Shown: positions 1 to 64,000 of the stretch, piece after piece
Numbering within the stretch: the stretch's first letter is position 1
How the letters are laid out: each line of letters begins with the position of its first letter
Assembly: GCA_963787125.1 (NCBI GenBank)
Contig: CAWBBV010000001.1
Location: 1-64,000 of the forward strand
Reading direction: 5' to 3'
Length of the DNA stretch: 64,000 bases
Origin: an uncultured delta proteobacterium
Lineage (GTDB): Bacteria; Desulfobacterota; Desulfuromonadia; Geobacterales; DSM-12255
Made by a program: the position numbers and the translations under genes
The notes under the pieces: model-generated
The model's input: the letters and a program-made list of their open reading frames with translations, nothing else
Database searches by the model: none
What the model was told of the DNA's origin: nothing

Positions 1-220
1 CATGATGACCACCATGGCGGCGCTGATGGGGACTCTGCCGATTGCCATCGGTCTGGGCGCCGGTGGCGAATCGCGCCAGCCACTGGGATTGGCGGTTGTG
101 GGGGGGCTCCTGACGTCGCAGTTGTTGACGCTCTACATTACGCCGGTTGTCTATTACTATATGGACCGGCTGCTGCACAAGGTGAGGCCGCGCAAAGCTG
201 TCAGCCTCCCGTCAGGATAA
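1..220 (+). CDS. C-terminal end of RND efflux permease (AcrB/MdtB/MdtC family), 5'-truncated by window
   Basis: [15 protein letters not shown]...[27 protein letters not shown] matches the last TM helices of MdtB/C-type RND permeases. Confidence 0.9.
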
Positions 221-319
221 GCCCGGGCGATAGCAGGCAGCTTTTGCCATTCATAGTTCTAATTTGACACAGGTATGACACGACCGTATATTTTGTTGCA
301 CAAAATCAGAGGAGTCGCC

Positions 320-823
320 ATGAAAACAGTGAACTGCCTTGCAATGACTGCCGTTACAACCCTGATTCTTGCCGGGTGCGTAACAACTCGCGGCACATCA
401 CCCAAAGGCCTGGAAGTACCGATCGAAAAGGCCGCCATCAAGTTTTCCGCGGATATCAAGCAGGGTGGTTACAAGGTGGTTGGCAGCGAAGAGTTCAAAA
501 AGTGGTTTGACGACGGCAGGAAAATGGTCATTATCAGTACCCTGCCATGGGATGAAGACAGGGTTATAGGGGCTATTCCAGGCGCTCTGAGCGTCCCGAT
601 GCCGGGCAGCGAAAAAGAGCTTACCCCGGAGGACAAAGAGCATATCCTGAGGGCGGCCGGGAATGACAAGGAAAATGCCGTGGTAGTATACTGCGGCTTT
701 GTCGCCTGTCGGCGCAGTCATATCGGGGCCAGGTTGCTGGTGGAGAACGGCTACAAGAACGTTTATCGCTATCCGGCCGGAATTGCCGGCTGGATTGAAT
801 CGGGCTACCCGGTGAAGAACTAG
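320..823 (+). CDS. Rhodanese-domain lipoprotein
   Basis: AGAGGAG RBS before ATG 320; lipobox LAGC; VVVYCGFVACRRS active loop; YPAGIAGW C-terminal rhodanese motif. Confidence 0.85.
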   Translation: MKTVNCLAMTAVTTLILAGCVTTRGTSPKGLEVPIEKAAIKFSADIKQGGYKVVGSEEFKKWFDDGRKMVIISTLPWDEDRVIGAIPGALSVPMPGSEKELTPEDKEHILRAAGNDKENAVVVYCGFVACRRSHIGARLLVENGYKNVYRYPAGIAGWIESGYPVKN

Positions 824-1964
824 TGTTTAGTTGCAATAGTTAATATAAGTATTATACTGTCTCCATCCCACTAGAGATGGAGGTGTCATATGCCCAGGGT
901 TGCAATAGCGCTAACTTGTGAGCCCAAGGTCGTGCAAGAGCTAGAGCGCATAAGCAGAAGCCGGACCGAAGAAATACGCATTGTGGAGCGAGTTAAAATC
1001 ATACTTTACTGTCTGTCCGGTAAGCGCAATGATGAGGTCGCAGCCGAGCTTGATACGCAAGCGCTGACTGTGGGCATCTGGCGTAAACGCTTTGCGGCTC
1101 ATGGTCTTTCGGGTTTATACGACAAACCCCGTTCCGGCAAGCCAGCTAAATATCCAGCATTAGAGTTAAGGCAGCGCATACTCGCCAAGCTGGAAGAGTC
1201 TCCGCCAGCAGGTCTGGCGGCATGGGATGGCGGTGCACTGGCTAAAGCATTGGCGGTCTCAGATGATGTTGTCTGGCGCATACTGCGTAAAAACGGCATT
1301 CAGTTGCGGCGACACCGTTCGTGGTGTGTCAGCACTGATCCTGAATTCTCGGTAAAGTCAGCCGACATAATCGGCTTATACCTGGCACCGCCACAGAAAG
1401 CATTGGTACTCTGTATTGACGAGAAACCATCTATACAGGCCTTGGAGCGGTCAACCGGTTATGTGCAGACAAGCAGCGGTAAAATTGTTCGCGGCCTGAA
1501 GAGCACCTATAAGCGGCATGGCGTCATCAATCTATTTGCAGCACTAGATGTTGCCGCCGGAACTATCCAGTCGAAAACAACTGTAACTAAAAAACGACCG
1601 GACTTTCAGGCGTTTCTCGATGATATAGTGTCAACGGTTCCAGATGGTGAAGATATTCATGTAATTCTCGACAACTACTGTACACACAAGAAAAATGAAG
1701 ATTGGCTGGCCTTACATCCCAATGTCCACTTCCACTTTACGCCGACCTCGGCCAGTTGGCTCAATCAGGTAGAAATATGGTTTGGGATACTTAGCCGTAA
1801 AACCTTATCTGGAGCCAGTTTCTCAAGCACGGAACAGTTGACGAATTCAATCGAAGCATTTATTGCCAGCTACAACGAAACCGCTTCTCCTTTTGTTTGG
1901 CGCAAACGAGAAGTCAGAGGCGCTCAGCTTAGAAATACAATAGCTAACTTATGCAATTAAACAC
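823..1964 (+). mobile_element. IS630-family insertion sequence
   Basis: Inverted ends ctagtgtttagttgca (820-835) / tgcaattaaacactag (1952-1967); TA at 821-822 and 1965-1966 (CTAG target); single transposase ORF. Confidence 0.92.
890..1960 (+). CDS. IS630-family transposase
   Basis: N-terminal HTH; CIDEKP, ILDNY..HK, SWLNQVEIWF DDE motifs. Confidence 0.95.
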   Translation: MPRVAIALTCEPKVVQELERISRSRTEEIRIVERVKIILYCLSGKRNDEVAAELDTQALTVGIWRKRFAAHGLSGLYDKPRSGKPAKYPALELRQRILAKLEESPPAGLAAWDGGALAKALAVSDDVVWRILRKNGIQLRRHRSWCVSTDPEFSVKSADIIGLYLAPPQKALVLCIDEKPSIQALERSTGYVQTSSGKIVRGLKSTYKRHGVINLFAALDVAAGTIQSKTTVTKKRPDFQAFLDDIVSTVPDGEDIHVILDNYCTHKKNEDWLALHPNVHFHFTPTSASWLNQVEIWFGILSRKTLSGASFSSTEQLTNSIEAFIASYNETASPFVWRKREVRGAQLRNTIANLCN

Positions 1965-2002
1965 TAGAGTCTGTTTTACGAATATTTTTCTATTGCTACC
2001 TT

Positions 2003-2034
2003 TGAGCCGCCCGGATTGGGGGGCTCATTTTTTT
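2003..2034 (+). terminator. Rho-independent terminator (originally of the rhodanese gene)
   Basis: tgagcc...ggctca stem followed by a 7-T run. Confidence 0.65.
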
Positions 2035-2159
2035 GGTGCGGCGGGGGGATTCTGGCAACGGGCGCCCTGTGGATATTGAGAGTTTATGGGAGGACCGGTC
2101 GCTGATGGGCAAGCCAGGATCCTCAGCTTTTTAAAGTAATCCACGCATAAACTTCATGA

Positions 2160-2206
2160 GAAAACAAAGCCACCCATCCTTCAGAAGGATAGGTGGCTTT
2201 GTTTTC
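2160..2206. repeat. Near-perfect 47-bp palindrome (bidirectional terminator-like hairpin)
   Basis: gaaaacaaagccacccatccttc / gaaggataggtggctttgttttc. Confidence 0.7.
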
Positions 2207-2239
2207 GTCAGGTCCCCTCCCAGGGGGGACGCCCAGGGG

Positions 2240-2295
2240 GGGGACGTTGTTGATTAGTTGATTAACTTGACACTTAGCTGACTAATCAACAACGT
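2240..2295. repeat. REP-like GGGGAC...GTCCCC palindrome, right arm interrupted by IS110 (completed by cccc at 4025-4028)
   Basis: Left arm ggggacgttgttgattagt (2240-2258); right arm actaatcaacaacgt (2281-2295) + cccc (4025-4028) gives a perfect 19-bp inverted repeat. Confidence 0.8.
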
Positions 2296-2422
2296 TATAT
2301 ATGACTGAGAGCTACAGATTTTTCCCCGGAAATTATAGATAAAATAATAAGTTACCAGTCTTGTAGTTCTATTGTCAGCCTGTTATTGAATAGCCATTTA
2401 TTCAACATACCAGGAGGACAGA

Positions 2423-3712
2423 ATGGAAGCTGTAACGGATAGTCTGGCGTTGTTCAGACAGATGAAGGCATCAGTCAGGGGCTCGGAAAAACATCTGCTA
2501 GTCGGCATCGATGTTGCCAAGAACAAGCACCATGCTTTCTTTGGAACACCCAATGGCAGAACGCTACGCAAGAACATGATCTTTGACAACAGCTTACAAG
2601 GATTCGAGAATCTGCGCAGTTTAGCCGGAGATCTCAAGAATCAACATGGCCTGGTCGAGGTTGTGTATGGACTTGAGCCTACAGCCTCCTACCACAAGCC
2701 CTTAGCCGAATATCTGCTGCGACAGAAGGAGCAGGTTGTCTATGTATCCAATGTGGCCGTGGCAAAGAATCGAGCGCTACTGGATGGCCGTTGGGACAAG
2801 AACGACAAGAAGGATGCCGCCAATGTTGCCGATCTGGTGGGCCAGAGCCGCTGCCTCTTCTATGAGCTACCGCAAGAGAACCTGCGTGAATTACGCAGCC
2901 TGATTGGTTTCAGGATCAGGCTGAAGAAGGAAGAGCACGCACTGAAAATGCGGCTGAGAAATAATGTTCTTGCCCAGTTCTTTCCCGAACTGGACCAGCT
3001 CTACATCAAAGCAGGGCAACCGGACGACCTGATTCTTTCAATTGCCGAACATTGTCTGGACCCGAGGGAAATTGCCGGGATGGAGTTCGACGCCTTCCTG
3101 AAGCTCATTACAAAACGCAAGATCAGGATAGAACAGGAAAGACGTCTGCGCGAGCTTTGGGAGACTGCCGGAGAGTCCGTTGGTTGCCTTGTTCATGACG
3201 CCGCCAGATGGGAGGCCAAGAGTCTCGTCTGCCAGCTGAAGTCGATTCGTGAAACGGTCAAGGGTAATGAGCAGTTGATGGCAAAAGCAGCAAAGCAGTT
3301 TTCTGAATATGAGTGCCTTCTGTCTATTCCCGGATTCGGTCCGATTATTTCGGCCATGGTTCTTGCCGCCATCGGCAATCCTGTCCGGTTTCAGAATCAG
3401 GGACAGGTAGTGCGTCTGGCCGGACTGGACTTAAGTGCCGAGCGGAGCGGCAAGAACAGCAACAGTGCCAAGCCGGTGATCTCCAAGCAAGGGAAAGCGG
3501 CACTGCGTTACGCCCTGGTGCAAGCGGCAATGGTTGCCTCCACAGCGAATCCGGTTATCAGGACTTACTTTAGCAAATTAATCAGAGGTCGCGAGCTTGA
3601 GCGCGGCATCAACCTGAAGATGAAAGTCAAGCTGGCGGCAAAGCTTTTGGTTGTGGCCTGGACACTTATGAAGAAGAGAGAACCATTTAATCCTTCCTGC
3701 TTCACGGGATAA
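2423..3712 (+). CDS. IS110-family DEDD recombinase/transposase
   Basis: GIDVAK, GLEPT, KNDKKDA (DEDD); SIPGFGP; ERSGK catalytic-Ser motif; ALRYAL. Confidence 0.95.
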   Translation: MEAVTDSLALFRQMKASVRGSEKHLLVGIDVAKNKHHAFFGTPNGRTLRKNMIFDNSLQGFENLRSLAGDLKNQHGLVEVVYGLEPTASYHKPLAEYLLRQKEQVVYVSNVAVAKNRALLDGRWDKNDKKDAANVADLVGQSRCLFYELPQENLRELRSLIGFRIRLKKEEHALKMRLRNNVLAQFFPELDQLYIKAGQPDDLILSIAEHCLDPREIAGMEFDAFLKLITKRKIRIEQERRLRELWETAGESVGCLVHDAARWEAKSLVCQLKSIRETVKGNEQLMAKAAKQFSEYECLLSIPGFGPIISAMVLAAIGNPVRFQNQGQVVRLAGLDLSAERSGKNSNSAKPVISKQGKAALRYALVQAAMVASTANPVIRTYFSKLIRGRELERGINLKMKVKLAAKLLVVAWTLMKKREPFNPSCFTG

Positions 3713-3736
3713 CCACCCTAGAGGCAGGCAGTAGGC

Positions 3737-3898
3737 GAGATAAGCCCGTTTAACAACGTAGAGGCAGCAATGACCTCGGGAGGGACAATACCGGGCATCT
3801 CACTAAAATCTTGGAGCTTTGATAAGGAATGATAGACAACCCAGTTCCCGATGCGGGCGGGGGATGTCGGATACAAGTAACGATTAAGCTCAAGGTTT
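3737..3898 (+). ncRNA. Putative bridge RNA / seekRNA of the IS110 element
   Basis: Two stem/internal-loop/stem domains folded by eye; loop 1 has AACAACGT (3752-3759) and GGGAC (3782-3786) matching the target; loop 2 has GAATG (3827-3831) and TAAC (3878-3881) matching the donor junction. Confidence 0.75.
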
Positions 3899-4249
3899 GC
3901 CGTAAGTGAGAGACTCGCCATTTCACCAAAGCAAGGGATAGCTGCGCCCGCAATCCGCAAGGATGACTAACTATTTGATTTTAAAAGAGCGATATTTTCA
4001 GTTGACAGGTGGACTATAGAATGTCCCCGCAGGCTACACAGGTGGAGGCCGGCAGCGGTGGCCGCAGCCGGTTGAGCGGGCCGGGTTGCCGGGCGGTGGG
4101 TTGATGGACAACGCTCGCCGGTGGCCTGGCTGTTGGCGCGCCCTGGAGTAGAGGGGAGTTGGATGGCGTCAAATTGGGCGTTTCAGGAAGATTCCACAGA
4201 ATTCGGGAATGTTTAAACCTTGAACAGTTTTTAATTGGCGGAATGTGAT

Positions 4250-4288
4250 AAAAAGCACCCTGGCAGATAATGTCAGGGTGCTTTTTTT
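4250..4288. terminator. Hairpin with A/T flanks, bidirectional terminator-like
   Basis: aaaaagcaccctggca...tgtcagggtgcttttttt. Confidence 0.6.
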
Positions 4289-4425
4289 GTGGGAATCCAA
4301 ACTGGTGAAACTGAGCAGTGCCGTATGCCAGAAAATGAAGCTGTTCAAGGGGTGAGACAAGCTGGGTGTTTATTTTAAAAAATGCTCCAGTGAACTGGAA
4401 AAATCCGGTAGCGAGAAGGAATAAA

Positions 4426-4743
4426 ATGAAAAACAAATTTATCTTTAGCCTCTGTCTCCTCTGGATGCTATCGGGATGCATACACATGCCACCGAGCGTT
4501 CAAATAAGTTCAAGTCAAATCCTCAAGAACGACATCCACGCTATCAAGAATCTAATCATAAATGAATCATATTCCAAATTTGATGATGTTGATGATGTGC
4601 CACACTGCGTTGACTACGTCTCCTTCAAAGACTGTTATTTTATGACTAGATACATAAAGCAGTTCAATCAAACAGAACCTAAAGATAGAATTTTTATTAT
4701 GCTTAGTTACAAAAAATATGATTCTCCCAGCAATTATTATAGA
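4426..4743 (+). pseudogene. 5' part of AT-rich lipoprotein gene interrupted by IS21
   Basis: MKNKFIFSLCLLWMLSGC lipobox; frame runs into the IS21 end at 4744. Confidence 0.75.
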
Positions 4744-4893
4744 TGCGTATTCCGGTGAATCCGACCAAGGAAACTGACGTGATGGCGACCGGTGTTCCGC
4801 TGTGAATCCGACCAGCGTTCCGGCGAAAGCGACCAAGTGGAGTTATAGTCGCAAGGTATGGGGTGTCACAGTCTGTAGCTTAATGCCGAATCG

Positions 4894-5658
4894 TCACCAT
4901 GAGTATCTGATAACTGCGGCGTTGAAAAATATTTTATTTGCATATTCGTCTGCTTTATTTGGGTCATACCCGCCAAAAAACAATCGAATGCCTGCATCTA
5001 CTGAGTTACCTGACTTAAGATGTGTTTTTACCCCAATAAAGACATCAAAGAGACCGTCCAAAAATACATTGCCAGAAGGCGATGGTAAAAAGTCAGCCCG
5101 AGTGAAGAAACTATGATTTGACGTAATTGCAGCTTCCCCTTCAATATTGAACAATGGGAATACAATAAAGTTTGTGTCATGAAATGAATCCGACGTAGTT
5201 TTAAAGTTTAAATCAGCATAACGTGCGATGACTGACCCTCCAAGCCGAAGGTAGTTGCCGGTAATATCTGATGAAAGCACGGGATAGTTTGCTGTTGCCC
5301 GAGCTGAATGAAATTGATAGTCAAGGGTTCCATGCTGTCCTGCATGATATACTGTGCCTTTAAAATTGAGGTCATTAGTAAGCGTATCAGAGTAATGAGC
5401 ATATAGAGGTTGTAAGACGCCTCCAAAATTCCACCCATCCTTTTTGACCGACCAGAATTCAAAACGTGCGGTTGGCTCAATTGCGTCCCAGTCCGAAGTC
5501 GCATTTTCTTGCTTGTATCCATGAATTTCCATGTTTTTGGTTCCAAGGACACCGGCTTCTACTTCGAATCGATTAATCCTTTCATTCCCAGCAAAAGCAT
5601 AACAAGGGGAAGTAAGTAATATGGTGAAAATAACCAGAAAAAATTTATTCATAGTCAT
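4894..5658 (-). CDS. Passenger gene: putative outer-membrane beta-barrel protein
   Basis: Sec signal (KFFLVIFTILLTSPCYAFA); alternating amphipathic strands; ends in aromatic ...VIRYSW; start may be 5652. Confidence 0.65.
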   Translation of the reverse strand: MTMNKFFLVIFTILLTSPCYAFAGNERINRFEVEAGVLGTKNMEIHGYKQENATSDWDAIEPTARFEFWSVKKDGWNFGGVLQPLYAHYSDTLTNDLNFKGTVYHAGQHGTLDYQFHSARATANYPVLSSDITGNYLRLGGSVIARYADLNFKTTSDSFHDTNFIVFPLFNIEGEAAITSNHSFFTRADFLPSPSGNVFLDGLFDVFIGVKTHLKSGNSVDAGIRLFFGGYDPNKADEYANKIFFNAAVIRYSW

Positions 5659-5698
5659 CTTGCTCCGTTAGTCAGGTTTATTATGGTTTGTAATAGCA

Positions 5699-5707
5699 AT
5701 TATAGCA
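5699..5707 (-). promoter_or_regulatory. Extended -10 promoter (TGcTATAAT) for the passenger gene
   Basis: Perfect TGnTATAAT about 40 bp upstream of the start, GTGACA further upstream. Confidence 0.55.
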
Positions 5708-5741
5708 TTCATGTTAAATTGTCACATATCTACTGTTTCGG

Positions 5742-6476
5742 TCAAGTAATTGTCCGTCGCTTCCGCATAGATTCACCCTTCAGCTCGACCTTGTAGGCAT
5801 TATGCACCAGCCTATCCAGAATAGCGTCAGCCAGCGTTGGGTCTTGCATGGCATCGTGCCAAGCCTTAATGGGTAACTGACTGGTAACAATAGTCGCTTT
5901 CCGGTCGTAACGTTCCTCGACGATTTCCAGCAGTTCCCGCTGGTCATCCTGCGAGAGCGGCGAAATGAGCAGGTCATCAAGCACCAGCACCTCGCACTTG
6001 GTCACCTGAGCCATAAGTTTCTGATAGCGACCATCGTGGCGGGCAATGGAGATGTCCTGAAGCAATCGTGGCAGTCTCTGGTAGAGAGTTGTGTGTCCAT
6101 CCCGGCACGCCTTCTGTGCCAGTGCACAGGCGAGATAACTCTTGCCAGCTCCGGTTGGTCCGGTGATGAGGATATTCTGATGGCTTCGCACCCACTGATT
6201 CTGGGCAAGGGACATTACCTGTGACCGGTTCATACCTCGTGCATCTCTGAAGTCCAAGTCTTCGATTGATGCCGACAGGCGTAGCTTGGCAGTTCTCAGT
6301 CGATTCTGCATCCTACGGTTCTCCAGTTCTGTCATCTGGTGGTCTACAAGCAGACCAAAGCGTTCCTCAAAGGTGAGGGACGCCATGTCGGGACGTTGCA
6401 TCTGCTCAGTGAATGCCTGAGCCATAGCGGTGAGCTTCATTACTTTGAGTTTCTCGATGGTCGGTTGTGTCAGCAT
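5742..6476 (-). CDS. istB: IS21 helper ATPase IstB
   Basis: GPTGAGKS Walker A; LVLDD; TSQLP..WH; ADAILDRLVH; GESMR. Confidence 0.95.
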   Translation of the reverse strand: MLTQPTIEKLKVMKLTAMAQAFTEQMQRPDMASLTFEERFGLLVDHQMTELENRRMQNRLRTAKLRLSASIEDLDFRDARGMNRSQVMSLAQNQWVRSHQNILITGPTGAGKSYLACALAQKACRDGHTTLYQRLPRLLQDISIARHDGRYQKLMAQVTKCEVLVLDDLLISPLSQDDQRELLEIVEERYDRKATIVTSQLPIKAWHDAMQDPTLADAILDRLVHNAYKVELKGESMRKRRTIT

Positions 6477-6489
6477 GGGGTTCCTTTGT

Positions 6490-8031
6490 TCATCCGTAAT
6501 AATCCGTACCACGAATGTTATCGTGGGTAACGGTCAGCAGTTCCTGTTGTTTGGGGAGAGGTTTCTGGTCAAGGTTATTATTCAGAATCGACTTGATGCT
6601 GGCGTAACTAATCCCTTTTATGAACAGGGCACGTTCACAGGCTGCTTCCAGTCGTTCCTTGCCGAACTTTTTACCAAGGGAGATGATTCCCATACAGGAA
6701 CGAAAGCCATGTTCCGCATAGGCTCTTCTGGAGAGAATGGATTCTACAACCGCCGCCGTTGCCTTGCCGGTCTGGGATGCCCAGGTGACGAGGCGTTCCG
6801 GAGTCCACTCAGCATACTCCCGGTGGGCTGTTGGCATATGCTCGGGGTCAGTGGTGTGTTTCCCTTTTACAAACGAGCGAGGATGCGAGGCGATACGATT
6901 TCCCTTATGGAAACACTCCACAGTAGCAGACGTGTAGCGAACATCGACCTGTTCCCGTACCAGTCTGTACGGCACACTGTAGAAATGCCCTTCCACATCG
7001 ACATGGTAATCAATGTGCACTCTGGCAATCTTCCATTGGGCATACTGGTAAGGGAGTTCCGGCAGTGGCAGCATTGCCGGACGGTCAAGTTCCTCGAACC
7101 GACTCTTGCGGGTACCGGGAAGTTTCCTGAAGGGACGGTTGTTCAGAAGTTCCAGCCGTTCTTTGATGGCAGCATTCGCTTCTGCCAGACTGAAGAAGGT
7201 GTGATGTCGTAAACCGGCAAGGATGAACCGCTGCACGAACTGGACACCGGCTTCTACCTTGGGCTTGTCTCGTGGTTTGCGGACACGGGCGGGAACAACA
7301 GCGGTGCCGTAATGAGTCGCCATTTCCTGATAGGTGACATTGATGCCAGGTTCATATCGGCAGGTCTTGGTGACACCAGACAGTAAATTATCTGGAACGA
7401 GACAATGAGGAACGGCACCGAAGTAGGAGAATGTTCTGACATGTGAACCAGTCCAATCAGCAAGGGACTGGCTCCATGTGGTTTCGGCATAGGTGTAGTT
7501 GCTGGCTCCCATGACCGCAACAAACACCTGAGCGTCACGTATCTCTCCGGTGCTCGAGTCAACAATCGGAATAGTCTGACCACAGTAGTCCACGAACATC
7601 TTCTCGCCGGCACGATGTTCCTGACGCATGGACAGGTCGAGTTTGCCACGCCAGAACCGGAACAGGTCACAGAACTGACTGTACTGGTAACCGGATGGCT
7701 CCCGTTCCTTATACTCTTGCCATAGAAGCATCAGCGTCAGGTTCTTGTGGGAGAGTAGTTCGTTATGCAGGGATGCCCAGTCGGGAGGTGTCCGCCTACT
7801 GGTTATGGCACGAGGATGTTGAGGATAGAGAAGGCGTTCCAGCCGTTCATCATCGAGGTCGGCTGGCAAGGGATAGGACAGACCGGCAGCAGAAGCCCGG
7901 TATAGAGTATCGGTGACGGTTGTCTTGCCGATACCGCAACTGTCGGAAATGGATTGTCTGGTCTGATTGCAAGACCAGGCAAGACGGAGTATCTCTCGGA
8001 TTTTACGCATAGTAACTCGATTCTGCGGCAT
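6490..8031 (-). CDS. istA: IS21 transposase IstA
   Basis: LLWQEY, YSQFC, GEKMFVDY, VPDNL, PRDKPKVE motifs. Confidence 0.95.
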   Translation of the reverse strand: MPQNRVTMRKIREILRLAWSCNQTRQSISDSCGIGKTTVTDTLYRASAAGLSYPLPADLDDERLERLLYPQHPRAITSRRTPPDWASLHNELLSHKNLTLMLLWQEYKEREPSGYQYSQFCDLFRFWRGKLDLSMRQEHRAGEKMFVDYCGQTIPIVDSSTGEIRDAQVFVAVMGASNYTYAETTWSQSLADWTGSHVRTFSYFGAVPHCLVPDNLLSGVTKTCRYEPGINVTYQEMATHYGTAVVPARVRKPRDKPKVEAGVQFVQRFILAGLRHHTFFSLAEANAAIKERLELLNNRPFRKLPGTRKSRFEELDRPAMLPLPELPYQYAQWKIARVHIDYHVDVEGHFYSVPYRLVREQVDVRYTSATVECFHKGNRIASHPRSFVKGKHTTDPEHMPTAHREYAEWTPERLVTWASQTGKATAAVVESILSRRAYAEHGFRSCMGIISLGKKFGKERLEAACERALFIKGISYASIKSILNNNLDQKPLPKQQELLTVTHDNIRGTDYYG

Positions 8032-8218
8032 TGTGACCTCCTCAAATAAATGAGGGGTACAATACGCTGTTGAGTTACCTTGCGACTACAAACTGTTGGT
8101 CGGATTCATTCCGGAACGCTGGTCGGATTGCCAGCGGAATGTTGGTCGGTTTCAAATCGGAATAGCGGTCGGTTTCACGCCGGAATCATGGTCGGATTCC
8201 TCCGGAATATGCAATAGA

Positions 8219-8353
8219 AACATTGCAATTAACATATCTGAAAACAAAAGCGATGATCCTAAGTTAAACGCTGAATTTGAAAAAGTAAGCGAATTGATTT
8301 TTAAAGAGGTTACCAACGTTTCAGACGGCAAAGTTGAAAGAAGGCAGGACTGA
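8219..8353 (+). pseudogene. 3' part of the IS21-interrupted lipoprotein gene
   Basis: In frame with 4426-4743 after removing the IS and one TSD copy (...NYYR|NIAINISENK...RRQD*), about 150 aa in total. Confidence 0.75.
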
Positions 8354-8370
8354 ATGAACTAACGAAAAGC

Positions 8371-8444
8371 GCTCAACAGGCCCTTGGACACCGACCGGGA
8401 CTGAGAGGCGCCCCGGCGCGGGTCAAGGGCGCGAACCGTTGTAA
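8371..8444 (+). other. Degenerate attC-like (integron cassette) site
   Basis: gctcAAC ... gcccttGgac / gtcaagggc (one extrahelical G) ... GTTgtaa directly after the lipoprotein stop; right spacer longer than canonical. Confidence 0.35.
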
Positions 8445-8621
8445 GCAGCGGCAAACCCAGCGGGGACAGCCACTGACACGAGACAAAAGTAAAAAAAGGG
8501 CATATTTGACGCCCTTCATATATTCACATTTGACTACAGTTTTTGCACGGCACCAGTAAATATGAGTAAGGATGTGATACTCTGGTAATCCAGGTGCAGA
8601 TATTGTCTGAATTTGACACAT

Positions 8622-8650
8622 TTGACAGGCACATAGTATGTTGATATTGT
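8622..8650 (+). promoter_or_regulatory. Sigma70 promoter of vapBC with overlapping imperfect palindrome (candidate operator)
   Basis: TTGACA-17bp-TATTGT; cacatagtat/atattgtgtg inverted repeat. Confidence 0.5.
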
Positions 8651-8667
8651 GTGTATAATGGAGGCAC

Positions 8668-8877
8668 ATGATGAGAGCGACTATTGCGATAGATGACGCG
8701 CTGTTTGCGGAAGCCTTTTCACTGGCCAAGGTGAAAACAAAGAAAGAACTGATTACTCTCTCCCTGCAGGAACTTATCAGAAAAAAGCGGTTGGAGCACC
8801 TTGCCGGGATGTACTCCTCTGGCGCAGTTACCCTGACCTGTGAAGAGCTGGAGGAGTACCGCGCCGATGACAAATGA
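8668..8877 (+). CDS. vapB: VapB-family antitoxin
   Basis: MRATIAIDDALFAEA...TKKELI RHH-type N-terminus; overlaps a PIN toxin. Confidence 0.88.
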   Translation: MMRATIAIDDALFAEAFSLAKVKTKKELITLSLQELIRKKRLEHLAGMYSSGAVTLTCEELEEYRADDK

Positions 8878-9277
8878 AATAATTCTGGTCGACACATCGG
8901 TCTGGATACACTTTCTGCGCGGCTCCGGCACCCAGTTTCAGGAGCGACTGGTGCCACTCATCATGGCTGACAGGATCGCGACGACACCGGTTATCGTCAT
9001 GGAGATACTGCGCGGCGCCAAAACAACGAGAGAGTATGATAAGTTAAGCAAGGATCTGGCGGCACTCCGCTCTTTTGATCTTTCGGCCAGGGTGTGGGAG
9101 CGGGCCTGCAAGCTCGCACATATACTCAGGCAGAAAGGGGTCAATACTCCGTTGACAGATACCCTGATTGCAGCCGTTGCGCTGGAATACAATGCTCTTC
9201 TTTTGCACGACGACCGGCATTACGAAATGATAGCCGCGGCAACTCATCTCAAGCACGAAGCGATTAAAGCCTACTAA
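8867..9277 (+). CDS. vapC: VapC PIN-domain toxin
   Basis: ILVDTSVWI, EILRG, DTLIAA, LLHDDRHY PIN acidic motifs. Confidence 0.92.
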   Translation: MTNEIILVDTSVWIHFLRGSGTQFQERLVPLIMADRIATTPVIVMEILRGAKTTREYDKLSKDLAALRSFDLSARVWERACKLAHILRQKGVNTPLTDTLIAAVALEYNALLLHDDRHYEMIAAATHLKHEAIKAY

Positions 9278-9284
9278 ACCAACC

Positions 9285-10313
9285 ATGAAGATTCTCCCCA
9301 CCGACACTTCGTACCGCACCTTCTGCCAGCTGACCAGCGGCTACCGCATGTTCAGTGTCATGACTGAGGCGATCCGCTGTGGGATCGTCGACAAGTTGGA
9401 AGACGACGCAATCACGACCCTTGAGCTGCTGGCCGCGACCTCTCTGCAGCCTGAAGAAGGCAGCCGCTTCATCGCCCTTTTGGTGAATGTCGGCCTACTG
9501 GAACAGGCAGCCGGGCAGCTCAGGCTCTCTGCTTTTGCCAGGGCGTACCTCAGCTCGTCGAGCGCCACCTGTCAGCGCCATGTACTGGAATTCGAACCGC
9601 TCTTGATGGACAACTGGCGCAATCTGGGGACTGTTCTTCAGGAGGGTCAGGGGGTTTTAATCCGTGAGCAGGCGCCGGATGAATACCAGGAGCGGCTGCA
9701 ACTTTTCCAAAAGGCTATGACCGAGACGGCGCAGGTTCGCTCCGGTGAATTGTGGGCTGCACTCGGCCCGTTGCCGGAACGTGGCATCATCATCGACATC
9801 GGCGCCGGTGATGGCACGTATCTGCGCCGGTTTCTGGCGCGGCACCCGGAGTGGCAAGGGATTGCCTGTGATCTGGCGGATGTCTGTGCTCAGATCGCAC
9901 CCGGTTCTACCCCGCTTAACCTGAGCTTTCATCCCTGTAATATCCTCGATAAGGAGGAGCTGTCGGGGCTTATTGCAAGTTATGAAGGCGCTGCTGATCT
10001 GCTGCTCTTCTCCAATATCTGTCACTGTTACAGCCCGGCTGAAAATGAGGCGCTGCTGGAGCAGGCTGGTAAGCTCCTCAATGAGGAAGGTCAGCTGATT
10101 GTTCACGATTTTTACCGGGACGCCAACAGCTTCGGCGCCCTTTATGATCTGCACATGCTGGTCAACACCTATAACGGCCGCAGCTACACGCTCGCCGAAA
10201 CCGCGACCATGCTGAAGACTGCCGGTTTCAGCCAGAAGAGAGTCCTCGAACTCCCCTCTTGTTCACTGGCTCTGGTTGCCACACGCGCCTTTAAATCCGG
10301 TTTGCACGGGTGA
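9285..10313 (+). CDS. SAM-dependent O-methyltransferase (dimerisation domain + methyltransf_2)
   Basis: IIDIGAGDG SAM motif; SNICH; LYDLHML..TYNGRSY. Confidence 0.85.
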   Translation: MKILPTDTSYRTFCQLTSGYRMFSVMTEAIRCGIVDKLEDDAITTLELLAATSLQPEEGSRFIALLVNVGLLEQAAGQLRLSAFARAYLSSSSATCQRHVLEFEPLLMDNWRNLGTVLQEGQGVLIREQAPDEYQERLQLFQKAMTETAQVRSGELWAALGPLPERGIIIDIGAGDGTYLRRFLARHPEWQGIACDLADVCAQIAPGSTPLNLSFHPCNILDKEELSGLIASYEGAADLLLFSNICHCYSPAENEALLEQAGKLLNEEGQLIVHDFYRDANSFGALYDLHMLVNTYNGRSYTLAETATMLKTAGFSQKRVLELPSCSLALVATRAFKSGLHG

Positions 10314-10320
10314 ATCCTTT

Positions 10321-11106
10321 ATGACCATTCCTTCCAATACCGTCTGGCGCTTTATCGATACCGGCCTGCTGTCCGGAGTTGAAAATATGGCTATAGATGA
10401 GGCACTGCTTGCCTGCTTCGAACCGGGCAAATCCTTGCCGATTCTGCGCACCTACGGCTGGAACCCGCCGGCATTCTCCTGCGGACGTTTCCAGAAACCG
10501 GCAGAGATCATCGCTCTTGATCGCTGTCGTGCCGACGGGACGCAGGTAGTGAAGCGGATCACCGGCGGTGGTGTTATTTATCATGGCAGTGAGCTTACCT
10601 ACTCACTGGTCTGCCCGACTGATTTCATCCCCGATGCCCGCAGCGTTAAAGATGCGTTCTTCCGGCTCACAGAATTCCTGATAACATTCTATCGCAAACT
10701 GGGGTTGCCGGCCTGTTACGCAGTTGAACACTATCCGCTGACAAAAAAATTAGGCGAGCGGACGCCGCTCTGCTTCGCCGGCATCGAGAGTTGTGACATC
10801 TTGATAAATGGCCTTAAAATCGGCGGCAATGCCCAGAAAAGGCTCAAAAATGTGATTTTCCAGCACGGCTCGATTCCGCTACAGCCGATAACCGCCAGAG
10901 GGAATACTTATCTGCTGGAACCGGACACTGACATTGCCGCAACGACAACATCCCTTGAGGAACAAGGGGTGGAACATGAGCGCGGTTTTCTGACAAATCT
11001 CCTGAAAGACTCATTTGCGGAGAGTTTCGGGGTAGTTCTCAGTCCGGCCGGTGTGACGCCGGTTGAAGCAGCAGCTGTGGCCGGATATATGCAAAAATTT
11101 GAATGA
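10321..11106 (+). CDS. Lipoate-protein ligase / octanoyltransferase family (LplA/LipM-like)
   Basis: NMAIDEAL, LRTYGW, KRITGGGVIYH, KIGGNAQ, QHGSI. Confidence 0.88.
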   Translation: MTIPSNTVWRFIDTGLLSGVENMAIDEALLACFEPGKSLPILRTYGWNPPAFSCGRFQKPAEIIALDRCRADGTQVVKRITGGGVIYHGSELTYSLVCPTDFIPDARSVKDAFFRLTEFLITFYRKLGLPACYAVEHYPLTKKLGERTPLCFAGIESCDILINGLKIGGNAQKRLKNVIFQHGSIPLQPITARGNTYLLEPDTDIAATTTSLEEQGVEHERGFLTNLLKDSFAESFGVVLSPAGVTPVEAAAVAGYMQKFE

Positions 11107-11161
11107 CATTTATTTTGGCATAATGTAGTATCCCGGGATCAGCAGATAAGGAGATTATGTA

Positions 11162-11719
11162 ATGAAAAAACTTTATGCGGCAATAACAGTTCTGGTTCTC
11201 AGCCTTGCGGTAGGTGTAACCGCCATGGCTCAAGGGAAGGCGGCAGGTAAAGAGTCGAAGAAGGCCGGTTGTTCGTCCTGCCAGAAGGCTGGCGCAACTC
11301 CGGAGCAGATAAAAAAGTTCAAGATTGACTCCATCGATCTCCGTCAGGAGATGATGACCAAGCGGTTCGATCTCCAGCGGGAAAACCTGAAAGAAAATCC
11401 GGACAGCGCCAGGGTTGCAGCGATAAAAGCTGAAATGGATGCAATCAAGGTGAAGATCGATGCGCTCAAGACCGCAGCCAAAATGCCTGCATCAGCTTCC
11501 TGCTGCATGGATGATTGTCCGCTCATGGATGGCGGTTGTGACAAATGCAGCAGCAAGCACAGCTGTAACAAGCCAGCCAAGGGAGCCAAGAGCTGCGACA
11601 AGTGCGGCAAAACTGCGGATTGTGGCAGCATGAACTGCAATAAAAAGGGTGGCTGCGACAAAACAGGAAAAGCTGCCGACTGTGGCTGTAATAAAAAAGG
11701 TAAGGGCGCAGGGAAGTAA
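11162..11719 (+). CDS. Periplasmic ZraP/Spy-like metal-resistance protein with Cys/Lys-rich tail
   Basis: Signal peptide (AMA); TPEQ...LRQEMMTKRFDL...NPD..RVAAIKAE helical hairpin; 15 Cys, 13 in the C-terminal tail. Confidence 0.7.
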   Translation: MKKLYAAITVLVLSLAVGVTAMAQGKAAGKESKKAGCSSCQKAGATPEQIKKFKIDSIDLRQEMMTKRFDLQRENLKENPDSARVAAIKAEMDAIKVKIDALKTAAKMPASASCCMDDCPLMDGGCDKCSSKHSCNKPAKGAKSCDKCGKTADCGSMNCNKKGGCDKTGKAADCGCNKKGKGAGK

Positions 11720-11742
11720 ATCGCGTTTGTATTGCCGGCTAC

Positions 11743-11776
11743 AAAGCCTCTGACTTGCTTAGTCAGAGGCTTTTTT
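11743..11776 (+). terminator. Rho-independent terminator
   Basis: aaagcctctgact/agtcagaggcttt stem plus T-run. Confidence 0.85.
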
Positions 11777-11791
11777 ACTATCTCTTGCTAT

Positions 11792-11953
11792 GGAGCCTGT
11801 CGGACTTAGGAAATCGAAGCGAAAATTCGACTGGACGAGGACAGATTTAGTCGATTTTGAAGGGCAATAGTCGTTCTATTGACCAAGAAAGCGTATAAAT
11901 ATGGACCGTTCAGACGAATTTGCAGCAGATTTATTCTAAGTCCGACAGACTCC
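11792..11953. mobile_element. MITE (162 bp, non-autonomous)
   Basis: 18-bp TIRs ggagcctgtcggacttag / ctaagtccgacagactcc (1 mismatch); TAT on both sides (11789-11791, 11954-11956). Confidence 0.8.
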
Positions 11954-11966
11954 TATGAGGCATCCC

Positions 11967-12863
11967 ATGAAAGATCACTATATACGCGCTATTTCCACTT
12001 CCGGAGGAGTTCGGGTGCTAATCTGCTCTACTACCGAACTTGCCGGCCAGATCTGTGCAATGTTACAGACATCGGCAACCGTCAGCATTGCCCTTGGGCG
12101 GGGGCTCGCAGCAGGAGCTCTCATGGGGGGGCTGTTGAAGGGTAATCAGCGGGTCGCCCTCAAGTTTGAAGGTAACGGCCCGATGCAGAAGATGATCATC
12201 GAAGCCGAAGGTGACGGGTCTGTGCGTGGCACAGTCGGGGATCCTTCGGCCGAAGCCGAACCGCTGGAGGGGCGCTGGAATGTTCCCGGAATTCTTGGCA
12301 AGGCCGGCTTTCTGACGGTCACAAAAGATCTCGGTTCAGGTGGAGAGCCGTATCGCAGCATGGTGCAGCTTTACAGCAGCGAGATCGGTGATGATCTTGC
12401 CGCTTATCTTACCGAGTCCGAGCAGACCCCTTCTGCTGTCGGCGTCGGGGTTTCGCTTGATTCTGCCGGGCAGATCGCCCTCTGTGGCGGGTTTCTGGTT
12501 CAGGTCCTGCCACGGGCTGATGATGCTGAGATAAATGCGATTATGGAGCGGATCGAAAAGCTGGAACCGATCTCGGAACTTCTTGCCGAAGGCGGCACTG
12601 AGGGGCTTCTCACCATACTGATGGGAGATATCCCTTATCACCGGCTGGAGACGCGGGAGCTTTTTTTCCGGTGCGGCTGCAGCAGAAGCAAAGTTGAGCA
12701 GGCGCTCTGTTCACTGGGGGTCAAAGGGCTGCAGGAGTTGCTCGCAAGTGAAGGTTTTGCGGCGGTGACGTGCGAATTCTGTCGCCAGAGTTACCGCTTT
12801 GAGGCAGATGAATTGCAGCGACTGGCAACGCTCTCGACTCTGCCGCTTGAGCCAGGGCATTAA
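11967..12863 (+). CDS. hslO: Hsp33 redox-regulated chaperone
   Basis: YLTESEQTPS, GGFLVQ, CGCS and CEFC zinc motif; GAGG RBS before ATG 11967. Confidence 0.95.
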   Translation: MKDHYIRAISTSGGVRVLICSTTELAGQICAMLQTSATVSIALGRGLAAGALMGGLLKGNQRVALKFEGNGPMQKMIIEAEGDGSVRGTVGDPSAEAEPLEGRWNVPGILGKAGFLTVTKDLGSGGEPYRSMVQLYSSEIGDDLAAYLTESEQTPSAVGVGVSLDSAGQIALCGGFLVQVLPRADDAEINAIMERIEKLEPISELLAEGGTEGLLTILMGDIPYHRLETRELFFRCGCSRSKVEQALCSLGVKGLQELLASEGFAAVTCEFCRQSYRFEADELQRLATLSTLPLEPGH

Positions 12864-12882
12864 AAATGACTTGGAGATTAAG

Positions 12883-13869
12883 ATGAATGCTCTGGTAACC
12901 GGTGGTGGCGGATTCCTTGGTGGAGCGATTGTCCGAATGCTGTGCGAGAGGGGCGATGAAGTTGTCAGCTTTTCCCGTAGCAAGTACCAGGCGCTTGACA
13001 CTCTCGGTGTCCGGCAGATCAGCGGTGATGTTGCCGATTCGGAGGCACTGTGCACAGCGGCCAAAGGGTGCGACATAATCTTCCATGTGGCTGCCAAGGC
13101 AGGTATCTGGGGAGCTTATCAGGAGTATCATCGTGCCAATGTCACCGGAACAGAAGCGGTGATTGCCGCCTGCCGGGCTAATGGCATCAAACGCCTGGTG
13201 GCAACCGGTTCACCCAGTGTGGTCTTTGCCGGCCAGGATATCGAAGGGGGCGATGAAACCCTCCCCTATCCGGACCATTATGAAGCCCACTACCCCCGGA
13301 CCAAGATGCTGGCCGAACGCGCCGTATTGCAGGCAAATTCAGCCGCGCTGGCAACAGTCTCACTGAGGCCGCATCTCATCTGGGGGCCGGGCGACAACCA
13401 TCTTGTCCCGCGGATCATTCAGAAGGCAAAGGCCGGCAGACTGAAACGGATCGGCGACCGTCCCTGCCTGGCAGACACGGTTTACATCGATAATGCGGCT
13501 GCCGCCCATCTGCTGGCGGCAGACAGGCTGCAACCGGGCGCGCCAATTGCGGGCAAGGCCTATTTCATAACCAATGACCAGCCGGTACCGCTCTGGGAGA
13601 TGGTGGACAGGATTCTTGCCGCCGCTGACCTCCCCCCGGTGAAAGGCCAGATTTCTCCCGGACTGGCACGTTTTATCGGCATAAGCTGCGAGAAGGTCTG
13701 GGGCCTGCTTGGTTTGTCAGGCGAACCGCCCATGACCCGCTTTGTCGCCAATGAACTCTCCACTGCCCACTGGTTTGACATCTCCGCGGCCAAGCGCGAC
13801 CTGGAGTACCTTCCCGCAGTATCTATCGAAGAAGGGTTGCTAAGACTGCGCAACTGGCTTGTGAACTGA
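12883..13869 (+). CDS. NAD-dependent 3-beta-HSD/epimerase family (OleD-like)
   Basis: TGGGGFLG, FHVAAKAGIWG, YPRTK, LRPHLIWGPGDNHL. Confidence 0.8.
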   Translation: MNALVTGGGGFLGGAIVRMLCERGDEVVSFSRSKYQALDTLGVRQISGDVADSEALCTAAKGCDIIFHVAAKAGIWGAYQEYHRANVTGTEAVIAACRANGIKRLVATGSPSVVFAGQDIEGGDETLPYPDHYEAHYPRTKMLAERAVLQANSAALATVSLRPHLIWGPGDNHLVPRIIQKAKAGRLKRIGDRPCLADTVYIDNAAAAHLLAADRLQPGAPIAGKAYFITNDQPVPLWEMVDRILAAADLPPVKGQISPGLARFIGISCEKVWGLLGLSGEPPMTRFVANELSTAHWFDISAAKRDLEYLPAVSIEEGLLRLRNWLVN

Positions 13870-14054
13870 TCGCCCGTAACATCATGTCTTTGCAGCTCAT
13901 TTAGCCACTTTTCAGCCTGCGTCACAACTCTTCCCCCATACTTGACAAACACAAGCCCGGACAATACTGATTAAATCCGGCAAATGGACATTCCGGACAT
14001 CTCTGATAATCTTGTTTCAGTAGCAATGATTTGCCGTCACTGGAGGGATCACAG

Positions 14055-16562
14055 ATGAAAGCCGTGATAATGGCAGGTGGGTTCGGAACCCGGATACAAC
14101 CGCTTACCAGTAGTCTCCCGAAGCCGATGATACCGCTCATGAACCGCCCCATCATGCTGCATATAGTTGAGCTTTTGAAGAGTTACGGGATAACCGATCT
14201 GGTGATGCTCCTGTATCATCAGCCTCTGGTGGTCAAGAACTTTTTCCGGGACGGTTCTGAGTTCGGCGTCAAGATCACCTATGTTACCCCCCTCGAAGAT
14301 CTGGGTACTGCCGGCGCCGTCAAAGCTGCCGAAAAGTTCCTGAATGAGCGATTTATTGTTATCAGCGGTGATCTGTTGACCGACTTCAATCTGGAAAAGG
14401 TGCTCAAATTCCATGAAGAGCGGGGCGCCAAGGCCACCATCACCCTTACGCCGGTAAAAGACCCGCTCCAGTTCGGCGTAGTCATAACAGACAAGGAGAA
14501 AAGGATCATTCAGTTTCTGGAAAAGCCGGGCTGGGGCGAAGTCATCTCCGATACTATCAATACCGGCATCTACGTTTTTGAACCGGAAATACTGCAGTAC
14601 ATTCCTCCCGGCGAAAATTTCGACTTCTCCCAGAATCTCTTTCCGCTGCTGCTTGAAAAAAAGGAGCCGCTCTTCGGAGTTGCGGTAAAGGGCTACTGGC
14701 GCGACATCGGCAATACCGATTCTTACCGGGAGGCTCATCACGACATTTTCAAAGGGCGCGTCAGCATCAGGATTGACGGCGTCAGACAGGATTTAGCCGA
14801 CAAGGATATCAGGCTTGGCGCAGATGTCAGGCTGGATGACCCGGTTAATCTGTCCGGGATGGTTGTTGTCGGTGACAACTCGCAGATAATCGGCACCCCC
14901 CATATAAAAGACTGTGTGATCGGCCGCAACTGTACGATTGAAGAGGGGGTGAGGCTGTCACGTTGTGTTATCTGGGACAATGTCTACCTCAAGAAAGGGA
15001 CTAAAATCACAGAGAGCGTCATCTGCAACAATGTGCGGGCGGCCCAGGGGGTCATAATTGAAGAGGGGGTGATTGTTGCCGAAAACACCTCTATCGGTGA
15101 AGATGCCTTTATCAAGCATGATGTCAAAATCTGGCCGCGAAAAGTTATCGAGGCTGGAGCGACCGTAACTGCTAACCTTATCTGGGGGGAAAAATGGAAG
15201 AAACTGCTCTTTGAAGGGGCTATAGTAAAGGGGCTTACCAATGTTGAACTTACCCCGGAGTTTGTTGCCAAACTTGGCTGCGCCTACGGTACGTCTCTGG
15301 GCAAAGGGAGTTTTGTCCTCGCCGGTCGTGATGCGGCGCTCTCTTCCCGCATGCTTAAAAGAAGCTTTCTTGGCGGGATTCTCTCTGCCGGCGTGAATGT
15401 CCGTGACCTCAAGATGATTCCCATCCCGGTAATGCGTTACAAGCTGAATACCTACGGCGAGGTCGGCGGCATTTACTTCCGCCAGTCGACCGATGATCCG
15501 GCGGTTACGGAAATTGTTTTTCTCGATGGCGACGGCCTAAATTTCTCCGGTTCAATGGGGAAAAATGTCGAGCGGATATTTTTCAAGGAAAACTTCCGCC
15601 GCGCCCATCACCGTGAACCTGGCGGCATAACTGAACTGCCGCAAGTGATGGATTTTTATCGGGAAGGGTTTTTAAGATCCATCGACAGAAATCTGCTCCG
15701 CAAGCGGGATCTTAAGATTGTTATCGACTTTAACTACTCTCCGGCCGGCCAGGTGCTGCCGATGTTCATGAATGAGCTGGGGTGCGAAGTAATCAGTCTC
15801 AATGCCTATGTTGATGAAGAGCGTGGCGCCAGAATCACTGAAGAGAAACCGGCCGGTCTGCAGCAACTCGCCAAGATTGTAACGACTCTCGAAGCTGCTG
15901 CCGGTTTCTGGCTTGATCCTGATGCAGAGCAGCTCACCCTTGTGGACGATGCCGGCAAAATATACGAACCCGCCGAACTGCTGCCGCTCGTCGTTTCACT
16001 GCTGTTGAAATCAGCGGATCGCGGCACCATTGTAGTACCGGTATCCGCCCCCTCTGTTGTCGAACAGATGGCCCAGGAGAAGCGCTGTCAGGTTTTAAGG
16101 ACCAAGAGCAGCGAACGGGCAATGATAGAGGCGTTACTTTCTCCTGAGGCGATTATCGCCTGTTCCATGGACGGGCAGATCTCCTTTCCGGGTTTCCAGC
16201 CTGCATTTGACGGCATGTTTGCCGTAGCCCGGATTATGGAGCTTGTTGCCGTCGTCGAGGTTCCTCTCTCTAAAATAGCTGCAGGATTGCCGCGGCGCGC
16301 CTTTCTCCAGGTTAAAATTCCCTGTGCCTGGGAGATGAAAGGCGGGATAATGCGAAAGATGAGTGAAGACAGCCTTGACAAGGAGGCGACATTCATTGAT
16401 GGTATCAAGGTTTCTTTCGGCGACGACTGGCTGCTGCTGCTGCCTGATCAGTATCGCTCGTTCATCCATCTCGTTGCTGAGGCAAGAGAACCGAAAACTG
16501 CCCAGAAACTGATCGACGAATACCGTGGCAAAGTTGAAAGCTGGAAAAAGGAACTGCAGTAA
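14055..16562 (+). CDS. Mannose-1-phosphate guanylyltransferase / phosphomannomutase-like fusion
   Basis: MAGGFGTR..PL...PKP NTP-transferase, hexapeptide repeats, C-terminal PGM/PMM-like domains. Confidence 0.9.
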   Translation: MKAVIMAGGFGTRIQPLTSSLPKPMIPLMNRPIMLHIVELLKSYGITDLVMLLYHQPLVVKNFFRDGSEFGVKITYVTPLEDLGTAGAVKAAEKFLNERFIVISGDLLTDFNLEKVLKFHEERGAKATITLTPVKDPLQFGVVITDKEKRIIQFLEKPGWGEVISDTINTGIYVFEPEILQYIPPGENFDFSQNLFPLLLEKKEPLFGVAVKGYWRDIGNTDSYREAHHDIFKGRVSIRIDGVRQDLADKDIRLGADVRLDDPVNLSGMVVVGDNSQIIGTPHIKDCVIGRNCTIEEGVRLSRCVIWDNVYLKKGTKITESVICNNVRAAQGVIIEEGVIVAENTSIGEDAFIKHDVKIWPRKVIEAGATVTANLIWGEKWKKLLFEGAIVKGLTNVELTPEFVAKLGCAYGTSLGKGSFVLAGRDAALSSRMLKRSFLGGILSAGVNVRDLKMIPIPVMRYKLNTYGEVGGIYFRQSTDDPAVTEIVFLDGDGLNFSGSMGKNVERIFFKENFRRAHHREPGGITELPQVMDFYREGFLRSIDRNLLRKRDLKIVIDFNYSPAGQVLPMFMNELGCEVISLNAYVDEERGARITEEKPAGLQQLAKIVTTLEAAAGFWLDPDAEQLTLVDDAGKIYEPAELLPLVVSLLLKSADRGTIVVPVSAPSVVEQMAQEKRCQVLRTKSSERAMIEALLSPEAIIACSMDGQISFPGFQPAFDGMFAVARIMELVAVVEVPLSKIAAGLPRRAFLQVKIPCAWEMKGGIMRKMSEDSLDKEATFIDGIKVSFGDDWLLLLPDQYRSFIHLVAEAREPKTAQKLIDEYRGKVESWKKELQ

Positions 16563-16592
16563 GAATAAATCAGGAGTCTGAACCCGGATAAA

Positions 16593-18785
16593 ATGAAAAA
16601 ACCTCTTTCAGTCATACTTATGTGGCATATGCATCAGCCGCTTTACAAAGATCCGGTCAGTGGTGAGTACATCCTCCCCTGGACATATCTCCATGGGATC
16701 AAGGATTATTACGATATGGCTGCCATCGTCGATGAGGTCGATGGTGCCCGGGCGATCTTCAATTTTGTCCCGTCGCTGCTGGAGCAGCTCGAGGATTATG
16801 CCGGCGGAACAGCGATTGATCCCTTTCTGATCCATGGGAAGATGGATCCGGCAGAGATGGGGGACAAGGAGAAGCTCTTTGTCATCGGCAACTTCTTTGC
16901 CGCCAACCGGCAGAGGCTGATCGAGCCGAATCGCCGCTACGCGGAGCTTTTTCGGCTTGCCGGAGACAACCCGGCAGACGATTCTGCCAGACTTCTGCGG
17001 CAGTTCAGGGCGCAGGAGATCATGGACCTTCAGGTATGCTTCTTCCTTGCCTGGACGGGTGAGGCTGCCAGACGAAGATATCCGCAGCTGCAGGCGCTTG
17101 TTGCCAAAGGACGCGGCTACACCGCCGAAGACAAAACGCTTCTTTTTGATCTCCATCGGCAGATTCTGAACGAAATCATTCCGCTTTATAGAAAACTCCA
17201 CCTTGAAGGGAAGATCGAGCTAACGGTCACCCCCTACTTTCACCCTATTCTGCCGCTCCTTTGCGACACCAAAGCAGCAGCGACAGCCATGCCGCGAGTG
17301 CATCTCCCGGAACTCCACTTGCGCTGTCCGGAAGATGCCAAAAGTCAGATCCTTTCGGGTATCGCCTGTTTTGAGCGGATTTTCGGATTTCGGCCAGCGG
17401 GATGCTGGCCGTCGGAAGGCTCGGTCAGCGACCAGGTGCTCGCCATTATGGCCGAGGCCGGGATTGCCTGGGCGGCAACCGATGAGGGGATTCTTTCGGC
17501 TTCGATCGGCGGGCTCGGTATCGGGCGCGAAGCCCTTTATCACCCGTATGTTTTCAATAAAGGCGGCAAGGATATCGCGCTTTTTTTCAGGGATCATACC
17601 CTGTCAGACCTGCTCGGGTTCACCTACTCCCAATGGGAAGAGCAGAAAGCGATTGCGGATTTTGTCGAAAGGCTCAGACACATCGCCACCAGCCAGCCAG
17701 ATGCAACTGCAGTCTCCGTCATTCTTGACGGCGAAAATGCCTGGGAATACTACCCTGATAACGGTTATCACTTTCTCAAGGGCCTGTACGAAGCACTGTC
17801 AGCCTCCCATGAAATCCATTCCGCGACTAGCGGCGAAATACTGGCAAACTATGAAGCACGGCAGCTGCAGCATATCCACCCCGGTTCCTGGATCAATTCA
17901 AACTTTGGGATCTGGATCGGCCATCCGGAAGAGAACCGGGCCTGGGAGCTTATCGCCAAAGCCCGAGATGCGGCGGTCAGAAAGAGCCCTGAGGTTGCCA
18001 GGCTGCTTACCGCCGGCATAAGTGATCTGGCCGCGATCAAAGATCCGCTGGCGGCCGGTGTCTGCCGTGATCTTTTTGCCGCCCAGGGGAGCGACTGGTT
18101 CTGGTGGTATGGCGACGATCATTTTACCTCCCACGGCGAGCAGTTCGACCTGCTGTTCCGCCGCCACCTCATGAGCATTTATCGTTCGCTCGGGCTTGAC
18201 ATTCCTGCCGAGCTGTACGAGCCGATCAAGAAGAAGAGCCCGGCAGGCTTTATCCGCCCGCCGGCAGGCTTCATAACTCCTGAAATAAGCGGTCACGTCG
18301 GTGATTATTTCGAGTGGCTGGCAGCAGGGCTCTATGATCTGTCAAGGCAGTCATCGGCAATGCATTCGGCAGAAGCTTCCCTGCGGCTGTTCTATTACGG
18401 CTTCGACCAAAAGAGTCTCTACTTCAGGATTGACTGTGAAGGTCCCGTGGCAAGAATTATTCAGAGCAAAGACAATCTGGAGCTTTATCTGACTTTGAAG
18501 GACGAGTATCGGCTCATAATTGCTGCTGACAGCTCCACTGCCCCTCTGCAGGTCAAAGTTGACGGCCAGTGGCGCGGCATGAACATCACTTGCAGCTACG
18601 CACTGGCAAAGATTTGCGAAATCGCCGTACCGCTGGAGCAGTTAAATCTTTCTGCCGGCGATTGCCTGTTTGTCAGCCTTGTCCACCGGCGTGGCAGTAA
18701 CGATATCGGCAGATGGCCGACAGATGCCCCGATGAAGCTTCATTATGCGGGCGAAGAAATTGAACTTGATACCTGGTTGATATAG
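16593..18785 (+). CDS. Glycoside hydrolase family 57 (amylopullulanase-like)
   Basis: WHMHQP, HPILPL, WPSEGSVS, LDGENAWEYY, GSDWFWW. Confidence 0.93.
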   Translation: MKKPLSVILMWHMHQPLYKDPVSGEYILPWTYLHGIKDYYDMAAIVDEVDGARAIFNFVPSLLEQLEDYAGGTAIDPFLIHGKMDPAEMGDKEKLFVIGNFFAANRQRLIEPNRRYAELFRLAGDNPADDSARLLRQFRAQEIMDLQVCFFLAWTGEAARRRYPQLQALVAKGRGYTAEDKTLLFDLHRQILNEIIPLYRKLHLEGKIELTVTPYFHPILPLLCDTKAAATAMPRVHLPELHLRCPEDAKSQILSGIACFERIFGFRPAGCWPSEGSVSDQVLAIMAEAGIAWAATDEGILSASIGGLGIGREALYHPYVFNKGGKDIALFFRDHTLSDLLGFTYSQWEEQKAIADFVERLRHIATSQPDATAVSVILDGENAWEYYPDNGYHFLKGLYEALSASHEIHSATSGEILANYEARQLQHIHPGSWINSNFGIWIGHPEENRAWELIAKARDAAVRKSPEVARLLTAGISDLAAIKDPLAAGVCRDLFAAQGSDWFWWYGDDHFTSHGEQFDLLFRRHLMSIYRSLGLDIPAELYEPIKKKSPAGFIRPPAGFITPEISGHVGDYFEWLAAGLYDLSRQSSAMHSAEASLRLFYYGFDQKSLYFRIDCEGPVARIIQSKDNLELYLTLKDEYRLIIAADSSTAPLQVKVDGQWRGMNITCSYALAKICEIAVPLEQLNLSAGDCLFVSLVHRRGSNDIGRWPTDAPMKLHYAGEEIELDTWLI

Positions 18786-18798
18786 TAACGGAGATAAT

Positions 18799-19824
18799 AT
18801 GTCAGAACTGCGGTGGGATCCGCTTAAAGAGCACTGGGTAATTATAGCCACGGACCGGGGTCGCAGGCCGCGGGACTTCGATATGGAGCGTATACACCCG
18901 CAAAACGATGTCTGTCCTTTCTGCTACGGCTTCGAGGGGAAAACACCCCCGGAAATATTCTCGATCAGAAGCTACGGTGAGCCGAATAATCCGGGCTGGC
19001 AGGTGCGGGTGATCCCCAATAAATATCCGGCGCTGCGGGTTGAGGGCGAAGTGAAAAGCCGGGGCTACGGTCTCTACGATGTCCGTGACGGCGTTGGCGC
19101 CCATGAAGTTATTGTTGAAACTCCGGATCACCGCAAAGGGATGGCTGATTTTACCGCAGCGGAGATTGCCAATGTGCTCATTGCCTACCGGGCCAGACTG
19201 CTCGATCTACGCAATGACTTCAGACTCCGGCATCTGGTGATTTTTAAAAACCATGGCGCCCAGGCAGGGGCGACCTTGAGCCATTCCCACAGCCAGCTGA
19301 TTGCCGTGCCGCTGACTCCGCCGGTGGCTGCCAAAGAGCTGCATGTCTGCCGGAAGTTTTATGAGACCCATGAACGCTGTATTTTCTGTGATCTGATCGA
19401 GTTCGAACTGAAAGAGGGGGCCCGCATCGTCATTGAAACCGCCGAATTTGTGGTGATGACCCCGTATGCCGCCTGCTTCCCGTTCGAACTGCGCCTCTAT
19501 CCGAAACATCACGCCCATGACTTTGCCCTGATGAATGACCGGCAGCTGGCCGAACTGGGGACCGTCATGAAGGACATGCTCCAAAGGATCAGAAGTGTCC
19601 TCAAAGATCCAGCCTACAATTTTATCCTCCACACCTCCCCGCCCCAGCAGTCACGTCCCGGCAGACCTGAATACTGGGACTCCCTGGCATATGATTATCA
19701 CTGGCATATCGAGCTGGTCCCCAGACTGACCCAGATCGCCGGTTTTGAGTGGGGCACAGGGTTTTTCATCAACCCGACCTCTCCGGAAGATGCTGCTACT
19801 TTTTTGAGGGAAGCGGAGGTCTGA
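18799..19824 (+). CDS. galT: Galactose-1-phosphate uridylyltransferase (GalT-like)
   Basis: CPFC, NKYPAL, GAHEVI, GATLSHSHSQ, GFEWGTG. Confidence 0.9.
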   Translation: MSELRWDPLKEHWVIIATDRGRRPRDFDMERIHPQNDVCPFCYGFEGKTPPEIFSIRSYGEPNNPGWQVRVIPNKYPALRVEGEVKSRGYGLYDVRDGVGAHEVIVETPDHRKGMADFTAAEIANVLIAYRARLLDLRNDFRLRHLVIFKNHGAQAGATLSHSHSQLIAVPLTPPVAAKELHVCRKFYETHERCIFCDLIEFELKEGARIVIETAEFVVMTPYAACFPFELRLYPKHHAHDFALMNDRQLAELGTVMKDMLQRIRSVLKDPAYNFILHTSPPQQSRPGRPEYWDSLAYDYHWHIELVPRLTQIAGFEWGTGFFINPTSPEDAATFLREAEV

Positions 19825-19911
19825 ATCTGTCACCGATTATTTTAATCGACCCCCTTTAGAACCGGCGTTGCGACTTTCCCGTACTCCGGTTTTTTTCGAA
19901 CGGAGCCAGCG

Positions 19912-22803
19912 ATGACAACAAAAAAACCGAAATCACCCCAGCTACTCCGCCAGCGTGCCGAAGAATTATTCCAGGCGAGCGAAGCCTTAATCCCGGAATC
20001 GACCTCACCAGAAGAAATAAAACGAATCTTCAAGGAACTGCGGGTGCATCAGATTCAACTGGAGCTGCAGAACGAAGCGTTGCGCTGCGCTCAAGCTGAC
20101 CTGGACGCCTCGCAAGCCCGTTACTTTGAGCTTTATGATCTGGCGCCGGTCGGTTATCTGACGCTCGGTGAAGCCGGGTTGATTCTGGAAGCTAATCTTG
20201 CTGCTGCCCAGATGTTTGGTGTTGCCAGGGACAGACTGATACACCAGCCGCTTGAACGGTTTCTCTGTATGGACGATCAGGATTGCTTCTATCTGGCTCG
20301 ACAAGGTGCGCCGCAGGTAACTGAAATAAACCTGCAGCGACCTGACGGTTCTTCCTTCTGGGCACTGCTGCAGGCGACCCCTGCAGCTGCCGGCGAGCAC
20401 TGGATCACCTTGAGTGATATATCCGAGCGTAAACAGGCCGAGCTGGCCCTTCGAGACAGTAAAAACCAGTACGACATTCTTGTCTCCGAGATAGCCATCG
20501 GTATTTACATCTTGCATAGTAAACCGGAAGGCACATTCGTCTTAGATTATGTCAGCTCAGTGATGGCAACAATACTTAACGTCACCGTTGATAGCCTTCT
20601 GGCAAATGGTCAGATTTTTTTCCAGCATATTCACCCGGAAGATCTGGATTCCTTTGTCAGCTTGAATCAGGAAGGGATTCAGAGTCTTAAACCATTCAAT
20701 TGGGAAGGCAGGTACCTTGTCGATTCAGCCGTCAAGTGGCTGCATTTCAAGTCATCACCATATCCTCTGGGGAACGGAGACGTTTTGTGGCATGGCATCG
20801 TCACTGACATCACCGAACGTAAACGGGCGGAAGATGCTCTGGCCAGCAGCGAGCGTTTCTTGCAGGCAGTCATAGACACAGAACCCGAGTGCATCAAGAT
20901 GCTTGATAGCAACGGCAATCTGTTGATGATGAACCGGGCCGGATTGAAGCTGATAGGTGCTGACTCACTCGAAGAGGTAAAAGGGGAGTGCATATACCCT
21001 TTGATCACCGAATCATACCGGGAAGCCTTTATAGATCTTACGAAACAGGTCTTTCAGGGAGTTCCTGGAACACTTGTATTTGAAAGTGTCGGCCTTAAAG
21101 GGAGGCATGTCTGGCTTGAAACCCACGCCGTTCCGTTTCGTGATGAACGAGGAGAAGTCAGTACACTCCTTGGGATAACCCGTAATGTTACCGACAGGAA
21201 ACAGGCAGAAGATGCTCTAAGGGAGAGCCGGGAAAAGTATAAGGCTAATGTAGATAACTCGTTCGATGTGATTTTTACACTTGACGCAGCTGGTACCTTT
21301 CTGTTTGTCTCCCGCGCCTGGGAGCGGCATTTCGGTTACACCATCAAGGAAGTCCTCGGCAGGAATTTTGCCGAGTTCGTCCATCCGGACGATATTGCCC
21401 CCTGTGCCACATATCTCGAAGGCATATTTCGTACCGGAAAAAGCAAGACAAGCCCGCCGTTTCGGGTTAAACGCAGTGATAGCAGCTGGCGCAGCTTTAT
21501 TGCCAACGGCTCTCGCTATGCAGATACCCATAACGAGTCGCAGTTTATTGGTGTTGCCCATGATATTACCGAGCAGCTTGAGGCAGAGCAAGCCCTGCTC
21601 CAGGCCAAAGCTGTCGCCGAATCCGCCAACAGCGCCAAGAGCCAGTTTCTGTCGACCATGAGTCACGAAATCCGTACTCCGATTAACGGCGTTCTCGGCA
21701 TGATTCAACTGCTGCATCAAACCGAACTTACTTCAGAACAGCGCGAGTTCACCACACTAGCCTTACAGTCAGGCAAAAGGCTTGTACATCTGATTAACGA
21801 TATCCTCGACCTTGCCAAAATAGAAGCTGGCGGGATAGAGCTGGAGATAGCCGACTTTGATCTGCCGGCGATGATTGCCGATACCATCAACTTGCTGTCA
21901 TTTCAGGCCCGTGAAAAAGGGTTGCACCTGGCCTCATCAATAGCTACCGGAGTGCCGGCGGCATTGAAAGGTGATGCCGGACGACTACGGCAGATCATCA
22001 TCAACCTGGTCGGCAACGCCATCAAATTCACCCCAAAAGGCACAGTAACGCTGCACATCCAAAAAAATAGCGAAGCTGACATCTCCGTTTCCCTCTGTTT
22101 TCTTATTCATGACAGCGGTATCGGCATCGCGGCCGACAAACTGGAGCATATCTTTGACCCGTTCATTCAGGCCGACGGCTCTACAACTCGTACCTATGGC
22201 GGTACCGGTCTGGGGCTGTCTATTTGCAAACGCCTGGTCGAGCTGATGGGCGGTACTATCACTGTCGAGAGTGTAGAAGGGGAAGGGTCAGTATTCGGAT
22301 TTACTGTGGTGCTGGAAAAACAGGTTGAAGCACCGGTCGCACTGCCGCCTGCCGCGGCAGAAACTCGCAAGGAGGCATTTCGCAGCGCCGGAATCCGCAT
22401 ACTGTTGACTGAGGATGACCCGATTGCCCAGAAAGTTGTCTCCAGGCTGCTGAAGAATTGTGGCTATCTGGTCGATGTGGCCAGTAATGGCAGGGAGGCC
22501 TTAACGGCTCTTGAAAAAACCGATTATGCGCTGGTCCTGATGGACTGCATGATGCCGGAAATGAACGGTTACAACGTCACCGCCGTCATCCGCGATCCGA
22601 CTTCAGCAGTGCGTTGCCATGACATCCCGGTAATTGCTCTCACCGGCAACGCCATGATGCATGATCGTGACCACTGTATTGCCGCCGGAATGGACGATCA
22701 TCTATCCAAGCCGCTCCTGTTGCCTGATTTGCTTGCCATGCTGGAGAAGTGGTTGAAAGAGGGGGGAAAGAGACACAAACGAGGTAAATCTTGCCACAGC
22801 TAA
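19912..22803 (+). CDS. Multi-PAS hybrid histidine kinase with receiver domain
   Basis: Four PAS/PAC repeats (DITERK-like); MSHEIRTP H-box; NLVGNAIKF, GGTGLGL; LMDCMMP receiver. Confidence 0.93.
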   Translation: MTTKKPKSPQLLRQRAEELFQASEALIPESTSPEEIKRIFKELRVHQIQLELQNEALRCAQADLDASQARYFELYDLAPVGYLTLGEAGLILEANLAAAQMFGVARDRLIHQPLERFLCMDDQDCFYLARQGAPQVTEINLQRPDGSSFWALLQATPAAAGEHWITLSDISERKQAELALRDSKNQYDILVSEIAIGIYILHSKPEGTFVLDYVSSVMATILNVTVDSLLANGQIFFQHIHPEDLDSFVSLNQEGIQSLKPFNWEGRYLVDSAVKWLHFKSSPYPLGNGDVLWHGIVTDITERKRAEDALASSERFLQAVIDTEPECIKMLDSNGNLLMMNRAGLKLIGADSLEEVKGECIYPLITESYREAFIDLTKQVFQGVPGTLVFESVGLKGRHVWLETHAVPFRDERGEVSTLLGITRNVTDRKQAEDALRESREKYKANVDNSFDVIFTLDAAGTFLFVSRAWERHFGYTIKEVLGRNFAEFVHPDDIAPCATYLEGIFRTGKSKTSPPFRVKRSDSSWRSFIANGSRYADTHNESQFIGVAHDITEQLEAEQALLQAKAVAESANSAKSQFLSTMSHEIRTPINGVLGMIQLLHQTELTSEQREFTTLALQSGKRLVHLINDILDLAKIEAGGIELEIADFDLPAMIADTINLLSFQAREKGLHLASSIATGVPAALKGDAGRLRQIIINLVGNAIKFTPKGTVTLHIQKNSEADISVSLCFLIHDSGIGIAADKLEHIFDPFIQADGSTTRTYGGTGLGLSICKRLVELMGGTITVESVEGEGSVFGFTVVLEKQVEAPVALPPAAAETRKEAFRSAGIRILLTEDDPIAQKVVSRLLKNCGYLVDVASNGREALTALEKTDYALVLMDCMMPEMNGYNVTAVIRDPTSAVRCHDIPVIALTGNAMMHDRDHCIAAGMDDHLSKPLLLPDLLAMLEKWLKEGGKRHKRGKSCHS

Positions 22804-22828
22804 CTTGTTTGGTGAATTACCAAACCCC

Positions 22829-23140
22829 TTACCTCATAGCCGTCAACAAAATCCCGTCTGACATCAAGACAGCCCTGCAGCCTGAAAAGCCGCATGATTT
22901 CAGTCTGGAGAGCAGAAAGGGCGCCGCCGGGAAGAGCGCGCCGTCAAAATGGAGCTCCAGGGTGCCGTCAGGGCGCAGCAGACTGTGGATCTCTGCAAGC
23001 GCCGCTGAAAATGCTTCGGGCGCTATGACAGTCCTGCTGCCGTTTTTCGGAGATTCGAAGCGGATATCCTGCCGCTTTACCGGAAAGAGTGAGTACTTTA
23101 CCAGCAGTAATGTTGCGCGAAGATTGTTGATGTTTACCAT
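22829..23140 (-). CDS. Hypothetical protein
   Basis: 103-aa ORF divergent from the CheR-like gene with GAGAG RBS. Confidence 0.55.
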   Translation of the reverse strand: MVNINNLRATLLLVKYSLFPVKRQDIRFESPKNGSRTVIAPEAFSAALAEIHSLLRPDGTLELHFDGALFPAAPFLLSRLKSCGFSGCRAVLMSDGILLTAMR

Positions 23141-23154
23141 TCTCTCAGCTTATC

Positions 23155-24225
23155 ATGCCTTTCATCATGAACCAACACCTTGATGCGCAGATTTTTTCAT
23201 TAACTCCGGATTCAAGACCATCTGCTCTGGAGGCAACTCTGGCAGATCTGCTCGTACCCGGAAATATTCAGGACGGCAGGCTAAACGCCTACTGTAAAAG
23301 CCTTCAGGATCGCTTCAACCTATTCTGCTCGACCTGTCCCCCCCCCCAGTGGCACAAAGGCCTCATAATCACGGCAGAGATACGTAGTCAGACCGAAAAC
23401 TACCTCCCTCTTGCGGAGATACAGGCGGCGTTCCGCTATCTGCTCCAGCGTTCCTGCCGACATCTCCCCTTTCTGCCGGCTGTGCCGATTTTCTCAGCAC
23501 TTTCCTGGGCAGACGCTCTTGAGCGGCTCAGCTCATCTGTCTTCGGTTTAAATCCAGCCCTGACAATAGCCGCGGTCGCAGCAGATCAAACGCTGCGGAC
23601 AAAGGTGCTGGCAGCGCTCTTCATTCCCAACAGATATGGTGGCAGTCGGGAGCGTTATCCGCTGCAGAGCAGATTCCTCCAAAAATGGCTACATACGTGT
23701 GGCCGACAGCCAATCGCCGCTCTTGATGCCGCCTGTGGTTCAGGAGAAGGTGTTTATGAGCTGGCGGCAGTAGTGGCTAACGCGGGGTGCGAGCCCCACG
23801 CAACGACTGTTCACGGCTGCACGGTCGAACCGCTGGAGCTGGTTGCTGCCGCCCGCGGTTGGTTTCCCCACGATACTGACCGGGCTGCAGCTGTTAAAAG
23901 TTTGATGGCACGACCAGGCTGTCGGGGGTCAATTCGCTTTTTCAGGGAGGATATCTGCTGGCCGATAGAGAGTTCGGTACGGTATGACGTGGTGGTCTGT
24001 AATGGGCTGCTGGGCGGGCCGTTGTTGCACGAGATAACCGCCCTTGAAGCTGCAGTCAAAGGGCTGGCGCAACGACTGAAAAAAGGGGGGATAATTCTTG
24101 CGGCTGACCGTTTTCATTCCGGCTGGCGCAGAGTTATCCCCCTTAGTAAACTTGAGCTTTTATTTGTAGAGCACGGGATCAGGCTTATGGAATTGCCCGA
24201 AGGGATTGGCGGCATCAGAACTTGA
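23155..24225 (+). CDS. CheR-like SAM-dependent methyltransferase (atypical N-terminus)
   Basis: LDAACGSGEGVYELA; YDVVVCNGLL; LKKGG. Confidence 0.7.
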   Translation: MPFIMNQHLDAQIFSLTPDSRPSALEATLADLLVPGNIQDGRLNAYCKSLQDRFNLFCSTCPPPQWHKGLIITAEIRSQTENYLPLAEIQAAFRYLLQRSCRHLPFLPAVPIFSALSWADALERLSSSVFGLNPALTIAAVAADQTLRTKVLAALFIPNRYGGSRERYPLQSRFLQKWLHTCGRQPIAALDAACGSGEGVYELAAVVANAGCEPHATTVHGCTVEPLELVAAARGWFPHDTDRAAAVKSLMARPGCRGSIRFFREDICWPIESSVRYDVVVCNGLLGGPLLHEITALEAAVKGLAQRLKKGGIILAADRFHSGWRRVIPLSKLELLFVEHGIRLMELPEGIGGIRT

Positions 24226-25195
24226 AAAGAAGGCCACCCCAGGAAAGGCCACCGCCAAAACCGAGCACCAGCACGAGGTTGCCTGGCTTGATGGTGCCGT
24301 TTCTCCGGTTTTCATCCATGACCAGTCCGACCGAGGCGGCAGCTGTATTGCCAAACCGGTCGAGGTTCAGGAGGAATTTCTCCCGGCCAATGCCTGTTTT
24401 CTTGGTGATATGGTCGATTATCCGCAGGTTTGCCTGATGCGGGATAATATAGTCGAGATCGGCAGGCGCTATCCCGGCCTTGGCTGTTACCTCTTCGATG
24501 ATTTTGGGGATGATGTCCGTAGCGAAAATAAAGACTTTCTTCCCTTCCATGAAAAAGTAGTTTTCCTTATTGGCAATGGTCTCAGCCGTTACCGGTTTGC
24601 GGGAACCGGATGATGGCACTTGGATAAGCTCCCAGCCATTGCCGTCGCTTTTGATCATCGAGTGCAAGAGTCCAACCCGTGCTTCGGTTCCCCGGAGAAT
24701 CACCGCGGCAGCACCGTCACCAAAGAGCGGACATGAACCTTTGTCGCTAAAGTCGAGGATCTTGGAGTAGGTATCGGCGCCGATAACCATAACTGTGCGG
24801 CATTTTCCGGCCTTAATGAAGCTGTCGGCGGTATCAATGGCATAAACAAGGCTGCTGCAGACTGCGTTCATGTCAAAGGCAAAGGCATTGCTCGCCCCGA
24901 TGTTTTTTTGAACCATACAGGCAGTAGCAGGGAGCGACATGTCAGGAGTCGAGGTCGCCACAATAACGCAGTCCAGCTCGGCAGGATCCATGCCGATTGC
25001 CGCCAGCGCGTTCTTAGCTGCGGCCGTAGCCAGGTCTGATGTTGACTGGTTGTCATTAACAAAACGTCGCTCGCGAATCCCGGTTCGCGACTGAATCCAG
25101 TTGTCGGCGTCCTCTATCAGATAGCTGAAAAAATCGTTAGGAATAATTCTTTCCGCAAGACCTGAACCTGTTGCAATTATTTCCGAGTAGAGCAT
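24215..25195 (-). CDS. fabH: 3-oxoacyl-ACP synthase III
   Basis: RTGIRERR, NAVCS, LFGDGA, PHQANLRI, GNTAAAS, GFGGGLSWG. Confidence 0.95.
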   Translation of the reverse strand: MLYSEIIATGSGLAERIIPNDFFSYLIEDADNWIQSRTGIRERRFVNDNQSTSDLATAAAKNALAAIGMDPAELDCVIVATSTPDMSLPATACMVQKNIGASNAFAFDMNAVCSSLVYAIDTADSFIKAGKCRTVMVIGADTYSKILDFSDKGSCPLFGDGAAAVILRGTEARVGLLHSMIKSDGNGWELIQVPSSGSRKPVTAETIANKENYFFMEGKKVFIFATDIIPKIIEEVTAKAGIAPADLDYIIPHQANLRIIDHITKKTGIGREKFLLNLDRFGNTAAASVGLVMDENRRNGTIKPGNLVLVLGFGGGLSWGGLLFKF

Positions 25196-25282
25196 TTACC
25201 CTCCAGCTAGCCGTAATAAAACAGTGGTTTTATCAATCTAATTTTATTACACATAAAAAGATGTAAGTCAAATTAAACATTT

Positions 25283-25615
25283 TCAATCAGCAGGGGATCC
25301 TTTCCGCTTTGCCGGTTTTGCTGCATCGACAACAGCCATCCCCCAAAGCAGGATAAATCCGGTTAGCAGCCAGCCAATTTCAGGCGAACTGCCGGTTATG
25401 CTCTCCAGCAGCTTCACTGCTTCCTGGGGGCCGGAGACTCTTGCAGTGACAAGAAAACTGCCCATCTTTTTCATGACAATAAACAGCGCTGCCAGAAGAA
25501 AGATATTTACCAAGACCAGAAAAACCGCCCCTTTCAGCTTTTCACCTTTGTAAAGTTGGCCGATTCCAGGGAGCACAAATGCTGACAGTAGTAGAGCTTT
25601 AATATTTAATCGCAT
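25283..25615 (-). CDS. Small membrane protein
   Basis: LSAFVLPGIGQLYKG motif and two or three hydrophobic segments. Confidence 0.7.
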   Translation of the reverse strand: MRLNIKALLLSAFVLPGIGQLYKGEKLKGAVFLVLVNIFLLAALFIVMKKMGSFLVTARVSGPQEAVKLLESITGSSPEIGWLLTGFILLWGMAVVDAAKPAKRKGSPAD

Positions 25616-25676
25616 GCCATTCCTCTTGAATTGAGTAGTTGTAAAACCTGCTGTTTTTGATAATAATGCCTTTACT

Positions 25677-26258
25677 ATGGAGCAGAGTCAGATGTCAAAA
25701 AGAAAAGAGCTGCTGATCCGGATGCTGAAGGACCCCGAAAGCGAAGTCAGTGCGGCTGCAGCAACTGCCCTGGAACGTCTTGAAGGTGCGCAGCGGTTCG
25801 AAGATGTTCTGGAGCAGCTTAAAAAAGGTGGTCTGGCGGAAAAGGTCAGAGCAATTTATGCATTAGGCGGCATAGGCGGGGAAAAAGTCCTCAAGCCACT
25901 TGTTTACTGTGCATCAAGACCGGAGGATGATCTCAAGGCTGCAGCCATAGATGTGCTTGGAGCCCTGGCAGAGCGCTCAACAATTCCGATCCTTTTGGAA
26001 AAACTCAAAGACGACAATTCGGGGATACAGGCTAAAGCTATCGCGGCTCTGGGAAACTTTGCGGATAAAACCATTACCCCTCAGCTGTTGCCGTTTTTTG
26101 ACTCAGGGGACGGTCTTACCGATGTTGAAGCCGTACTGGCAATTGCAAAGGCAGGAGATATCTCACAGGAATACCGTATCATGCAACTTGCTGTTTCACC
26201 AATCGCTGCGACAAGAGCAGCGGCGGCAACTGCACTCGGAATACTCAAGCCTGCTTGA
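25677..26258 (+). CDS. HEAT/PBS-lyase repeat protein
   Basis: Repeated VRAIYALG / AAIDVLG / AIAALG units. Confidence 0.85.
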   Translation: MEQSQMSKRKELLIRMLKDPESEVSAAAATALERLEGAQRFEDVLEQLKKGGLAEKVRAIYALGGIGGEKVLKPLVYCASRPEDDLKAAAIDVLGALAERSTIPILLEKLKDDNSGIQAKAIAALGNFADKTITPQLLPFFDSGDGLTDVEAVLAIAKAGDISQEYRIMQLAVSPIAATRAAAATALGILKPA

Positions 26259-27618
26259 AGTATTCACCCACATCGATCCCTTTTGAGATCGGATTAATAA
26301 CGGCAACGATTGCCGGCACCCCGCCTTTCCTCTCCGCAAGTTTTTCTGTTACAGGTTTTTCTATTCTATTGCCGGCTCGATCAAAGATAACTCTCACCTG
26401 AGGCGTTTCCGGGCTCCCCAGACTCCCCATCCACACAAGAGCAATTTCATTTGTATCGAGCCGGATAACGGTACCTGGAGGATATTTCCCCATCATCGTG
26501 GCAAAGCCGGCTACCATCTCCGGGTTGAGAAACTCACCGGCCAACTCCTTCATCCGGCTGATTGCCGCTGAGGGGGGCATCGGCTGCTGATAGACACGCA
26601 GCGTTGTGCAGGCGTCGAAGCAGTCTGCAATTGCGACTACCTGACACAAGCTGTTTAATTCATGATTTCGCGCCCACTCCGGATACCCTTTCCTGTTGTA
26701 GCGAAGGTGGTGCCCAAGCACAGCCTCTGAAATATTGTTGGAGAGGCCTGCCATTTTTTTGATGATCTTAACACCGTCTTCAGGATGTTTTTTGATTGCG
26801 TCAAACTCTACAGTCGACAGTTTACCCGGTTTATTAATAATCGATTTGGAGACCATAGTCTTGCCAATGTCGTGCAGAAAGCCCGCCATACCCGCTTCTT
26901 CGATACTTTGACGGTCAAGCTTGAGATGCGCAGCCAGTGCCAGGGAGATAACCCCGACATTGACACTATGGTTGAACGTGTAATTGTCATAGTCCTTTAT
27001 CATTGACAGACAGGCTACTACCTGTGGATCCTGGGCAGCAATATCCGAAAACTGCCTGGTTGCAGCCAACAGCCGTTCGCTTGAAGGTATCCGGTGTGCT
27101 TCGATATCGGTGAAGGCCGATCTGATCGATTCCAGGGCATGCTGATAGGCATAGCCGGCTTCATGGAGCAACCGCTCTTCCGTATCCTCCTCAGACATGA
27201 CCATAATATGGGTTATGCGGCTCTCTTCCAGCCGGCTTATAAGGTCGGTTGTTGCCAGAGACTTGTCGGCCAACAACCGAGCCAGTTCAAATAACTCGTC
27301 AGGCTGAACATCCTGCATGATGATAATTGCATCAATCTTGCGCGATGCAAAAAGATTGGCAAGCTCTTCAACCGGCGCAGTGGAGGCAACAAAAAGATGA
27401 TCCTCCACAAAAAGCATTTCATCAGCTATGCCGAGCCGCAGAGAATTAACGCCTTGGAGATGCTCAATCAGCAGAGCATGCAGGTCATTCAGCGGCCTGA
27501 CAAGAGCCGGATTTCCCGGGGGATAGAGCGAACTGCTCCGGATGAGCCCAGAAAAGATGGAGGCAAGCCGTTGAGCATTGGGGAACGTAATTTTTTGAAT
27601 ATTCTGTGGAGTGATCAT
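26245..27618 (-). CDS. HD-GYP domain cyclic-dinucleotide phosphodiesterase
   Basis: YTFNHSVNV, LHDIGK, HH.RYNRKGYP, ADCFDA, GKYPPG. Confidence 0.88.
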   Translation of the reverse strand: MITPQNIQKITFPNAQRLASIFSGLIRSSSLYPPGNPALVRPLNDLHALLIEHLQGVNSLRLGIADEMLFVEDHLFVASTAPVEELANLFASRKIDAIIIMQDVQPDELFELARLLADKSLATTDLISRLEESRITHIMVMSEEDTEERLLHEAGYAYQHALESIRSAFTDIEAHRIPSSERLLAATRQFSDIAAQDPQVVACLSMIKDYDNYTFNHSVNVGVISLALAAHLKLDRQSIEEAGMAGFLHDIGKTMVSKSIINKPGKLSTVEFDAIKKHPEDGVKIIKKMAGLSNNISEAVLGHHLRYNRKGYPEWARNHELNSLCQVVAIADCFDACTTLRVYQQPMPPSAAISRMKELAGEFLNPEMVAGFATMMGKYPPGTVIRLDTNEIALVWMGSLGSPETPQVRVIFDRAGNRIEKPVTEKLAERKGGVPAIVAVINPISKGIDVGEYFKQA

Positions 27619-29249
27619 TTTGCAAGCCTTTCCAGGTTATCAGCGGCATCTCCGCAGGCATCGCCCAAAGGTGTATTCCGTCTGGCCAGTTTTTTCAGCA
27701 AAGGAATAGCGGTCTCATCACCCAGTTGACCCAGTGCAGCGGCGGCAGCAATTTTAAGTTCCTGCCAACGGATGGGAGCAAGCCACCCCTTGCTACCGAG
27801 GATGTCCAGCAGTGTGGCGGTAGCCTGATGGTCGCCGATTCTGCCTAAAGCAGCCAAGGCCTTTTTTTTCAGGCTGAGTTCCTTCAAAAACATGTCCGGA
27901 GCTGAGACTATATCAATAAACAGCCTGGCTGCAGCTTTGGAACGAATAACTCCCAGCGAGTAGATCGTCTGGCGGACCACATCCTCATCTTCGTCAGCAA
28001 TGAGTGATATCAGAGTATGTTCAGCGGCCTGAGGAGCGATTTTTAAAAACGACTTGATTACCTCTTTCCGTACCTTTGCTTCGGGATGGCGGGCCGTCAC
28101 CTGCAGGGCGTTGATCGCTTCTGCTGAGCCGATCTCGCCAAGAATGGTCACCATGTTCCTGACAACATGCCAACGTTCATCCTTAAGCATCGGAATGATC
28201 GCCGGGATGGCAGCTTCTCCGGCACGGGTAAGCGCTATGGCAATTGTTTTCTTCGCATGCAGGGATTCGGCAACGCAGAGCCTCTGAATGAGCGGGTATG
28301 CCAGAGCCTGACCGATGGCAGCACAGAGTCTGTCGAGCAGCGCAGCGTTTTCTGCAGAACGCTCCTCAATCCGGTCTAGCAGATAGGTTGTCATGGGACC
28401 GTTGATTATCTGCTCCATGGCGTAGCGGATAAACTCCTTTTGGGTGGCCGACCTGCCTTCTCTGGCATGCACCTCAAGAAGCGCCTCAAGTACCGACAAT
28501 AGTTCCTCAAAAGCTTCCTGGCGTTTAAGCTCTTCGGCTGAATCGATTACTTCCCTGGCCAGCTGCAGAAACTGAGTCTCCTTTTGCTCCTCCTTCAGCA
28601 TGCCGAGAACAATATCCATGCCAAGGAGTGAAAACCGGATGTCCATGGGGGGGGCAGCGGACTCCTCCTCAAGATTCTCCTCGCCTTCCTCATTCGGCTC
28701 ACCCTGAACAGCTTCGCCTGTGCCGGCTGGTGTAGCGGCAACGCCTTCTGCTTCACCTGCTTCTGCCTCTTGATGCACACTTTTAAGGAGTGATAAATCC
28801 ACTTCATTGGCACCGATAGAAGTGATGCCCGCCCGCAACATCTCTGCCTCTATACCACCGCCGTCATAAATGCTTGCAGCGTCGGCAGTAACAATAGCAA
28901 GAAACGCTTTAAGGTCCGTTATTGAAAGCTCGGGAAGGATGATGAGCCGTTGCAGCTTTCTTGTAAGCATTTCGCGGGCAAGCGCTTTGGCAGTCAGAGA
29001 TGTACTTCTTAACTGGTTCCTGTCAGCCACACTGCAGGCATCCCTCCCCCAGAGGAGGATGAGCTCTTTCCCCTTAATTAGCGGCGTTAGCTGTAGCACT
29101 GCAGCAGTGATACTTTCTTCTCGTAACGGATGGTCAGGCGGATATAAATTTATAGCTTTCAAAGCTTTTGCCAGAGCGCTCAAGGCGGCTTCAAGCAAAA
29201 CCTCTTCGCCATGATCCTTTATTCCCGGTAATGACTGGTCTGACTGCAA
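27615..29249 (-). CDS. HEAT repeat protein with N-terminal LYPxxHP domain
   Basis: LYPPDHP (cf. LYPPGNP in the HD-GYP neighbour); DERWHVVRN and further HEAT repeats. Confidence 0.8.
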   Translation of the reverse strand: MQSDQSLPGIKDHGEEVLLEAALSALAKALKAINLYPPDHPLREESITAAVLQLTPLIKGKELILLWGRDACSVADRNQLRSTSLTAKALAREMLTRKLQRLIILPELSITDLKAFLAIVTADAASIYDGGGIEAEMLRAGITSIGANEVDLSLLKSVHQEAEAGEAEGVAATPAGTGEAVQGEPNEEGEENLEEESAAPPMDIRFSLLGMDIVLGMLKEEQKETQFLQLAREVIDSAEELKRQEAFEELLSVLEALLEVHAREGRSATQKEFIRYAMEQIINGPMTTYLLDRIEERSAENAALLDRLCAAIGQALAYPLIQRLCVAESLHAKKTIAIALTRAGEAAIPAIIPMLKDERWHVVRNMVTILGEIGSAEAINALQVTARHPEAKVRKEVIKSFLKIAPQAAEHTLISLIADEDEDVVRQTIYSLGVIRSKAAARLFIDIVSAPDMFLKELSLKKKALAALGRIGDHQATATLLDILGSKGWLAPIRWQELKIAAAAALGQLGDETAIPLLKKLARRNTPLGDACGDAADNLERLAK

Positions 29250-29469
29250 TGTGATTGCTCCTGCGAGACTAACCCCAAGAAATCAGGATAAGTGCGTTAA
29301 CGAAATCATCCCCTGCCGGAAAAGCGGGGGTATAATTTCTAAATGACTAAAAAAACTATTTCCGTATCGTAACGGAATCAACCAAATTTGCAAGCATTAA
29401 CGGGTGTTTTGGTGTATATTGGCACCCCTTTGGATGGCGGCTGGAATTTGCCGGGAAGATGGGGGGATA

Positions 29470-30816
29470 ATGGCTAAAAACAAGACACTGTTCGCCTGCC
29501 AGAAGTGCGGCTGTCAAGCGCCAAAATGGCTGGGAAAATGCCCGGACTGCGGAGCCTGGAACTCCATGGTCGAAGAACCTGAGATTAAAAGCACAACTGC
29601 TTTTTCGGGTGAGGCTGCCAAACCGATAAAACTTTCCCTCGTGACACGCAACGCAGAACAACGACTTTCATGCGGCATTTCCGAATTTGACCGTGTTCTT
29701 GGCGGCGGGCTTGTCTCCGGATCCATGGTGCTTATTGGTGGTGACCCCGGCATCGGCAAATCTACTCTCCTCCTCCAGGCGTCGGCCCATCTTTCCAGAA
29801 GTGCCGGAGCGGTACTGTATGTTTCTGCAGAAGAGTCGACTGAGCAGATAAAGCTGCGCTCACTGCGAATGAAAGTGGTCGCGGATGAGCTCTACCTGCT
29901 TGCCGAAACCAATATCGAACGGATATCAGCCCACATCATCGCACTTAAACCGCGGGCAGTAATAATTGATTCCATTCAGACAGTATTTACCTCCGCACTC
30001 GAGTCGGCTCCCGGAAGTGTCAGCCAGGTAAGAGAATCTGCCGGACGCCTTATGATCCTTGCCAAAGGGAGCGGCGTGCCGATTTTTCTAGTCGGGCACG
30101 TAACCAAGGACGGTGCCCTTGCCGGGCCGAGAGTTCTTGAGCATCTGGTCGACACGGTGCTCTATTTCGAGGGGGATTCCGGTCACGCCCACAGGATCCT
30201 CCGTGCAGTCAAGAACCGCTTTGGGTCTACCAACGAAATCGGTGTATTTGAAATGAAAGAGTGCGGCCTGTGTGAAGTACGCAATCCGTCGGAACTGTTC
30301 CTTTCAGAAAGGCCGACAGGAGTTCCCGGGTCAGTCGTCGTTGCAGCGCTTGAAGGGACCAGGCCGCTGTTGGTAGAGCTCCAGGCACTGGTTTCTTCAA
30401 CCTCCTTCGGCAACCCACGGAGAACGACAATCGGTGTTGATCATAACCGTCTCGCTCTTCTGGTGGCAGTGCTGGAAAAAAAAGTCGGGCTTCATCTCAG
30501 TGGCCAGGATATCTTTCTTAATGCCGCCGGTGGCGTCAGACTGAACGAACCGGCAGCAGACCTTGGAATAATTGCTGTGGTTGCTTCAAGCCATCTTGAC
30601 AGGATTGTAGATCCGCAGACTATATTCCTTGGAGAAGTTGGCCTTTCAGGTGAAGTAAGAGCAGTCAGTCAGCCTGAGATAAGAGTCAAAGAGGCTTTGA
30701 AGCTGGGGTTCACTCGCTGTATTCTGCCGGCGGGAAACTTAAAGCAGGTCAAAGTTAAGGGCATAGAGCTTATCGGTGTAAAGAGTGTTGAAGAGGCACT
30801 CGATAAGGGGTTATGA
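29470..30816 (+). CDS. radA: DNA repair protein RadA/Sms
   Basis: CQKCG..WLGKCPDC, GDPGIGKS, KNRFG. Confidence 0.97.
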   Translation: MAKNKTLFACQKCGCQAPKWLGKCPDCGAWNSMVEEPEIKSTTAFSGEAAKPIKLSLVTRNAEQRLSCGISEFDRVLGGGLVSGSMVLIGGDPGIGKSTLLLQASAHLSRSAGAVLYVSAEESTEQIKLRSLRMKVVADELYLLAETNIERISAHIIALKPRAVIIDSIQTVFTSALESAPGSVSQVRESAGRLMILAKGSGVPIFLVGHVTKDGALAGPRVLEHLVDTVLYFEGDSGHAHRILRAVKNRFGSTNEIGVFEMKECGLCEVRNPSELFLSERPTGVPGSVVVAALEGTRPLLVELQALVSSTSFGNPRRTTIGVDHNRLALLVAVLEKKVGLHLSGQDIFLNAAGGVRLNEPAADLGIIAVVASSHLDRIVDPQTIFLGEVGLSGEVRAVSQPEIRVKEALKLGFTRCILPAGNLKQVKVKGIELIGVKSVEEALDKGL

Positions 30817-30893
30817 AGCAGAGCCGTAAAATGTCTTTACTTACTGCCAAAAATATTTTCTAATATGGGCTTACATTCAGGAGGCACGTTGTT

Positions 30894-31250
30894 ATGAATC
30901 AGGATAAAATTGAGTACTTCAGGCAGGTTCTTCACGACGAGATGCGAACGCTGCTGGGCGAGGCGGGAAAGACTGTCTCGGAGATGACGGCCGAGAACGT
31001 CAACTTTCCCGACCCAACGGATCGCGCTACTCAAGAATCAGACAGAAACTTCGAGCTTAGAATCCGTGATCGCGAACGCAAACTGATCAATAAGATCAAG
31101 GAGGCTCTTGAGCGTATCGACGCCGGAGAGTTTGGCGTTTGTGAACTCTGCGGTGAAGGTATCAGTGAAGGTCGCCTTAAGGCCAGGCCGGTAACAACGC
31201 TCTGTATTGACTGTAAAATTGAGGAAGAGCGAAAGGAAAAAATTCCCTGA
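30894..31250 (+). CDS. dksA: RNA polymerase-binding protein DksA
   Basis: PDPTDRA, RDRERKLI, CELCG..CIDC. Confidence 0.95.
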   Translation: MNQDKIEYFRQVLHDEMRTLLGEAGKTVSEMTAENVNFPDPTDRATQESDRNFELRIRDRERKLINKIKEALERIDAGEFGVCELCGEGISEGRLKARPVTTLCIDCKIEEERKEKIP

Positions 31251-31308
31251 GTCACGCCATGACACTACCTCTGCCCAAAGGAGTAGGATCGCGTAACCAT
31301 CATCGATC

Positions 31309-31337
31309 ACAGAGGCAGAATCCTCTGCCTCTGTTTT
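31309..31337 (+). terminator. Rho-independent terminator after dksA
   Basis: acagaggcaga/tctgcctctgt stem plus tttt. Confidence 0.75.
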
Positions 31338-31425
31338 ACCCCACCAGCATAACGGCACACTCACTCTTCCCTCTTCAGGTTAAATCAACGTTCGCCATTA
31401 CTCACACTACAGGAGCTGTTAGCCC

Positions 31426-33384
31426 ATGAGCGTACTTGCTGAACTGATTCGTTGCGGTGAAACCGCTTTAGTCAGCAGGATTCTTCACTACGCAGAAAAG
31501 ATGGGCTATTCAAAATTTACTCCGACAGACGAAACGGTCTGGAGACTGGCGGTACGCGGTTTCTCAGATGGCCTGCTCGCCGTGCTGGCCAAGTCTGTGG
31601 ATATCCCTGAAATCTCCATGGATCTTGATCTCGTTAATGACAAAATTACCGCTTTTGGTGTTACTCAGGCAAAGAAGCATCGCTCCAGGGGAGTCACTCT
31701 TGTGATGTTTCTTGGACTGATGAAATATGTCCGGCAGAGTTATCATGATCTCATTGACGACTCTGCTTTCGCCAGAATGGAAGCCAGATGGGCGCATACT
31801 TTTGTTGAACGGTATTTTGACCGAATCGAACTTGGTTTCATAGCAGAATGGGAGCGGAGTGCAGCTGATCTGAAGACACATCATGAAAAATTGTTGTTGA
31901 ACAGAAATACCGCCCTTTCAGAAGCAAATGCTCAGCTTAAAATGGAAATAGTCGAGAAGAAGCGTGCGGAACAGCAGATAAAAAAGTTAAACGACGAACT
32001 TGAAAGAAGGGTGACAACCAGAACTCTTCAACTGCAGAGCATTAATGAACAGGACAATTACAAGCTCAAAGAGCTGCTCATTCTTAATCGAATAAGTAGT
32101 CTCAACCTCTCAAACATCAGGCTTAATCGCCTTACCTGCATCATCCTGACTGCTCTGACCTCAAACGCACCGTTATTTTTCGATAGAGCAATGCTCTTCC
32201 TTCTGAATGAAAGAACCCAGATACTCCAGGGGATGCTGGGAGTCATGCGCAAAGATACTCTCTCCGGATCTAGCAACTACGCATCAGATCGAAATTTTCA
32301 CAGCCTGGGTGAAGAGGTCATTGCTGAAACGGATTCTCCGCTTAACATGCAACTCCGGACCTGCAGAATTGAGCTAACGAAGGGTCGAGGCATCTTTTAC
32401 CGTGTTGTTAACGAGAAGAAAGTCTTCATCTGTAAATCCCTGCAAGGCAACCAGCAGCAACCGCCGGAGATATTTCAGCAGCTGGATATCGGCTTGGCTG
32501 CCGTTATGCCGCTGATGGGGAAGAATGGTATCTTTGGTGTCGTAGTTGTTGACAACCCCCTTTCTTTAAAAAATATCAGTAAAAATGACCTTAAATTCCT
32601 GCAACTCTTTTCGAATCATGCCAGTATTGTGATTGAAAATCTCATGTTATACACCTCGCTCGAAGAGGCTCACAGGGAGTTGCAGGAAGCACAGGAACAG
32701 CTTGTACATGGTGAGCGCCTTGCCACAATTGGCGAGATGGCTGCAAGTATCGCCCACGAACTCAAAGGCCCCATGGTCGCTATAGGTGGTTTTGCCAGAA
32801 GGCTTGCCAAAAAAATTCCACCAGACTCAGCCGAAGCCGGGTATGTCGCAACTATTATTGAGGAAGAACTGCGCCTGGAAGGGATGATTGATGAAGTGCT
32901 TTCTTTCTCTAAAAAGACAACTATTTGCTATGAAAAAAGCTCCATTACCGAAATTGTTGAAGGTTCCCTGGCAATTTTAAGCCATATTTTCGAAAAGAAT
33001 TGTGTCACTCTTTTAAAATCGTTCCCCCGGAACGAGATTATGCTTTACGCAGACTGCCAGCAACTGAAACAGGTTTTCATCAATCTTGTCCATAATGCCC
33101 TTGATGTCATGCGGGCCGGTGGAGTGTTACGTGTGGCGATAACCCCGGCCAAAATCGGCAAAGAGCGGGCCGTTGCCGTACGAATTTCCGACACGGGGGG
33201 CGGTATTCCGGAATCTCTCCGCAACAACATCTTTACGCCGTTTTTCACCACTAAAAGCAGCGGCACCGGCCTCGGCCTACCGATTGCGAACAGAATCGTC
33301 GTAAATCATAACGGCAAGTTAAAAGTCAAAAACAATTCGGCAGGAGGGGCGGAGTTTACGGTTTTACTCCCATGCCAGGATTAG
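31426..33384 (+). CDS. GAF sensor histidine kinase with helical (RsbRD-N/globin-like) N-terminus
   Basis: IAHELKGP H-box; NLVHNA, DTGGG, PFFTTK, GTGLGL; GAF motif GVVVVDNP. Confidence 0.88.
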
Positions 33385-33417
33385 CCCGCGAATGAATTGA
33401 GGATATTTTGATCCCGC

Positions 33418-34782
33418 TCACACCCCGCCGCTATGCAGATCCCGCTTATGATACCGCCAGCCAAAGGCCGCCGCACGGACCCACCAGTCGATAACAAACA
33501 CTCCCCAGACTGCATACAATGACATCTGGAGCAGGTCCGCGACCATCCACGCCAGCAGCACTCTCACCCCCCACATAGTCAAAAGAGTAGTGAGAAAAAC
33601 GTAGAAAGTATCGCCGGTGCCACGCAGGCTCCCGGCGTAGACAAAAGAGAGCGCCAGGGGTATCTGGGCCAGGGCGACCAGTCGTAGGAAAACAGTCCCT
33701 TCCCTGATAACGTCGAGGTCAGGGGTAAAAAGGGCCAGCAGCGGTGCCGGAATGAGCACGAAAACAGCTGCCATCCCCCCCATAACGAGCAGCGCCAGCC
33801 GCATCGCTTCACTATGCCCCGCCCTTGCCTGCCGGTATTTGCGGGCGCCTAGTGACTGCCCCATGAGGGTTGCCGCCGCTATTCCCATCCCGGCGCCCGG
33901 CATGAAAGAGAGCGATTCAATGGAGAGGCCGACCTGATGAGCGGCGTAAGCAACTGTGCCGTAACCGAGAATTATTTTTGAATAGATAATCTGGCCGGAT
34001 TGCTGCGCCACTCTTTCAAGGGCAACCGGATAACCGACTCGCCAGATTCGCCGCCAGAGAAGATAATCAGGTTTGCCGAATTTTATTGTCCGAAGCTGCA
34101 GTGTGCGCAAAAGCAGATAGAAAAACCCGATTGCTTCTGAGATGTTGATTGCATAAGCAGCACCGATAACGCCAAGACGGGGAAAGCCGAGTTTGCCGTA
34201 GATCAGCGGCCAGGCAATGACTATATGGAGGATATTGACGAGGATGATTGCGGTCATCGGGGCTTTCGTTTCGCCTCTGCCGTGCATGATCGCTGAGAGA
34301 ATATTCAGGCCGGCGGTAAAGCCGAAATAGAGAAAAACGAGCCTGATGTACTGGTCGGCGTAAGTCATCACATCGCCGCCGGCGCCGAGGTAGTGGACGA
34401 CACTGCTGCCAAAGCCTGTGCCGCAGAGGGTTGCGAAATAAATCATGCCTGCACAGGCAATGACCGCCACAAAAGCTGCCTTGCGGGTGTCCTCTACCCT
34501 GCCTGCCCCCCATAAATGGGCGATAACAACGGTTGTACCGGTTGCCAGCCCCCAGAATACGGTCATTGCCACGAAGATGAGGAACTGACCCAGACCGACC
34601 GCGGCAATGGCCGCGGCGCCCAGACCGCCAACCATAAAAATATCAACTATGGAGACCAGCCGCTGGAACAGAGCTGATAATAGCACCGGCAGGGAGAGGT
34701 TGACCACCCGGCGACGGATGGAAACCCGCTTCGCCGGATTATCAAGGAGGGCATGCTGTAGGGTTGTAAATATATTTTTCAA
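33418..34782 (-). CDS. MATE family efflux transporter
   Basis: VDIFMVG.LG..AIAAVG; LRGTGDT; about 12 TM segments. Confidence 0.92.
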   Translation of the reverse strand: MKNIFTTLQHALLDNPAKRVSIRRRVVNLSLPVLLSALFQRLVSIVDIFMVGGLGAAAIAAVGLGQFLIFVAMTVFWGLATGTTVVIAHLWGAGRVEDTRKAAFVAVIACAGMIYFATLCGTGFGSSVVHYLGAGGDVMTYADQYIRLVFLYFGFTAGLNILSAIMHGRGETKAPMTAIILVNILHIVIAWPLIYGKLGFPRLGVIGAAYAINISEAIGFFYLLLRTLQLRTIKFGKPDYLLWRRIWRVGYPVALERVAQQSGQIIYSKIILGYGTVAYAAHQVGLSIESLSFMPGAGMGIAAATLMGQSLGARKYRQARAGHSEAMRLALLVMGGMAAVFVLIPAPLLALFTPDLDVIREGTVFLRLVALAQIPLALSFVYAGSLRGTGDTFYVFLTTLLTMWGVRVLLAWMVADLLQMSLYAVWGVFVIDWWVRAAAFGWRYHKRDLHSGGV

Positions 34783-34810
34783 GGGGTACGGCTACTTTCT
34801 TACGTGGCAG

Positions 34811-35062
34811 TTAAATTCCAAGCTCTTCCGACATGCCCAATACAAAGTTTTTCGCCCGGCCTGATGGGGCGATAATCCCATAGGCAAGCGCCTCTTTCAG
34901 CTCTGCTTCAGTTGCACCGGCCTCCTTCGCGCCCGCGAAGTGCTTCTTCAGTCAGGCAGGGCAGCCGACTGCCACCGCGCAGCCGACCCTGATAAGCTCT
35001 CTCGTCCGGGCGTCCAGAACCTCTTCGTACTCGAAATCAAGAATCTTCTTGCGGATTTTCAT
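34811..35062 (-). CDS. Selenoprotein, AhpD/carboxymuconolactone-decarboxylase-like, CxxU motif (83 aa; TGA at 34952-34954 read as Sec)
   Basis: ...ELIRVGCAVAVGCPA-U-LKKHFAGAKEAGATEAELKEALAYG...; AhpD-like frame continues past the TGA; SECIS-like hairpin follows. Confidence 0.85.
34925..34940 (-). promoter_or_regulatory. Bacterial SECIS element
   Basis: cttcgc-gggc-gcgaag stem-loop with G-rich loop starting 11 nt after the in-frame UGA. Confidence 0.75.
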
Positions 35063-35192
35063 GACTCCCCCTTTTAAGCGTGAAAAGTTGACAGCTTTTG
35101 TGCAATCTACTACAGGCGTGTGTGAAATGGAATGTTTTAGGCTCATGACAAACGGCAGGGGTGCATGCTATATATAATCCCGGAGAGCTACC

Positions 35193-35678
35193 ATGAAAGA
35201 TGACAACTATTGGATGGGGCGAGCCCTGCGCCTGGCTCGCAGGGCAGAAGCGCTTGGTGAGGTACCGATAGGGGCGCTGCTTGTTAAAGATAACACGGTC
35301 ATCGGCAAAGGCTTCAATCAGCGAGAGGGTAAAAATGACCCCTCTGCCCATGCAGAAATGATCGCCATCCGCCAGGCGTCACGCAAGCTTAAAGCCTGGC
35401 GGCTCACCGGCACGACTCTCTATGTAACCCTTGAGCCCTGTCCCATGTGCATGGGCGCACTGCTTCTTGCCAGAGTTGAGCGGGTGGTCTTCGGCTGCCT
35501 TGACCCCAAAGGTGGCGCTGCCGGCTCGCTGTACAATCTGGCCGCGGACAACCGTTTCAACCATCGGGTTGAGCTCACAACCGGGGTCAGAGAGGCCGAG
35601 TGCTCCGCAATACTGACCCTGTTTTTCCGGAATTTACGCCGGGAGAAAAAACTGTTGCGTGAGTCAACTCCAGGCTAA
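35193..35678 (+). CDS. tadA: tRNA adenosine(34) deaminase
   Basis: GEVPIGA, AHAEM, TLEPCPMC. Confidence 0.95.
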   Translation: MKDDNYWMGRALRLARRAEALGEVPIGALLVKDNTVIGKGFNQREGKNDPSAHAEMIAIRQASRKLKAWRLTGTTLYVTLEPCPMCMGALLLARVERVVFGCLDPKGGAAGSLYNLAADNRFNHRVELTTGVREAECSAILTLFFRNLRREKKLLRESTPG

Positions 35679-35704
35679 AACAACATTTATCTTATCCTCC
35701 GCTC

Positions 35705-36136
35705 CTACCCCCGCCGGTAAGCGGCCATCGGCCAGAAGGGGATGCCGCCGCGGGGGGTGAATTCACCCTTGACAGTCATGCTGACAGGCTTGAGAAGCCT
35801 GACCAGATCGTTACAGATCCGGTTCACTCCGGCCTCGTGAAACTCACCGAACATCCGGAACGATCCCAGGTAAAGTTTGAGACTCTTGCTTTCGACACAG
35901 AGTTCATCAGGTTGATAATCGATGATGATTGTGCCGAAATCCGGCTGTCCAGTCATCGGGCAGAGGCAGGTGAATTCAGGGCATTCGATATGGATTGTGC
36001 CGACAGCCCCGCAGGGGTTGCGCTCCGGCATGGCAAACGGGCTGGGGAATGCTTCCAGGAGCGCGGCATCCGGCTTGTCGTATGAGTAGCAGGTCTTTTT
36101 CTCACCCAAAGACTTAAGGTTTTCGTGCAATTCCAT
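35705..36136 (-). CDS. queF: NADPH-dependent preQ0 reductase QueF (type I)
   Basis: PEFTCLCPMTGQPDF, VESKSLKLYL, FHE, PRGGI. Confidence 0.95.
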   Translation of the reverse strand: MELHENLKSLGEKKTCYSYDKPDAALLEAFPSPFAMPERNPCGAVGTIHIECPEFTCLCPMTGQPDFGTIIIDYQPDELCVESKSLKLYLGSFRMFGEFHEAGVNRICNDLVRLLKPVSMTVKGEFTPRGGIPFWPMAAYRRG

Positions 36137-36160
36137 CTCCTCTCCTTTTCCAGCAGTAAA

Positions 36161-36355
36161 TCAATGGCTGTTGAGCCGTTCAAGCATACTCTCGTAATCT
36201 GCCAGCTTTTGCGCCAGTTTACCTAGTTCTGCCGGTGTATAAACAGGCGCACCTTTTGCCAGTTCGCATTTGAGCTCAGTAATAATATCGTGAATATCGG
36301 GTTGCCAGGCAGCAGAGCGCTCCTGACCAAGCAGGCGCAGGTTTTTACCGGTCAT
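36161..36355 (-). CDS. Small hypothetical protein (64 aa)
   Basis: ORF coupled between glnE and queF; helical ELAKG..VYTPAEL..L..KLADYE pattern. Confidence 0.6.
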   Translation of the reverse strand: MTGKNLRLLGQERSAAWQPDIHDIITELKCELAKGAPVYTPAELGKLAQKLADYESMLERLNSH

Positions 36356-39300
36356 CTGCTGCGTTTCCCAGAATTCGCTCATAGACCCCGCGGATCCCTT
36401 CGGTAATCTCTTCATACTCCTTCATCAGAGTTTCACCAGGGTGGCGGAGCTTTGGGTCGTAGCCGAGGCGCCTCGCCAGCATATCAAGGAGCTCTTTAGC
36501 ACCACCAAGATCGTTGATTGAATTGTCATGAACAATCCTGAGCCTGTTTTCCAGCCTGCGGAGGAACTTGTAGCCGGTCAGAAGAGTATCGCAGTCGTTT
36601 TCGCCCATTATTCCGGCAGTCTGGATCGATTTGAGTGCTGTCAGGGTATTTTTGCTCCTGATCTCCGGCATGGAATGGCCATGCTTCAGCAGCAGATACT
36701 GGACAATGAATTCGACATCCACCATCCCGCCGCGACCGGTTTTTATATTGTAACTGCCGGCGCTTTCCCGGGCAATCTCGTTCTCCATTCTCATTCTGAG
36801 ACGATGGATTTCTGATTTGACGGCGTCATCAGCACTGAAACCGTAGACCGTGTGGCGGATAATCTCCTCAATGCCTTCTTTCAGAGTGTCTCCCCCCAGC
36901 ACGACTCTTGACTTTGTCAGCGCCTGCCTTTCCCAGACCTGGGCTTCGTCCCGGTGATAAGCTTTGAAAGAATCAAGGGAGGTCACCAGCGGACCGGCAT
37001 TGCCCGATGGCCGCAGCCGGGTGTCGAGCTTGTAGACGTAACCTTCACGGGTCTGGGTGGTCAGTATCATGATAATCTTCTGCCCTAGCTTGGCAAAGTA
37101 TTCATGATTGCTTATCTGTTTAACGCCATCGGTAAATCCCTTGTGGTCGTAGATGTAGATGATGTCCAGGTCAGAATGATAATTGAGCTCCATCCCCCCC
37201 ATTTTTCCCATGCCGATAACAGCAAAATCAGCTTCGTGCTCATTTCCGGCGGAATCCACGTAAAGCGGCCGACCGAATCTGGACAGCTCCTGCCTGGCAA
37301 TCGCACAGGCAGCATTCAGACAGGCAGTTGCCAGAGTCGTCAGCTGTGTGGCAATTTCTGTCTGGCCGAGCTTGCCATAAATATCATTCATCCCGATGCG
37401 GAGGAACTCTTCATGGCGATAGCGGCGCAGCACATCAAGCCGCTCCTCGAAATTGCCGGCCAGGTGCAGCATCAGGCCAAGCTCCTCCGCCATCACCTTA
37501 TACTCTTTGTAGGAAGAGGCGAGGGTTCTGGCTACCATGCTGTCAAGCAGCTCCGGATGGCCGATGAAGATTTTTGAGAGGAATTCCGACATGCCGAATA
37601 GCGAAACGATCAGCTTCAACACTTCGCGATTTTCGGCCAGAAGAGCATAAAAGGTTGAGCGGGAACCAACCGCGCAGAGAAACCGTTCCAGGTTGGTCAT
37701 GGCCATGTCAGGATCCGGAGAAGCGAAAATCTCCTGCAACAGAGGCGGGCCGATCTTTTCGAGGATTCTGTAGGCGCGTTCGGTAAGGTGAGCCCGCGGC
37801 GGCCCGTCACGCAGCAGTAGCAGATGCTCGTAAGCGCTGTCAACATTGCAGAAACGCCGCTCCGCCAGCATATCCTTGAGGATGTCCGGGTCGGCATTGC
37901 GGTCAAAGAAGTGATAGATTTCAGGGAGGACATCTTCCTTGAGCTTCTTATCCCTGGAGAGAAACAGGTTGCCATAAATAGAGGAAACATTAACCCTGTG
38001 CTGTTCAAGCTCGGTCCTGAAACGCTCGGCGCCGTCCGGTGAGAGGTAGCCGCACCTTCTGGCCAACGCAAGATACTCTTCGTCTTTTTTCGGCAGATTG
38101 TGGGTCTGGCGCTCCTGAACTACCTGAATCCGGTGTTCGACCGTGCGGAGAAACCGGTAGGCATTTGATAGCAGCTGACAATCTTCTGCACTTATGAGCT
38201 GAGCCTCCTGCAGTATCCGGAGCGATTTGAGTGAGTTTTTTTCACGCAGCTTCGGATTTTTGCCGGCATAAACCAGTTGCAGCGCCTGGATGAAAAATTC
38301 TATCTCGCGGATGCCGCCCCGGCCAAGCTTGATATTGTACTCGCCCTCAAGCTCCCGGGCCAGCGACGCATCAATCTTCTTTTTCATGGCCATCATGTCT
38401 TCGATCAGATTGTAGTCGAGATATTTGCGGTGAATAAACGGGTCGAGCCTTTTCAGCAGATCTTCTCCCAAAGAGATCGAGCCCGCAACAGCCCTGGCTT
38501 TGAGCATGGCTGATCTTTCCCAGGACTGCCCCCAAAGTTCGTAATAGACCTCTGCAGAGCGCAGGGACAGAGCTACATCACCACCCTTGCCTTCCGGTCT
38601 TAACCCCAGGTCAACCCGAAAGACAAAGCCATCCTCGGTAACCTGTGACATCGCCTTGGTGATCATCTCGGCCTGTTTAACAAAAAAAGTGTGCAGCGAG
38701 ATTTTCCCTTTAACACCATTCTCGCCATCAGAAACTCCGCTCGTCTCCCCCAGATCGCCGGTGTAGAAATAAATGAGGTCAATGTCGGAAGAGAAGTTCA
38801 GCTCGCGGCCACCAAATTTGCCCATAGCGAAGATAGTCAAGTCAGCTTCGCTACCGCACTCCGTCAGGCGTGGAATACCGTGCTCAAGAATTAGTGTCTT
38901 GCGGGTGATTTCGCAGGCGACCTGCAGCGCAGCTGCCGCCAGAGCGGATAGTTCGGCGGTAACCTCTTCAAGGGGAGCAAGCCCGCCCAGATCTCGGGCT
39001 GCAATCCGGAGCATTTCGCGGTATTTAAAGCAGCGCAGCTGTTGAAAAAGTTCGGTGAAGCCGATATCAGACGGCAGTTGCGCCCGCAGAGCAGTTATCA
39101 TCCCTGCTTCGCTACGGACAAGATCTATTTCGTTCCCAATAAAAAGATTGGTAAAGGCAGCCGGATCTCGGCAGATAATGTTTGTGAGGAAGGGGGATGA
39201 GCCAAGCAGATTGAGGAGCTGCGCCAACCTCAGCGGTTGATTATAGATCGTATGCAGCTGCTCTGCGGGAACAACGGAAGAGATTCTCTCCAGATTGTTT

Positions 39301-39524
39301 AAGGCCATATCCGGCATGGCTGCATCCATAGCCGCTCTGGTGATTACCGCAACAGTCTCGACGGCAAACTGCTCAGCCAGCAGGCGGATGTTGGTTGCGG
39401 AGCGGGGAGGGTAGGCAAATCCAAGCCCACTCAGGAATTCAATCAAAACCCTTTCATTGTCCCCTTCAAGATCAGGGGTGAGCGCTGCCTGCAAGGCAGC
39501 CTGAATATCCAGCATCGGGTTCAT
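36345..39524 (-). CDS. glnE: Glutamine synthetase adenylyltransferase/removase
   Basis: Two MGK.GG.ELN..SD.D NT domains; [21 protein letters not shown] motifs. Confidence 0.96.
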
Positions 39525-40561
39525 TCCCCGGTCAGGGCTTTAAGCCCTGCCTGGTAATCGCCGCGGACGACGCCTCTTTCGGTAATAATTCCGGTAATGT
39601 AGCGTGCCGGGGTCACATCAAAAGCTGGGTTGCGGACAACCACCCCTTCAGGGGCTATCCGAACCCCGCGCAGGTGAGTCACCTCGGAGGAGTGGCGCTC
39701 CTCAATTGGTATCTCATCACCACTCTGCAGGGTCAGATCGAGGGTCGAGAGCGGCGCTGCCACATAGAACGGGATCCGGTTCTCTTTGGCCAGCACCGCC
39801 ACGCTGTAAGTGCCGATTTTGTTGGCTGTGTCGCCATTGGCAGCAATTCTGTCCGCACCGACAACAACACAGCTTATCTCACCTTTCTGCATGAAATAGC
39901 CGGCCATGTTGTCAGCAATGAGTGTTACCGGGATATTGTCTTTCATCAGTTCCCAGGCGGTCAGCCGGGCCCCCTGCAGCCACGGGCGGGTCTCATCGGC
40001 AAAGACCCTGATATTCTTCCCGGCTTCATGGGCGGCGCGAATGACACCGAGTGCCGTACCGTACCCGGCAGTGGCCAGCCCACCGGCATTACAGTGGGTT
40101 AAAATTGTTGTCCCCTCCCGGATCAGCGTCGCGCCATGCCTGCCGATAGCCCGGCAGATCTGCAGATCCTCCTGTTCAATGCTGACAGCCTCGGCTTTTA
40201 AAAGCACGCGAATTGAGTTGATATCTTTATCTTTGTTGGCCGCGGCGACCCGTTTCATCCTTTCAATCCCCCAGAAAAGGTTAACCGCAGTAGGTCTGGT
40301 TTTGGCCAGAACGTCGCAGACATTATCAAGTTGGCGGAAAAATGATTCATGGGTGTCGGCAATGATGTCGCGTGCCCCGAGTGCAACCCCCATTGCCGCT
40401 GCAACGCCTATCGCCGGCGCTCCGCGGATTATCATCCCCTTTATTGCTTCCGCAACACCCTGGAAATCATCATACTCGTTATAGATCTCTTCAGTCGGCA
40501 GCCTGGTCTGATCAATCATGATTACTTTGTCGTTACGCCACTCGATTGTTCTGAAAGACAT
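39521..40561 (-). CDS. mtnA: Methylthioribose-1-phosphate isomerase
   Basis: [44 protein letters not shown]. Confidence 0.96.
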
Positions 40562-40799
40562 GTTGGAGTCCTTTAGTAAGTTAGAAGTATTTTCTCCGGT
40601 TTCAGGCAAAAAAATTACTACGTTAAGGCACTTATCCTGTTTATCAGGCTACCGTAAAGTTGATGTCTGCTCCGCAGGTGCAAAGTAGTGAATAGTAGCA
40701 AAAAGAGGCGGGTTAGTGAAACCTGTTTTTTTAAAGCAGATTTTAAGGGCTGAAAACGAATGGCGTTCAGGGAGATAGATTCAATGCAGAGCAGACAGA

Positions 40800-42038
40800 T
40801 CAGGCAGTCAATTTCTCACAGCAATTTCTGTTGTCGGCAGTCACACCATGGTTCATGTTGCTACTGAAGGCAAAAGCCCCGACCAGACAGACAATGCCGG
40901 CCAAAAACAGGGTTTGCGGTGTTCCGAGTCCGGTGGAAAGCGCCCCGGCCAGATAGCTCCCCAGCGGTGCAGCACCAGTAAAAATCATGGAATAACAACT
41001 CATCATTCTCCCCCGTTTGCTATCTTCGCTGACGGACTGCACATATGAAACAGAGGCCGCCATCAGAACCATCATACAGGTGCCAATGACAGAGACTCCA
41101 ACCATTGCCTGGAGCAGATTTTCTGAAAATGACAGCACGATAATGCTTAGTCCCAGCAAGGCAGTTGCCGCTGCAAGCAGTTTATGCAGCCCTTCATTGC
41201 TTCTCCTTGACCCGAAATAAAAAGTTCCGCCCAGAGCACCAGCTCCCGATGCAGTCAGCAACAGTGCATAGGTGCCGGCCCCCCCCTGCAGTAAATCCCT
41301 GGCGATCACCGGCATCAGGATCGTACAGGGCCAACCGGCCAAACAGATCAAACCATAAAGTAAAAGAACGTTTTTAAGAGGTTTATAGCTCAGAGCGTAT
41401 TTTAGCCCCTCCTTCATTTCCAGGAAAAACCCGTTGTTTTCGGGTTTATTGGTCACAGGCAAGTTTTTCATCATTAGCAATGCCAGGATGACGGCAAGAT
41501 AACTCGCACCGTTGCACAGAAAGCAGAGCCCTTCTCCACTGCGGGTCATGATAATCCCTGCAAGGGAAGGGCCGATCAATCTTGCGCCGTTGACAATTGT
41601 GGAGTTAACCGCCACAGCACTGCAATAGTCATTTTTGTCATCGATAAGTTCAATCAGGAAAGCCTGCCGAGCGGGCACCTCGAATGCGTTGATCAAGCCG
41701 AGAGCACTGTTGAGGAGGATGATTATCCCTACCGTAAGGACCCCTGAATAGTTGCAACAGGCAAGCAGGAGCGCCTGCAAAAGGCAGAGGAACTGTGCGG
41801 CCAGCACGGTGTGATAGCGATTCCAGCGATCAATAAGCACGCCTGCCACAGGAGCAAGCAGCAGCGATGGGGCAAAACCGGAAAGCGCCACCAGTCCGAG
41901 CATTAAGGCTGAACCACTCTGCTGATAAACGATCCAGGGGAGGGCAATCCTCTGCATCCAGGTACCGATGAGAGAAATCCCCTGGCCGATAAAAAACAGC
42001 CTGAAGTTCTTGCCGCCGAGAGTACGAAAAATTCCCAT
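40800..42038 (-). CDS. MFS transporter
   Basis: NFRLFFIGQGISLIGTWMQ; DRWNR; RGRMMS; 12 TM segments. Confidence 0.9.
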   Translation of the reverse strand: MGIFRTLGGKNFRLFFIGQGISLIGTWMQRIALPWIVYQQSGSALMLGLVALSGFAPSLLLAPVAGVLIDRWNRYHTVLAAQFLCLLQALLLACCNYSGVLTVGIIILLNSALGLINAFEVPARQAFLIELIDDKNDYCSAVAVNSTIVNGARLIGPSLAGIIMTRSGEGLCFLCNGASYLAVILALLMMKNLPVTNKPENNGFFLEMKEGLKYALSYKPLKNVLLLYGLICLAGWPCTILMPVIARDLLQGGAGTYALLLTASGAGALGGTFYFGSRRSNEGLHKLLAAATALLGLSIIVLSFSENLLQAMVGVSVIGTCMMVLMAASVSYVQSVSEDSKRGRMMSCYSMIFTGAAPLGSYLAGALSTGLGTPQTLFLAGIVCLVGAFAFSSNMNHGVTADNRNCCEKLTA

Positions 42039-42043
42039 GATCT

Positions 42044-43780
42044 TTACATCCTTGACAAAACCTTGATCCAGTTCCACGGATTATGGAGTCCGGTATAGTT
42101 GGGAGTGACCTCCTTGTCAACGTTAAGCAGCTTATAAACGCCTATCTGTGCCGACTTGCATGAATAGGAAACCATAAACACCGACTCATCCGGAATTTCG
42201 GTGTACTCACCCAAAAATGCAAGATTTGTGGAACCTTCAGGGACAACCGGGGGTCTGTCCCCCGTGTTCCGGGGAAGGAACATGCTGGTGACGTAGGGGA
42301 GCATGTAGGGAACGCTGGTAGTTGTTTTCAATATTTCCGGCAATTCTTTCATGAAGCCGAATTGGTAACTCATTTCAGTCAATAACTCTTCGCCGTTGCA
42401 TTCACTCATTTTCTTCTTTACATAATCCCCTTCCCTGTCCACGTAGAGGCCATAGGCCATAAATATGGTCGTGTCTTCATCCTGATTTTTCACGAACGGC
42501 TGCCAGGGGAGATGAATAATCAGATTCCAGGGCGATTCGGTAAATATCACCATATGTTGTTCGCCGAATTTCTTGTTCTTGGTGAACTTCATGATTAAAT
42601 TCTCCAGCAGTTTTCCTCTGCTGGTCAGGTTGAATACCACGAATTTAGACTGGTCAATTTTGCTGGTGAAGTTCCCCGGATTACCAAGATCCGGCTGTTT
42701 TTTCAGGATGTTCTCCCACAGTGTCCAGGCACCATCAACCTTGGTTCTTACAGTCTCCGGAGCCTTTTCCATGGTCCCTTCCCTTGAATCGGCTGTCTTT
42801 GAGCCGATGGTGACAAAGGCAAAATCACCTTGCTTAACCGTAATCTCTTCATTTTTCCCATTCCGGATAAAATGGATCTTCTCAACCGTCTTTTCCTTGC
42901 CACCAGGCTTGAAATCGATATCCGTCACTTTGCAACCCATGTGAAAATTGACCCCCTGGTTGCCAAGCCATTTCAAGGTCGGAACTACTACCGATTCATA
43001 GGTGTTATAGGTTGTATTCCAGCCGGACTTTTCAAGGTCGGCAATGGTATCCAGATCAAAAAAATAGTTACGGAGATAGCGCCGCATTTCACTGAGGCTG
43101 TGCCAGGTATCAAAGCCGAAGATGGAAGCGAACATATGCCAGAATTTGGTTTTGAAAAATGAGGGCTGAAAGTATTCATCAATCCTTTTTCCCTGAAAAT
43201 TCTCCTCGGAGGTCAATACCAGCTTGAGAAAATCGTAGCGGTCCGCAAAGCTCAAGCGGAAGTCAGTGTGATCGATAATCAGTTGCTCTTTGCCGACCAG
43301 TCTTGTTATGGAATTAAGCTTATGGGCCGCACTAAATTCGGACATTTCATCATAAAGGTTCTTTTTGGGCTTAAAGTTATTGTACTCCTCACTGGTTTTT
43401 ACCAGTTTTTCCAGTTCGACCTGATCGTCAAGGGAGGGGATCCTGGCGAGAAAATCAAAGTAAGCCTGATGGGCAATATGATTGACAAGCCGGGCGCCAC
43501 GGGCCGCATAAGGCTTTTTCTGAGTGCCGCCCTTGGAATCCAGCGCTCCCCCCGCGACGCTCAGTTCTTCAAGGATATGGATATTTTTACCCGCAACCTT
43601 GCCGTCCTGGATTGCGTAGACTGCGGCAGAGAGTCCGGCCAGGCCGCCACCGACAATATAGATCTTGCTGTCCGGGGTTACCGGAGGGATTGTGACAGCA
43701 TTGCCACGGCTTACTGGAAGCAGAAAGATGCTCGTCAGTATAAGCGTCAGTGGAAACGTCCTTAATTTAAAGTTATTCAT
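42044..43780 (-). CDS. Oleate hydratase (MCRA/OhyA) family FAD protein, atypical active site, N-terminal signal-like extension
   Basis: IVGGGLAGLSAA..I.D, HSLSEMRRY, YNTYES, MLPYVTSMFLPR..GDRP.VVPEGSTNLAFLG. Confidence 0.85.
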   Translation of the reverse strand: MNNFKLRTFPLTLILTSIFLLPVSRGNAVTIPPVTPDSKIYIVGGGLAGLSAAVYAIQDGKVAGKNIHILEELSVAGGALDSKGGTQKKPYAARGARLVNHIAHQAYFDFLARIPSLDDQVELEKLVKTSEEYNNFKPKKNLYDEMSEFSAAHKLNSITRLVGKEQLIIDHTDFRLSFADRYDFLKLVLTSEENFQGKRIDEYFQPSFFKTKFWHMFASIFGFDTWHSLSEMRRYLRNYFFDLDTIADLEKSGWNTTYNTYESVVVPTLKWLGNQGVNFHMGCKVTDIDFKPGGKEKTVEKIHFIRNGKNEEITVKQGDFAFVTIGSKTADSREGTMEKAPETVRTKVDGAWTLWENILKKQPDLGNPGNFTSKIDQSKFVVFNLTSRGKLLENLIMKFTKNKKFGEQHMVIFTESPWNLIIHLPWQPFVKNQDEDTTIFMAYGLYVDREGDYVKKKMSECNGEELLTEMSYQFGFMKELPEILKTTTSVPYMLPYVTSMFLPRNTGDRPPVVPEGSTNLAFLGEYTEIPDESVFMVSYSCKSAQIGVYKLLNVDKEVTPNYTGLHNPWNWIKVLSRM

Positions 43781-43847
43781 ACAAAACCCCTCTGTTAGTG
43801 TTCAATTGCGGTATATTTTTGTAGCTTCGAGCGGCGATAATCCAATC

Positions 43848-45422
43848 TCAAGCCGTTACGGCATCAAAGGTATCAGCGGTCACGCCGGTAGATTTCAATT
43901 CCGCCTTTTTGATCCTGAAAGTCTCAGTTCTGGGAAAATCGTCCACCAGCCGCAGATACCGCGGGATACAAAACCTGGCGAGCTTGCCCTGGAGAAAATC
44001 CCATAGCTCCTTACCAGTAAGGCTGTTGCCATCCACAAGCTTGAATGAGGCCATGATATTGTCTTCGGTCAACTCCGAGGGGACAGCATATACCGCTGCT
44101 TCCAGTACGTCAGGATGCTTGAGAATGGCCTGTTCCACCTCATAGGCAGACACATTCTCCCCCCTGCACCTCATGGAATCCGTACTGCGGCCAACGAAGT
44201 AGACATATCCCTGATCGTCCTGATACATCAGGTCACCGGTATATTCCCATTCACCCCTGGTTTTTTCTCCCGATGCATCCGGATTTTTATAATACTCGAC
44301 AGAACTTTTCCTGGTCGTGTCTATCTTGAACAGTAGCTCTCCGGTTGAGCCGGCCGACACATCATCCCCCTGGTCATCAACAAGCTTGATAATGGCGTTC
44401 ATCGGCTTGCCGATGGAGCCCTTTGGTCCGTCACCGAAATTGGCAATGGATCCTGAGCCGTCAACTGCTGCATAGGCCTCCCATATTTTCACCTTGAACC
44501 TTTCCTCGAACGGTTCCCACATGTCCGCTGGACACCCTGCTGACAATACCTTCTCCACCTGATGGCTCTTTTCAAAAAGGCTCCGGGGCTGTTTCATCAG
44601 GATCGGAATGAGGGCGCCGATGGTATTGAATATGGTGGCCTTTGACCTGGTCACCTCTTCCCAGAAACTGCTGGCGGAAAACTGTTTGGACAGCGCCACC
44701 CTGCAGCCCACTATCAACGCGGAGGTGACGGTAACATAGAGCGCATTACCGTGGAACAGTTGCAGTGAGGTGTAATATACGGAATCCGGGGTGAGAATTA
44801 TGGCGGCAAGCATCTTGAGGCGATTAATGACATTTTTGTTGTAACGCATGACCACCCCCTTTGGCAGGCCGGTTGTGCCGGAGGTGTACATGAGCATCAG
44901 GATGTTATTCTCGTCAAAGTCCACGACCGGTTTAGTTGTGGAGATATCCTTACTGAACTGGTCCTTGAGGTCGATCATCCCGGCGGGAACCTGAAAACCG
45001 GCTGGCGCCTCCATGGTATTAACGATTACCCTCTCCAGCTTTGGAGTTTTGTCGACAACGCTCGTGAAGATATCGATCAGGTCGTAATCAACGACCAGAA
45101 ATCTCGTGTCACTGTTGTCGATGGTGTAGGCAAGCTGGTCGCTGCGCAATGAAGTGTTGACCGTGTTGACGTACATGCCAATCTTCTGGACACCGAAAAA
45201 GATGTCGAGGAACTGTGACGAGTTGTTCATCAGGGTTGCGATGCCATCGCCCGGGGCTCCTCCGAGCTTCAGGAGAAAGTTGGCGGTCCTGTTGGCGTTC
45301 AGGTCCATCTCGGCGTAACTGATATAGCGGTCCTGATGGACAATATGGAGAAATGGTTTATCTTTCAGTCTTGCCGACTGTTCTTCCAAAAGGGCAGCCC
45401 AATTGTTAGCAGTTGTAATCAT
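43848..45422 (-). CDS. Acyl-CoA ligase (CaiC-like AMP-binding)
   Basis: YTSGTTGLPKG, YTGD, RCRGENVS, PRTETFRIKK. Confidence 0.9.
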   Translation of the reverse strand: MITTANNWAALLEEQSARLKDKPFLHIVHQDRYISYAEMDLNANRTANFLLKLGGAPGDGIATLMNNSSQFLDIFFGVQKIGMYVNTVNTSLRSDQLAYTIDNSDTRFLVVDYDLIDIFTSVVDKTPKLERVIVNTMEAPAGFQVPAGMIDLKDQFSKDISTTKPVVDFDENNILMLMYTSGTTGLPKGVVMRYNKNVINRLKMLAAIILTPDSVYYTSLQLFHGNALYVTVTSALIVGCRVALSKQFSASSFWEEVTRSKATIFNTIGALIPILMKQPRSLFEKSHQVEKVLSAGCPADMWEPFEERFKVKIWEAYAAVDGSGSIANFGDGPKGSIGKPMNAIIKLVDDQGDDVSAGSTGELLFKIDTTRKSSVEYYKNPDASGEKTRGEWEYTGDLMYQDDQGYVYFVGRSTDSMRCRGENVSAYEVEQAILKHPDVLEAAVYAVPSELTEDNIMASFKLVDGNSLTGKELWDFLQGKLARFCIPRYLRLVDDFPRTETFRIKKAELKSTGVTADTFDAVTA

Positions 45423-45463
45423 AGTGTCTCCTTCTATTTAAGGTAGTTTGATAAGTGCGGCGG

Positions 45464-46531
45464 CTATTTCAATTTAGGCAGGCTCAAGCCGCCATGGTCA
45501 ATGGTCTTGAAGAACTTTGAAAAGCCATAACCTGATTCAAGACGAATCGCTTTTGACGGACAGATAGCCACGCAATCTCCACAGGCCATACAATCAGACC
45601 CGGCTTTCATGGCAGGCTTATTCTCCTTCATCACTATGGAACAAGCCGGACAGATCCGTTCACAGGTTCCACACCCGTTACAGTTGCCATAATCAAAGCG
45701 CAGCTCTCCCCAGCTGGTCTGGGCAGGATCCGTGTAGTCCGGGATGGTGAACCTTTCGGCAAGACTGATTTCAGCAGCAGTGCCGCTGCAGTCGGTAACC
45801 GTTTTCTCACCATTTTCGTACCAGTCTACCCGATGGGTTGACCGCTCCACAAAGCCATCGGGGTTCCCCGCAGGCCAGCCGATGGCCAGGCTGGAAATGA
45901 ATTTGTAAGGGTATTTGATGCCAAAGCGCTTGTTCCATTTGAAGCCCGGATAATCGAAAGCCACCCTGGAAAAACTTACCCAGCAGGTTCCAAGCCCCAT
46001 GCTGTGTGCTGCCAGAGCCATGTTCTGGCCGGCTATACCGCAATCAAGGTCAGGATTGGAGACACCGCGGCGGTCCTTGAAGATCATGATGACTGTCGGT
46101 GCTCCATGGTAGAGGGATAGCCTGCCATCAGCAATGAGGGGGATAGCGCCGAAGGGGACAGGGTGGAGTTTCGCCGGCATCAGCAAGGTGAAGAGCTTTG
46201 CCAGCGGCAGTTTCCAGGAGTTGCCGGGGGTGCGGTACTCCAGGAATGCCTTGAAAAATCTGCAGATCTTGACAACCGATGCTGTGAGTTCACTGATTAT
46301 CCGTGGTTCCCTGATCACAACAAATTTCCAGGGTTGGCAGTTCCCGGCAGAAGGGGCAAATCTGCCGGCTTCCAGAATCCGCTTCACCAGCTGTTCGGGA
46401 ACCTGCTCCTGCTTATACCAGCGGACGCTTCTTCTCTTCAGGATGGTCAACTCCGTAGCGGTGAAGTTCTCCTGAACATGTTTCAGGGATTGGCCGGCAC
46501 CCTGGGTCTCCCCCATATTGTCAACTAGCAT
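45464..46531 (-). CDS. Nitroreductase-family flavoprotein with C-terminal 2x[4Fe-4S] ferredoxin
   Basis: RRSVRWY, APSAGNCQPW, AHSMGLGTCW; CNGCGTCERICP and CMACGDCVAICP. Confidence 0.85.
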   Translation of the reverse strand: MLVDNMGETQGAGQSLKHVQENFTATELTILKRRSVRWYKQEQVPEQLVKRILEAGRFAPSAGNCQPWKFVVIREPRIISELTASVVKICRFFKAFLEYRTPGNSWKLPLAKLFTLLMPAKLHPVPFGAIPLIADGRLSLYHGAPTVIMIFKDRRGVSNPDLDCGIAGQNMALAAHSMGLGTCWVSFSRVAFDYPGFKWNKRFGIKYPYKFISSLAIGWPAGNPDGFVERSTHRVDWYENGEKTVTDCSGTAAEISLAERFTIPDYTDPAQTSWGELRFDYGNCNGCGTCERICPACSIVMKENKPAMKAGSDCMACGDCVAICPSKAIRLESGYGFSKFFKTIDHGGLSLPKLK

Positions 46532-46925
46532 ATTTTTCACCTTTATCCCTGCGCATGGCTGCCAGAAACAAGACTGTCCAGACAAGATCAACAAGCGCGG
46601 AGAAAAAGCCGATGAGCGTAATTTCTTTAAGCAGGTAGAGGCTGCCCAGGGTGAAAAAGATGATCAGCTTGGCGAGGCATCCAGTCCATATTACCGCTTC
46701 GTTTCTGTCAGGATCACGGGATACCAGATAGTAACCGATGGCGAAAACTGCCACTGCTACCCAGAAGAAGGCAAAGAAGGTCAGGGGCACGACTCCTGAT
46801 ATGGCGGTTTTTGAGCCGAACAGCAGCCAGAGGGTGGTCTGCGGCATTATCAGGCCGGTCAGGGCAAACGCCATGTTCCAGAGCGCTCCCAGAAAATAGA
46901 TTGTCTTACGGGTTTTTATCTTCAT
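46521..46925 (-). CDS. Small 4-TM membrane protein
   Basis: Four hydrophobic segments, coupled within the operon. Confidence 0.65.
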   Translation of the reverse strand: MKIKTRKTIYFLGALWNMAFALTGLIMPQTTLWLLFGSKTAISGVVPLTFFAFFWVAVAVFAIGYYLVSRDPDRNEAVIWTGCLAKLIIFFTLGSLYLLKEITLIGFFSALVDLVWTVLFLAAMRRDKGEKYAS

Positions 46926-46938
46926 GCGCGCAGCCCCC

Positions 46939-47766
46939 CTAAAGGCCCAATATTTTATCCAGAATCCCCCGGGCATGGAGGAAAGCGTTAAGCCTGAAAT
47001 AGGTGTTTGGCGCCATCCTCTTCAGAAACCACAAGATTTTGGCATCAGGTTGAGGATGAACGTACAGCCTGTTCTTTCTGATCGCCCTGCAGGTCGCCCG
47101 GCAAACGCTTTCCACCGAACCGAACGCGAACTTGCTGAAAAATGAGTCCGCCATCCTGAAATGACGGTTATCGGTACAACGCGCCCGGCTCATAAGATTT
47201 GACTTAAAGAAGGTCGGGCAGACAACTGTCACGCCGATATTGCTGCCGCTTAACTCAACCCGGAGTGTCTCTGACAGGGAGATGACGCCGGCTTTCGTAA
47301 CATTATAAGGGGCCATCTCCGGCAAGGAACAGATCCCGGCAGCAGATGCCGTGTTAACGATATGTCCCCACCCCTGTTTTTTGAAGATTGGAATGAACGT
47401 TTGACAACCGTAGATGGCACTCATGAGCATGACATCAATCTCGAACCGCCAATCCTCCAGGGACACCTTCTCCATGAACCCTAATACCGGCACACCGGCA
47501 TTGTTGATGACGATATCAACCGTGCCCCATCTGGCAAGCACGGTTTCGGCAAGGGCTTGCACCTCTGCCGGGTTTGTAACATCACAACAGACGGGAAAAC
47601 CCTGGCCACTGCCGTTCATGAGCTGGACCGTCTCGACGGCACTGGCGAGATTGATGTCGCTAACCGCAACTCTCCAGCCCAGGCGGGCAAATTCCAATGC
47701 GAGGCCCCGGCCCAGGCCACTGCCAGCGCCGGTGATAACCACCGTCCTTGTTTTGAAACGGTCCAT
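46939..47766 (-). CDS. Short-chain dehydrogenase/reductase
   Basis: TGAGSGLG, NNAG, TAS, YNVTK. Confidence 0.92.
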   Translation of the reverse strand: MDRFKTRTVVITGAGSGLGRGLALEFARLGWRVAVSDINLASAVETVQLMNGSGQGFPVCCDVTNPAEVQALAETVLARWGTVDIVINNAGVPVLGFMEKVSLEDWRFEIDVMLMSAIYGCQTFIPIFKKQGWGHIVNTASAAGICSLPEMAPYNVTKAGVISLSETLRVELSGSNIGVTVVCPTFFKSNLMSRARCTDNRHFRMADSFFSKFAFGSVESVCRATCRAIRKNRLYVHPQPDAKILWFLKRMAPNTYFRLNAFLHARGILDKILGL

Positions 47767-47789
47767 AAACCACCCCTTATCTTGACTGA

Positions 47790-49052
47790 TTAACCTTGCT
47801 GCACCCTTTCCAGAATATGGATAGTCATGGCCGCCTCTTCAAAGGCGAGACTCCCCCCGCCATTTTGCCCGAGTCCCAACCGGCACCCTTCAACCTGACG
47901 CGGTCCGGCCTCATGGCGGAGCTGGGTGACAAGCTCGTGGATCATGGCCAGCCCGGACGCGCCCACCGGATGGCCGCGCGACTCCAGCCCCCCGGAGGTA
48001 TTCAGCGGAATTTTACCGCCAAGCTTTGTTGCGCCGCTTTCGGCAAAGAGGCCACCTTCACCCGCCTTGCAAAAGCCCAATGACTCACATTGATGCAGCT
48101 CACCGAAGGCAGTGGCATCGTGGACCTCGGCAAGATTGATATCTTCAGGACCGACTCCCGCCGCATTGTAGGCCTGCAGGGAGAGCCTCGCCCCTATGTC
48201 CAGCTCAAGCCGGTCGTGCTTCCGGTTGGTGCCGGAACCGAGGATTGATGCCCGGATCCTGACCGGACGCGGATTCTTGAGTTTCTTCAAAAAATCTTCA
48301 GAGCAGACAATGGCAGCAGCGGCTCCATCACCGACAGGAGCACACATCGGCACGGTCAGAGGCCAGACCACCGACTTGCCGGCAAGAACTTCTGCAACGG
48401 ACATGTCTTTCTGAAACTGGGCATTGGGATTCATGGAGCCATGGTAATGGTTTTTGGCTGCGATGACGGCCAGCTGCCGCTGAGTGGTGCCGAAAGTGGC
48501 CATGTGCCATCTGACCGCGCAAGCGTAGACATCCATGAAGGCACTTCGGGACAAACCGGCTCCCGAGCCGGCGTCATCAGGGGGAATGTCGAGCTTCACT
48601 CCCGCCATGATCCCATGCAGGGCCAGCATCTGTGCCTGCATGTTGGCGACATCTATCCCCGAATTAAAAGCCATAAAGGTTTTTGCCTTATCCTCGCTAT
48701 ATATTTTTTCCATGCCGATGGCCAGGGAGCATTCGAACATGCCGCTGGCCACATCCTTGTAGGCAGAATGGAGTGCCGTGGAAGCAGAGGCGCAGGCGTT
48801 CTCCACATTGGTGACGGGAATCCCCTCGATCCCCAGGGGACGCAGCGCCACCTGACCTTTTATGGAATGCTGCCTGTTAAAGAATCCCCAGGCGGTATTG
48901 GCAAAAAATGCCGATTGGATGTCACCGACCTTGATTTCCCCTGCATCTTCCATGGTTCGGTAAAAGGCGTCTGCCACAAGCTCCTTTTCGGTGCGCTCCA
49001 AATGCTTGCCAAAACGGGTGGTACCGGCTGCAACTATATAAACATCCCGCAT
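47790..49052 (-). CDS. Thiolase family protein (SCP2/SCPx type)
   Basis: VENACASA, EVHDA, GHPVGASG, QNGGG; AAAGGAG RBS. Confidence 0.9.
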   Translation of the reverse strand: MRDVYIVAAGTTRFGKHLERTEKELVADAFYRTMEDAGEIKVGDIQSAFFANTAWGFFNRQHSIKGQVALRPLGIEGIPVTNVENACASASTALHSAYKDVASGMFECSLAIGMEKIYSEDKAKTFMAFNSGIDVANMQAQMLALHGIMAGVKLDIPPDDAGSGAGLSRSAFMDVYACAVRWHMATFGTTQRQLAVIAAKNHYHGSMNPNAQFQKDMSVAEVLAGKSVVWPLTVPMCAPVGDGAAAAIVCSEDFLKKLKNPRPVRIRASILGSGTNRKHDRLELDIGARLSLQAYNAAGVGPEDINLAEVHDATAFGELHQCESLGFCKAGEGGLFAESGATKLGGKIPLNTSGGLESRGHPVGASGLAMIHELVTQLRHEAGPRQVEGCRLGLGQNGGGSLAFEEAAMTIHILERVQQG

Positions 49053-49098
49053 CTGATAACTCCTTTTATATTTGCCTGGTTTCGCCTGCCCTTTATAG

Positions 49099-49114
49099 AG
49101 CAAGGAGCATGCCG
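49099..49114 (-). promoter_or_regulatory. Sigma54 (-24/-12) promoter of the thiolase operon
   Basis: cGGCATGCTCCTTGCt: GG-N10-GC with TTGC, about 47 bp upstream of the start; divergent sigma54 activator. Confidence 0.7.
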
Positions 49115-49264
49115 CCTCGCAACTGACTGATATAACTAGGTATATGCAAGCGGGTCAAAGGGTATTGTTTTTATTGAGACACTTTGCGACTTTATTAAGA
49201 CATTCGAGCTTTGCAATAATAGCGGAGTTTGCTATTTTAACCCCCGGCTATCGTGAGGTGATAA

Positions 49265-52200
49265 ATGACTGTCATATTTTTTGATCTGGGCCCGGAGCAA
49301 TGGCGATTTCTCGCTGTACTGGAAGCTTTGGGGGGCACCCTTCATATTGACATTCTCGACAGCCTCGCGCCTTTGTCCGCCGGCCAACTGGTAGACATCC
49401 TGAAGAAGACTGCTGCCACAGGTACACTCATTCAGGAACAGAGCGGGCTGTTTTCTCTTGCCAATCCTCTTGCCACACCTTTGGCGAGAAAACTTGACCT
49501 GGTGAACAGGGGCGCAAGCCTCTCAGCTTTGGTGGACGTAATATATTCAGGAAAGATTGAGAACCGGCTCGACCCTCGCAGGCTCATCGCCCTTCTGGAC
49601 AGGTCAGGCAGGGATCTTGAGGCGGGCATGCTTGAATTTAGCCTTGTGGATCTGGAAAAAGAGCGCGGTTCTGATCTTGAGGTCATTCACACGCTCCTCC
49701 TGAGGGGAGTCAACCGGCTGAAGAACCTTGCCCTGGATCCTGATACAAGCTCAATTTATATTGCCCGGGCCTTGAAGCTATCCAATCTTTGCTTTGTATT
49801 GGGGCGGGGAATCGGTGAACTGGACGAAATCCTTGACACCGCCCAGCTGTTGGCAACCAGGCTGGGCGACAAACGTTCCCAGGCCCTGATCAATCTCAAT
49901 GTGGGGATGCTTTACTATTTTACCGGCCGGAGGGGGGAAGCCTTTTTAGTGTTGTCAGTTGGACTGGAAAAAGTCAACGAGCTGGGGGATGAGGATATCC
50001 TCTCCCAGTCCGCCGAATATATTGCCATTTTTTATTTTATGAAAGGTCAGTTCCGGGAGGTTATGAAGCACCTGGAGCATCTGGAAAATCTCATCGACTT
50101 TAATGTTGAGACTATTCAGACCATGACCTATATAGTTTTCAGCTACAGCGCTCTCTATCTGGGCCAGTTCCATCGCGCCTTCGGCTTCCTTGATTCAAAT
50201 CTCCGCATTGCCGAAGAGAACTCCAATAAGGCTCTGGCTTCTGTCTTGAGGAGCGTCCTCGGTACGACGCTGATACTGGTAAAAAGATACAGTGAAGCAG
50301 AACTCCATCTCAACCGGGCCAGACAAGAGTCACTCGATTGCGACAATGCCTTCGGCTACCACTATTCCGGCGGCGGCCTTGCCTTTCTCTATTTCACAAC
50401 TGGAGATTTAAGTAAAAGTTACGCGATCTACAAGGACACCGTGGAAAAGGTGATGCAGGCCGGACTGCTGCAGCAGTATTCATCCCCCTGGATTCTGGAA
50501 ATCTTTCACGAATTTCATCGCCGGGGATTCGAGCCCCTTCCGTACTGGAATTACCTCGACAACATGGAAATGACATTGAACGGAGTCAATGTTCAACTGA
50601 GGGGTGTGGCGTTACGGCTTAAGGTTCAGGACCGGATTGATCAGGGATTCAGGGAAAAGGGGCCGTTACTCGCCGACCTTGAGGCCAGCAGGACCTGTCT
50701 TGAAATCTCAGGGAACAATATGCAACTGGCTAAGACAGTCCTGGAGATTGCCCATCTGGAACTACTCCATAACAATAAGGACGCAGCACGGGGGTATGCC
50801 CAGGAAGCATGGCGTCTGTTCGGTGGCCATGCAGATGACTTTTTCCCTGATCAGTACAAGTTGCTGCTGGAGAAAAAACAGTTTTCTCCCGATCAACAAT
50901 CAGCCAGAAACGATTATCTCAGTCGCTACTTTGAGGAGATGGCAGCGATCAAAACCAGCCAGGGGCAGGAAGAGACGTTGAGCAAAGCGATTATCTCAAC
51001 GAACCGGTTTTTTGGCGCCGAACGTGGCGGCATCTTCTGGTTTGCCGACGGCAATTTCACCAGAAGCCCTGAACTCCGGGCGGTAAGCAATCTGACCAAA
51101 GAGGAGGTTGAGTCACCCCGCTTTAAACCATGCCTGGAACACGTATTCAAAGCCTTCCGTACCAAAAAGCCTCTGGTCGTCAGGAATGATCCAGTGGAGA
51201 CAGCAATGAAGGGCGAGAAGACCCGCTCCGTCCTCTGTTTGCCTTTTGAGGTTCAGGGAATGACTCGTGGCGTCATCTACCACGATAATTCGTACATGCA
51301 GGATGCTTTCGATTTCCTCGATCCGGCGATGATGGCATTTCTGGCCCGTCACACATCTGACATAATAGATTCCCTGCTGAACACCATGAAGATCAAGGAT
51401 GAAAAGGAGAAACTCTCACGGGAGCGGGTCACCTGTCAGCAGGCGTATAATAAACTGCAGCTTATCGCCGGGTCACAGGTCATGCGGGATCAGCTTGCCA
51501 TGGCCGGGCAGGTCGCTGCGACCGGTTCGAACGTGCTTCTTCTCGGGGAGACCGGAACAGGTAAAGGGGTGTTTGCCCGCTGGGTTCATGAAAACAGCCC
51601 GCGAACTAATGGTCCATTTATTGAGGTGGACTGTACGACAATTCCGGAGAATCTGGTGGAGAGCGAACTGTTCGGCTATGAGAAGGGAGCCTTTACCGGA
51701 GCGGTCAATCAGAAGCTCGGCAGGGTCGAGCTGGCGCATAACGGGACACTTTTTCTTGACGAAATCGGCGAGCTGCCGCTACATCTCCAGACCAAACTCT
51801 TAAAGACATTGGAGGAAAAAACCTTTGTCAGGATCGGGGGTGGACGGGTCATCAAGTCGGACTTCCGTCTGATTGCAGCCACCAACCGCAACCTGAAGAA
51901 TGAGGTCAGTATTGGTCGTTTCCGGGAGGATCTCTACTATCGACTTAATGTTTTCCCGCTGTCCATTCCCCCATTGAGAGAGCGAGCTGAGGATATTATT
52001 GAGCTGGCGAGGTATTTTGTTGAGTTCTACGCCAGAAAAAACGGCAGGACCGGCCTGGAACTTTCACGCGAAGACCTGAAGATCCTGCTGAATTATTCCT
52101 GGCCGGGCAATGTCAGGGAACTGCAAAATGTAATCGAAAGAGCAATTATTCTGGCAAAAGGCGACAAGCTGCTGATTCCCCTGTTTCCCACAGGCGCAGA

Positions 52201-52411
52201 GTCGGATTCCAGGGGAATCTTCGCTGACTTGCCAACGCTGGATGAGCTGCAACGATGCTACATCCTGCACGTATTCGAGCATACCAAAGGGAAGGTGAGT
52301 GGCCCTGGTGGAGCTGCTGACATCCTTGGCATGAAGCGGACAAGCCTTTACTCCCGAATGAGATCGCTGGATATGGATTTCAAGGGAAAAGGGAGCATAA
52401 ATGGAGAGTAG
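49265..52411 (+). CDS. Sigma54-dependent activator with long TPR-like N-terminus, GAF, AAA+ and HTH
   Basis: GETGTGKG, ESELFGYEKGAFTGA, FLDEIGE, WPGNVREL, GAADILGMKRTSL. Confidence 0.92.
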   Translation: MTVIFFDLGPEQWRFLAVLEALGGTLHIDILDSLAPLSAGQLVDILKKTAATGTLIQEQSGLFSLANPLATPLARKLDLVNRGASLSALVDVIYSGKIENRLDPRRLIALLDRSGRDLEAGMLEFSLVDLEKERGSDLEVIHTLLLRGVNRLKNLALDPDTSSIYIARALKLSNLCFVLGRGIGELDEILDTAQLLATRLGDKRSQALINLNVGMLYYFTGRRGEAFLVLSVGLEKVNELGDEDILSQSAEYIAIFYFMKGQFREVMKHLEHLENLIDFNVETIQTMTYIVFSYSALYLGQFHRAFGFLDSNLRIAEENSNKALASVLRSVLGTTLILVKRYSEAELHLNRARQESLDCDNAFGYHYSGGGLAFLYFTTGDLSKSYAIYKDTVEKVMQAGLLQQYSSPWILEIFHEFHRRGFEPLPYWNYLDNMEMTLNGVNVQLRGVALRLKVQDRIDQGFREKGPLLADLEASRTCLEISGNNMQLAKTVLEIAHLELLHNNKDAARGYAQEAWRLFGGHADDFFPDQYKLLLEKKQFSPDQQSARNDYLSRYFEEMAAIKTSQGQEETLSKAIISTNRFFGAERGGIFWFADGNFTRSPELRAVSNLTKEEVESPRFKPCLEHVFKAFRTKKPLVVRNDPVETAMKGEKTRSVLCLPFEVQGMTRGVIYHDNSYMQDAFDFLDPAMMAFLARHTSDIIDSLLNTMKIKDEKEKLSRERVTCQQAYNKLQLIAGSQVMRDQLAMAGQVAATGSNVLLLGETGTGKGVFARWVHENSPRTNGPFIEVDCTTIPENLVESELFGYEKGAFTGAVNQKLGRVELAHNGTLFLDEIGELPLHLQTKLLKTLEEKTFVRIGGGRVIKSDFRLIAATNRNLKNEVSIGRFREDLYYRLNVFPLSIPPLRERAEDIIELARYFVEFYARKNGRTGLELSREDLKILLNYSWPGNVRELQNVIERAIILAKGDKLLIPLFPTGAESDSRGIFADLPTLDELQRCYILHVFEHTKGKVSGPGGAADILGMKRTSLYSRMRSLDMDFKGKGSINGE

Positions 52412-52609
52412 CCAGGGCCATGAATTTATTTCGTTGCATGAATGGAAAATATTATCCGCTCGGCGGAGATCAGTGCAGCCGGGTTTTTTAACTGCCTGAA
52501 ATCGGGAAAATAGATTGAATTCAGTTATACTTATAAGGCTAATTTGGGTCAGTTGTTTTAATTAGAAATTAAGGCCATCCTTGCGGCGGTCAGCAGCAGA
52601 GGCAACAGC

Positions 52610-55600
52610 GTGGGCAGATTAGCCATAATCCTGACATATTGCATCTTTTTTCTCTCCGGAGCAGCAGCCCTGATCTATGAAATAGTCTGGAGCCGTTACT
52701 TGAGCCTTGTTTTCGGCGGCTCGCACCTGGCTGTTACCACCGTGCTTACGGTGTTTATGGGGGGTCTGGCTCTGGGCAGTTACTTAATCGGCAGACGCGT
52801 CGATCGCTCTCACCAACTACTGCGGCTTTATGGTTGTCTGGAACTGGGGGTCGCAGCTGCAGCCCTGCTGTTTGTCGGCCTTTTGCAAATCTATCCGCCG
52901 ATCTATATCAAGCTTGCCCAACTGGTTCCTGAATCCACCCTCTACCTCTCCGCTATTCGCATCACCTTTGCCGTCATTGCCCTGATCATCCCCACAACCC
53001 TTATGGGCGGTACTCTTCCGGTTCTAACGGCATTCACAGCCCGCCTTTTGAGCGGTCCGGGGGTGCGCCTCTCCTTCCTCTACGGCTGCAATACCCTCGG
53101 CGCTGTCTGCGGTGCCGCGGCAACCGGTTTTGTCATGCTGCGCAGCTTTTCCATGGGTATAACCCTGGCTACCGCGGTGGGAATAAATATCTGCGTCGGT
53201 TTGGCCGCTTTTGCCCTGCAACGACTGGTAACAACGGCACCGGCTGCAGAGGCAGCAGCGGAAACGGCCATGGCAAGAGACGATCTCGATTCGGTTTCAA
53301 CGGGGCCTTTGCCTTTCAGGCTGGTACTCTGGGGTATCGGTGTGAGCGGTTTTTGTGCCATGGGGTATGAGGTTCTCTGGAACAGAATTCTGAGCATTGC
53401 CGTTGGCGCCAGCGCCTACGGCTTCACCCTGCTGCTCATGGCCTTTCTTTCTGGCATCGGCCTTGGGAGTGCCGCTTATGGCTTCCTGGGCAGGATCTCC
53501 ACCAGACTGCGCCGCCGGCCTCTCTCCTTGCGCACTGCTGTTACCGCCTTCGGCGCGGTCCAGCTGACAATAGGTCTGACAGCTTTTTTGGCAACGGTGC
53601 AGTTTCGCTATCTCCCTACCTATGTGGCGTTTCTGCATGATTACTTTCTTGCCCTCTTCCCCAAAGTTGATCAGTTCCAGGTAATACAGCTGGCCAATTT
53701 TGTGCTCGCCTTTGCCATCATGTTTATCCCGGCTTTTTTCATGGGGGTGGCCTTTCCCCTTGCCGGAGAGATCCACAGCCGCTGCCGCAGACAGGTCGGC
53801 GCTGCTGTTGGTGAGCTGCTCTCCTTCAACACAGTGGGAGCCATTCTCGGCGCCGGGGTCAGCGGATTTCTCCTTATCTACCTGCTCGGCATCCAGCGCT
53901 CGCTGCAGATCCTTATCCTGATCAACAGCGGCTACGGCCTGCTGCTGATAGTTGCTGCCAAAGGCGACAAAACCCGGCTGCGGCTGGCAATGCTGCTTGC
54001 TTTGGCCGCACTCATGGTGCCGATTGCCGCCCCTGCCGGGTGGCAGCTCTGGGATCCGAAGCTTTATGCCGTCTACCAGTCCAATAAACCCGAAGCCTAC
54101 GGAACTCCTGAAGAGGTCAGCGAGATGCTGGCCAATCTTGACGTCCGTTATTACAGTGAAGGGTCACAGGCCATTGTCAGCGCCGTCCAGTCGGCAGATA
54201 CGCTCTTTTTTATCACCAACGGCAGGGTGGAGGCTTCCAACACCCACCAGGACATGCAGTGCCAGTATGTCCTCGGTCATCTGCCCATGCTGCTCCACAA
54301 AAAGCCGCGGCAGGTCTTTGTTCTTGGTACCGGCAGCGGCATGACCCTGGGGGCGGTTTCGGTGCATCCAGGCGTGGAGAAGATAACCCTGGCTGAAATT
54401 GAGCCGGGGGTGCTGGGTGTGGCCAGGGTCTTCGGCATAGACAATCACTACATCCTCAACAAACCCGACCCGCGGCTGAAAGTTGTTTTCAACGATGGCC
54501 GTAACCACCTGCTGACGACCAAAGACCGCTTCGACGTCATTACCGCCGATCCGGTCCACCCCTGGTTTAGTGGCGCCGGTTATCTTTATTCAACCGAATA
54601 TTTCCGCCTTGCCAGCCAGCGGCTCAATCCCGGCGGCATTATCTGTCAATGGCTCCCCCTATATGAGCTGACTGCCGAGAATCTGCAATCGGTGGTCAGA
54701 ACAATCCGTGAAAACTTCGCCTATACCATGATCTGGGTAACCCACTACGATGCCGAGATTATTGCCAGCAACTCACCTATAATCATCGACGAAGAAGAGC
54801 TGGGGCGGCGTTTTGCAGTTGCAGGCATTGCCGAAGACCTGCGCCAGATCAGGATGGGGAGCCCGGAAGACTTCCTCAGTTATTTTGTTATGGGGAGTGA
54901 AGGCGCCAAAGCTTACAGCCGGGAAGGGCGGATTAATACCGACGATAATCTCTATCTGGAGTTCTCCGCTCCCCGCAGCATCGGCCTGGAGTATCTGCGG
55001 GGTGCCAACCTGGCAGGTCTTCTCCGGCACCGGGAGAAGCTGCTCCCTTACCTGCGCCGCCCGGTGAGCTCCCCGGCCGGCAACCTTCAGACGGCCCGCT
55101 GGGAGGCTAATCATCAGGCAGCGCTGCTGGAAGACAAAGTCCATCTGCTTGATGTCGCCGGCAAGCAGATGACTTACCAGTATACGGACATTGCCACCGA
55201 ACTTGACAATCGCTACCCCCGTTATGCGCCGTGGCGTTTCACCAAAGAGGAGTCGGGTGATGAAAGAGGCGGGGGCACAACTGTTTTGCAGGAATTGGAA
55301 ATTCCCTTGCTGGATGAGCATGAAGCGCCGCTGAAAGGGGCATTAATGGCGGTTCTCGTCCGCAAGAACAGTCGCCAGGCGCGGATTTTTTTCGTTGACG
55401 ATAACACCCGGACAGTCTTCGGCAAGCTGCGGGTAAAGGGATCGGGAAAAGACGCCTACATAGAGAAATTCGTTGCGACTGTTATGCAGGATGCCAAGAA
55501 AATCTACGCTGCCGAGGCGGCACAGGCGACAGCCACCGGGAAGATTGCCCCCTCAATGCTGACCGTATTTCCGAAGATTAAAACGCTGGTGGAGGCCAGG

Positions 55601-55615
55601 ATAGATCGGGAGTAA
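52610..55615 (+). CDS. Fused MFS-like membrane domain / spermidine-synthase-like protein
   Basis: SGAAALIYEIVWSR, NTLGA repeats; VLGTGSG, AEIEP, DGRNHL, FDVITADP. Confidence 0.88.
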   Translation: MGRLAIILTYCIFFLSGAAALIYEIVWSRYLSLVFGGSHLAVTTVLTVFMGGLALGSYLIGRRVDRSHQLLRLYGCLELGVAAAALLFVGLLQIYPPIYIKLAQLVPESTLYLSAIRITFAVIALIIPTTLMGGTLPVLTAFTARLLSGPGVRLSFLYGCNTLGAVCGAAATGFVMLRSFSMGITLATAVGINICVGLAAFALQRLVTTAPAAEAAAETAMARDDLDSVSTGPLPFRLVLWGIGVSGFCAMGYEVLWNRILSIAVGASAYGFTLLLMAFLSGIGLGSAAYGFLGRISTRLRRRPLSLRTAVTAFGAVQLTIGLTAFLATVQFRYLPTYVAFLHDYFLALFPKVDQFQVIQLANFVLAFAIMFIPAFFMGVAFPLAGEIHSRCRRQVGAAVGELLSFNTVGAILGAGVSGFLLIYLLGIQRSLQILILINSGYGLLLIVAAKGDKTRLRLAMLLALAALMVPIAAPAGWQLWDPKLYAVYQSNKPEAYGTPEEVSEMLANLDVRYYSEGSQAIVSAVQSADTLFFITNGRVEASNTHQDMQCQYVLGHLPMLLHKKPRQVFVLGTGSGMTLGAVSVHPGVEKITLAEIEPGVLGVARVFGIDNHYILNKPDPRLKVVFNDGRNHLLTTKDRFDVITADPVHPWFSGAGYLYSTEYFRLASQRLNPGGIICQWLPLYELTAENLQSVVRTIRENFAYTMIWVTHYDAEIIASNSPIIIDEEELGRRFAVAGIAEDLRQIRMGSPEDFLSYFVMGSEGAKAYSREGRINTDDNLYLEFSAPRSIGLEYLRGANLAGLLRHREKLLPYLRRPVSSPAGNLQTARWEANHQAALLEDKVHLLDVAGKQMTYQYTDIATELDNRYPRYAPWRFTKEESGDERGGGTTVLQELEIPLLDEHEAPLKGALMAVLVRKNSRQARIFFVDDNTRTVFGKLRVKGSGKDAYIEKFVATVMQDAKKIYAAEAAQATATGKIAPSMLTVFPKIKTLVEARIDRE

Positions 55616-55670
55616 GTGCTGGCGGTCGGGAGTTTATGGGCGGCAGACGGGAGTCAAAGCAGGAATGAGT

Positions 55671-56867
55671 TCACGTCAACGCCCGACGCTGCCTTTTCAG
55701 ATATCCGGCAAATCTCCCAATGCTGCCGTATCTGTGCAGAAGCAGGACGATCAGCTTCAAGCGGAGCTGCCATGGCGGGCTGCTCTGTTCAAGGGGAAAG
55801 CGGAGTTTCACCCCGTCAGCCGAGAACGCATCCAGTGTATGAGCAAGCAGGCGCTTTCCTCCTTCAAGACGGCTTTTTCTTCCGGACACGTCGAACGAGA
55901 CAAGCTTTGCAAAATGTCTGCTCACCTCAGCGTCATCTTTTGGCGTCAGCGGCGTATCAACACCAAACAGCTCACCTGTTGCAAAGAGAAAAGCATTCAC
56001 CGGCAGCAAAATCCCGTTATCCCTGCAGAACTTTTCGATCTCACGCCAATCGGCTGAAGTCCCGTAACGTCTGCAGAGCCAGGCGAAATGGAGCATCTGC
56101 TTCAGATCCAGCATACGCAGCTTGTAGTTTTCGTGGGATATTTCCGAGTGGAGGATGCAGTGGAGCAGTTGATGGCTTGGCGACATGGCAGCAAAGGAGA
56201 GCCCGTCACTCTCCCCCATGGCGCATGTTTGCCAGACATCACGGCTCGCCAGCAGCTGGAGATCACGTACCTCAAAGAGATCCCGGTGAAGCTCCAGGTG
56301 CACCGGCATCCCCTCCCTGACAAGGGGGGCATAATGCTTTGCCTTCCCGTTTTTCCAGAGCGCCACCATTTCCACATAGCTATCCGGGACGATATAACCT
56401 TCTGTTAAAAGCAGGGCGACAGCTTCGTCAGCCCGGCTCTCCGGAACGAGCAGGTCGATATCCATCATGAACCTGTCACCCAGATTCCCGTAAAGCCCGG
56501 TCAAAAGGGCTGCGCCACCCTTGAGGGGCATGGCAGGAATTCCGGCGCTGGCAAGGGTAGCGATAATTTCTTTCAGCTGACCAAGAATTGCTGCGTTGCG
56601 CTCCAGGTTCAGTTGATGCATTGCCTCCAGATACTCAAGAAACTGCTCTGGAAGGAGATTCTGCACCCCCTTGGCAAACACTGCGCTGTAAAGGGCTGGA
56701 GCAAGATTGGCGCAGTTGGCGAGAAAAGCTACCGCTTCCCAGTCGATCCGGTGGCTGTCATGCCCGGTGCAGAGCGGTTTAACAGCCGCTTCGTCCGTAA
56801 AGGGGGATAGTAGCTGGCATAGCAGAAGAAGAGACTGCGGAACCTTAATGCGTGCGGCAACGCTCAC
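55671..56867 (-). CDS. Nucleotidyltransferase family protein (NTP_transf_5-like)
   Basis: PLKGGA, R.MMDIDLLV, LELH motifs. Confidence 0.85.
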   Translation of the reverse strand: MSVAARIKVPQSLLLLCQLLSPFTDEAAVKPLCTGHDSHRIDWEAVAFLANCANLAPALYSAVFAKGVQNLLPEQFLEYLEAMHQLNLERNAAILGQLKEIIATLASAGIPAMPLKGGAALLTGLYGNLGDRFMMDIDLLVPESRADEAVALLLTEGYIVPDSYVEMVALWKNGKAKHYAPLVREGMPVHLELHRDLFEVRDLQLLASRDVWQTCAMGESDGLSFAAMSPSHQLLHCILHSEISHENYKLRMLDLKQMLHFAWLCRRYGTSADWREIEKFCRDNGILLPVNAFLFATGELFGVDTPLTPKDDAEVSRHFAKLVSFDVSGRKSRLEGGKRLLAHTLDAFSADGVKLRFPLEQSSPPWQLRLKLIVLLLHRYGSIGRFAGYLKRQRRALT

Positions 56868-58048
56868 TTCATCACCCCAGTCCCCTCCAGCAGCGTCAAC
56901 CCCTCGGCGGTCGATGCGTAGGTCAGGGCGTAGCGGTCAAGAGCCGCCAGCCAGTCGATGATGGCACTGACCCGCGTCTCATCAAGATCCGGGAGCTGAT
57001 AACCGGCGTCAAGGATTCTGCTCAGGCTCTGAACGATGCTCAGCCGCTGCGTTGTCCCACTGGTTCCTGCAATGAACTCGGGGAAGATGAGCGCATTGGC
57101 GTGGCAGCTGCTGCCGTTTTGGGCAAAGCGGATTGAGTCCGGCAGGAGGTACCTGATCCTCTGGCCGTCAAAGCGGATATGATCCTGACTGGTCGCCAGT
57201 AGTGGAAAGTCGGGGAGGATTACCGGCCAGCTCCCCTCCTTGATCCCCGGGGCAAGGGGCATGGCAAAAATAGAGCCGTCAGTAGCATCAATCACCAGCG
57301 GCTCATCGCTGACAAGCCCGTAACCTCTTGCAAGGAGCGCCATGGCAAAGGTGCTCTTACCCGCCCCGGATCTACCGGCAAGGAGCAGGCTCCTGCCGTC
57401 AGAACCGCAGACAGCGCTGCCGTGGATGGTGAGCAGATGGGGCTGCTTTTGGTAGGCAAAAACCCGCAGCTGCCCGTAAATGTTTGGCAGAAGCCGCTTC
57501 GCAGCCAGAGGCTCACCGCTCTCCTTACCATTCATCAGAATCTGCCAGACATCCCCTGCCGCCTCAATCGTGACGACAAGCTTCACTGTGTCAGCGGTTG
57601 CTCCAAGAAAGGGGGCGATAAACGGCGTGATCCAGCGCTGCAACAGCTCTTCGTCACCAACAATGGTAAAAACCGTATTAAGCAGAGAGTAGCAGGGGAA
57701 CTCATCAGAAAGGGGAAACTCGCACTGCGGTGAGTTCAGGTAATCGGGGTATTCGCCATCCAGCGGCTCGCTCCCTGCCAGAATGGCGGCCAGTTCCATA
57801 ACCCCCGGCAGCGACTCTTCTGGCAGTTGTAGATCCATGGCAAGATCATGGACGCTCTCCCCCTGCTCAAGGCGCAGCAGCACCACGGTAGCTGTCCGGT
57901 CAAGGCCGTAAAGCTTTTTGCTTTGCTTTGAAAAAAGCACTGACTCTTCCCCCAGAAGGAAAAGAGTCAGGCTATTGTTAAGTGATAATTTTTCACAGAC
58001 GGGCAGAGAAATTTTACAGCCCCCCTGAATCAGACGGAGTTGATGCAC
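56864..58048 (-). CDS. HPr-kinase-related kinase with N-terminal PqqD/RRE-like domain
   Basis: EESVLF...KLYGLDRTATVVLLRLEQGESVHDLA (RRE-like); IHGSAV, GRSGAGKST, LVSDE; exact start uncertain. Confidence 0.75.
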   Translation of the reverse strand: MHQLRLIQGGCKISLPVCEKLSLNNSLTLFLLGEESVLFSKQSKKLYGLDRTATVVLLRLEQGESVHDLAMDLQLPEESLPGVMELAAILAGSEPLDGEYPDYLNSPQCEFPLSDEFPCYSLLNTVFTIVGDEELLQRWITPFIAPFLGATADTVKLVVTIEAAGDVWQILMNGKESGEPLAAKRLLPNIYGQLRVFAYQKQPHLLTIHGSAVCGSDGRSLLLAGRSGAGKSTFAMALLARGYGLVSDEPLVIDATDGSIFAMPLAPGIKEGSWPVILPDFPLLATSQDHIRFDGQRIRYLLPDSIRFAQNGSSCHANALIFPEFIAGTSGTTQRLSIVQSLSRILDAGYQLPDLDETRVSAIIDWLAALDRYALTYASTAEGLTLLEGTGVMK

Positions 58049-58211
58049 ACGCCCTCTTTGCCGTAGTTGGCGACATCAACAGATAAACCCCAACCGCACT
58101 CCCGACGGCATATTTGCCAAAGCGCTTGATGAACTCCCGCCGCACCATTTCAGGGGATTTCTCAGCATCAGCCCCTTCTGTTTTACTGTTTTCATTCGCT
58201 TCAATCATCAC
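58014..58211 (-). CDS. Putative RiPP-like precursor peptide with twin-arginine leader
   Basis: 65 aa; AGGAGG RBS; VRREFIK + hydrophobic stretch + KRACA + STPSDSGGL tail; sits directly before the RRE-kinase. Confidence 0.65.
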   Translation of the reverse strand: MMIEANENSKTEGADAEKSPEMVRREFIKRFGKYAVGSAVGVYLLMSPTTAKRACASTPSDSGGL

Positions 58212-58219
58212 AGATCCTC

Positions 58220-58615
58220 CTATTTTGCCACATCACTTCGGATAGCAGGTTTTTTGACAGCTTGCTTCATGGTTACAGTCACAGGTGTGGACAATCCCCC
58301 TACGAAACCATCCCTTTTAGCGGCAACCGCAAAGGTGAGCTGCTCTGCGCTGCCAGTTTCAGTAAAAAGGTAATCAGTCTGCGACCCGTGGAGGTCAATC
58401 CAGCGGGAATCAGGAAGCAGCCTGTCCCCGCTCTCAAAATATACCCGGTAACTCGCACCTAGTCTTACCGGCCTCCAGGAAAGCATAACCCCGTCACCCG
58501 TTTGTACCCCTTTGAGCGCAGTAACTTTCTCAGATCCGTGCCTGTGCCCAAACGGAGACGCAAACAGACTGGTTGCCGTGAAGATCATCAATATTGTTAA
58601 AATCAATTTTTTCAT
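58220..58615 (-). CDS. Small secreted fibronectin-III-like protein
   Basis: Signal peptide (SLFA); V.LSW.PV..GASYRVY; F.VAA....G..S pattern. Confidence 0.65.
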   Translation of the reverse strand: MKKLILTILMIFTATSLFASPFGHRHGSEKVTALKGVQTGDGVMLSWRPVRLGASYRVYFESGDRLLPDSRWIDLHGSQTDYLFTETGSAEQLTFAVAAKRDGFVGGLSTPVTVTMKQAVKKPAIRSDVAK

Positions 58616-58632
58616 CTACCCCTCCGGTAAAG

Positions 58633-59496
58633 CTAGTTGTTGATTACAGTTTTGAGTCTTCTGCCTTCCTGATCGTAATAGGTGAGGCCGGGATTGCCGG
58701 GGATAAGCAGTGAAACCCCTGAACTGCCACGGGCAGCGTCAACATCGGTTTTGATATAGAACCTGACCACCAGTTCGGCAACAGCACTGTTTGGGGTGTA
58801 ATCCCAGCTGAAGTAGAACTTTTTGGTACGGCTGCCGTTGAATGCCCAGTCTCCGGCTACTGAGGAGAGCGGAAGCAGACTGCCTGATGTGGCAAGCTTT
58901 TCACCATAGCTGTTGCCGCAACTGCCAGCAGCTTTGCCGCTGCAATCAAAGATGGCAACCTCGGAGAGGTAGCTGGCATCATACCCCTCCAGAGTCCAGG
59001 AAATGGTGGCCTGGTTATTTCTCGTCATGACAGGAACCGTTGCTGCGGCAAGCACAGCCGGCATCCGCTGCTGCGCCTCTGCAAGCGGGGCGGCACTGTT
59101 GGTCAGCCAAGCGGTAAGCACCGGCGTATTTGTGGAGCTGGATGACACCTGCAACAGCGCACTCTTTGTCCCCTGGCTGGCAGGTTTGAAACTGACTGAA
59201 ACCGTGCAGCTAGCGTGGGCCGCCAGAGTGCCGGTGCAACTGTGCGGATGAAGGTCAAACTCTGCCGGATTTATCCCGGCAAGGGCAATACCGCTTACGT
59301 TCATGGCTGTCCCGGTAAGATTTGTAATGGTAAAATCCACCGGTGTTGAATCATTTCCAAGGGCTGTCACCGGAAACTGCCTCACCGCCGGATAGATGGC
59401 GATCTGGCTGTCCTGAACAACATCGGCTGCCGATGCCGGAGTGACAGATGCGTTGCAACTGAATATCAGAAATGCTGCAAGAATATACTTTTTCAT
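58633..59496 (-). CDS. Secreted protein: Ig-like (choice-of-anchor D/ASH-like) domain + conserved C-terminal domain
   Basis: Signal peptide; FTITN...SCTVSVSFKP...GTKSA; paralogous to the C-terminus of the upstream giant protein. Confidence 0.75.
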   Translation of the reverse strand: MKKYILAAFLIFSCNASVTPASAADVVQDSQIAIYPAVRQFPVTALGNDSTPVDFTITNLTGTAMNVSGIALAGINPAEFDLHPHSCTGTLAAHASCTVSVSFKPASQGTKSALLQVSSSSTNTPVLTAWLTNSAAPLAEAQQRMPAVLAAATVPVMTRNNQATISWTLEGYDASYLSEVAIFDCSGKAAGSCGNSYGEKLATSGSLLPLSSVAGDWAFNGSRTKKFYFSWDYTPNSAVAELVVRFYIKTDVDAARGSSGVSLLIPGNPGLTYYDQEGRRLKTVINN

Positions 59497-59507
59497 AGTT
59501 CTCTCCT

Positions 59508-62500
59508 TTACGGTGCAACCGCATGCTTCAGCCGTCTGCCGCTGAGGTCGTAGTATTCAGTGCCTGATTGCAGCAGGTTCCCAGGGATCAGGAGCGAAAG
59601 GCTCCCTTTTCCGGCGGCATCGTCTGCTGCGGTTTTACGGTAGAAGCGGATGACCATGTCAGTTGCCGATGCCGGAGCCGTGAAGGTGTAACTGTAGTTG
59701 AACTGATTTGAGGTAACACCGTTATAACTCCAGCTGCTTGCGTTTGTGCTGACGGCCGGGAGATTTCCCGAGTCGGAAAAATTGCTGGCAAAGCTGTCAC
59801 CGCAGGTTCCGGCTGGAACCCCTGCACAGTTGAACAGCGCAATCCGTGAGAGGTAATCGTCGTCATAGCCAAGCAGCGACCAGGTGATGGTGTACTGCTG
59901 ACCGGGTTGGATCGTGGTTGGAATATTCAGTGCTGAAAGCACCGACGGAATCCGTCTGGCGGCCTCCTCCTGAAGCGTCTCATGGTTATAAAGGAATGCT
60001 GTGACTGTCATGCCGTCATGGGGGATCTCAAGCTGGGCTGATTTTGACCCCTGGGTAGCAGCACCCGGACAGAACTTGACGCCAACTGTACAGCTTGCGC
60101 CAGCGGCAACTGCCTGGCTTGAGCAGTTATCCCCCGAAATTGTGTACTCGGCAGCATCATTCCCCCCTTTGCCCACAGTGCCAAAGGTAACGGAAGCAGC
60201 CGATCTGTTGGTGACAGTGAACGGAATCTCCCCGCTACAGCTACCTTGCGCCACCACACCAAACAGATGGCGATCAGGCGAAACTGCAATGGCGGTATCA
60301 AGGGCTGAGAGGCTGCTGATGTTGGCAGCGGCGGCAACCGTCATGGTAAAGCTCTGGTTGGCATTCCCCTGGCTGTTTGTGGCAATGATGAAAATGGCAA
60401 AACTTCCACTTACATTGGGTGTACCGGAGATGGTGGCCGTGCCGTTGCCATTGTCATGGAAGCTGACACCGGCTGGCAGAGCGCCTGTACGTTTAAGCGC
60501 AGCCGTGGGGTTGCCGGTGGCGTTTACGGTGAAGCTGCTGCCGACGCCGTAGTTCCAGCTGGCGCTGTTGGCGGATGTGATGGCAGGAGCCGCCAACGCA
60601 GCAGCAGTGGTAAAGGTCTGGTCAGCGCCATTGGTTGTGCCGGAGAGGCTGCTGGCAACGGCACGGAAATGGTACGTGGTTAAAGCTGTCAGGCCGGAGA
60701 CAGCAAGGGAGACCGGAGTATTGGTCACGCCGGAGACTGTTGCTGGCGAAGCCGCAATACAGCCGCTGCCGTAGGAGGCGGTCGCTCCATACTCGAAACA
60801 GACCGTACTGTCGGCATTATTGGCATTCACCGTCCCGTTCATGGTGGCGGCGGAGGTGGTAACGCCACTGACTGCATCGGTGGTGACGGTCGGCACAGGA
60901 ATGTAAGTAAACATGATCATCTCGCTACTTATGCCGCCTGGTGAAGTGACGACCACGCTATTGTTTGGCCCCGTGCCAGCCGGTGTGGTGAGTGTAATCT
61001 GAGAGTCACTGACAACTACAACATTCGAAGCTGCTGCTCCGCCAATGGTGACTCCGGTCGTTCCGGTGAAGCTCGTGCCGGTGATGGTTACGCTGGTTCC
61101 CCCGGCAGCAGTCCCGCTTGACGGCGAGATACCGGTAATGACCGGAACCTCAGTTAGATCATTGATGGTAATGGTGAAGGCCTTCTCGAAGTACAGCCCA
61201 CCCTGGTCAGTGCTGCGAACCCGGACAGAGTAACTGCTCTTGACCTCATAGTTCGGGCTGTTGGTTATCCGCAGATTATCGACGCTGATATTGAAGGAGG
61301 CGTTGTCGGTGCTGCCGGTGCCGCTGACGAGGGTGTAGGTGAAGGTGTTACCTGCATCCGGGTCGGTGGTGCTCAGGGTGCCTACGGTGGAGTTGGCCGC
61401 CACGTTCTCGTCGATTGAGCTGGCAGAAAAGCTGATGTCGGTCGGGGTAGAGTTATAGGTAAACAGGCCGGCGCCAGTACCAGTGCCGCCGGGTGTGGTG
61501 ACCGCCACATCTCTGACTCCGAGCGTGCCGACTGGCGTGGTGGCCGTTATAGTGGTGGCGTTGACTACCGTTATCCCGGCGGCGGCACTGCCGCCAATGG
61601 TGACGCTCGTCGCCCCGGTGAAGTCGGTGCCGCTAATGGTGACAGTGGTTCCGCCAAGAGGAGATCCGCTGGCAGGTAGAATGCTGCTGACAGTCGGCGC
61701 AGGAATGTAGGTGAACAGGGTAGTCCCGCTACTGAAACCGCCCGGTGATTTAACGACCACACTGTTGTTTGAGCCTGTGCCAGCCGGTGTAGATAGGGTA
61801 ATCTGAGTGTCACTGACAACTATTACGTTAGTTGCTGCTGCTCCGCCAAAGGTGACTCCGGTCGTTCCGGTGAAGCTCGTGCCAGTGAGGGTTACGCTGG
61901 TTCCCCCGGCAGCGGGTCCACTTGGCTGCGAGATACTGAAAATGACCGGAGTCTCCAGCAGATCATTGATGGCGATGGCGAAGGGCTTTTCGAAGTATAA
62001 TCCGCTCTGATCGGTGCTGCGGATACGGACGGAATAGCTGTTTTTCACCTCGTAGTTGGGACTGCTCGTGATCCGCAGGCTGCTGCCGCTGATGTTGAAG
62101 GAGGCGTTGTCCGTAGATCCGGCTCCGGACACAAGGGTGTAGCTGAAGGTTCCTCCATCCGGGTCGGTGGTGCTCAGGGTGCCCACGGTGGTGTTGGCAA
62201 TGACGTTTTCGTCGATTGAGCTGGCAGACAGGGCGATGTCGGTTGGGGCTGCGTTGCATGCTCCGGTCGTGAAGGTGGCATCCGAGCCGTTGCTGGTGCC
62301 ACCGGTGCTGATCCCTTTAGCCCGGAAGTGGTAGGTGGTGTTGCAGGTTAGTCCCGACACAGCTGCCGAGACCGCTGTATTCGAAGCGCCGCTAACCGGG
62401 CTCTGGCTGGCGGTTATTGAACTGCCATAACCGGTGGTCAACCCGTAGTCGAAGGTAACGGTGCTACTGTAGCCGTTGGCGTTAACCGTGCCGTTCAGGG

Positions 62501-64000
62501 TCGTGCCGGTGGATGTGATGCTTGTTGCCGTGCCGGTAGTGGCAGTAGGAGGATTCGTGGTAGTCACTGATACGGTGTTGGTGTAGTACGTATGATGCAA
62601 GCCGCTGTACCCGCGAACCCGGTAATAATAAGTCGTTCCTGCGCTGAGCCCTGTCACGGAGTAGGTAAGCAGATTCCCCACATCCAGACCCCGATACCCG
62701 GTAACCATGGCTGTAAACGCTGTATCAGTGGCCACATCCAGCAAGTACCCGGTTGCGCCGGTCACTGTGTTCCAGTTGGCACTGAACCCGCTTCCGGTTA
62801 TGCCCGAGGCGGCTGTGGCCACCGGCAATGTCCCCAGGTATTCGGTGGCGCCTTTTTCGGACGTCGCACCGGCGCGTAGATAGCCGCGCCCATCCACAAA
62901 CACACTGCCGTTGCTACTAACCGGGTTAATCGCCAGGCTGCCTGCATTGGGCAAATGAGATGAGACATACCCGCCGTTTCCGACCAGGTTGGCCAGGCTG
63001 GCGTTTTGCGGGAACCCTTCGGTTCCCCGTACGTCGCCGGTGCCCCAGGTATAATAGGCGTCATTACTTCCTACGGAACCGATCAGATTGTAGCCGCCGG
63101 ATATAAACGTAAAAGTGATTCCTCCTGAATAGAGACCGGTTGGGTCAAAATAAATATCCGAATCTCCTCCGCCCGTGGTTGCAACGTTCCCGGCCACCAC
63201 CGTATTTTTCAGCGTAAAAGTGCCGCCCGGCGTCGGAATGCCTGAATTATTATACACCGAGAGCCCTGCTTCCCAGGAATTGCTGCCATTAGTGGAATAA
63301 TTCTTGGTAATGGTGCAATTGATCACGTTGAAGCTGCTGTTGCCAAAATGGGCAACCACGCCCTGATTGTCCGAAGTGTTACCCGAAAAGGTACAGCCTT
63401 CCAGGGTTACGACTTTCCCAACGGAACGTTCATGCAATGCACCTCCCTGGTAAGCCGAATTACCTTCAAACGTACTGTCCACTACGGTCAGGGTGCCCAG
63501 GTTATCAATGGCCCCGCCGTACCCCTGTCCAGGAGGGAGATTAGGACCCATAGGTACTGAATTCTGGTAAAAATAGGAACGCAGAACTGTGAGGGTGGCT
63601 GTTGCTGCCACACTAATGCCTCCTCCGTAGGTACTACTCATTGAGTGATTGAGCGAACAATTGTTGATCTTGCAGCGGTCCAGGGTCAAATTGGCTAATC
63701 CGCCCAGGCGAATTCCTGCTCCGGTCTCCGAAGCCACGGCGCTCCGTCCGTTGCTGATGGTAAGGTCAGAAATGGTGATTGTCCCGGCAGTAATGTCAAA
63801 CACGCGCACCGCATTGTTACCGTTAATAGTAAGGCTGGCAACGCCCGGACCTTTGATGGAAAGGTTTTTAGCGATGGATAACGTTGAGGAGAGGGTAATG
63901 GTTGCCGGATAGGTGAGGTTGAACACAACCGTATCACCCGCCGTAGCATTGGTGATGGCTAGACGCAGACTGCCCGCACCGGAATCTGCCGTAGAGGAGA
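59508..64000 (-). CDS. Large surface/adhesin-like protein (beta-helix with GSLR.AI motif, FN3-like, cadherin-like, IPT/TIG, Ig repeats), 5' end beyond window
   Basis: Frame open to the window edge (DSGAGSLRLAITNA); GGAI repeats; NYEVK cadherin-like; P.SG...GGT.VTITGT IPT repeats. Confidence 0.85.
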   Translation of the reverse strand, partial: SSTADSGAGSLRLAITNATAGDTVVFNLTYPATITLSSTLSIAKNLSIKGPGVASLTINGNNAVRVFDITAGTITISDLTISNGRSAVASETGAGIRLGGLANLTLDRCKINNCSLNHSMSSTYGGGISVAATATLTVLRSYFYQNSVPMGPNLPPGQGYGGAIDNLGTLTVVDSTFEGNSAYQGGALHERSVGKVVTLEGCTFSGNTSDNQGVVAHFGNSSFNVINCTITKNYSTNGSNSWEAGLSVYNNSGIPTPGGTFTLKNTVVAGNVATTGGGDSDIYFDPTGLYSGGITFTFISGGYNLIGSVGSNDAYYTWGTGDVRGTEGFPQNASLANLVGNGGYVSSHLPNAGSLAINPVSSNGSVFVDGRGYLRAGATSEKGATEYLGTLPVATAASGITGSGFSANWNTVTGATGYLLDVATDTAFTAMVTGYRGLDVGNLLTYSVTGLSAGTTYYYRVRGYSGLHHTYYTNTVSVTTTNPPTATTGTATSITSTGTTLNGTVNANGYSSTVTFDYGLTTGYGSSITASQSPVSGASNTAVSAAVSGLTCNTTYHFRAKGISTGGTSNGSDATFTTGACNAAPTDIALSASSIDENVIANTTVGTLSTTDPDGGTFSYTLVSGAGSTDNASFNISGSSLRITSSPNYEVKNSYSVRIRSTDQSGLYFEKPFAIAINDLLETPVIFSISQPSGPAAGGTSVTLTGTSFTGTTGVTFGGAAATNVIVVSDTQITLSTPAGTGSNNSVVVKSPGGFSSGTTLFTYIPAPTVSSILPASGSPLGGTTVTISGTDFTGATSVTIGGSAAAGITVVNATTITATTPVGTLGVRDVAVTTPGGTGTGAGLFTYNSTPTDISFSASSIDENVAANSTVGTLSTTDPDAGNTFTYTLVSGTGSTDNASFNISVDNLRITNSPNYEVKSSYSVRVRSTDQGGLYFEKAFTITINDLTEVPVITGISPSSGTAAGGTSVTITGTSFTGTTGVTIGGAAASNVVVVSDSQITLTTPAGTGPNNSVVVTSPGGISSEMIMFTYIPVPTVTTDAVSGVTTSAATMNGTVNANNADSTVCFEYGATASYGSGCIAASPATVSGVTNTPVSLAVSGLTALTTYHFRAVASSLSGTTNGADQTFTTAAALAAPAITSANSASWNYGVGSSFTVNATGNPTAALKRTGALPAGVSFHDNGNGTATISGTPNVSGSFAIFIIATNSQGNANQSFTMTVAAAANISSLSALDTAIAVSPDRHLFGVVAQGSCSGEIPFTVTNRSAASVTFGTVGKGGNDAAEYTISGDNCSSQAVAAGASCTVGVKFCPGAATQGSKSAQLEIPHDGMTVTAFLYNHETLQEEAARRIPSVLSALNIPTTIQPGQQYTITWSLLGYDDDYLSRIALFNCAGVPAGTCGDSFASNFSDSGNLPAVSTNASSWSYNGVTSNQFNYSYTFTAPASATDMVIRFYRKTAADDAAGKGSLSLLIPGNLLQSGTEYYDLSGRRLKHAVAP

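Follow-up and report, generated by a model that had tools for sequence, protein, structure and literature searches.

The 3' non-coding end of an IS110-family insertion sequence found in the window (the whole 64-kb stretch of DNA analysed) very probably codes for a two-loop guide of about 186 nt, a bridge RNA (seekRNA) placed on the same strand as the recombinase gene. The original prediction, made from the letters of the DNA, was that this non-coding end harbours a bridge RNA with one loop for the target and one for the donor; the conserved fold and the covarying guides described below bear it out. The element represents a known kind of RNA-guided recombinase system in what appears to be an undescribed lineage. 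We infer that the recombinase would be complete and programmable.

Since bridge and seek RNAs were discovered recently and can be used directly in genome engineering, well-documented natural orthologues are useful. Relatives of the element supply about 60 natural guide/target pairs, which indicate that positions -7 and -6 and the right guide follow the target and that mismatches are tolerated at -5 and -4. No new kind of biology is opened by the system.

The insertion sequence, its recombinase and their relatives

The active-looking IS110-family insertion sequence occupies positions 2296-4024 of the + strand (1729 bp). A DNA search of its own genome detected 8 copies with 99-100% identity, identical ends and the same junctions. 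On the left side the last flank bases are CGT, followed by the element start, TATATATG, whereas at the right junction the element ends in ATAGAATGT and is followed by CCCC in all 8 copies. Two of the 8 copies are placed at contig ends, where the left flank is unreadable; among the six readable left flanks, four carry AACAACGT and two carry AGCAACGT, which differs in one base. The dinucleotide GT is present at both junctions (2294-2295 and 4023-4024), without target duplication, and is therefore the core, as predicted, with the 8 copies agreeing. When one copy of it is counted, namely the GT of the right junction (4023-4024, + strand), the element comprises 2296-4024. The left target half with its copy of the core (AACAAC + GT) adjoins the left element end at 2288-2295, and the right target half (CCCC) is found at 4025-4028, both read on the + strand. 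The non-coding ends measure 127 nt on the left and 312 nt on the right.

The recombinase gene (2423-3712, + strand) encodes an enzyme of 429 aa, the length and the family that had been predicted. The protein contains a DEDD RuvC-like domain (D30, E85, D128 and D131) and a Tnp domain (S342), and the corresponding Pfam matches are PF01548 (1.1e-27) and PF02371 (2.3e-20). In an alignment with the solved IS621 and ISCro4 recombinases all five residues fall in the corresponding D, E, D, D and S columns, which we take to be the catalytic residues of IS621. The closest solved structure is the IS621 recombinase (1.9e-17; 66.7 bits, phmmer). Among named elements, the proteins that match best are those of ISBth13 (28% identity, about 120 bits, tblastn) and ISSfl4/ISEc20 (26%), over 84% of the length. 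With IS4321 only 124 C-terminal residues could be aligned (26%, 33.5 bits), and ISEc21 is barely alignable (24.3 bits, E 0.005).

A protein search of species genomes retrieved 27 loci with 93% to 29% identity, most of whose titles name Geobacter, Geobacteraceae, Desulfuromonadales or other anaerobes. The search of metagenomes gave 118 stretches, of which 80 were kept. A conserved block is located directly 3' of the stop codon in 20 of the 22 aligned genome loci; the two others (L017 and L037) have unrelated sequence after it. A profile built on this block matched 102 of 122 sources. The further RNA analysis used 84 full-length rows, 68 of them distinct.

Fold of the predicted bridge RNA

The predicted RNA extends over 3734-3919 of the + strand, as judged by conservation, covariation and minimum free energy (MFE), with its ends set by the closing helix. 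The comparative analysis demonstrates the architecture of this putative RNA: two arms, both with an internal loop, are held together by the closing helix P1. In P1, the 5' strand GGCGAG (3734-3739) pairs with CUCGCC (3914-3919); 97% of the alignment cells are paired and three of the six pairs show changes on both sides. The target-binding arm (3744-3796), defined by covariation and MFE, is composed of the stems 3744-3748/3792-3796 and 3761-3764/3774-3777, which frame the internal loop 3749-3760 plus 3778-3791. The donor-binding arm (3807-3897), defined by covariation, is closed by P4, in which UCUCACU (3798-3804) pairs with AGUGAGA (3905-3911), with 95.6% of the cells paired and two pairs changed on both sides. 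Its outer stem (3807-3819/3886-3897) and inner stem (3835-3842/3861-3868), with a further stem at 3847-3850/3854-3857, leave an internal loop at 3820-3834 plus 3869-3885 in the structure counted below. The helices of this arm (5 to 7) have both-side changes in 8/12, 5/8 and 2/4 pairs. All these elements are on the + strand.

The arms correspond closely to those predicted. The stems GCCCG/CGGGC (3744-3748/3792-3796) and GAGG/CCTC (3761-3764/3774-3777) of the first domain are in place. The same is true of the outer stem AATCTT.GAGCTT/AAGCTC.AAGGTT (3807-3819/3886-3897) and of the inner stem GACAACCC/GGGATGTC (3835-3842/3861-3868, with one A.A mismatch) of the second.

The fold was evaluated in several ways. 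RNAalifold, applied to 21 sequences, predicted 43 pairs, and 23 of these have compensatory changes. On the gappy alignment of 68 sequences the same program lost two helices; pair counts were therefore made on a stated structure of 46 pairs, written on the window sequence and counted on the MAFFT alignment of the 68 distinct sequences. In this structure 89.0% of the cells pair, compared with 84.4% in shuffled alignments and 30-51% with slid partners, and both-side changes affect 24 of the 46 pairs versus 12.0 in the shuffles. None of 500 shuffles reached any of the five measures. The folding energy of the whole 312-nt end (3713-4024) is unremarkable (z = 0.15), but the trimmed segment 3732-3921, folded alone, reproduces these helices (z = -2.41, with 4 of 200 shuffles doing equally well). 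The Rfam 15 covariance models, searched over 2000-4400 with E up to 1, gave no match within 3713-4024; the matches at 2148-2216 and 4193-4289 are plain hairpins or terminators.

Two details of the prediction have to be revised. The first concerns the outer stem proposed for the target domain, GAGAT/ATCTC (3737-3741/3797-3801), whose bases are also used by P1 (3734-3739/3914-3919) and P4 (3798-3804/3905-3911). Three of its five pairs are invariant and one is broken in the four sequences of a distant clade. In the same four sequences the P4 column 82/214 is compensated (AU in three, GC in one), as is the P1 column 5/223 in three, the fourth having GU. The fifth pair of GAGAT/ATCTC is GC in 14 sequences, UA in 8 and UG in 1, and is unpaired in 38. 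Since P1 and P4 are compensated exactly where the GAGAT/ATCTC stem breaks, they are the better-supported helices for closing the predicted RNA. The RNA may alternate between the two folds. The second detail is the 3' limit, which had been placed at 3898: with the 3' strands of the closing helices at 3905-3919, the RNA would run to about 3919, 21 nt further.

Target site and target guides

The left target guide, AACAACGU (3752-3759, + strand), is the top strand of the left target plus the core and would pair with the bottom strand. The right target guide, GGGAC (3782-3786, + strand), is the complement of the core plus the right target on the top strand (GTCCC, 4023-4027). Both are identified by sequence and by covariation, and both identities had been noted in the prediction: AACAACGT is found at 3752-3759 and at 2288-2295, and GGGAC faces its complement at the right junction. 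The octamer AACAACGT occurs four times in the 64 kb, with 1.19 expected, and three of the four occurrences are the two target arms and the RNA loop.

The second target arm belongs to a palindrome. Its left arm around the target was located at 2241-2258 by repeat and site searches, and the minus strand of 2241-2251 is an unoccupied copy of the 11-bp target. When the flanks of the window copy are rejoined they form a perfect palindrome arm, in which 2244-2258 pairs with 2281-2295 (15 nt, 100%); the full palindrome is present in only three of the six readable left flanks. The uninterrupted 11-mer AACAACGTCCC has 11 unoccupied exact sites in the genome, versus 3 for a reversed control pattern. The other arm of the window palindrome counts among these 11, and the unoccupied sites usually have the same repeated motif before them. 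As demonstrated at the level of sequence, both target guides jointly specify an 11-bp site, AACAAC-GT-CCC, placed in a repeated, often palindromic, intergenic motif. For annotation, this reading accounts for the 8 insertions in the repeated intergenic motif and predicts 11 further exact sites.

Covariation of the guides with the target sites, which had been proposed as a check, was examined among the relatives. The element ends were located by profiles and the flanks were read, which left 53 left pairs after identical guide/flank combinations were dropped. The 5' loop strand that holds the left guide is the most variable part of the RNA among the relatives. Over the 53 distinct pairs, the left guide matches its flank at a mean of 4.79 of the 7 positions before CGT, compared with 3.65 when shuffled (reached in 0 of 20000 shuffles). 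All 8 bases match in 15 pairs, versus 3.6 expected from the shuffles, and the other 38 have at least one mismatch. Several rare left guides match their own flanks: ATGGGCGT (L055, L056), ACCAACGT (L068, L082), TCATCAACGT (L107), AACTACGT (L046, L121), AAGAGCGT (L035, L115) and TTTCGT (L073).

Many elements are inserted in sites with an A/G difference from the guide at -5/-4, and two of the six readable copies in the own genome differ between guide and site at another position. In a clade of 47-48% identity the first loop mismatches the left flank. Some of the mismatches in the 53 pairs may derive from chimeric metagenome assemblies of multi-copy elements, or may be tolerated off-sites. IS621 is also reported to tolerate a natural mismatch at one position.

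The right guide is nearly invariant, as is its flank, and the 5-mer is identical in 58 of the 64 distinct pairs. Five elements have a changed right guide, and three of these match their own changed flank over 7, 7 and 6 nt, respectively: L073 (AGCUCAC with GT+GAGCT), L080 (UAAGAAC with GT+TCTTA) and L108 (GGUGAC with GT+CACC). The match is partial in the two others, with 6 of 7 positions in L074, where the mismatch adjoins the core, and only 4 contiguous nt in L102. L030 and L036 retain the consensus right guide but have a GTTCC flank, and the right end of L023 is disrupted. Taken overall, the sequence data give firm support to target guides that covary with the insertion sites, and this covariation is strong for the target loop.

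Donor loop

The strings predicted for the donor loop are in place, with GAATG at 3827-3831 and TAAC at 3878-3881, and they are matched to the ends of the element, which when joined would read ATAGAATGT|TATATATG. The left donor guide GAAUG (3827-3831, + strand) equals the right-end bases 4019-4023. It is contained in the 5' loop strand GGAAUGAU, where the next base, A, is opposite the second core base, T. The right donor guide GUAAC (3877-3881, + strand) would pair with the core GT and the TAT of the left end, with one G:T wobble. Both assignments are based on the sequence and on the relatives. As predicted, the donor matches are weaker than those of the target loop: each covers 5 nt, and one position covaries.

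At that position, GAAUG accompanies right ends with AGAATGT and GGAUG (GGGAUG) accompanies those with AGGATGT, in agreement in 42 of the 46 distinct combinations. On the recombinase tree, the left donor trait and the right-end trait each change five times, and four of four independent pairs change in the same way (p 0.125); four pairs cannot reach significance, and the exceptions L030 and L036 had been dropped from the tree for their truncated proteins. A one-base shift of the donor match (GGAUU) with respect to the core is seen in L035, L115 and L118. The right donor guide, of 5 nt, hardly varies. It is AUAAC, a perfect match, in L035, L080, L118 and others; in L032 and L043 the left ends begin with TAC, and their complementarity to the guide is complete.

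The right donor pairing may be extended by the AU at 3871-3872 across a 4-nt bulge of variable sequence. The U of this AU is a C in L032, a single locus, where the left end has a G. A discontiguous right donor guide is reported for IS621. The donor loop would plausibly read the joined ends with the same logic as the target loop.

A different view of the second arm has to be weighed here. Only the first arm might guide, with a short seekRNA-like product (about 3744-3796 plus neighbours) picking the target, while the second arm would be a scaffold or have some other role and recognition of the element ends would fall to the target halves beside them or to the protein. We consider this unlikely. 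According to the seekRNA study (PMC11187229), RNAs of 58-96 nt with only the target-matching segments were sufficient, and circle formation was affected by the target halves on either side of the donor. The donor matches of 5 nt, each with one mismatch or wobble and little variation, agree with such a view. Nevertheless, the second arm (helices 5-7) equals the first in conservation and in its wealth of compensatory changes. In all four independent contrasts its 5' loop strand varies together with the right end (A/G), and its loop strands relate to the joined ends with the same polarity as the target loop to the target.

Guide changes set against common descent

The likeness between loop and target could also be explained by descent. 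The conserved 3' block would then not be a guide at all, but a recombinase binding site acting at the DNA level or a 3' structure of the mRNA. Most relatives share nearly the same target (AACGT|CCC), and much of the match could accordingly be inherited; the shuffle tests of the left guide ignore relatedness, and the folding energy of the 312-nt end is unremarkable. Four lines of evidence make this explanation very improbable. Both-side changes in 24 of 46 pairs point to an RNA or to a fold of a single strand. The element L073 has both guides changed, left TTTCGT and right AGCTCAC, and its site differs likewise on both sides. Within one clade of 53% identity, L029, L105 and L107 have three guides on one scaffold, and each fits its own flank (10/10, 9/10 and 10/10).

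The fourth line is provided by independent contrasts on the recombinase tree, which were run because the shuffles ignore relatedness. The tree for the left guide comprised 57 of 62 rows, after five with truncated proteins were dropped. The contrasts are one-sided at position -7 (5.5 in the same way versus 0.1 in the other, p about 0.03) and at position -6 (6.3 versus 0.2, p about 0.03). Positions -9 and -10 follow the same trend, which is not significant. No signal was obtained at -5 and -4 (1.5 versus 1.1 and 1.1 versus 1.1).

Strand, junction promoter and proposed mechanism

The joined ends of the excised circle form a predicted sigma-70-type promoter on the + strand, in which TTGACA (4002-4007), the -35 half, is separated by 17 nt from TATATA (2296-2301), the -10 half. 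The -35 half is placed 17 nt before the last base of the element. Of 80 related right ends, 79 carry TTGAC, and 72 have it at precisely the same distance; TATAT begins the left end in 61 of the 64 related loci. For both subgroups of the family such promoters have been described, and they are presumed to transcribe the non-coding region too (PMC11187229, PMC12288879). Promoter prediction directly upstream of the RNA in the window copy found none.

The + strand is the preferred strand for the putative RNA on two grounds: the gene precedes the RNA on this strand, and only this orientation gives the published guide geometry. Transcription from the minus strand, with guides that are the reverse complements of those given, is the least probable of the alternatives: the helices alone hardly decide (89.0% of the cells of the 46-pair structure pair on the + strand and 86.7% on the minus strand), but such guides would pair with the DNA strand opposite to that described for IS621 and ISEc21, the RNA comes immediately behind the gene in the same orientation and is downstream of the junction promoter, and the alignment of distant relatives shows AT-rich -10-like hexamers (unscored) immediately upstream on the + strand.

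With a + strand RNA of two guide loops, the mechanism would be the following. The promoter formed by the joined ends would drive the recombinase gene and then the RNA by read-through. Two recombinase dimers would hold the target and donor loops, as proposed after IS621. Strand exchange would occur at the GT core, and the circle would be inserted without target duplication, again after IS621.

Placement within the IS110 family

The prediction had referred to IS1111-type elements, which encode their RNA downstream of the recombinase. The position of the RNA downstream of the recombinase gene agrees with that comparison; the repeats, the enzyme length and the guide order are all IS110-like. In the IS110 group the RNA is located in the long left end, upstream of the gene, whereas here it is in the right end, downstream. 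The IS1111 members (ISEc11, ISPa11, ISKpn4 and IS4321 type) share this downstream non-coding region and guide RNA, as described in two studies (PMC11187229, PMC11208160), but they have subterminal inverted repeats of 7-17 bp near both ends. A repeat search of the present element found no subterminal inverted repeats. The only end-related repeat joins 2367-2383 with 4005-4021, its left arm being 72 nt inside the element; this 17-nt complementarity between left and right ends is kept in close relatives only, without clear covariation. In IS4321 (R751) the subterminal repeat GGTCACTCC/GGAGTGACC is plainly visible.

The enzyme length is the second feature. According to the seekRNA study, IS1111 enzymes have 330-350 aa, and those of the IS110 subgroup proper have 395-455 aa (PMC11187229). 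The third feature is the order of the guides, in which the bottom-strand guide is 5' of the top-strand guide, as in IS110. In the IS110 loop logic described for IS621, each loop's 5' side pairs with the bottom strand and the 3' side with the top strand, and the core takes part in all four pairings (PMC11208160). ISEc21 likewise has its bottom-strand match 5' of the top-strand match, and the tested IS1111 members are reversed (PMC11187229). The element is thus IS110-like apart from the location of its RNA, a placement that is made on features rather than on phylogeny, the pairwise reference scores being ambiguous. The same study notes some IS110-family elements with a long non-coding region downstream (PMC11187229), so that a right-end RNA combined with IS110 features is to be seen as a minority form and not as a new kind.

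Whether the element and its relatives form a distinct IS110-type lineage is a matter of roughly even chances. Such a lineage would have enzymes of about 430 aa, an RNA moved to the right end with the IS110 polarity kept, and a three-way junction closed by P1. The possibly discontiguous right donor guide (AU, 4-nt bulge, GUAAC) is also included in this description. If it is true, the lineage would offer an orthologue that is compact, active and ready for use, with an 11-bp target around a GT core, 8 identical copies and dozens of relatives reprogrammed by nature. Where the RNA lies (right end) and which polarity its guides have (IS110-like) can be separated, which bears on the origin of the two subgroups. 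A search of the available literature on Geobacter bridge RNAs and on right-end bridge RNAs of IS110 elements found no description of the lineage, and three short recombinase motifs had no match in the searchable part of the supplements of PMC11208160.

Among the closest known systems is IS621 (PMC11208160, PMC11208158, PMC13626964). Both systems have a DEDD + Ser recombinase and two internal loops, in each of which the 5' strand matches the top strand and the 3' strand is complementary to it. The core is read by all four guides of IS621, as is predicted here; in both, the target is in a repeated palindromic motif and the right donor guide is short or possibly discontiguous. In contrast, the RNA of IS621 is in the left end and not downstream of the gene in the right end; its solved protein chain has 328 aa, compared with 429 aa here; and its core is CT instead of GT. 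The present element further differs in that both arms are closed by the common helix P1 and the left and right guides have 8 and 5 nt, respectively, and it is known from sequence alone. The ISEc21 seekRNA shares the guide order and the junction promoter in the circle (PMC11187229), but its RNA is upstream of the gene.

Named plasmid relatives belong to the ISBth13/ISCth7 and IS110/ISEc20/ISSfl4 clusters, with at most 30% identity. ISEc20 and ISSfl4 were clustered with IS110 itself in the supplement of PMC11208160. Likeness to the bridge RNA was looked for beside ISBth13 and was not found there. A further resemblance is seen in ISPpu10, whose target is also beside or within a repeat that forms a stem-loop, according to a preprint (bioRxiv 10.64898/2026.03.19.712850).

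Conserved sequences between the putative bridge RNA and the right end

The alignment of the relatives reveals two common blocks between the putative bridge RNA (3734-3919, +) and the -35 box at the right end of the IS110-family element, placed at 3936-3950 and 3968-3989. The first resembles GGGA.A.GUGCGCC and the second is the AT-rich block TAACTATTTGATTTTAAAAGA. The AT-rich block occupies the place expected for an UP element of the predicted junction promoter, which combines this -35 box with a TATATA motif of the left end when the two ends are joined in a circle.

The repeat search of the window also identified two 17-nt stretches within the element, 2367-2383 and 4005-4021, that are 82% complementary. 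The left stretch starts 72 nt into the element from the left end and its right partner spans the -35 region. The complementarity is retained at 13-16 of the 17 positions among close relatives and is gone in distant ones.

Relatives that deviate

In a clade of relatives at 47-48% identity (loci L031, L032, L108 and L110), the first loop, which is the target loop in the window's RNA, has a 5' strand without a match to the left flank. In L032 this strand contains TAACGTGT, which is similar to the locus's own left end (TACGTGT). The loop assignment may therefore differ in this clade. In L023 (73% identity), unrelated sequence replaces the right end beyond TTGACAGGGGAATTATGA and, consequently, the copy is either truncated or rearranged. 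In the RNA of L095 (1922-2115 of that locus), 7 nt (ACCGGGT) are duplicated within the target arm, on its 3' strand. The -35 box of this locus reads CTGACA. L095 is possibly a decaying copy.

Copies, fragments and neighborhood of the element

In the right flank of the copy on contig C16 of the same genome (L002), a complete empty target, followed by the same bases, recurs 17 nt past the element (AACAACGTCCCCTATGCCCCGC). The target of this copy is therefore repeated in tandem, and the copy occupies a single one of the units. The DNA search of the same genome also retrieved a 230-nt fragment with the left end and the gene start (C14:70349-70579, 89% identity) and two short right-end fragments, of 83 nt (C24:65761-65843, 83% identity) and 35 nt (C4:195382-195416, 100% identity). 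These three may be element remnants or solo ends.

Two further mobile elements adjoin the element in the window. The first (890-1960, +) encodes a transposase that combines HTH domains with a DDE_3 domain (PF13358, 4.4e-21), and the second (5742-8031, -) is an IS21-type pair formed by IstB (PF01695, 5e-71) and an integrase-core/Mu-C protein. On either side of the insertion, at 2157-2209 and 4246-4289, there are strong hairpins with a T run after them, which resemble terminators. The weak microRNA and His-leader matches obtained with Rfam beside the insertion correspond to these hairpins and were rejected.

Follow-up and report, generated by a model that had tools for sequence, protein, structure and literature searches.

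The closest described relatives of the locus considered here are the linear polyphosphorylated peptides (LPP), encoded by lppA-K-B-S-D-N of Paenibacillus alginolyticus (Popov et al. 2026, PMC13381572). That paper describes LPP as restricted to Bacillota and places the phosphate on core Ser3, 18 residues past a leader tyrosine (Tyr-16 to Ser+3). Related enzymes occur in the lasso peptide clusters of pseudomycoidin and paeninodin (PsmK/PadeK and PsmN; PMC6993621, PMC9266682). The lasso kinases carry a His-Lys-Asp-Asp set (PMC9266682) and PsmN, which contains a DxD pair, is required for a +162 Da shift (one or two hexoses) on phosphoserine, its authors leaving direct action undecided (PMC6993621), while deletion of lppN had no effect in the heterologous host B. 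subtilis (PMC13381572).

The window analysed here, a 64,000-nucleotide stretch of contig CAWBBV010000001.1 from an uncultured delta proteobacterium, contains three overlapping genes on the minus strand that encode a precursor peptide (58014..58208), an RRE-fused HprK-type kinase (56864..58048, 394 aa) and a PsmN/LppN-like transferase (55671..56867, 398 aa), which matches NTP_transf_5 with an E value of 2.9e-41, as the original prediction had it. The three genes are a real, conserved system. The same three activities occur in the uncharacterised HPr-rel-A cassette, with its TIGR04352 kinase and TIGR04353 PqqD protein.

Like LPP, the trio combines an RRE, an HprK-like kinase and an NTP transferase with no cyclase, its precursor has a conserved N-terminal part and a very variable tail, a serine lies just after a signal-peptidase-type site, and the spacing of 18 residues from YxxP to serine recurs in part of the peptide family. 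It differs from LPP in that the RRE belongs to the kinase polypeptide rather than being discrete, the leader has a twin-arginine motif and a hydrophobic h-region, the loci lie in Gram-negative phyla rather than in Bacillota, and there is no dedicated SipW-type peptidase (LppS), no MsbA pump and no LPP motif (YxxPxVLxHQxIxFETxxS), which had no match in any locus. Because linear, cyclase-less peptides of the RRE/HprK/NTP-transferase type have already been described as LPP (PMC13381572), the trio is a variant of LPP-like peptide modification, working like LPP without being a member, and not a new class. The prediction of a new RiPP-like system is therefore replaced by that of a variant with an RRE-kinase fusion and a Tat-type leader, a form of which the open-access literature searched contained no account.

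The lasso clusters share with the trio an HprK-type serine kinase with His-Lys-Asp-acid residues and an NTP_transf_5-type enzyme with a DxD pair, but the trio has neither a B2 protease nor a macrolactam cyclase, the window precursor ends in GGL instead of Ser (although two peptides of locus L032 do end in Ser), and the kinases and nucleotidyltransferases (NTases) fall into other clades. Neither B2 protease nor cyclase turned up in the 30 loci with fused kinases, whereas they occur in 22 and 25, respectively, of 104 other kinase loci. The HPr-rel-A cassettes resemble the trio in that the fused kinases are sister to the TIGR04352 kinases and several split cassettes have twin-arginine ORFs upstream; they differ in that the window kinase reaches 76.1 bits against a TIGR04352 cut-off of 200, its RRE is fused, and the precursor belongs to another family. 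TIGR04353 is matched by 10 of 100 kinase-family members at E<=0.001 and not by the window protein, and there are 3 true matches to the peptide family among about 100 non-fused loci.

The ORFs overlap by 35 bp and 4 bp as originally claimed, although the length of the 35-bp overlap is not proven, since it depends on the kinase starting at GTG 58048, and most close homologues begin about 11 residues later. The 65-aa peptide of the original prediction stands as an ORF from GTG 58211 (58014-58211), but an ATG at 58208, giving 64 aa, is the likelier start, with AGGAGG located 8 nt upstream and a database protein of 64 aa. Gaps of less than 20 bp connect the trio with the genes upstream, all on the minus strand, which encode a 131-aa fn3-like protein with a signal-like N-terminus (58220..58615), a 287-aa secreted-type protein made up of a choice-of-anchor D domain and an unannotated C-terminal domain (58633..59496; C-terminal domain 58636-59100), and a surface protein of about 1550 aa (59508..64000; about 1530-1560 aa, the start lying just outside the window). 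The latter contains TIG, cadherin, fn3 and choice-of-anchor Q/Z/D domains, and ends in a C-terminal domain (59511-59990) common with the 287-aa protein. Beyond the window, three tail-collar genes and a GNAT gene follow upstream; the tail-collar triplet was found in 0/2 other carriers searched and is thus not general. Among the eight flanking proteins scanned (49265-64000), there is no cyclase, B2 protease, radical SAM enzyme or ABC exporter, in agreement with the original prediction, and promoter and terminator scans of the locus gave no signal above shuffle level.

The window peptide consists of a variable N-region, the motif RREFIK (residues 23-28), a hydrophobic stretch extending to LLMS (43-46), the sequence A-C-A (53-55) and a Ser-rich tail of nine residues, in which Ser56 and Ser59 are the candidate acceptors. 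A search with the single sequence found only the peptide itself, Pfam holds no family for it, and Atlas returned unnamed clusters only (0.96, with recognition below the mark). A related small ORF is located immediately 5' of the kinase in metagenome loci, and the members follow a common pattern in which [RK]RxF[LIM]xxxG is followed by a hydrophobic stretch, often AxA, a serine at position 31-36 and a tail of 0-176 residues. A lipoprotein reading via Cys54 was ruled out, as there is no lipobox and the cysteine is not conserved.

A profile (HMM) of the six closest peptides recovers members from Campylobacterota and Gammaproteobacteria, whilst a profile built from 13 distant peptides alone recovers the window peptide with an E value of 2.1e-9 among 38,715 ORFs; on the whole genome, the profile of all peptides gives a single match (E 2e-18), the next being at 0.44. 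At iE<1e-3, 25 of the 30 distinct fused kinases have a family member next to them; a 26th has a partial match at 1.1e-3, and the remaining four loci are located on short contigs (L011 was excluded as an unrelated partial match). Counts of absence are limited by the shortness of many contigs. The family is present in 6/104 other kinase loci, three of which contain truncated or frameshifted fusions. In held-out DNA, covering 10 of 30 plasmid records, the peptide was found in eight of nine fused plasmid loci and was absent from a lasso control. The independent tests are the profile of 13 distant peptides and the held-out plasmids, since the profile behind the 25/30 count was iterated on those same loci. 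Conservation of the small ORF beside homologous kinases, on which the claim that it is a precursor turned, was thus borne out.

Counting from the first arginine of the motif, 36/39 peptides contain a serine at position 31-36, versus 23/39 at 25-30 and 10/24 at 37-42, although these counts overstate the case because the peptides are kin; in a comparison set of Tat-like proteins of the same genome, 1/9 has a serine at 31-36. Three of the 39 peptides lack it, and one, that of locus L167, stops at position 31. An [YWF]xxP motif is present in 14/39 peptides, the window peptide being without YxxP, and of the 11 peptides whose [YF]xxP lies at position 14, six have the serine 18 residues further on and nine have it 17-20 residues on.

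The N-terminus of the kinase is an RRE, as originally proposed. Residues 19-94 (57767..57994) are predicted by AF2 to form strands and three helices, and a domain search matches PqqD at residues 35-73 with an E value of 0.008; PqqD is matched by 55/100 family members. The fold resembles that of the sactipeptide enzyme 5wgg (Z 7.1) and of TbiB1 and the lasso B1 protein 6jx3 (both Z 7.0, rmsd 3.3 over 72 residues), which are middling values, and the family profile matches TbiB1 (E 5e-9), 6jx3 (E 5e-7) and LppB (E 7e-4). The remainder of the protein has an HprK/PEPCK fold (HprK Z 11.9, rmsd 2.5, 127 aligned residues), supporting its designation as an HprK-like kinase, and the His-Lys-Asp-Asp set is kept as H209, K231 and D248, with the last aspartate replaced by E249.

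In FastTree phylogenies that were thinned (21 fused kinases passing a motif filter, every third of the other kinases and 28 other NTases), the 21 fused kinase domains fall into a single clade (SH 82). The fusion is widespread but patchy, occurring in 2/23 genomes of the taxonomic family and in 11/401 of the phylum, five of the latter, including the present genome, being full-length, and it is also found in Campylobacterota, Gammaproteobacteria and Alphaproteobacteria. The fused-kinase family has 681 representatives at E<=1e-30, a figure that counts in kinase-only relatives. A Desulfuromonadales MAG encodes a close, named homologue of the kinase, and a copy of the trio is present in Sinorhizobium meliloti Ak57 (LZK74_19180/19185/19190). 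A single-sequence genome scan with the kinase gave 0/93 candidates, whilst among the matches listed for an alignment-based scan (A3) most were HPr-rel-A and lasso kinases, which were consequently used as controls.

Prediction of a complex between peptide and kinase gave a score of 0.89, the best of three controls scoring 0.00; the score mark is reached by 116/157 solved pairs and by 2/215 mismatched pairs. Agreement of contacts across runs was at least 82%, and the partner pLDDT was at least 71. The top contact pairs join RRE residues 45-48 to LLMS, which adjoins the last RRE strand, and leaders pair with an RRE strand likewise in solved RRE complexes (PMC13381572). The score may reflect likeness to such complexes rather than binding, since RRE-leader structures have been solved (5v1u, 6jx3, 9x8z). 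The predicted interface also includes kinase residues 207-210, 227 and 249-251 (among them H209, S227 and E249) and reaches along the peptide as far as Pro58. A position of Ser56 at the active site fits this modelled interface, the Ser56-H209 pair itself being absent from the listed contacts. All in silico tests of the original prediction that could be run came out in its favour, with binding and modification addressed by the model only.

The peptide is very probably the substrate of the kinase. The enzymes could instead act elsewhere, on the large surface proteins, on the genome's separate lasso precursor or on a sugar or polysaccharide intermediate, with the peptide serving as a regulator or a passenger. 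The genome does contain a lasso cluster (contig C20) in which no NTase was found, and NTP_transf_5 genes are also located in polysaccharide clusters (contig C6); however, an RRE and kinases of its own are present in the C20 cluster, these kinases lying outside the fused clade, the surroundings of the trio are often housekeeping genes only (L108, L143, L148, L149 and L174), the peptide is its only constant neighbour, and the complex score also speaks against this reading, which is very improbable.

The transferase contains K116, D136, D138 and H194, which are invariant across 25 aligned NTases, and searches by sequence found no similar solved structure for its family. An NTase is located within 3.5 kb of the kinase in 25/30 fused loci, with none in the DNA covered for the other five, and in the FastTree phylogeny a single clade (SH 99), distinct from that of the lasso-linked NTases, takes in 24 of 27 partner NTases. 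There is a slightly better than even chance that the transferase acts on the phosphopeptide. The original prediction expected a phospho- or nucleotidyl-phospho-peptide; a tail serine is a likely target as proposed, but, by analogy with PsmN, a hexose may be at least as likely as a nucleotide, so that a shift of +162 Da would be at least as likely as one of +NMP, PsmN being the sole tested homologue with an effect and being needed for hexose addition. The likely product, by this analogy, is a peptide phosphorylated on Ser56 or Ser59 and possibly hexosylated, as in pseudomycoidin.

The leader resembles a Tat signal, which the original prediction of a minimal pathway lacking exporter and protease had passed over, although neither was indeed found at the locus; this resemblance could explain why both are missing. 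The window peptide has an RRxFLK-like motif (RREFIK), an h-region with a hydropathy of 1.67 and an AxA site (A-C-A). Across the family, RR is present in 35/39 peptides and KR in 4/39, the mean hydropathy of the h-region is 1.0-2.4, and AxA is present in 27/39, the 12 without it including the close relatives L001/L007 and L002. The TIGR01409 cut-off is passed by 3/21 members; the window peptide has no match to TIGR01409 and a weak one to TIGR02811 (E 0.009). The genome encodes TatC and one LepB (on another contig), and TatC is present in five of five other carriers, which says little since it is common (11/14 control genomes). No match to the SipW-type (archaeal-type) peptidase, TIGR02228, was found in the genome, which is 99.96% complete, the control being positive in 8/14. 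No dedicated exporter or peptidase accompanies the trio in related loci, where the peptidase test was run without a SipW-type positive control; ABC matches occur in 3/30 fused loci, two of these at locus edges. That the leader is a Tat signal, with export by Tat and either cleavage by LepB after A-C-A or retention of the product in the membrane, is about evenly balanced on this sequence evidence.

The twin-arginine motif and hydrophobic stretch might instead serve as a recognition leader for the enzymes only, in which case the peptide would still be the substrate and the modified precursor would remain cytoplasmic or in the inner membrane, either intact or cleaved by an unlinked protease. In the model, it is the h-region itself that the RRE engages, and the KR variants, the missing AxA sites, some tails of 0-3 residues, too short for cargo, and the weak performance of the window peptide on Tat models all agree with such a role. 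The second arginine is, however, invariant and the n/h/c layout is kept in four lineages, the tails otherwise vary as expected for a signal followed by cargo, the 176-residue tail of the L109 peptide and the Gly-rich tails of other members suggesting exported cargo, and the lack of a dedicated exporter or peptidase with the trio also counts against it. Recognition alone is fairly unlikely, and for the whole, an LPP-like three-gene peptide-modification unit with a Tat leader, the balance tips slightly in favour.

Under this preferred reading, the RRE of the fused kinase would bind the hydrophobic part of the leader, with LLMS added as an extra β-strand in the model, and the HprK-type domain would phosphorylate, perhaps several times, the serine located 31-36 residues past the first arginine. 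Spacing and model suggest Ser56 as the acceptor here, the Ser-Asp motif of the closest relatives Ser59. The NTP_transf_5 enzyme would then cap the phosphate; following PsmN, the cap is most likely a hexose, and otherwise NMP. The housekeeping Tat machinery would export the modified precursor, and LepB cleavage after A-C-A would free a nine-residue peptide, unless the product remains membrane-anchored. The cell envelope is the probable site of action of the product.

The setting of the trio behind surface-protein genes, as originally predicted, is correct for the window but extends to a subset of loci only. Both larger upstream proteins end in the common domain of about 155 aa, which contains invariant Arg, Tyr and Trp residues and two cysteines, has no Pfam family and no Atlas match above 0.78, and is predicted to be an Ig-like sandwich (pLDDT 89); its long homologues found number 14. 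In eight distinct loci (8/180: the window, L002/3, L005, L007, L009/10, L026, L142 and L145), covering at least three lineages, the domain is encoded upstream of the trio, and L005 and L009 also have counterparts of the fn3-like gene 5' of the peptide. It has been considered whether the modified peptide is an envelope anchor or ligand in this sub-lineage, its phospho(glyco)-Ser tail being bound by the Arg/Tyr-rich Ig-like domain so as to tether or sort the secreted proteins. Consistent with this, the domain was found in none of the remaining loci of the 180 searched, within the genome it occurs at the locus only, it was not found in 400 other genomes of the phylum, its invariant residues include R13, R115, R152, R153, Y42, Y46 and S132 as well as the two cysteines, and a Ser-Asp tail is common to most of these loci. 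The co-occurrence is, however, biased because loci were picked by their kinase, 24/30 fused loci lack the domain, and the fold is that of a generic Ig-like sandwich (best Z 9.6, rmsd 2.9, 117 aligned residues). An anchor or ligand function is improbable, and reading of the phospho-tail by the domain is guessed from gene order and the kind of residues conserved.

A broader and likewise improbable proposal casts the trio as a general device whose RRE reads a Tat signal peptide, so that the future N-terminus of an exported peptide or protein is phospho-glycosylated before export, the product serving in this lineage as a tag or anchor read by the Ig-like domain of surface proteins. If true, it would be a peptide-based surface-attachment system without counterpart in the literature searched. 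As three genes suffice and a copy is present in S. meliloti Ak57, the role of PsmN/LppN-type enzymes becomes directly testable. RRE-fused kinases and their nucleotidyltransferases make up a large orphan family, for which the locus provides a candidate substrate and a candidate acceptor serine. It also suggests that one and the same sequence can serve as RiPP leader and Tat signal, in which case housekeeping machines would replace the dedicated exporter and protease.

The RRE-fused kinase, its twin-Arg precursor peptide and the NTP_transf_5 transferase (NTase) recur as a trio, which is also present in Sinorhizobium meliloti Ak57 (L185:4443-7126, with the Gly-rich precursor LZK74_19190), and relatives are found on replicons of Ensifer, Rhizobium, Mesorhizobium and Leisingera. 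In seven further loci (L112, L113, L115, L151, L152, L156 and L159) the RRE and kinase are split and other twin-Arg ORF families lie close by; exopolysaccharide-type loci house some of these split cassettes.

The source genome (G000) carries a lasso-type cluster separate from the trio (L195, contig C20, 3312-10703), made up of an ABC exporter, a B2 protein that scores above the cut-off, an RRE, a sulfotransferase-like gene, two HprK-like kinases, a cyclase-like gene and a candidate precursor. An NTase was not found in this cluster, which is adjoined by a 1535-aa surface protein. The second NTP_transf_5 gene of the genome (contig C6, 111584-112819) is located within a polysaccharide cluster, is not accompanied by a kinase and groups with lasso-linked NTases.

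Upstream of the trio, an unannotated Ig-like C-terminal domain occurs in two copies (window 58636-59100 and 59511-59990). The domain has invariant Arg, Tyr and Cys residues, and several of its 14 long homologues are from Magnetococcales. The region immediately upstream of the gene for the large surface protein, just past the window end (contig C1, 64240-66827), encodes three phage tail-collar proteins and a GNAT; the collar genes are absent from the two other carriers examined.

On the other side of the trio, a 1001-aa MFS/spermidine-synthase-like fused gene (52610-55615, plus strand) converges on the NTase, and no such fusion was found beside the other trios examined. It is preceded by the gene for a 1048-aa sigma-54 activator (49265-52411, plus strand), whose domains are TPR-like, GAF and AAA. 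A 14-pair hairpin with a T-rich tail (57940-57970, minus strand) is located within the RRE coding region, and sites of this type are no more frequent than in shuffled sequences. A short ORF at 3431-3577, repeated at a minimum of eight places in the genome, is probably part of an insertion element.

L171, L177, L032, L145, L173 and L175 each contain two to three precursor copies per kinase, with leaders in common and differing tails, and L145 has two NTases. L009 and L010 are tandem copies on a single contig, with the kinase frameshifted, and the L006 precursor retains its C-terminal half alone. In L109, a protein of about 212 aa that shares the precursor-type leader and Ser is encoded between the kinase and the NTase (2319-2954), which means that substrates may include whole proteins.
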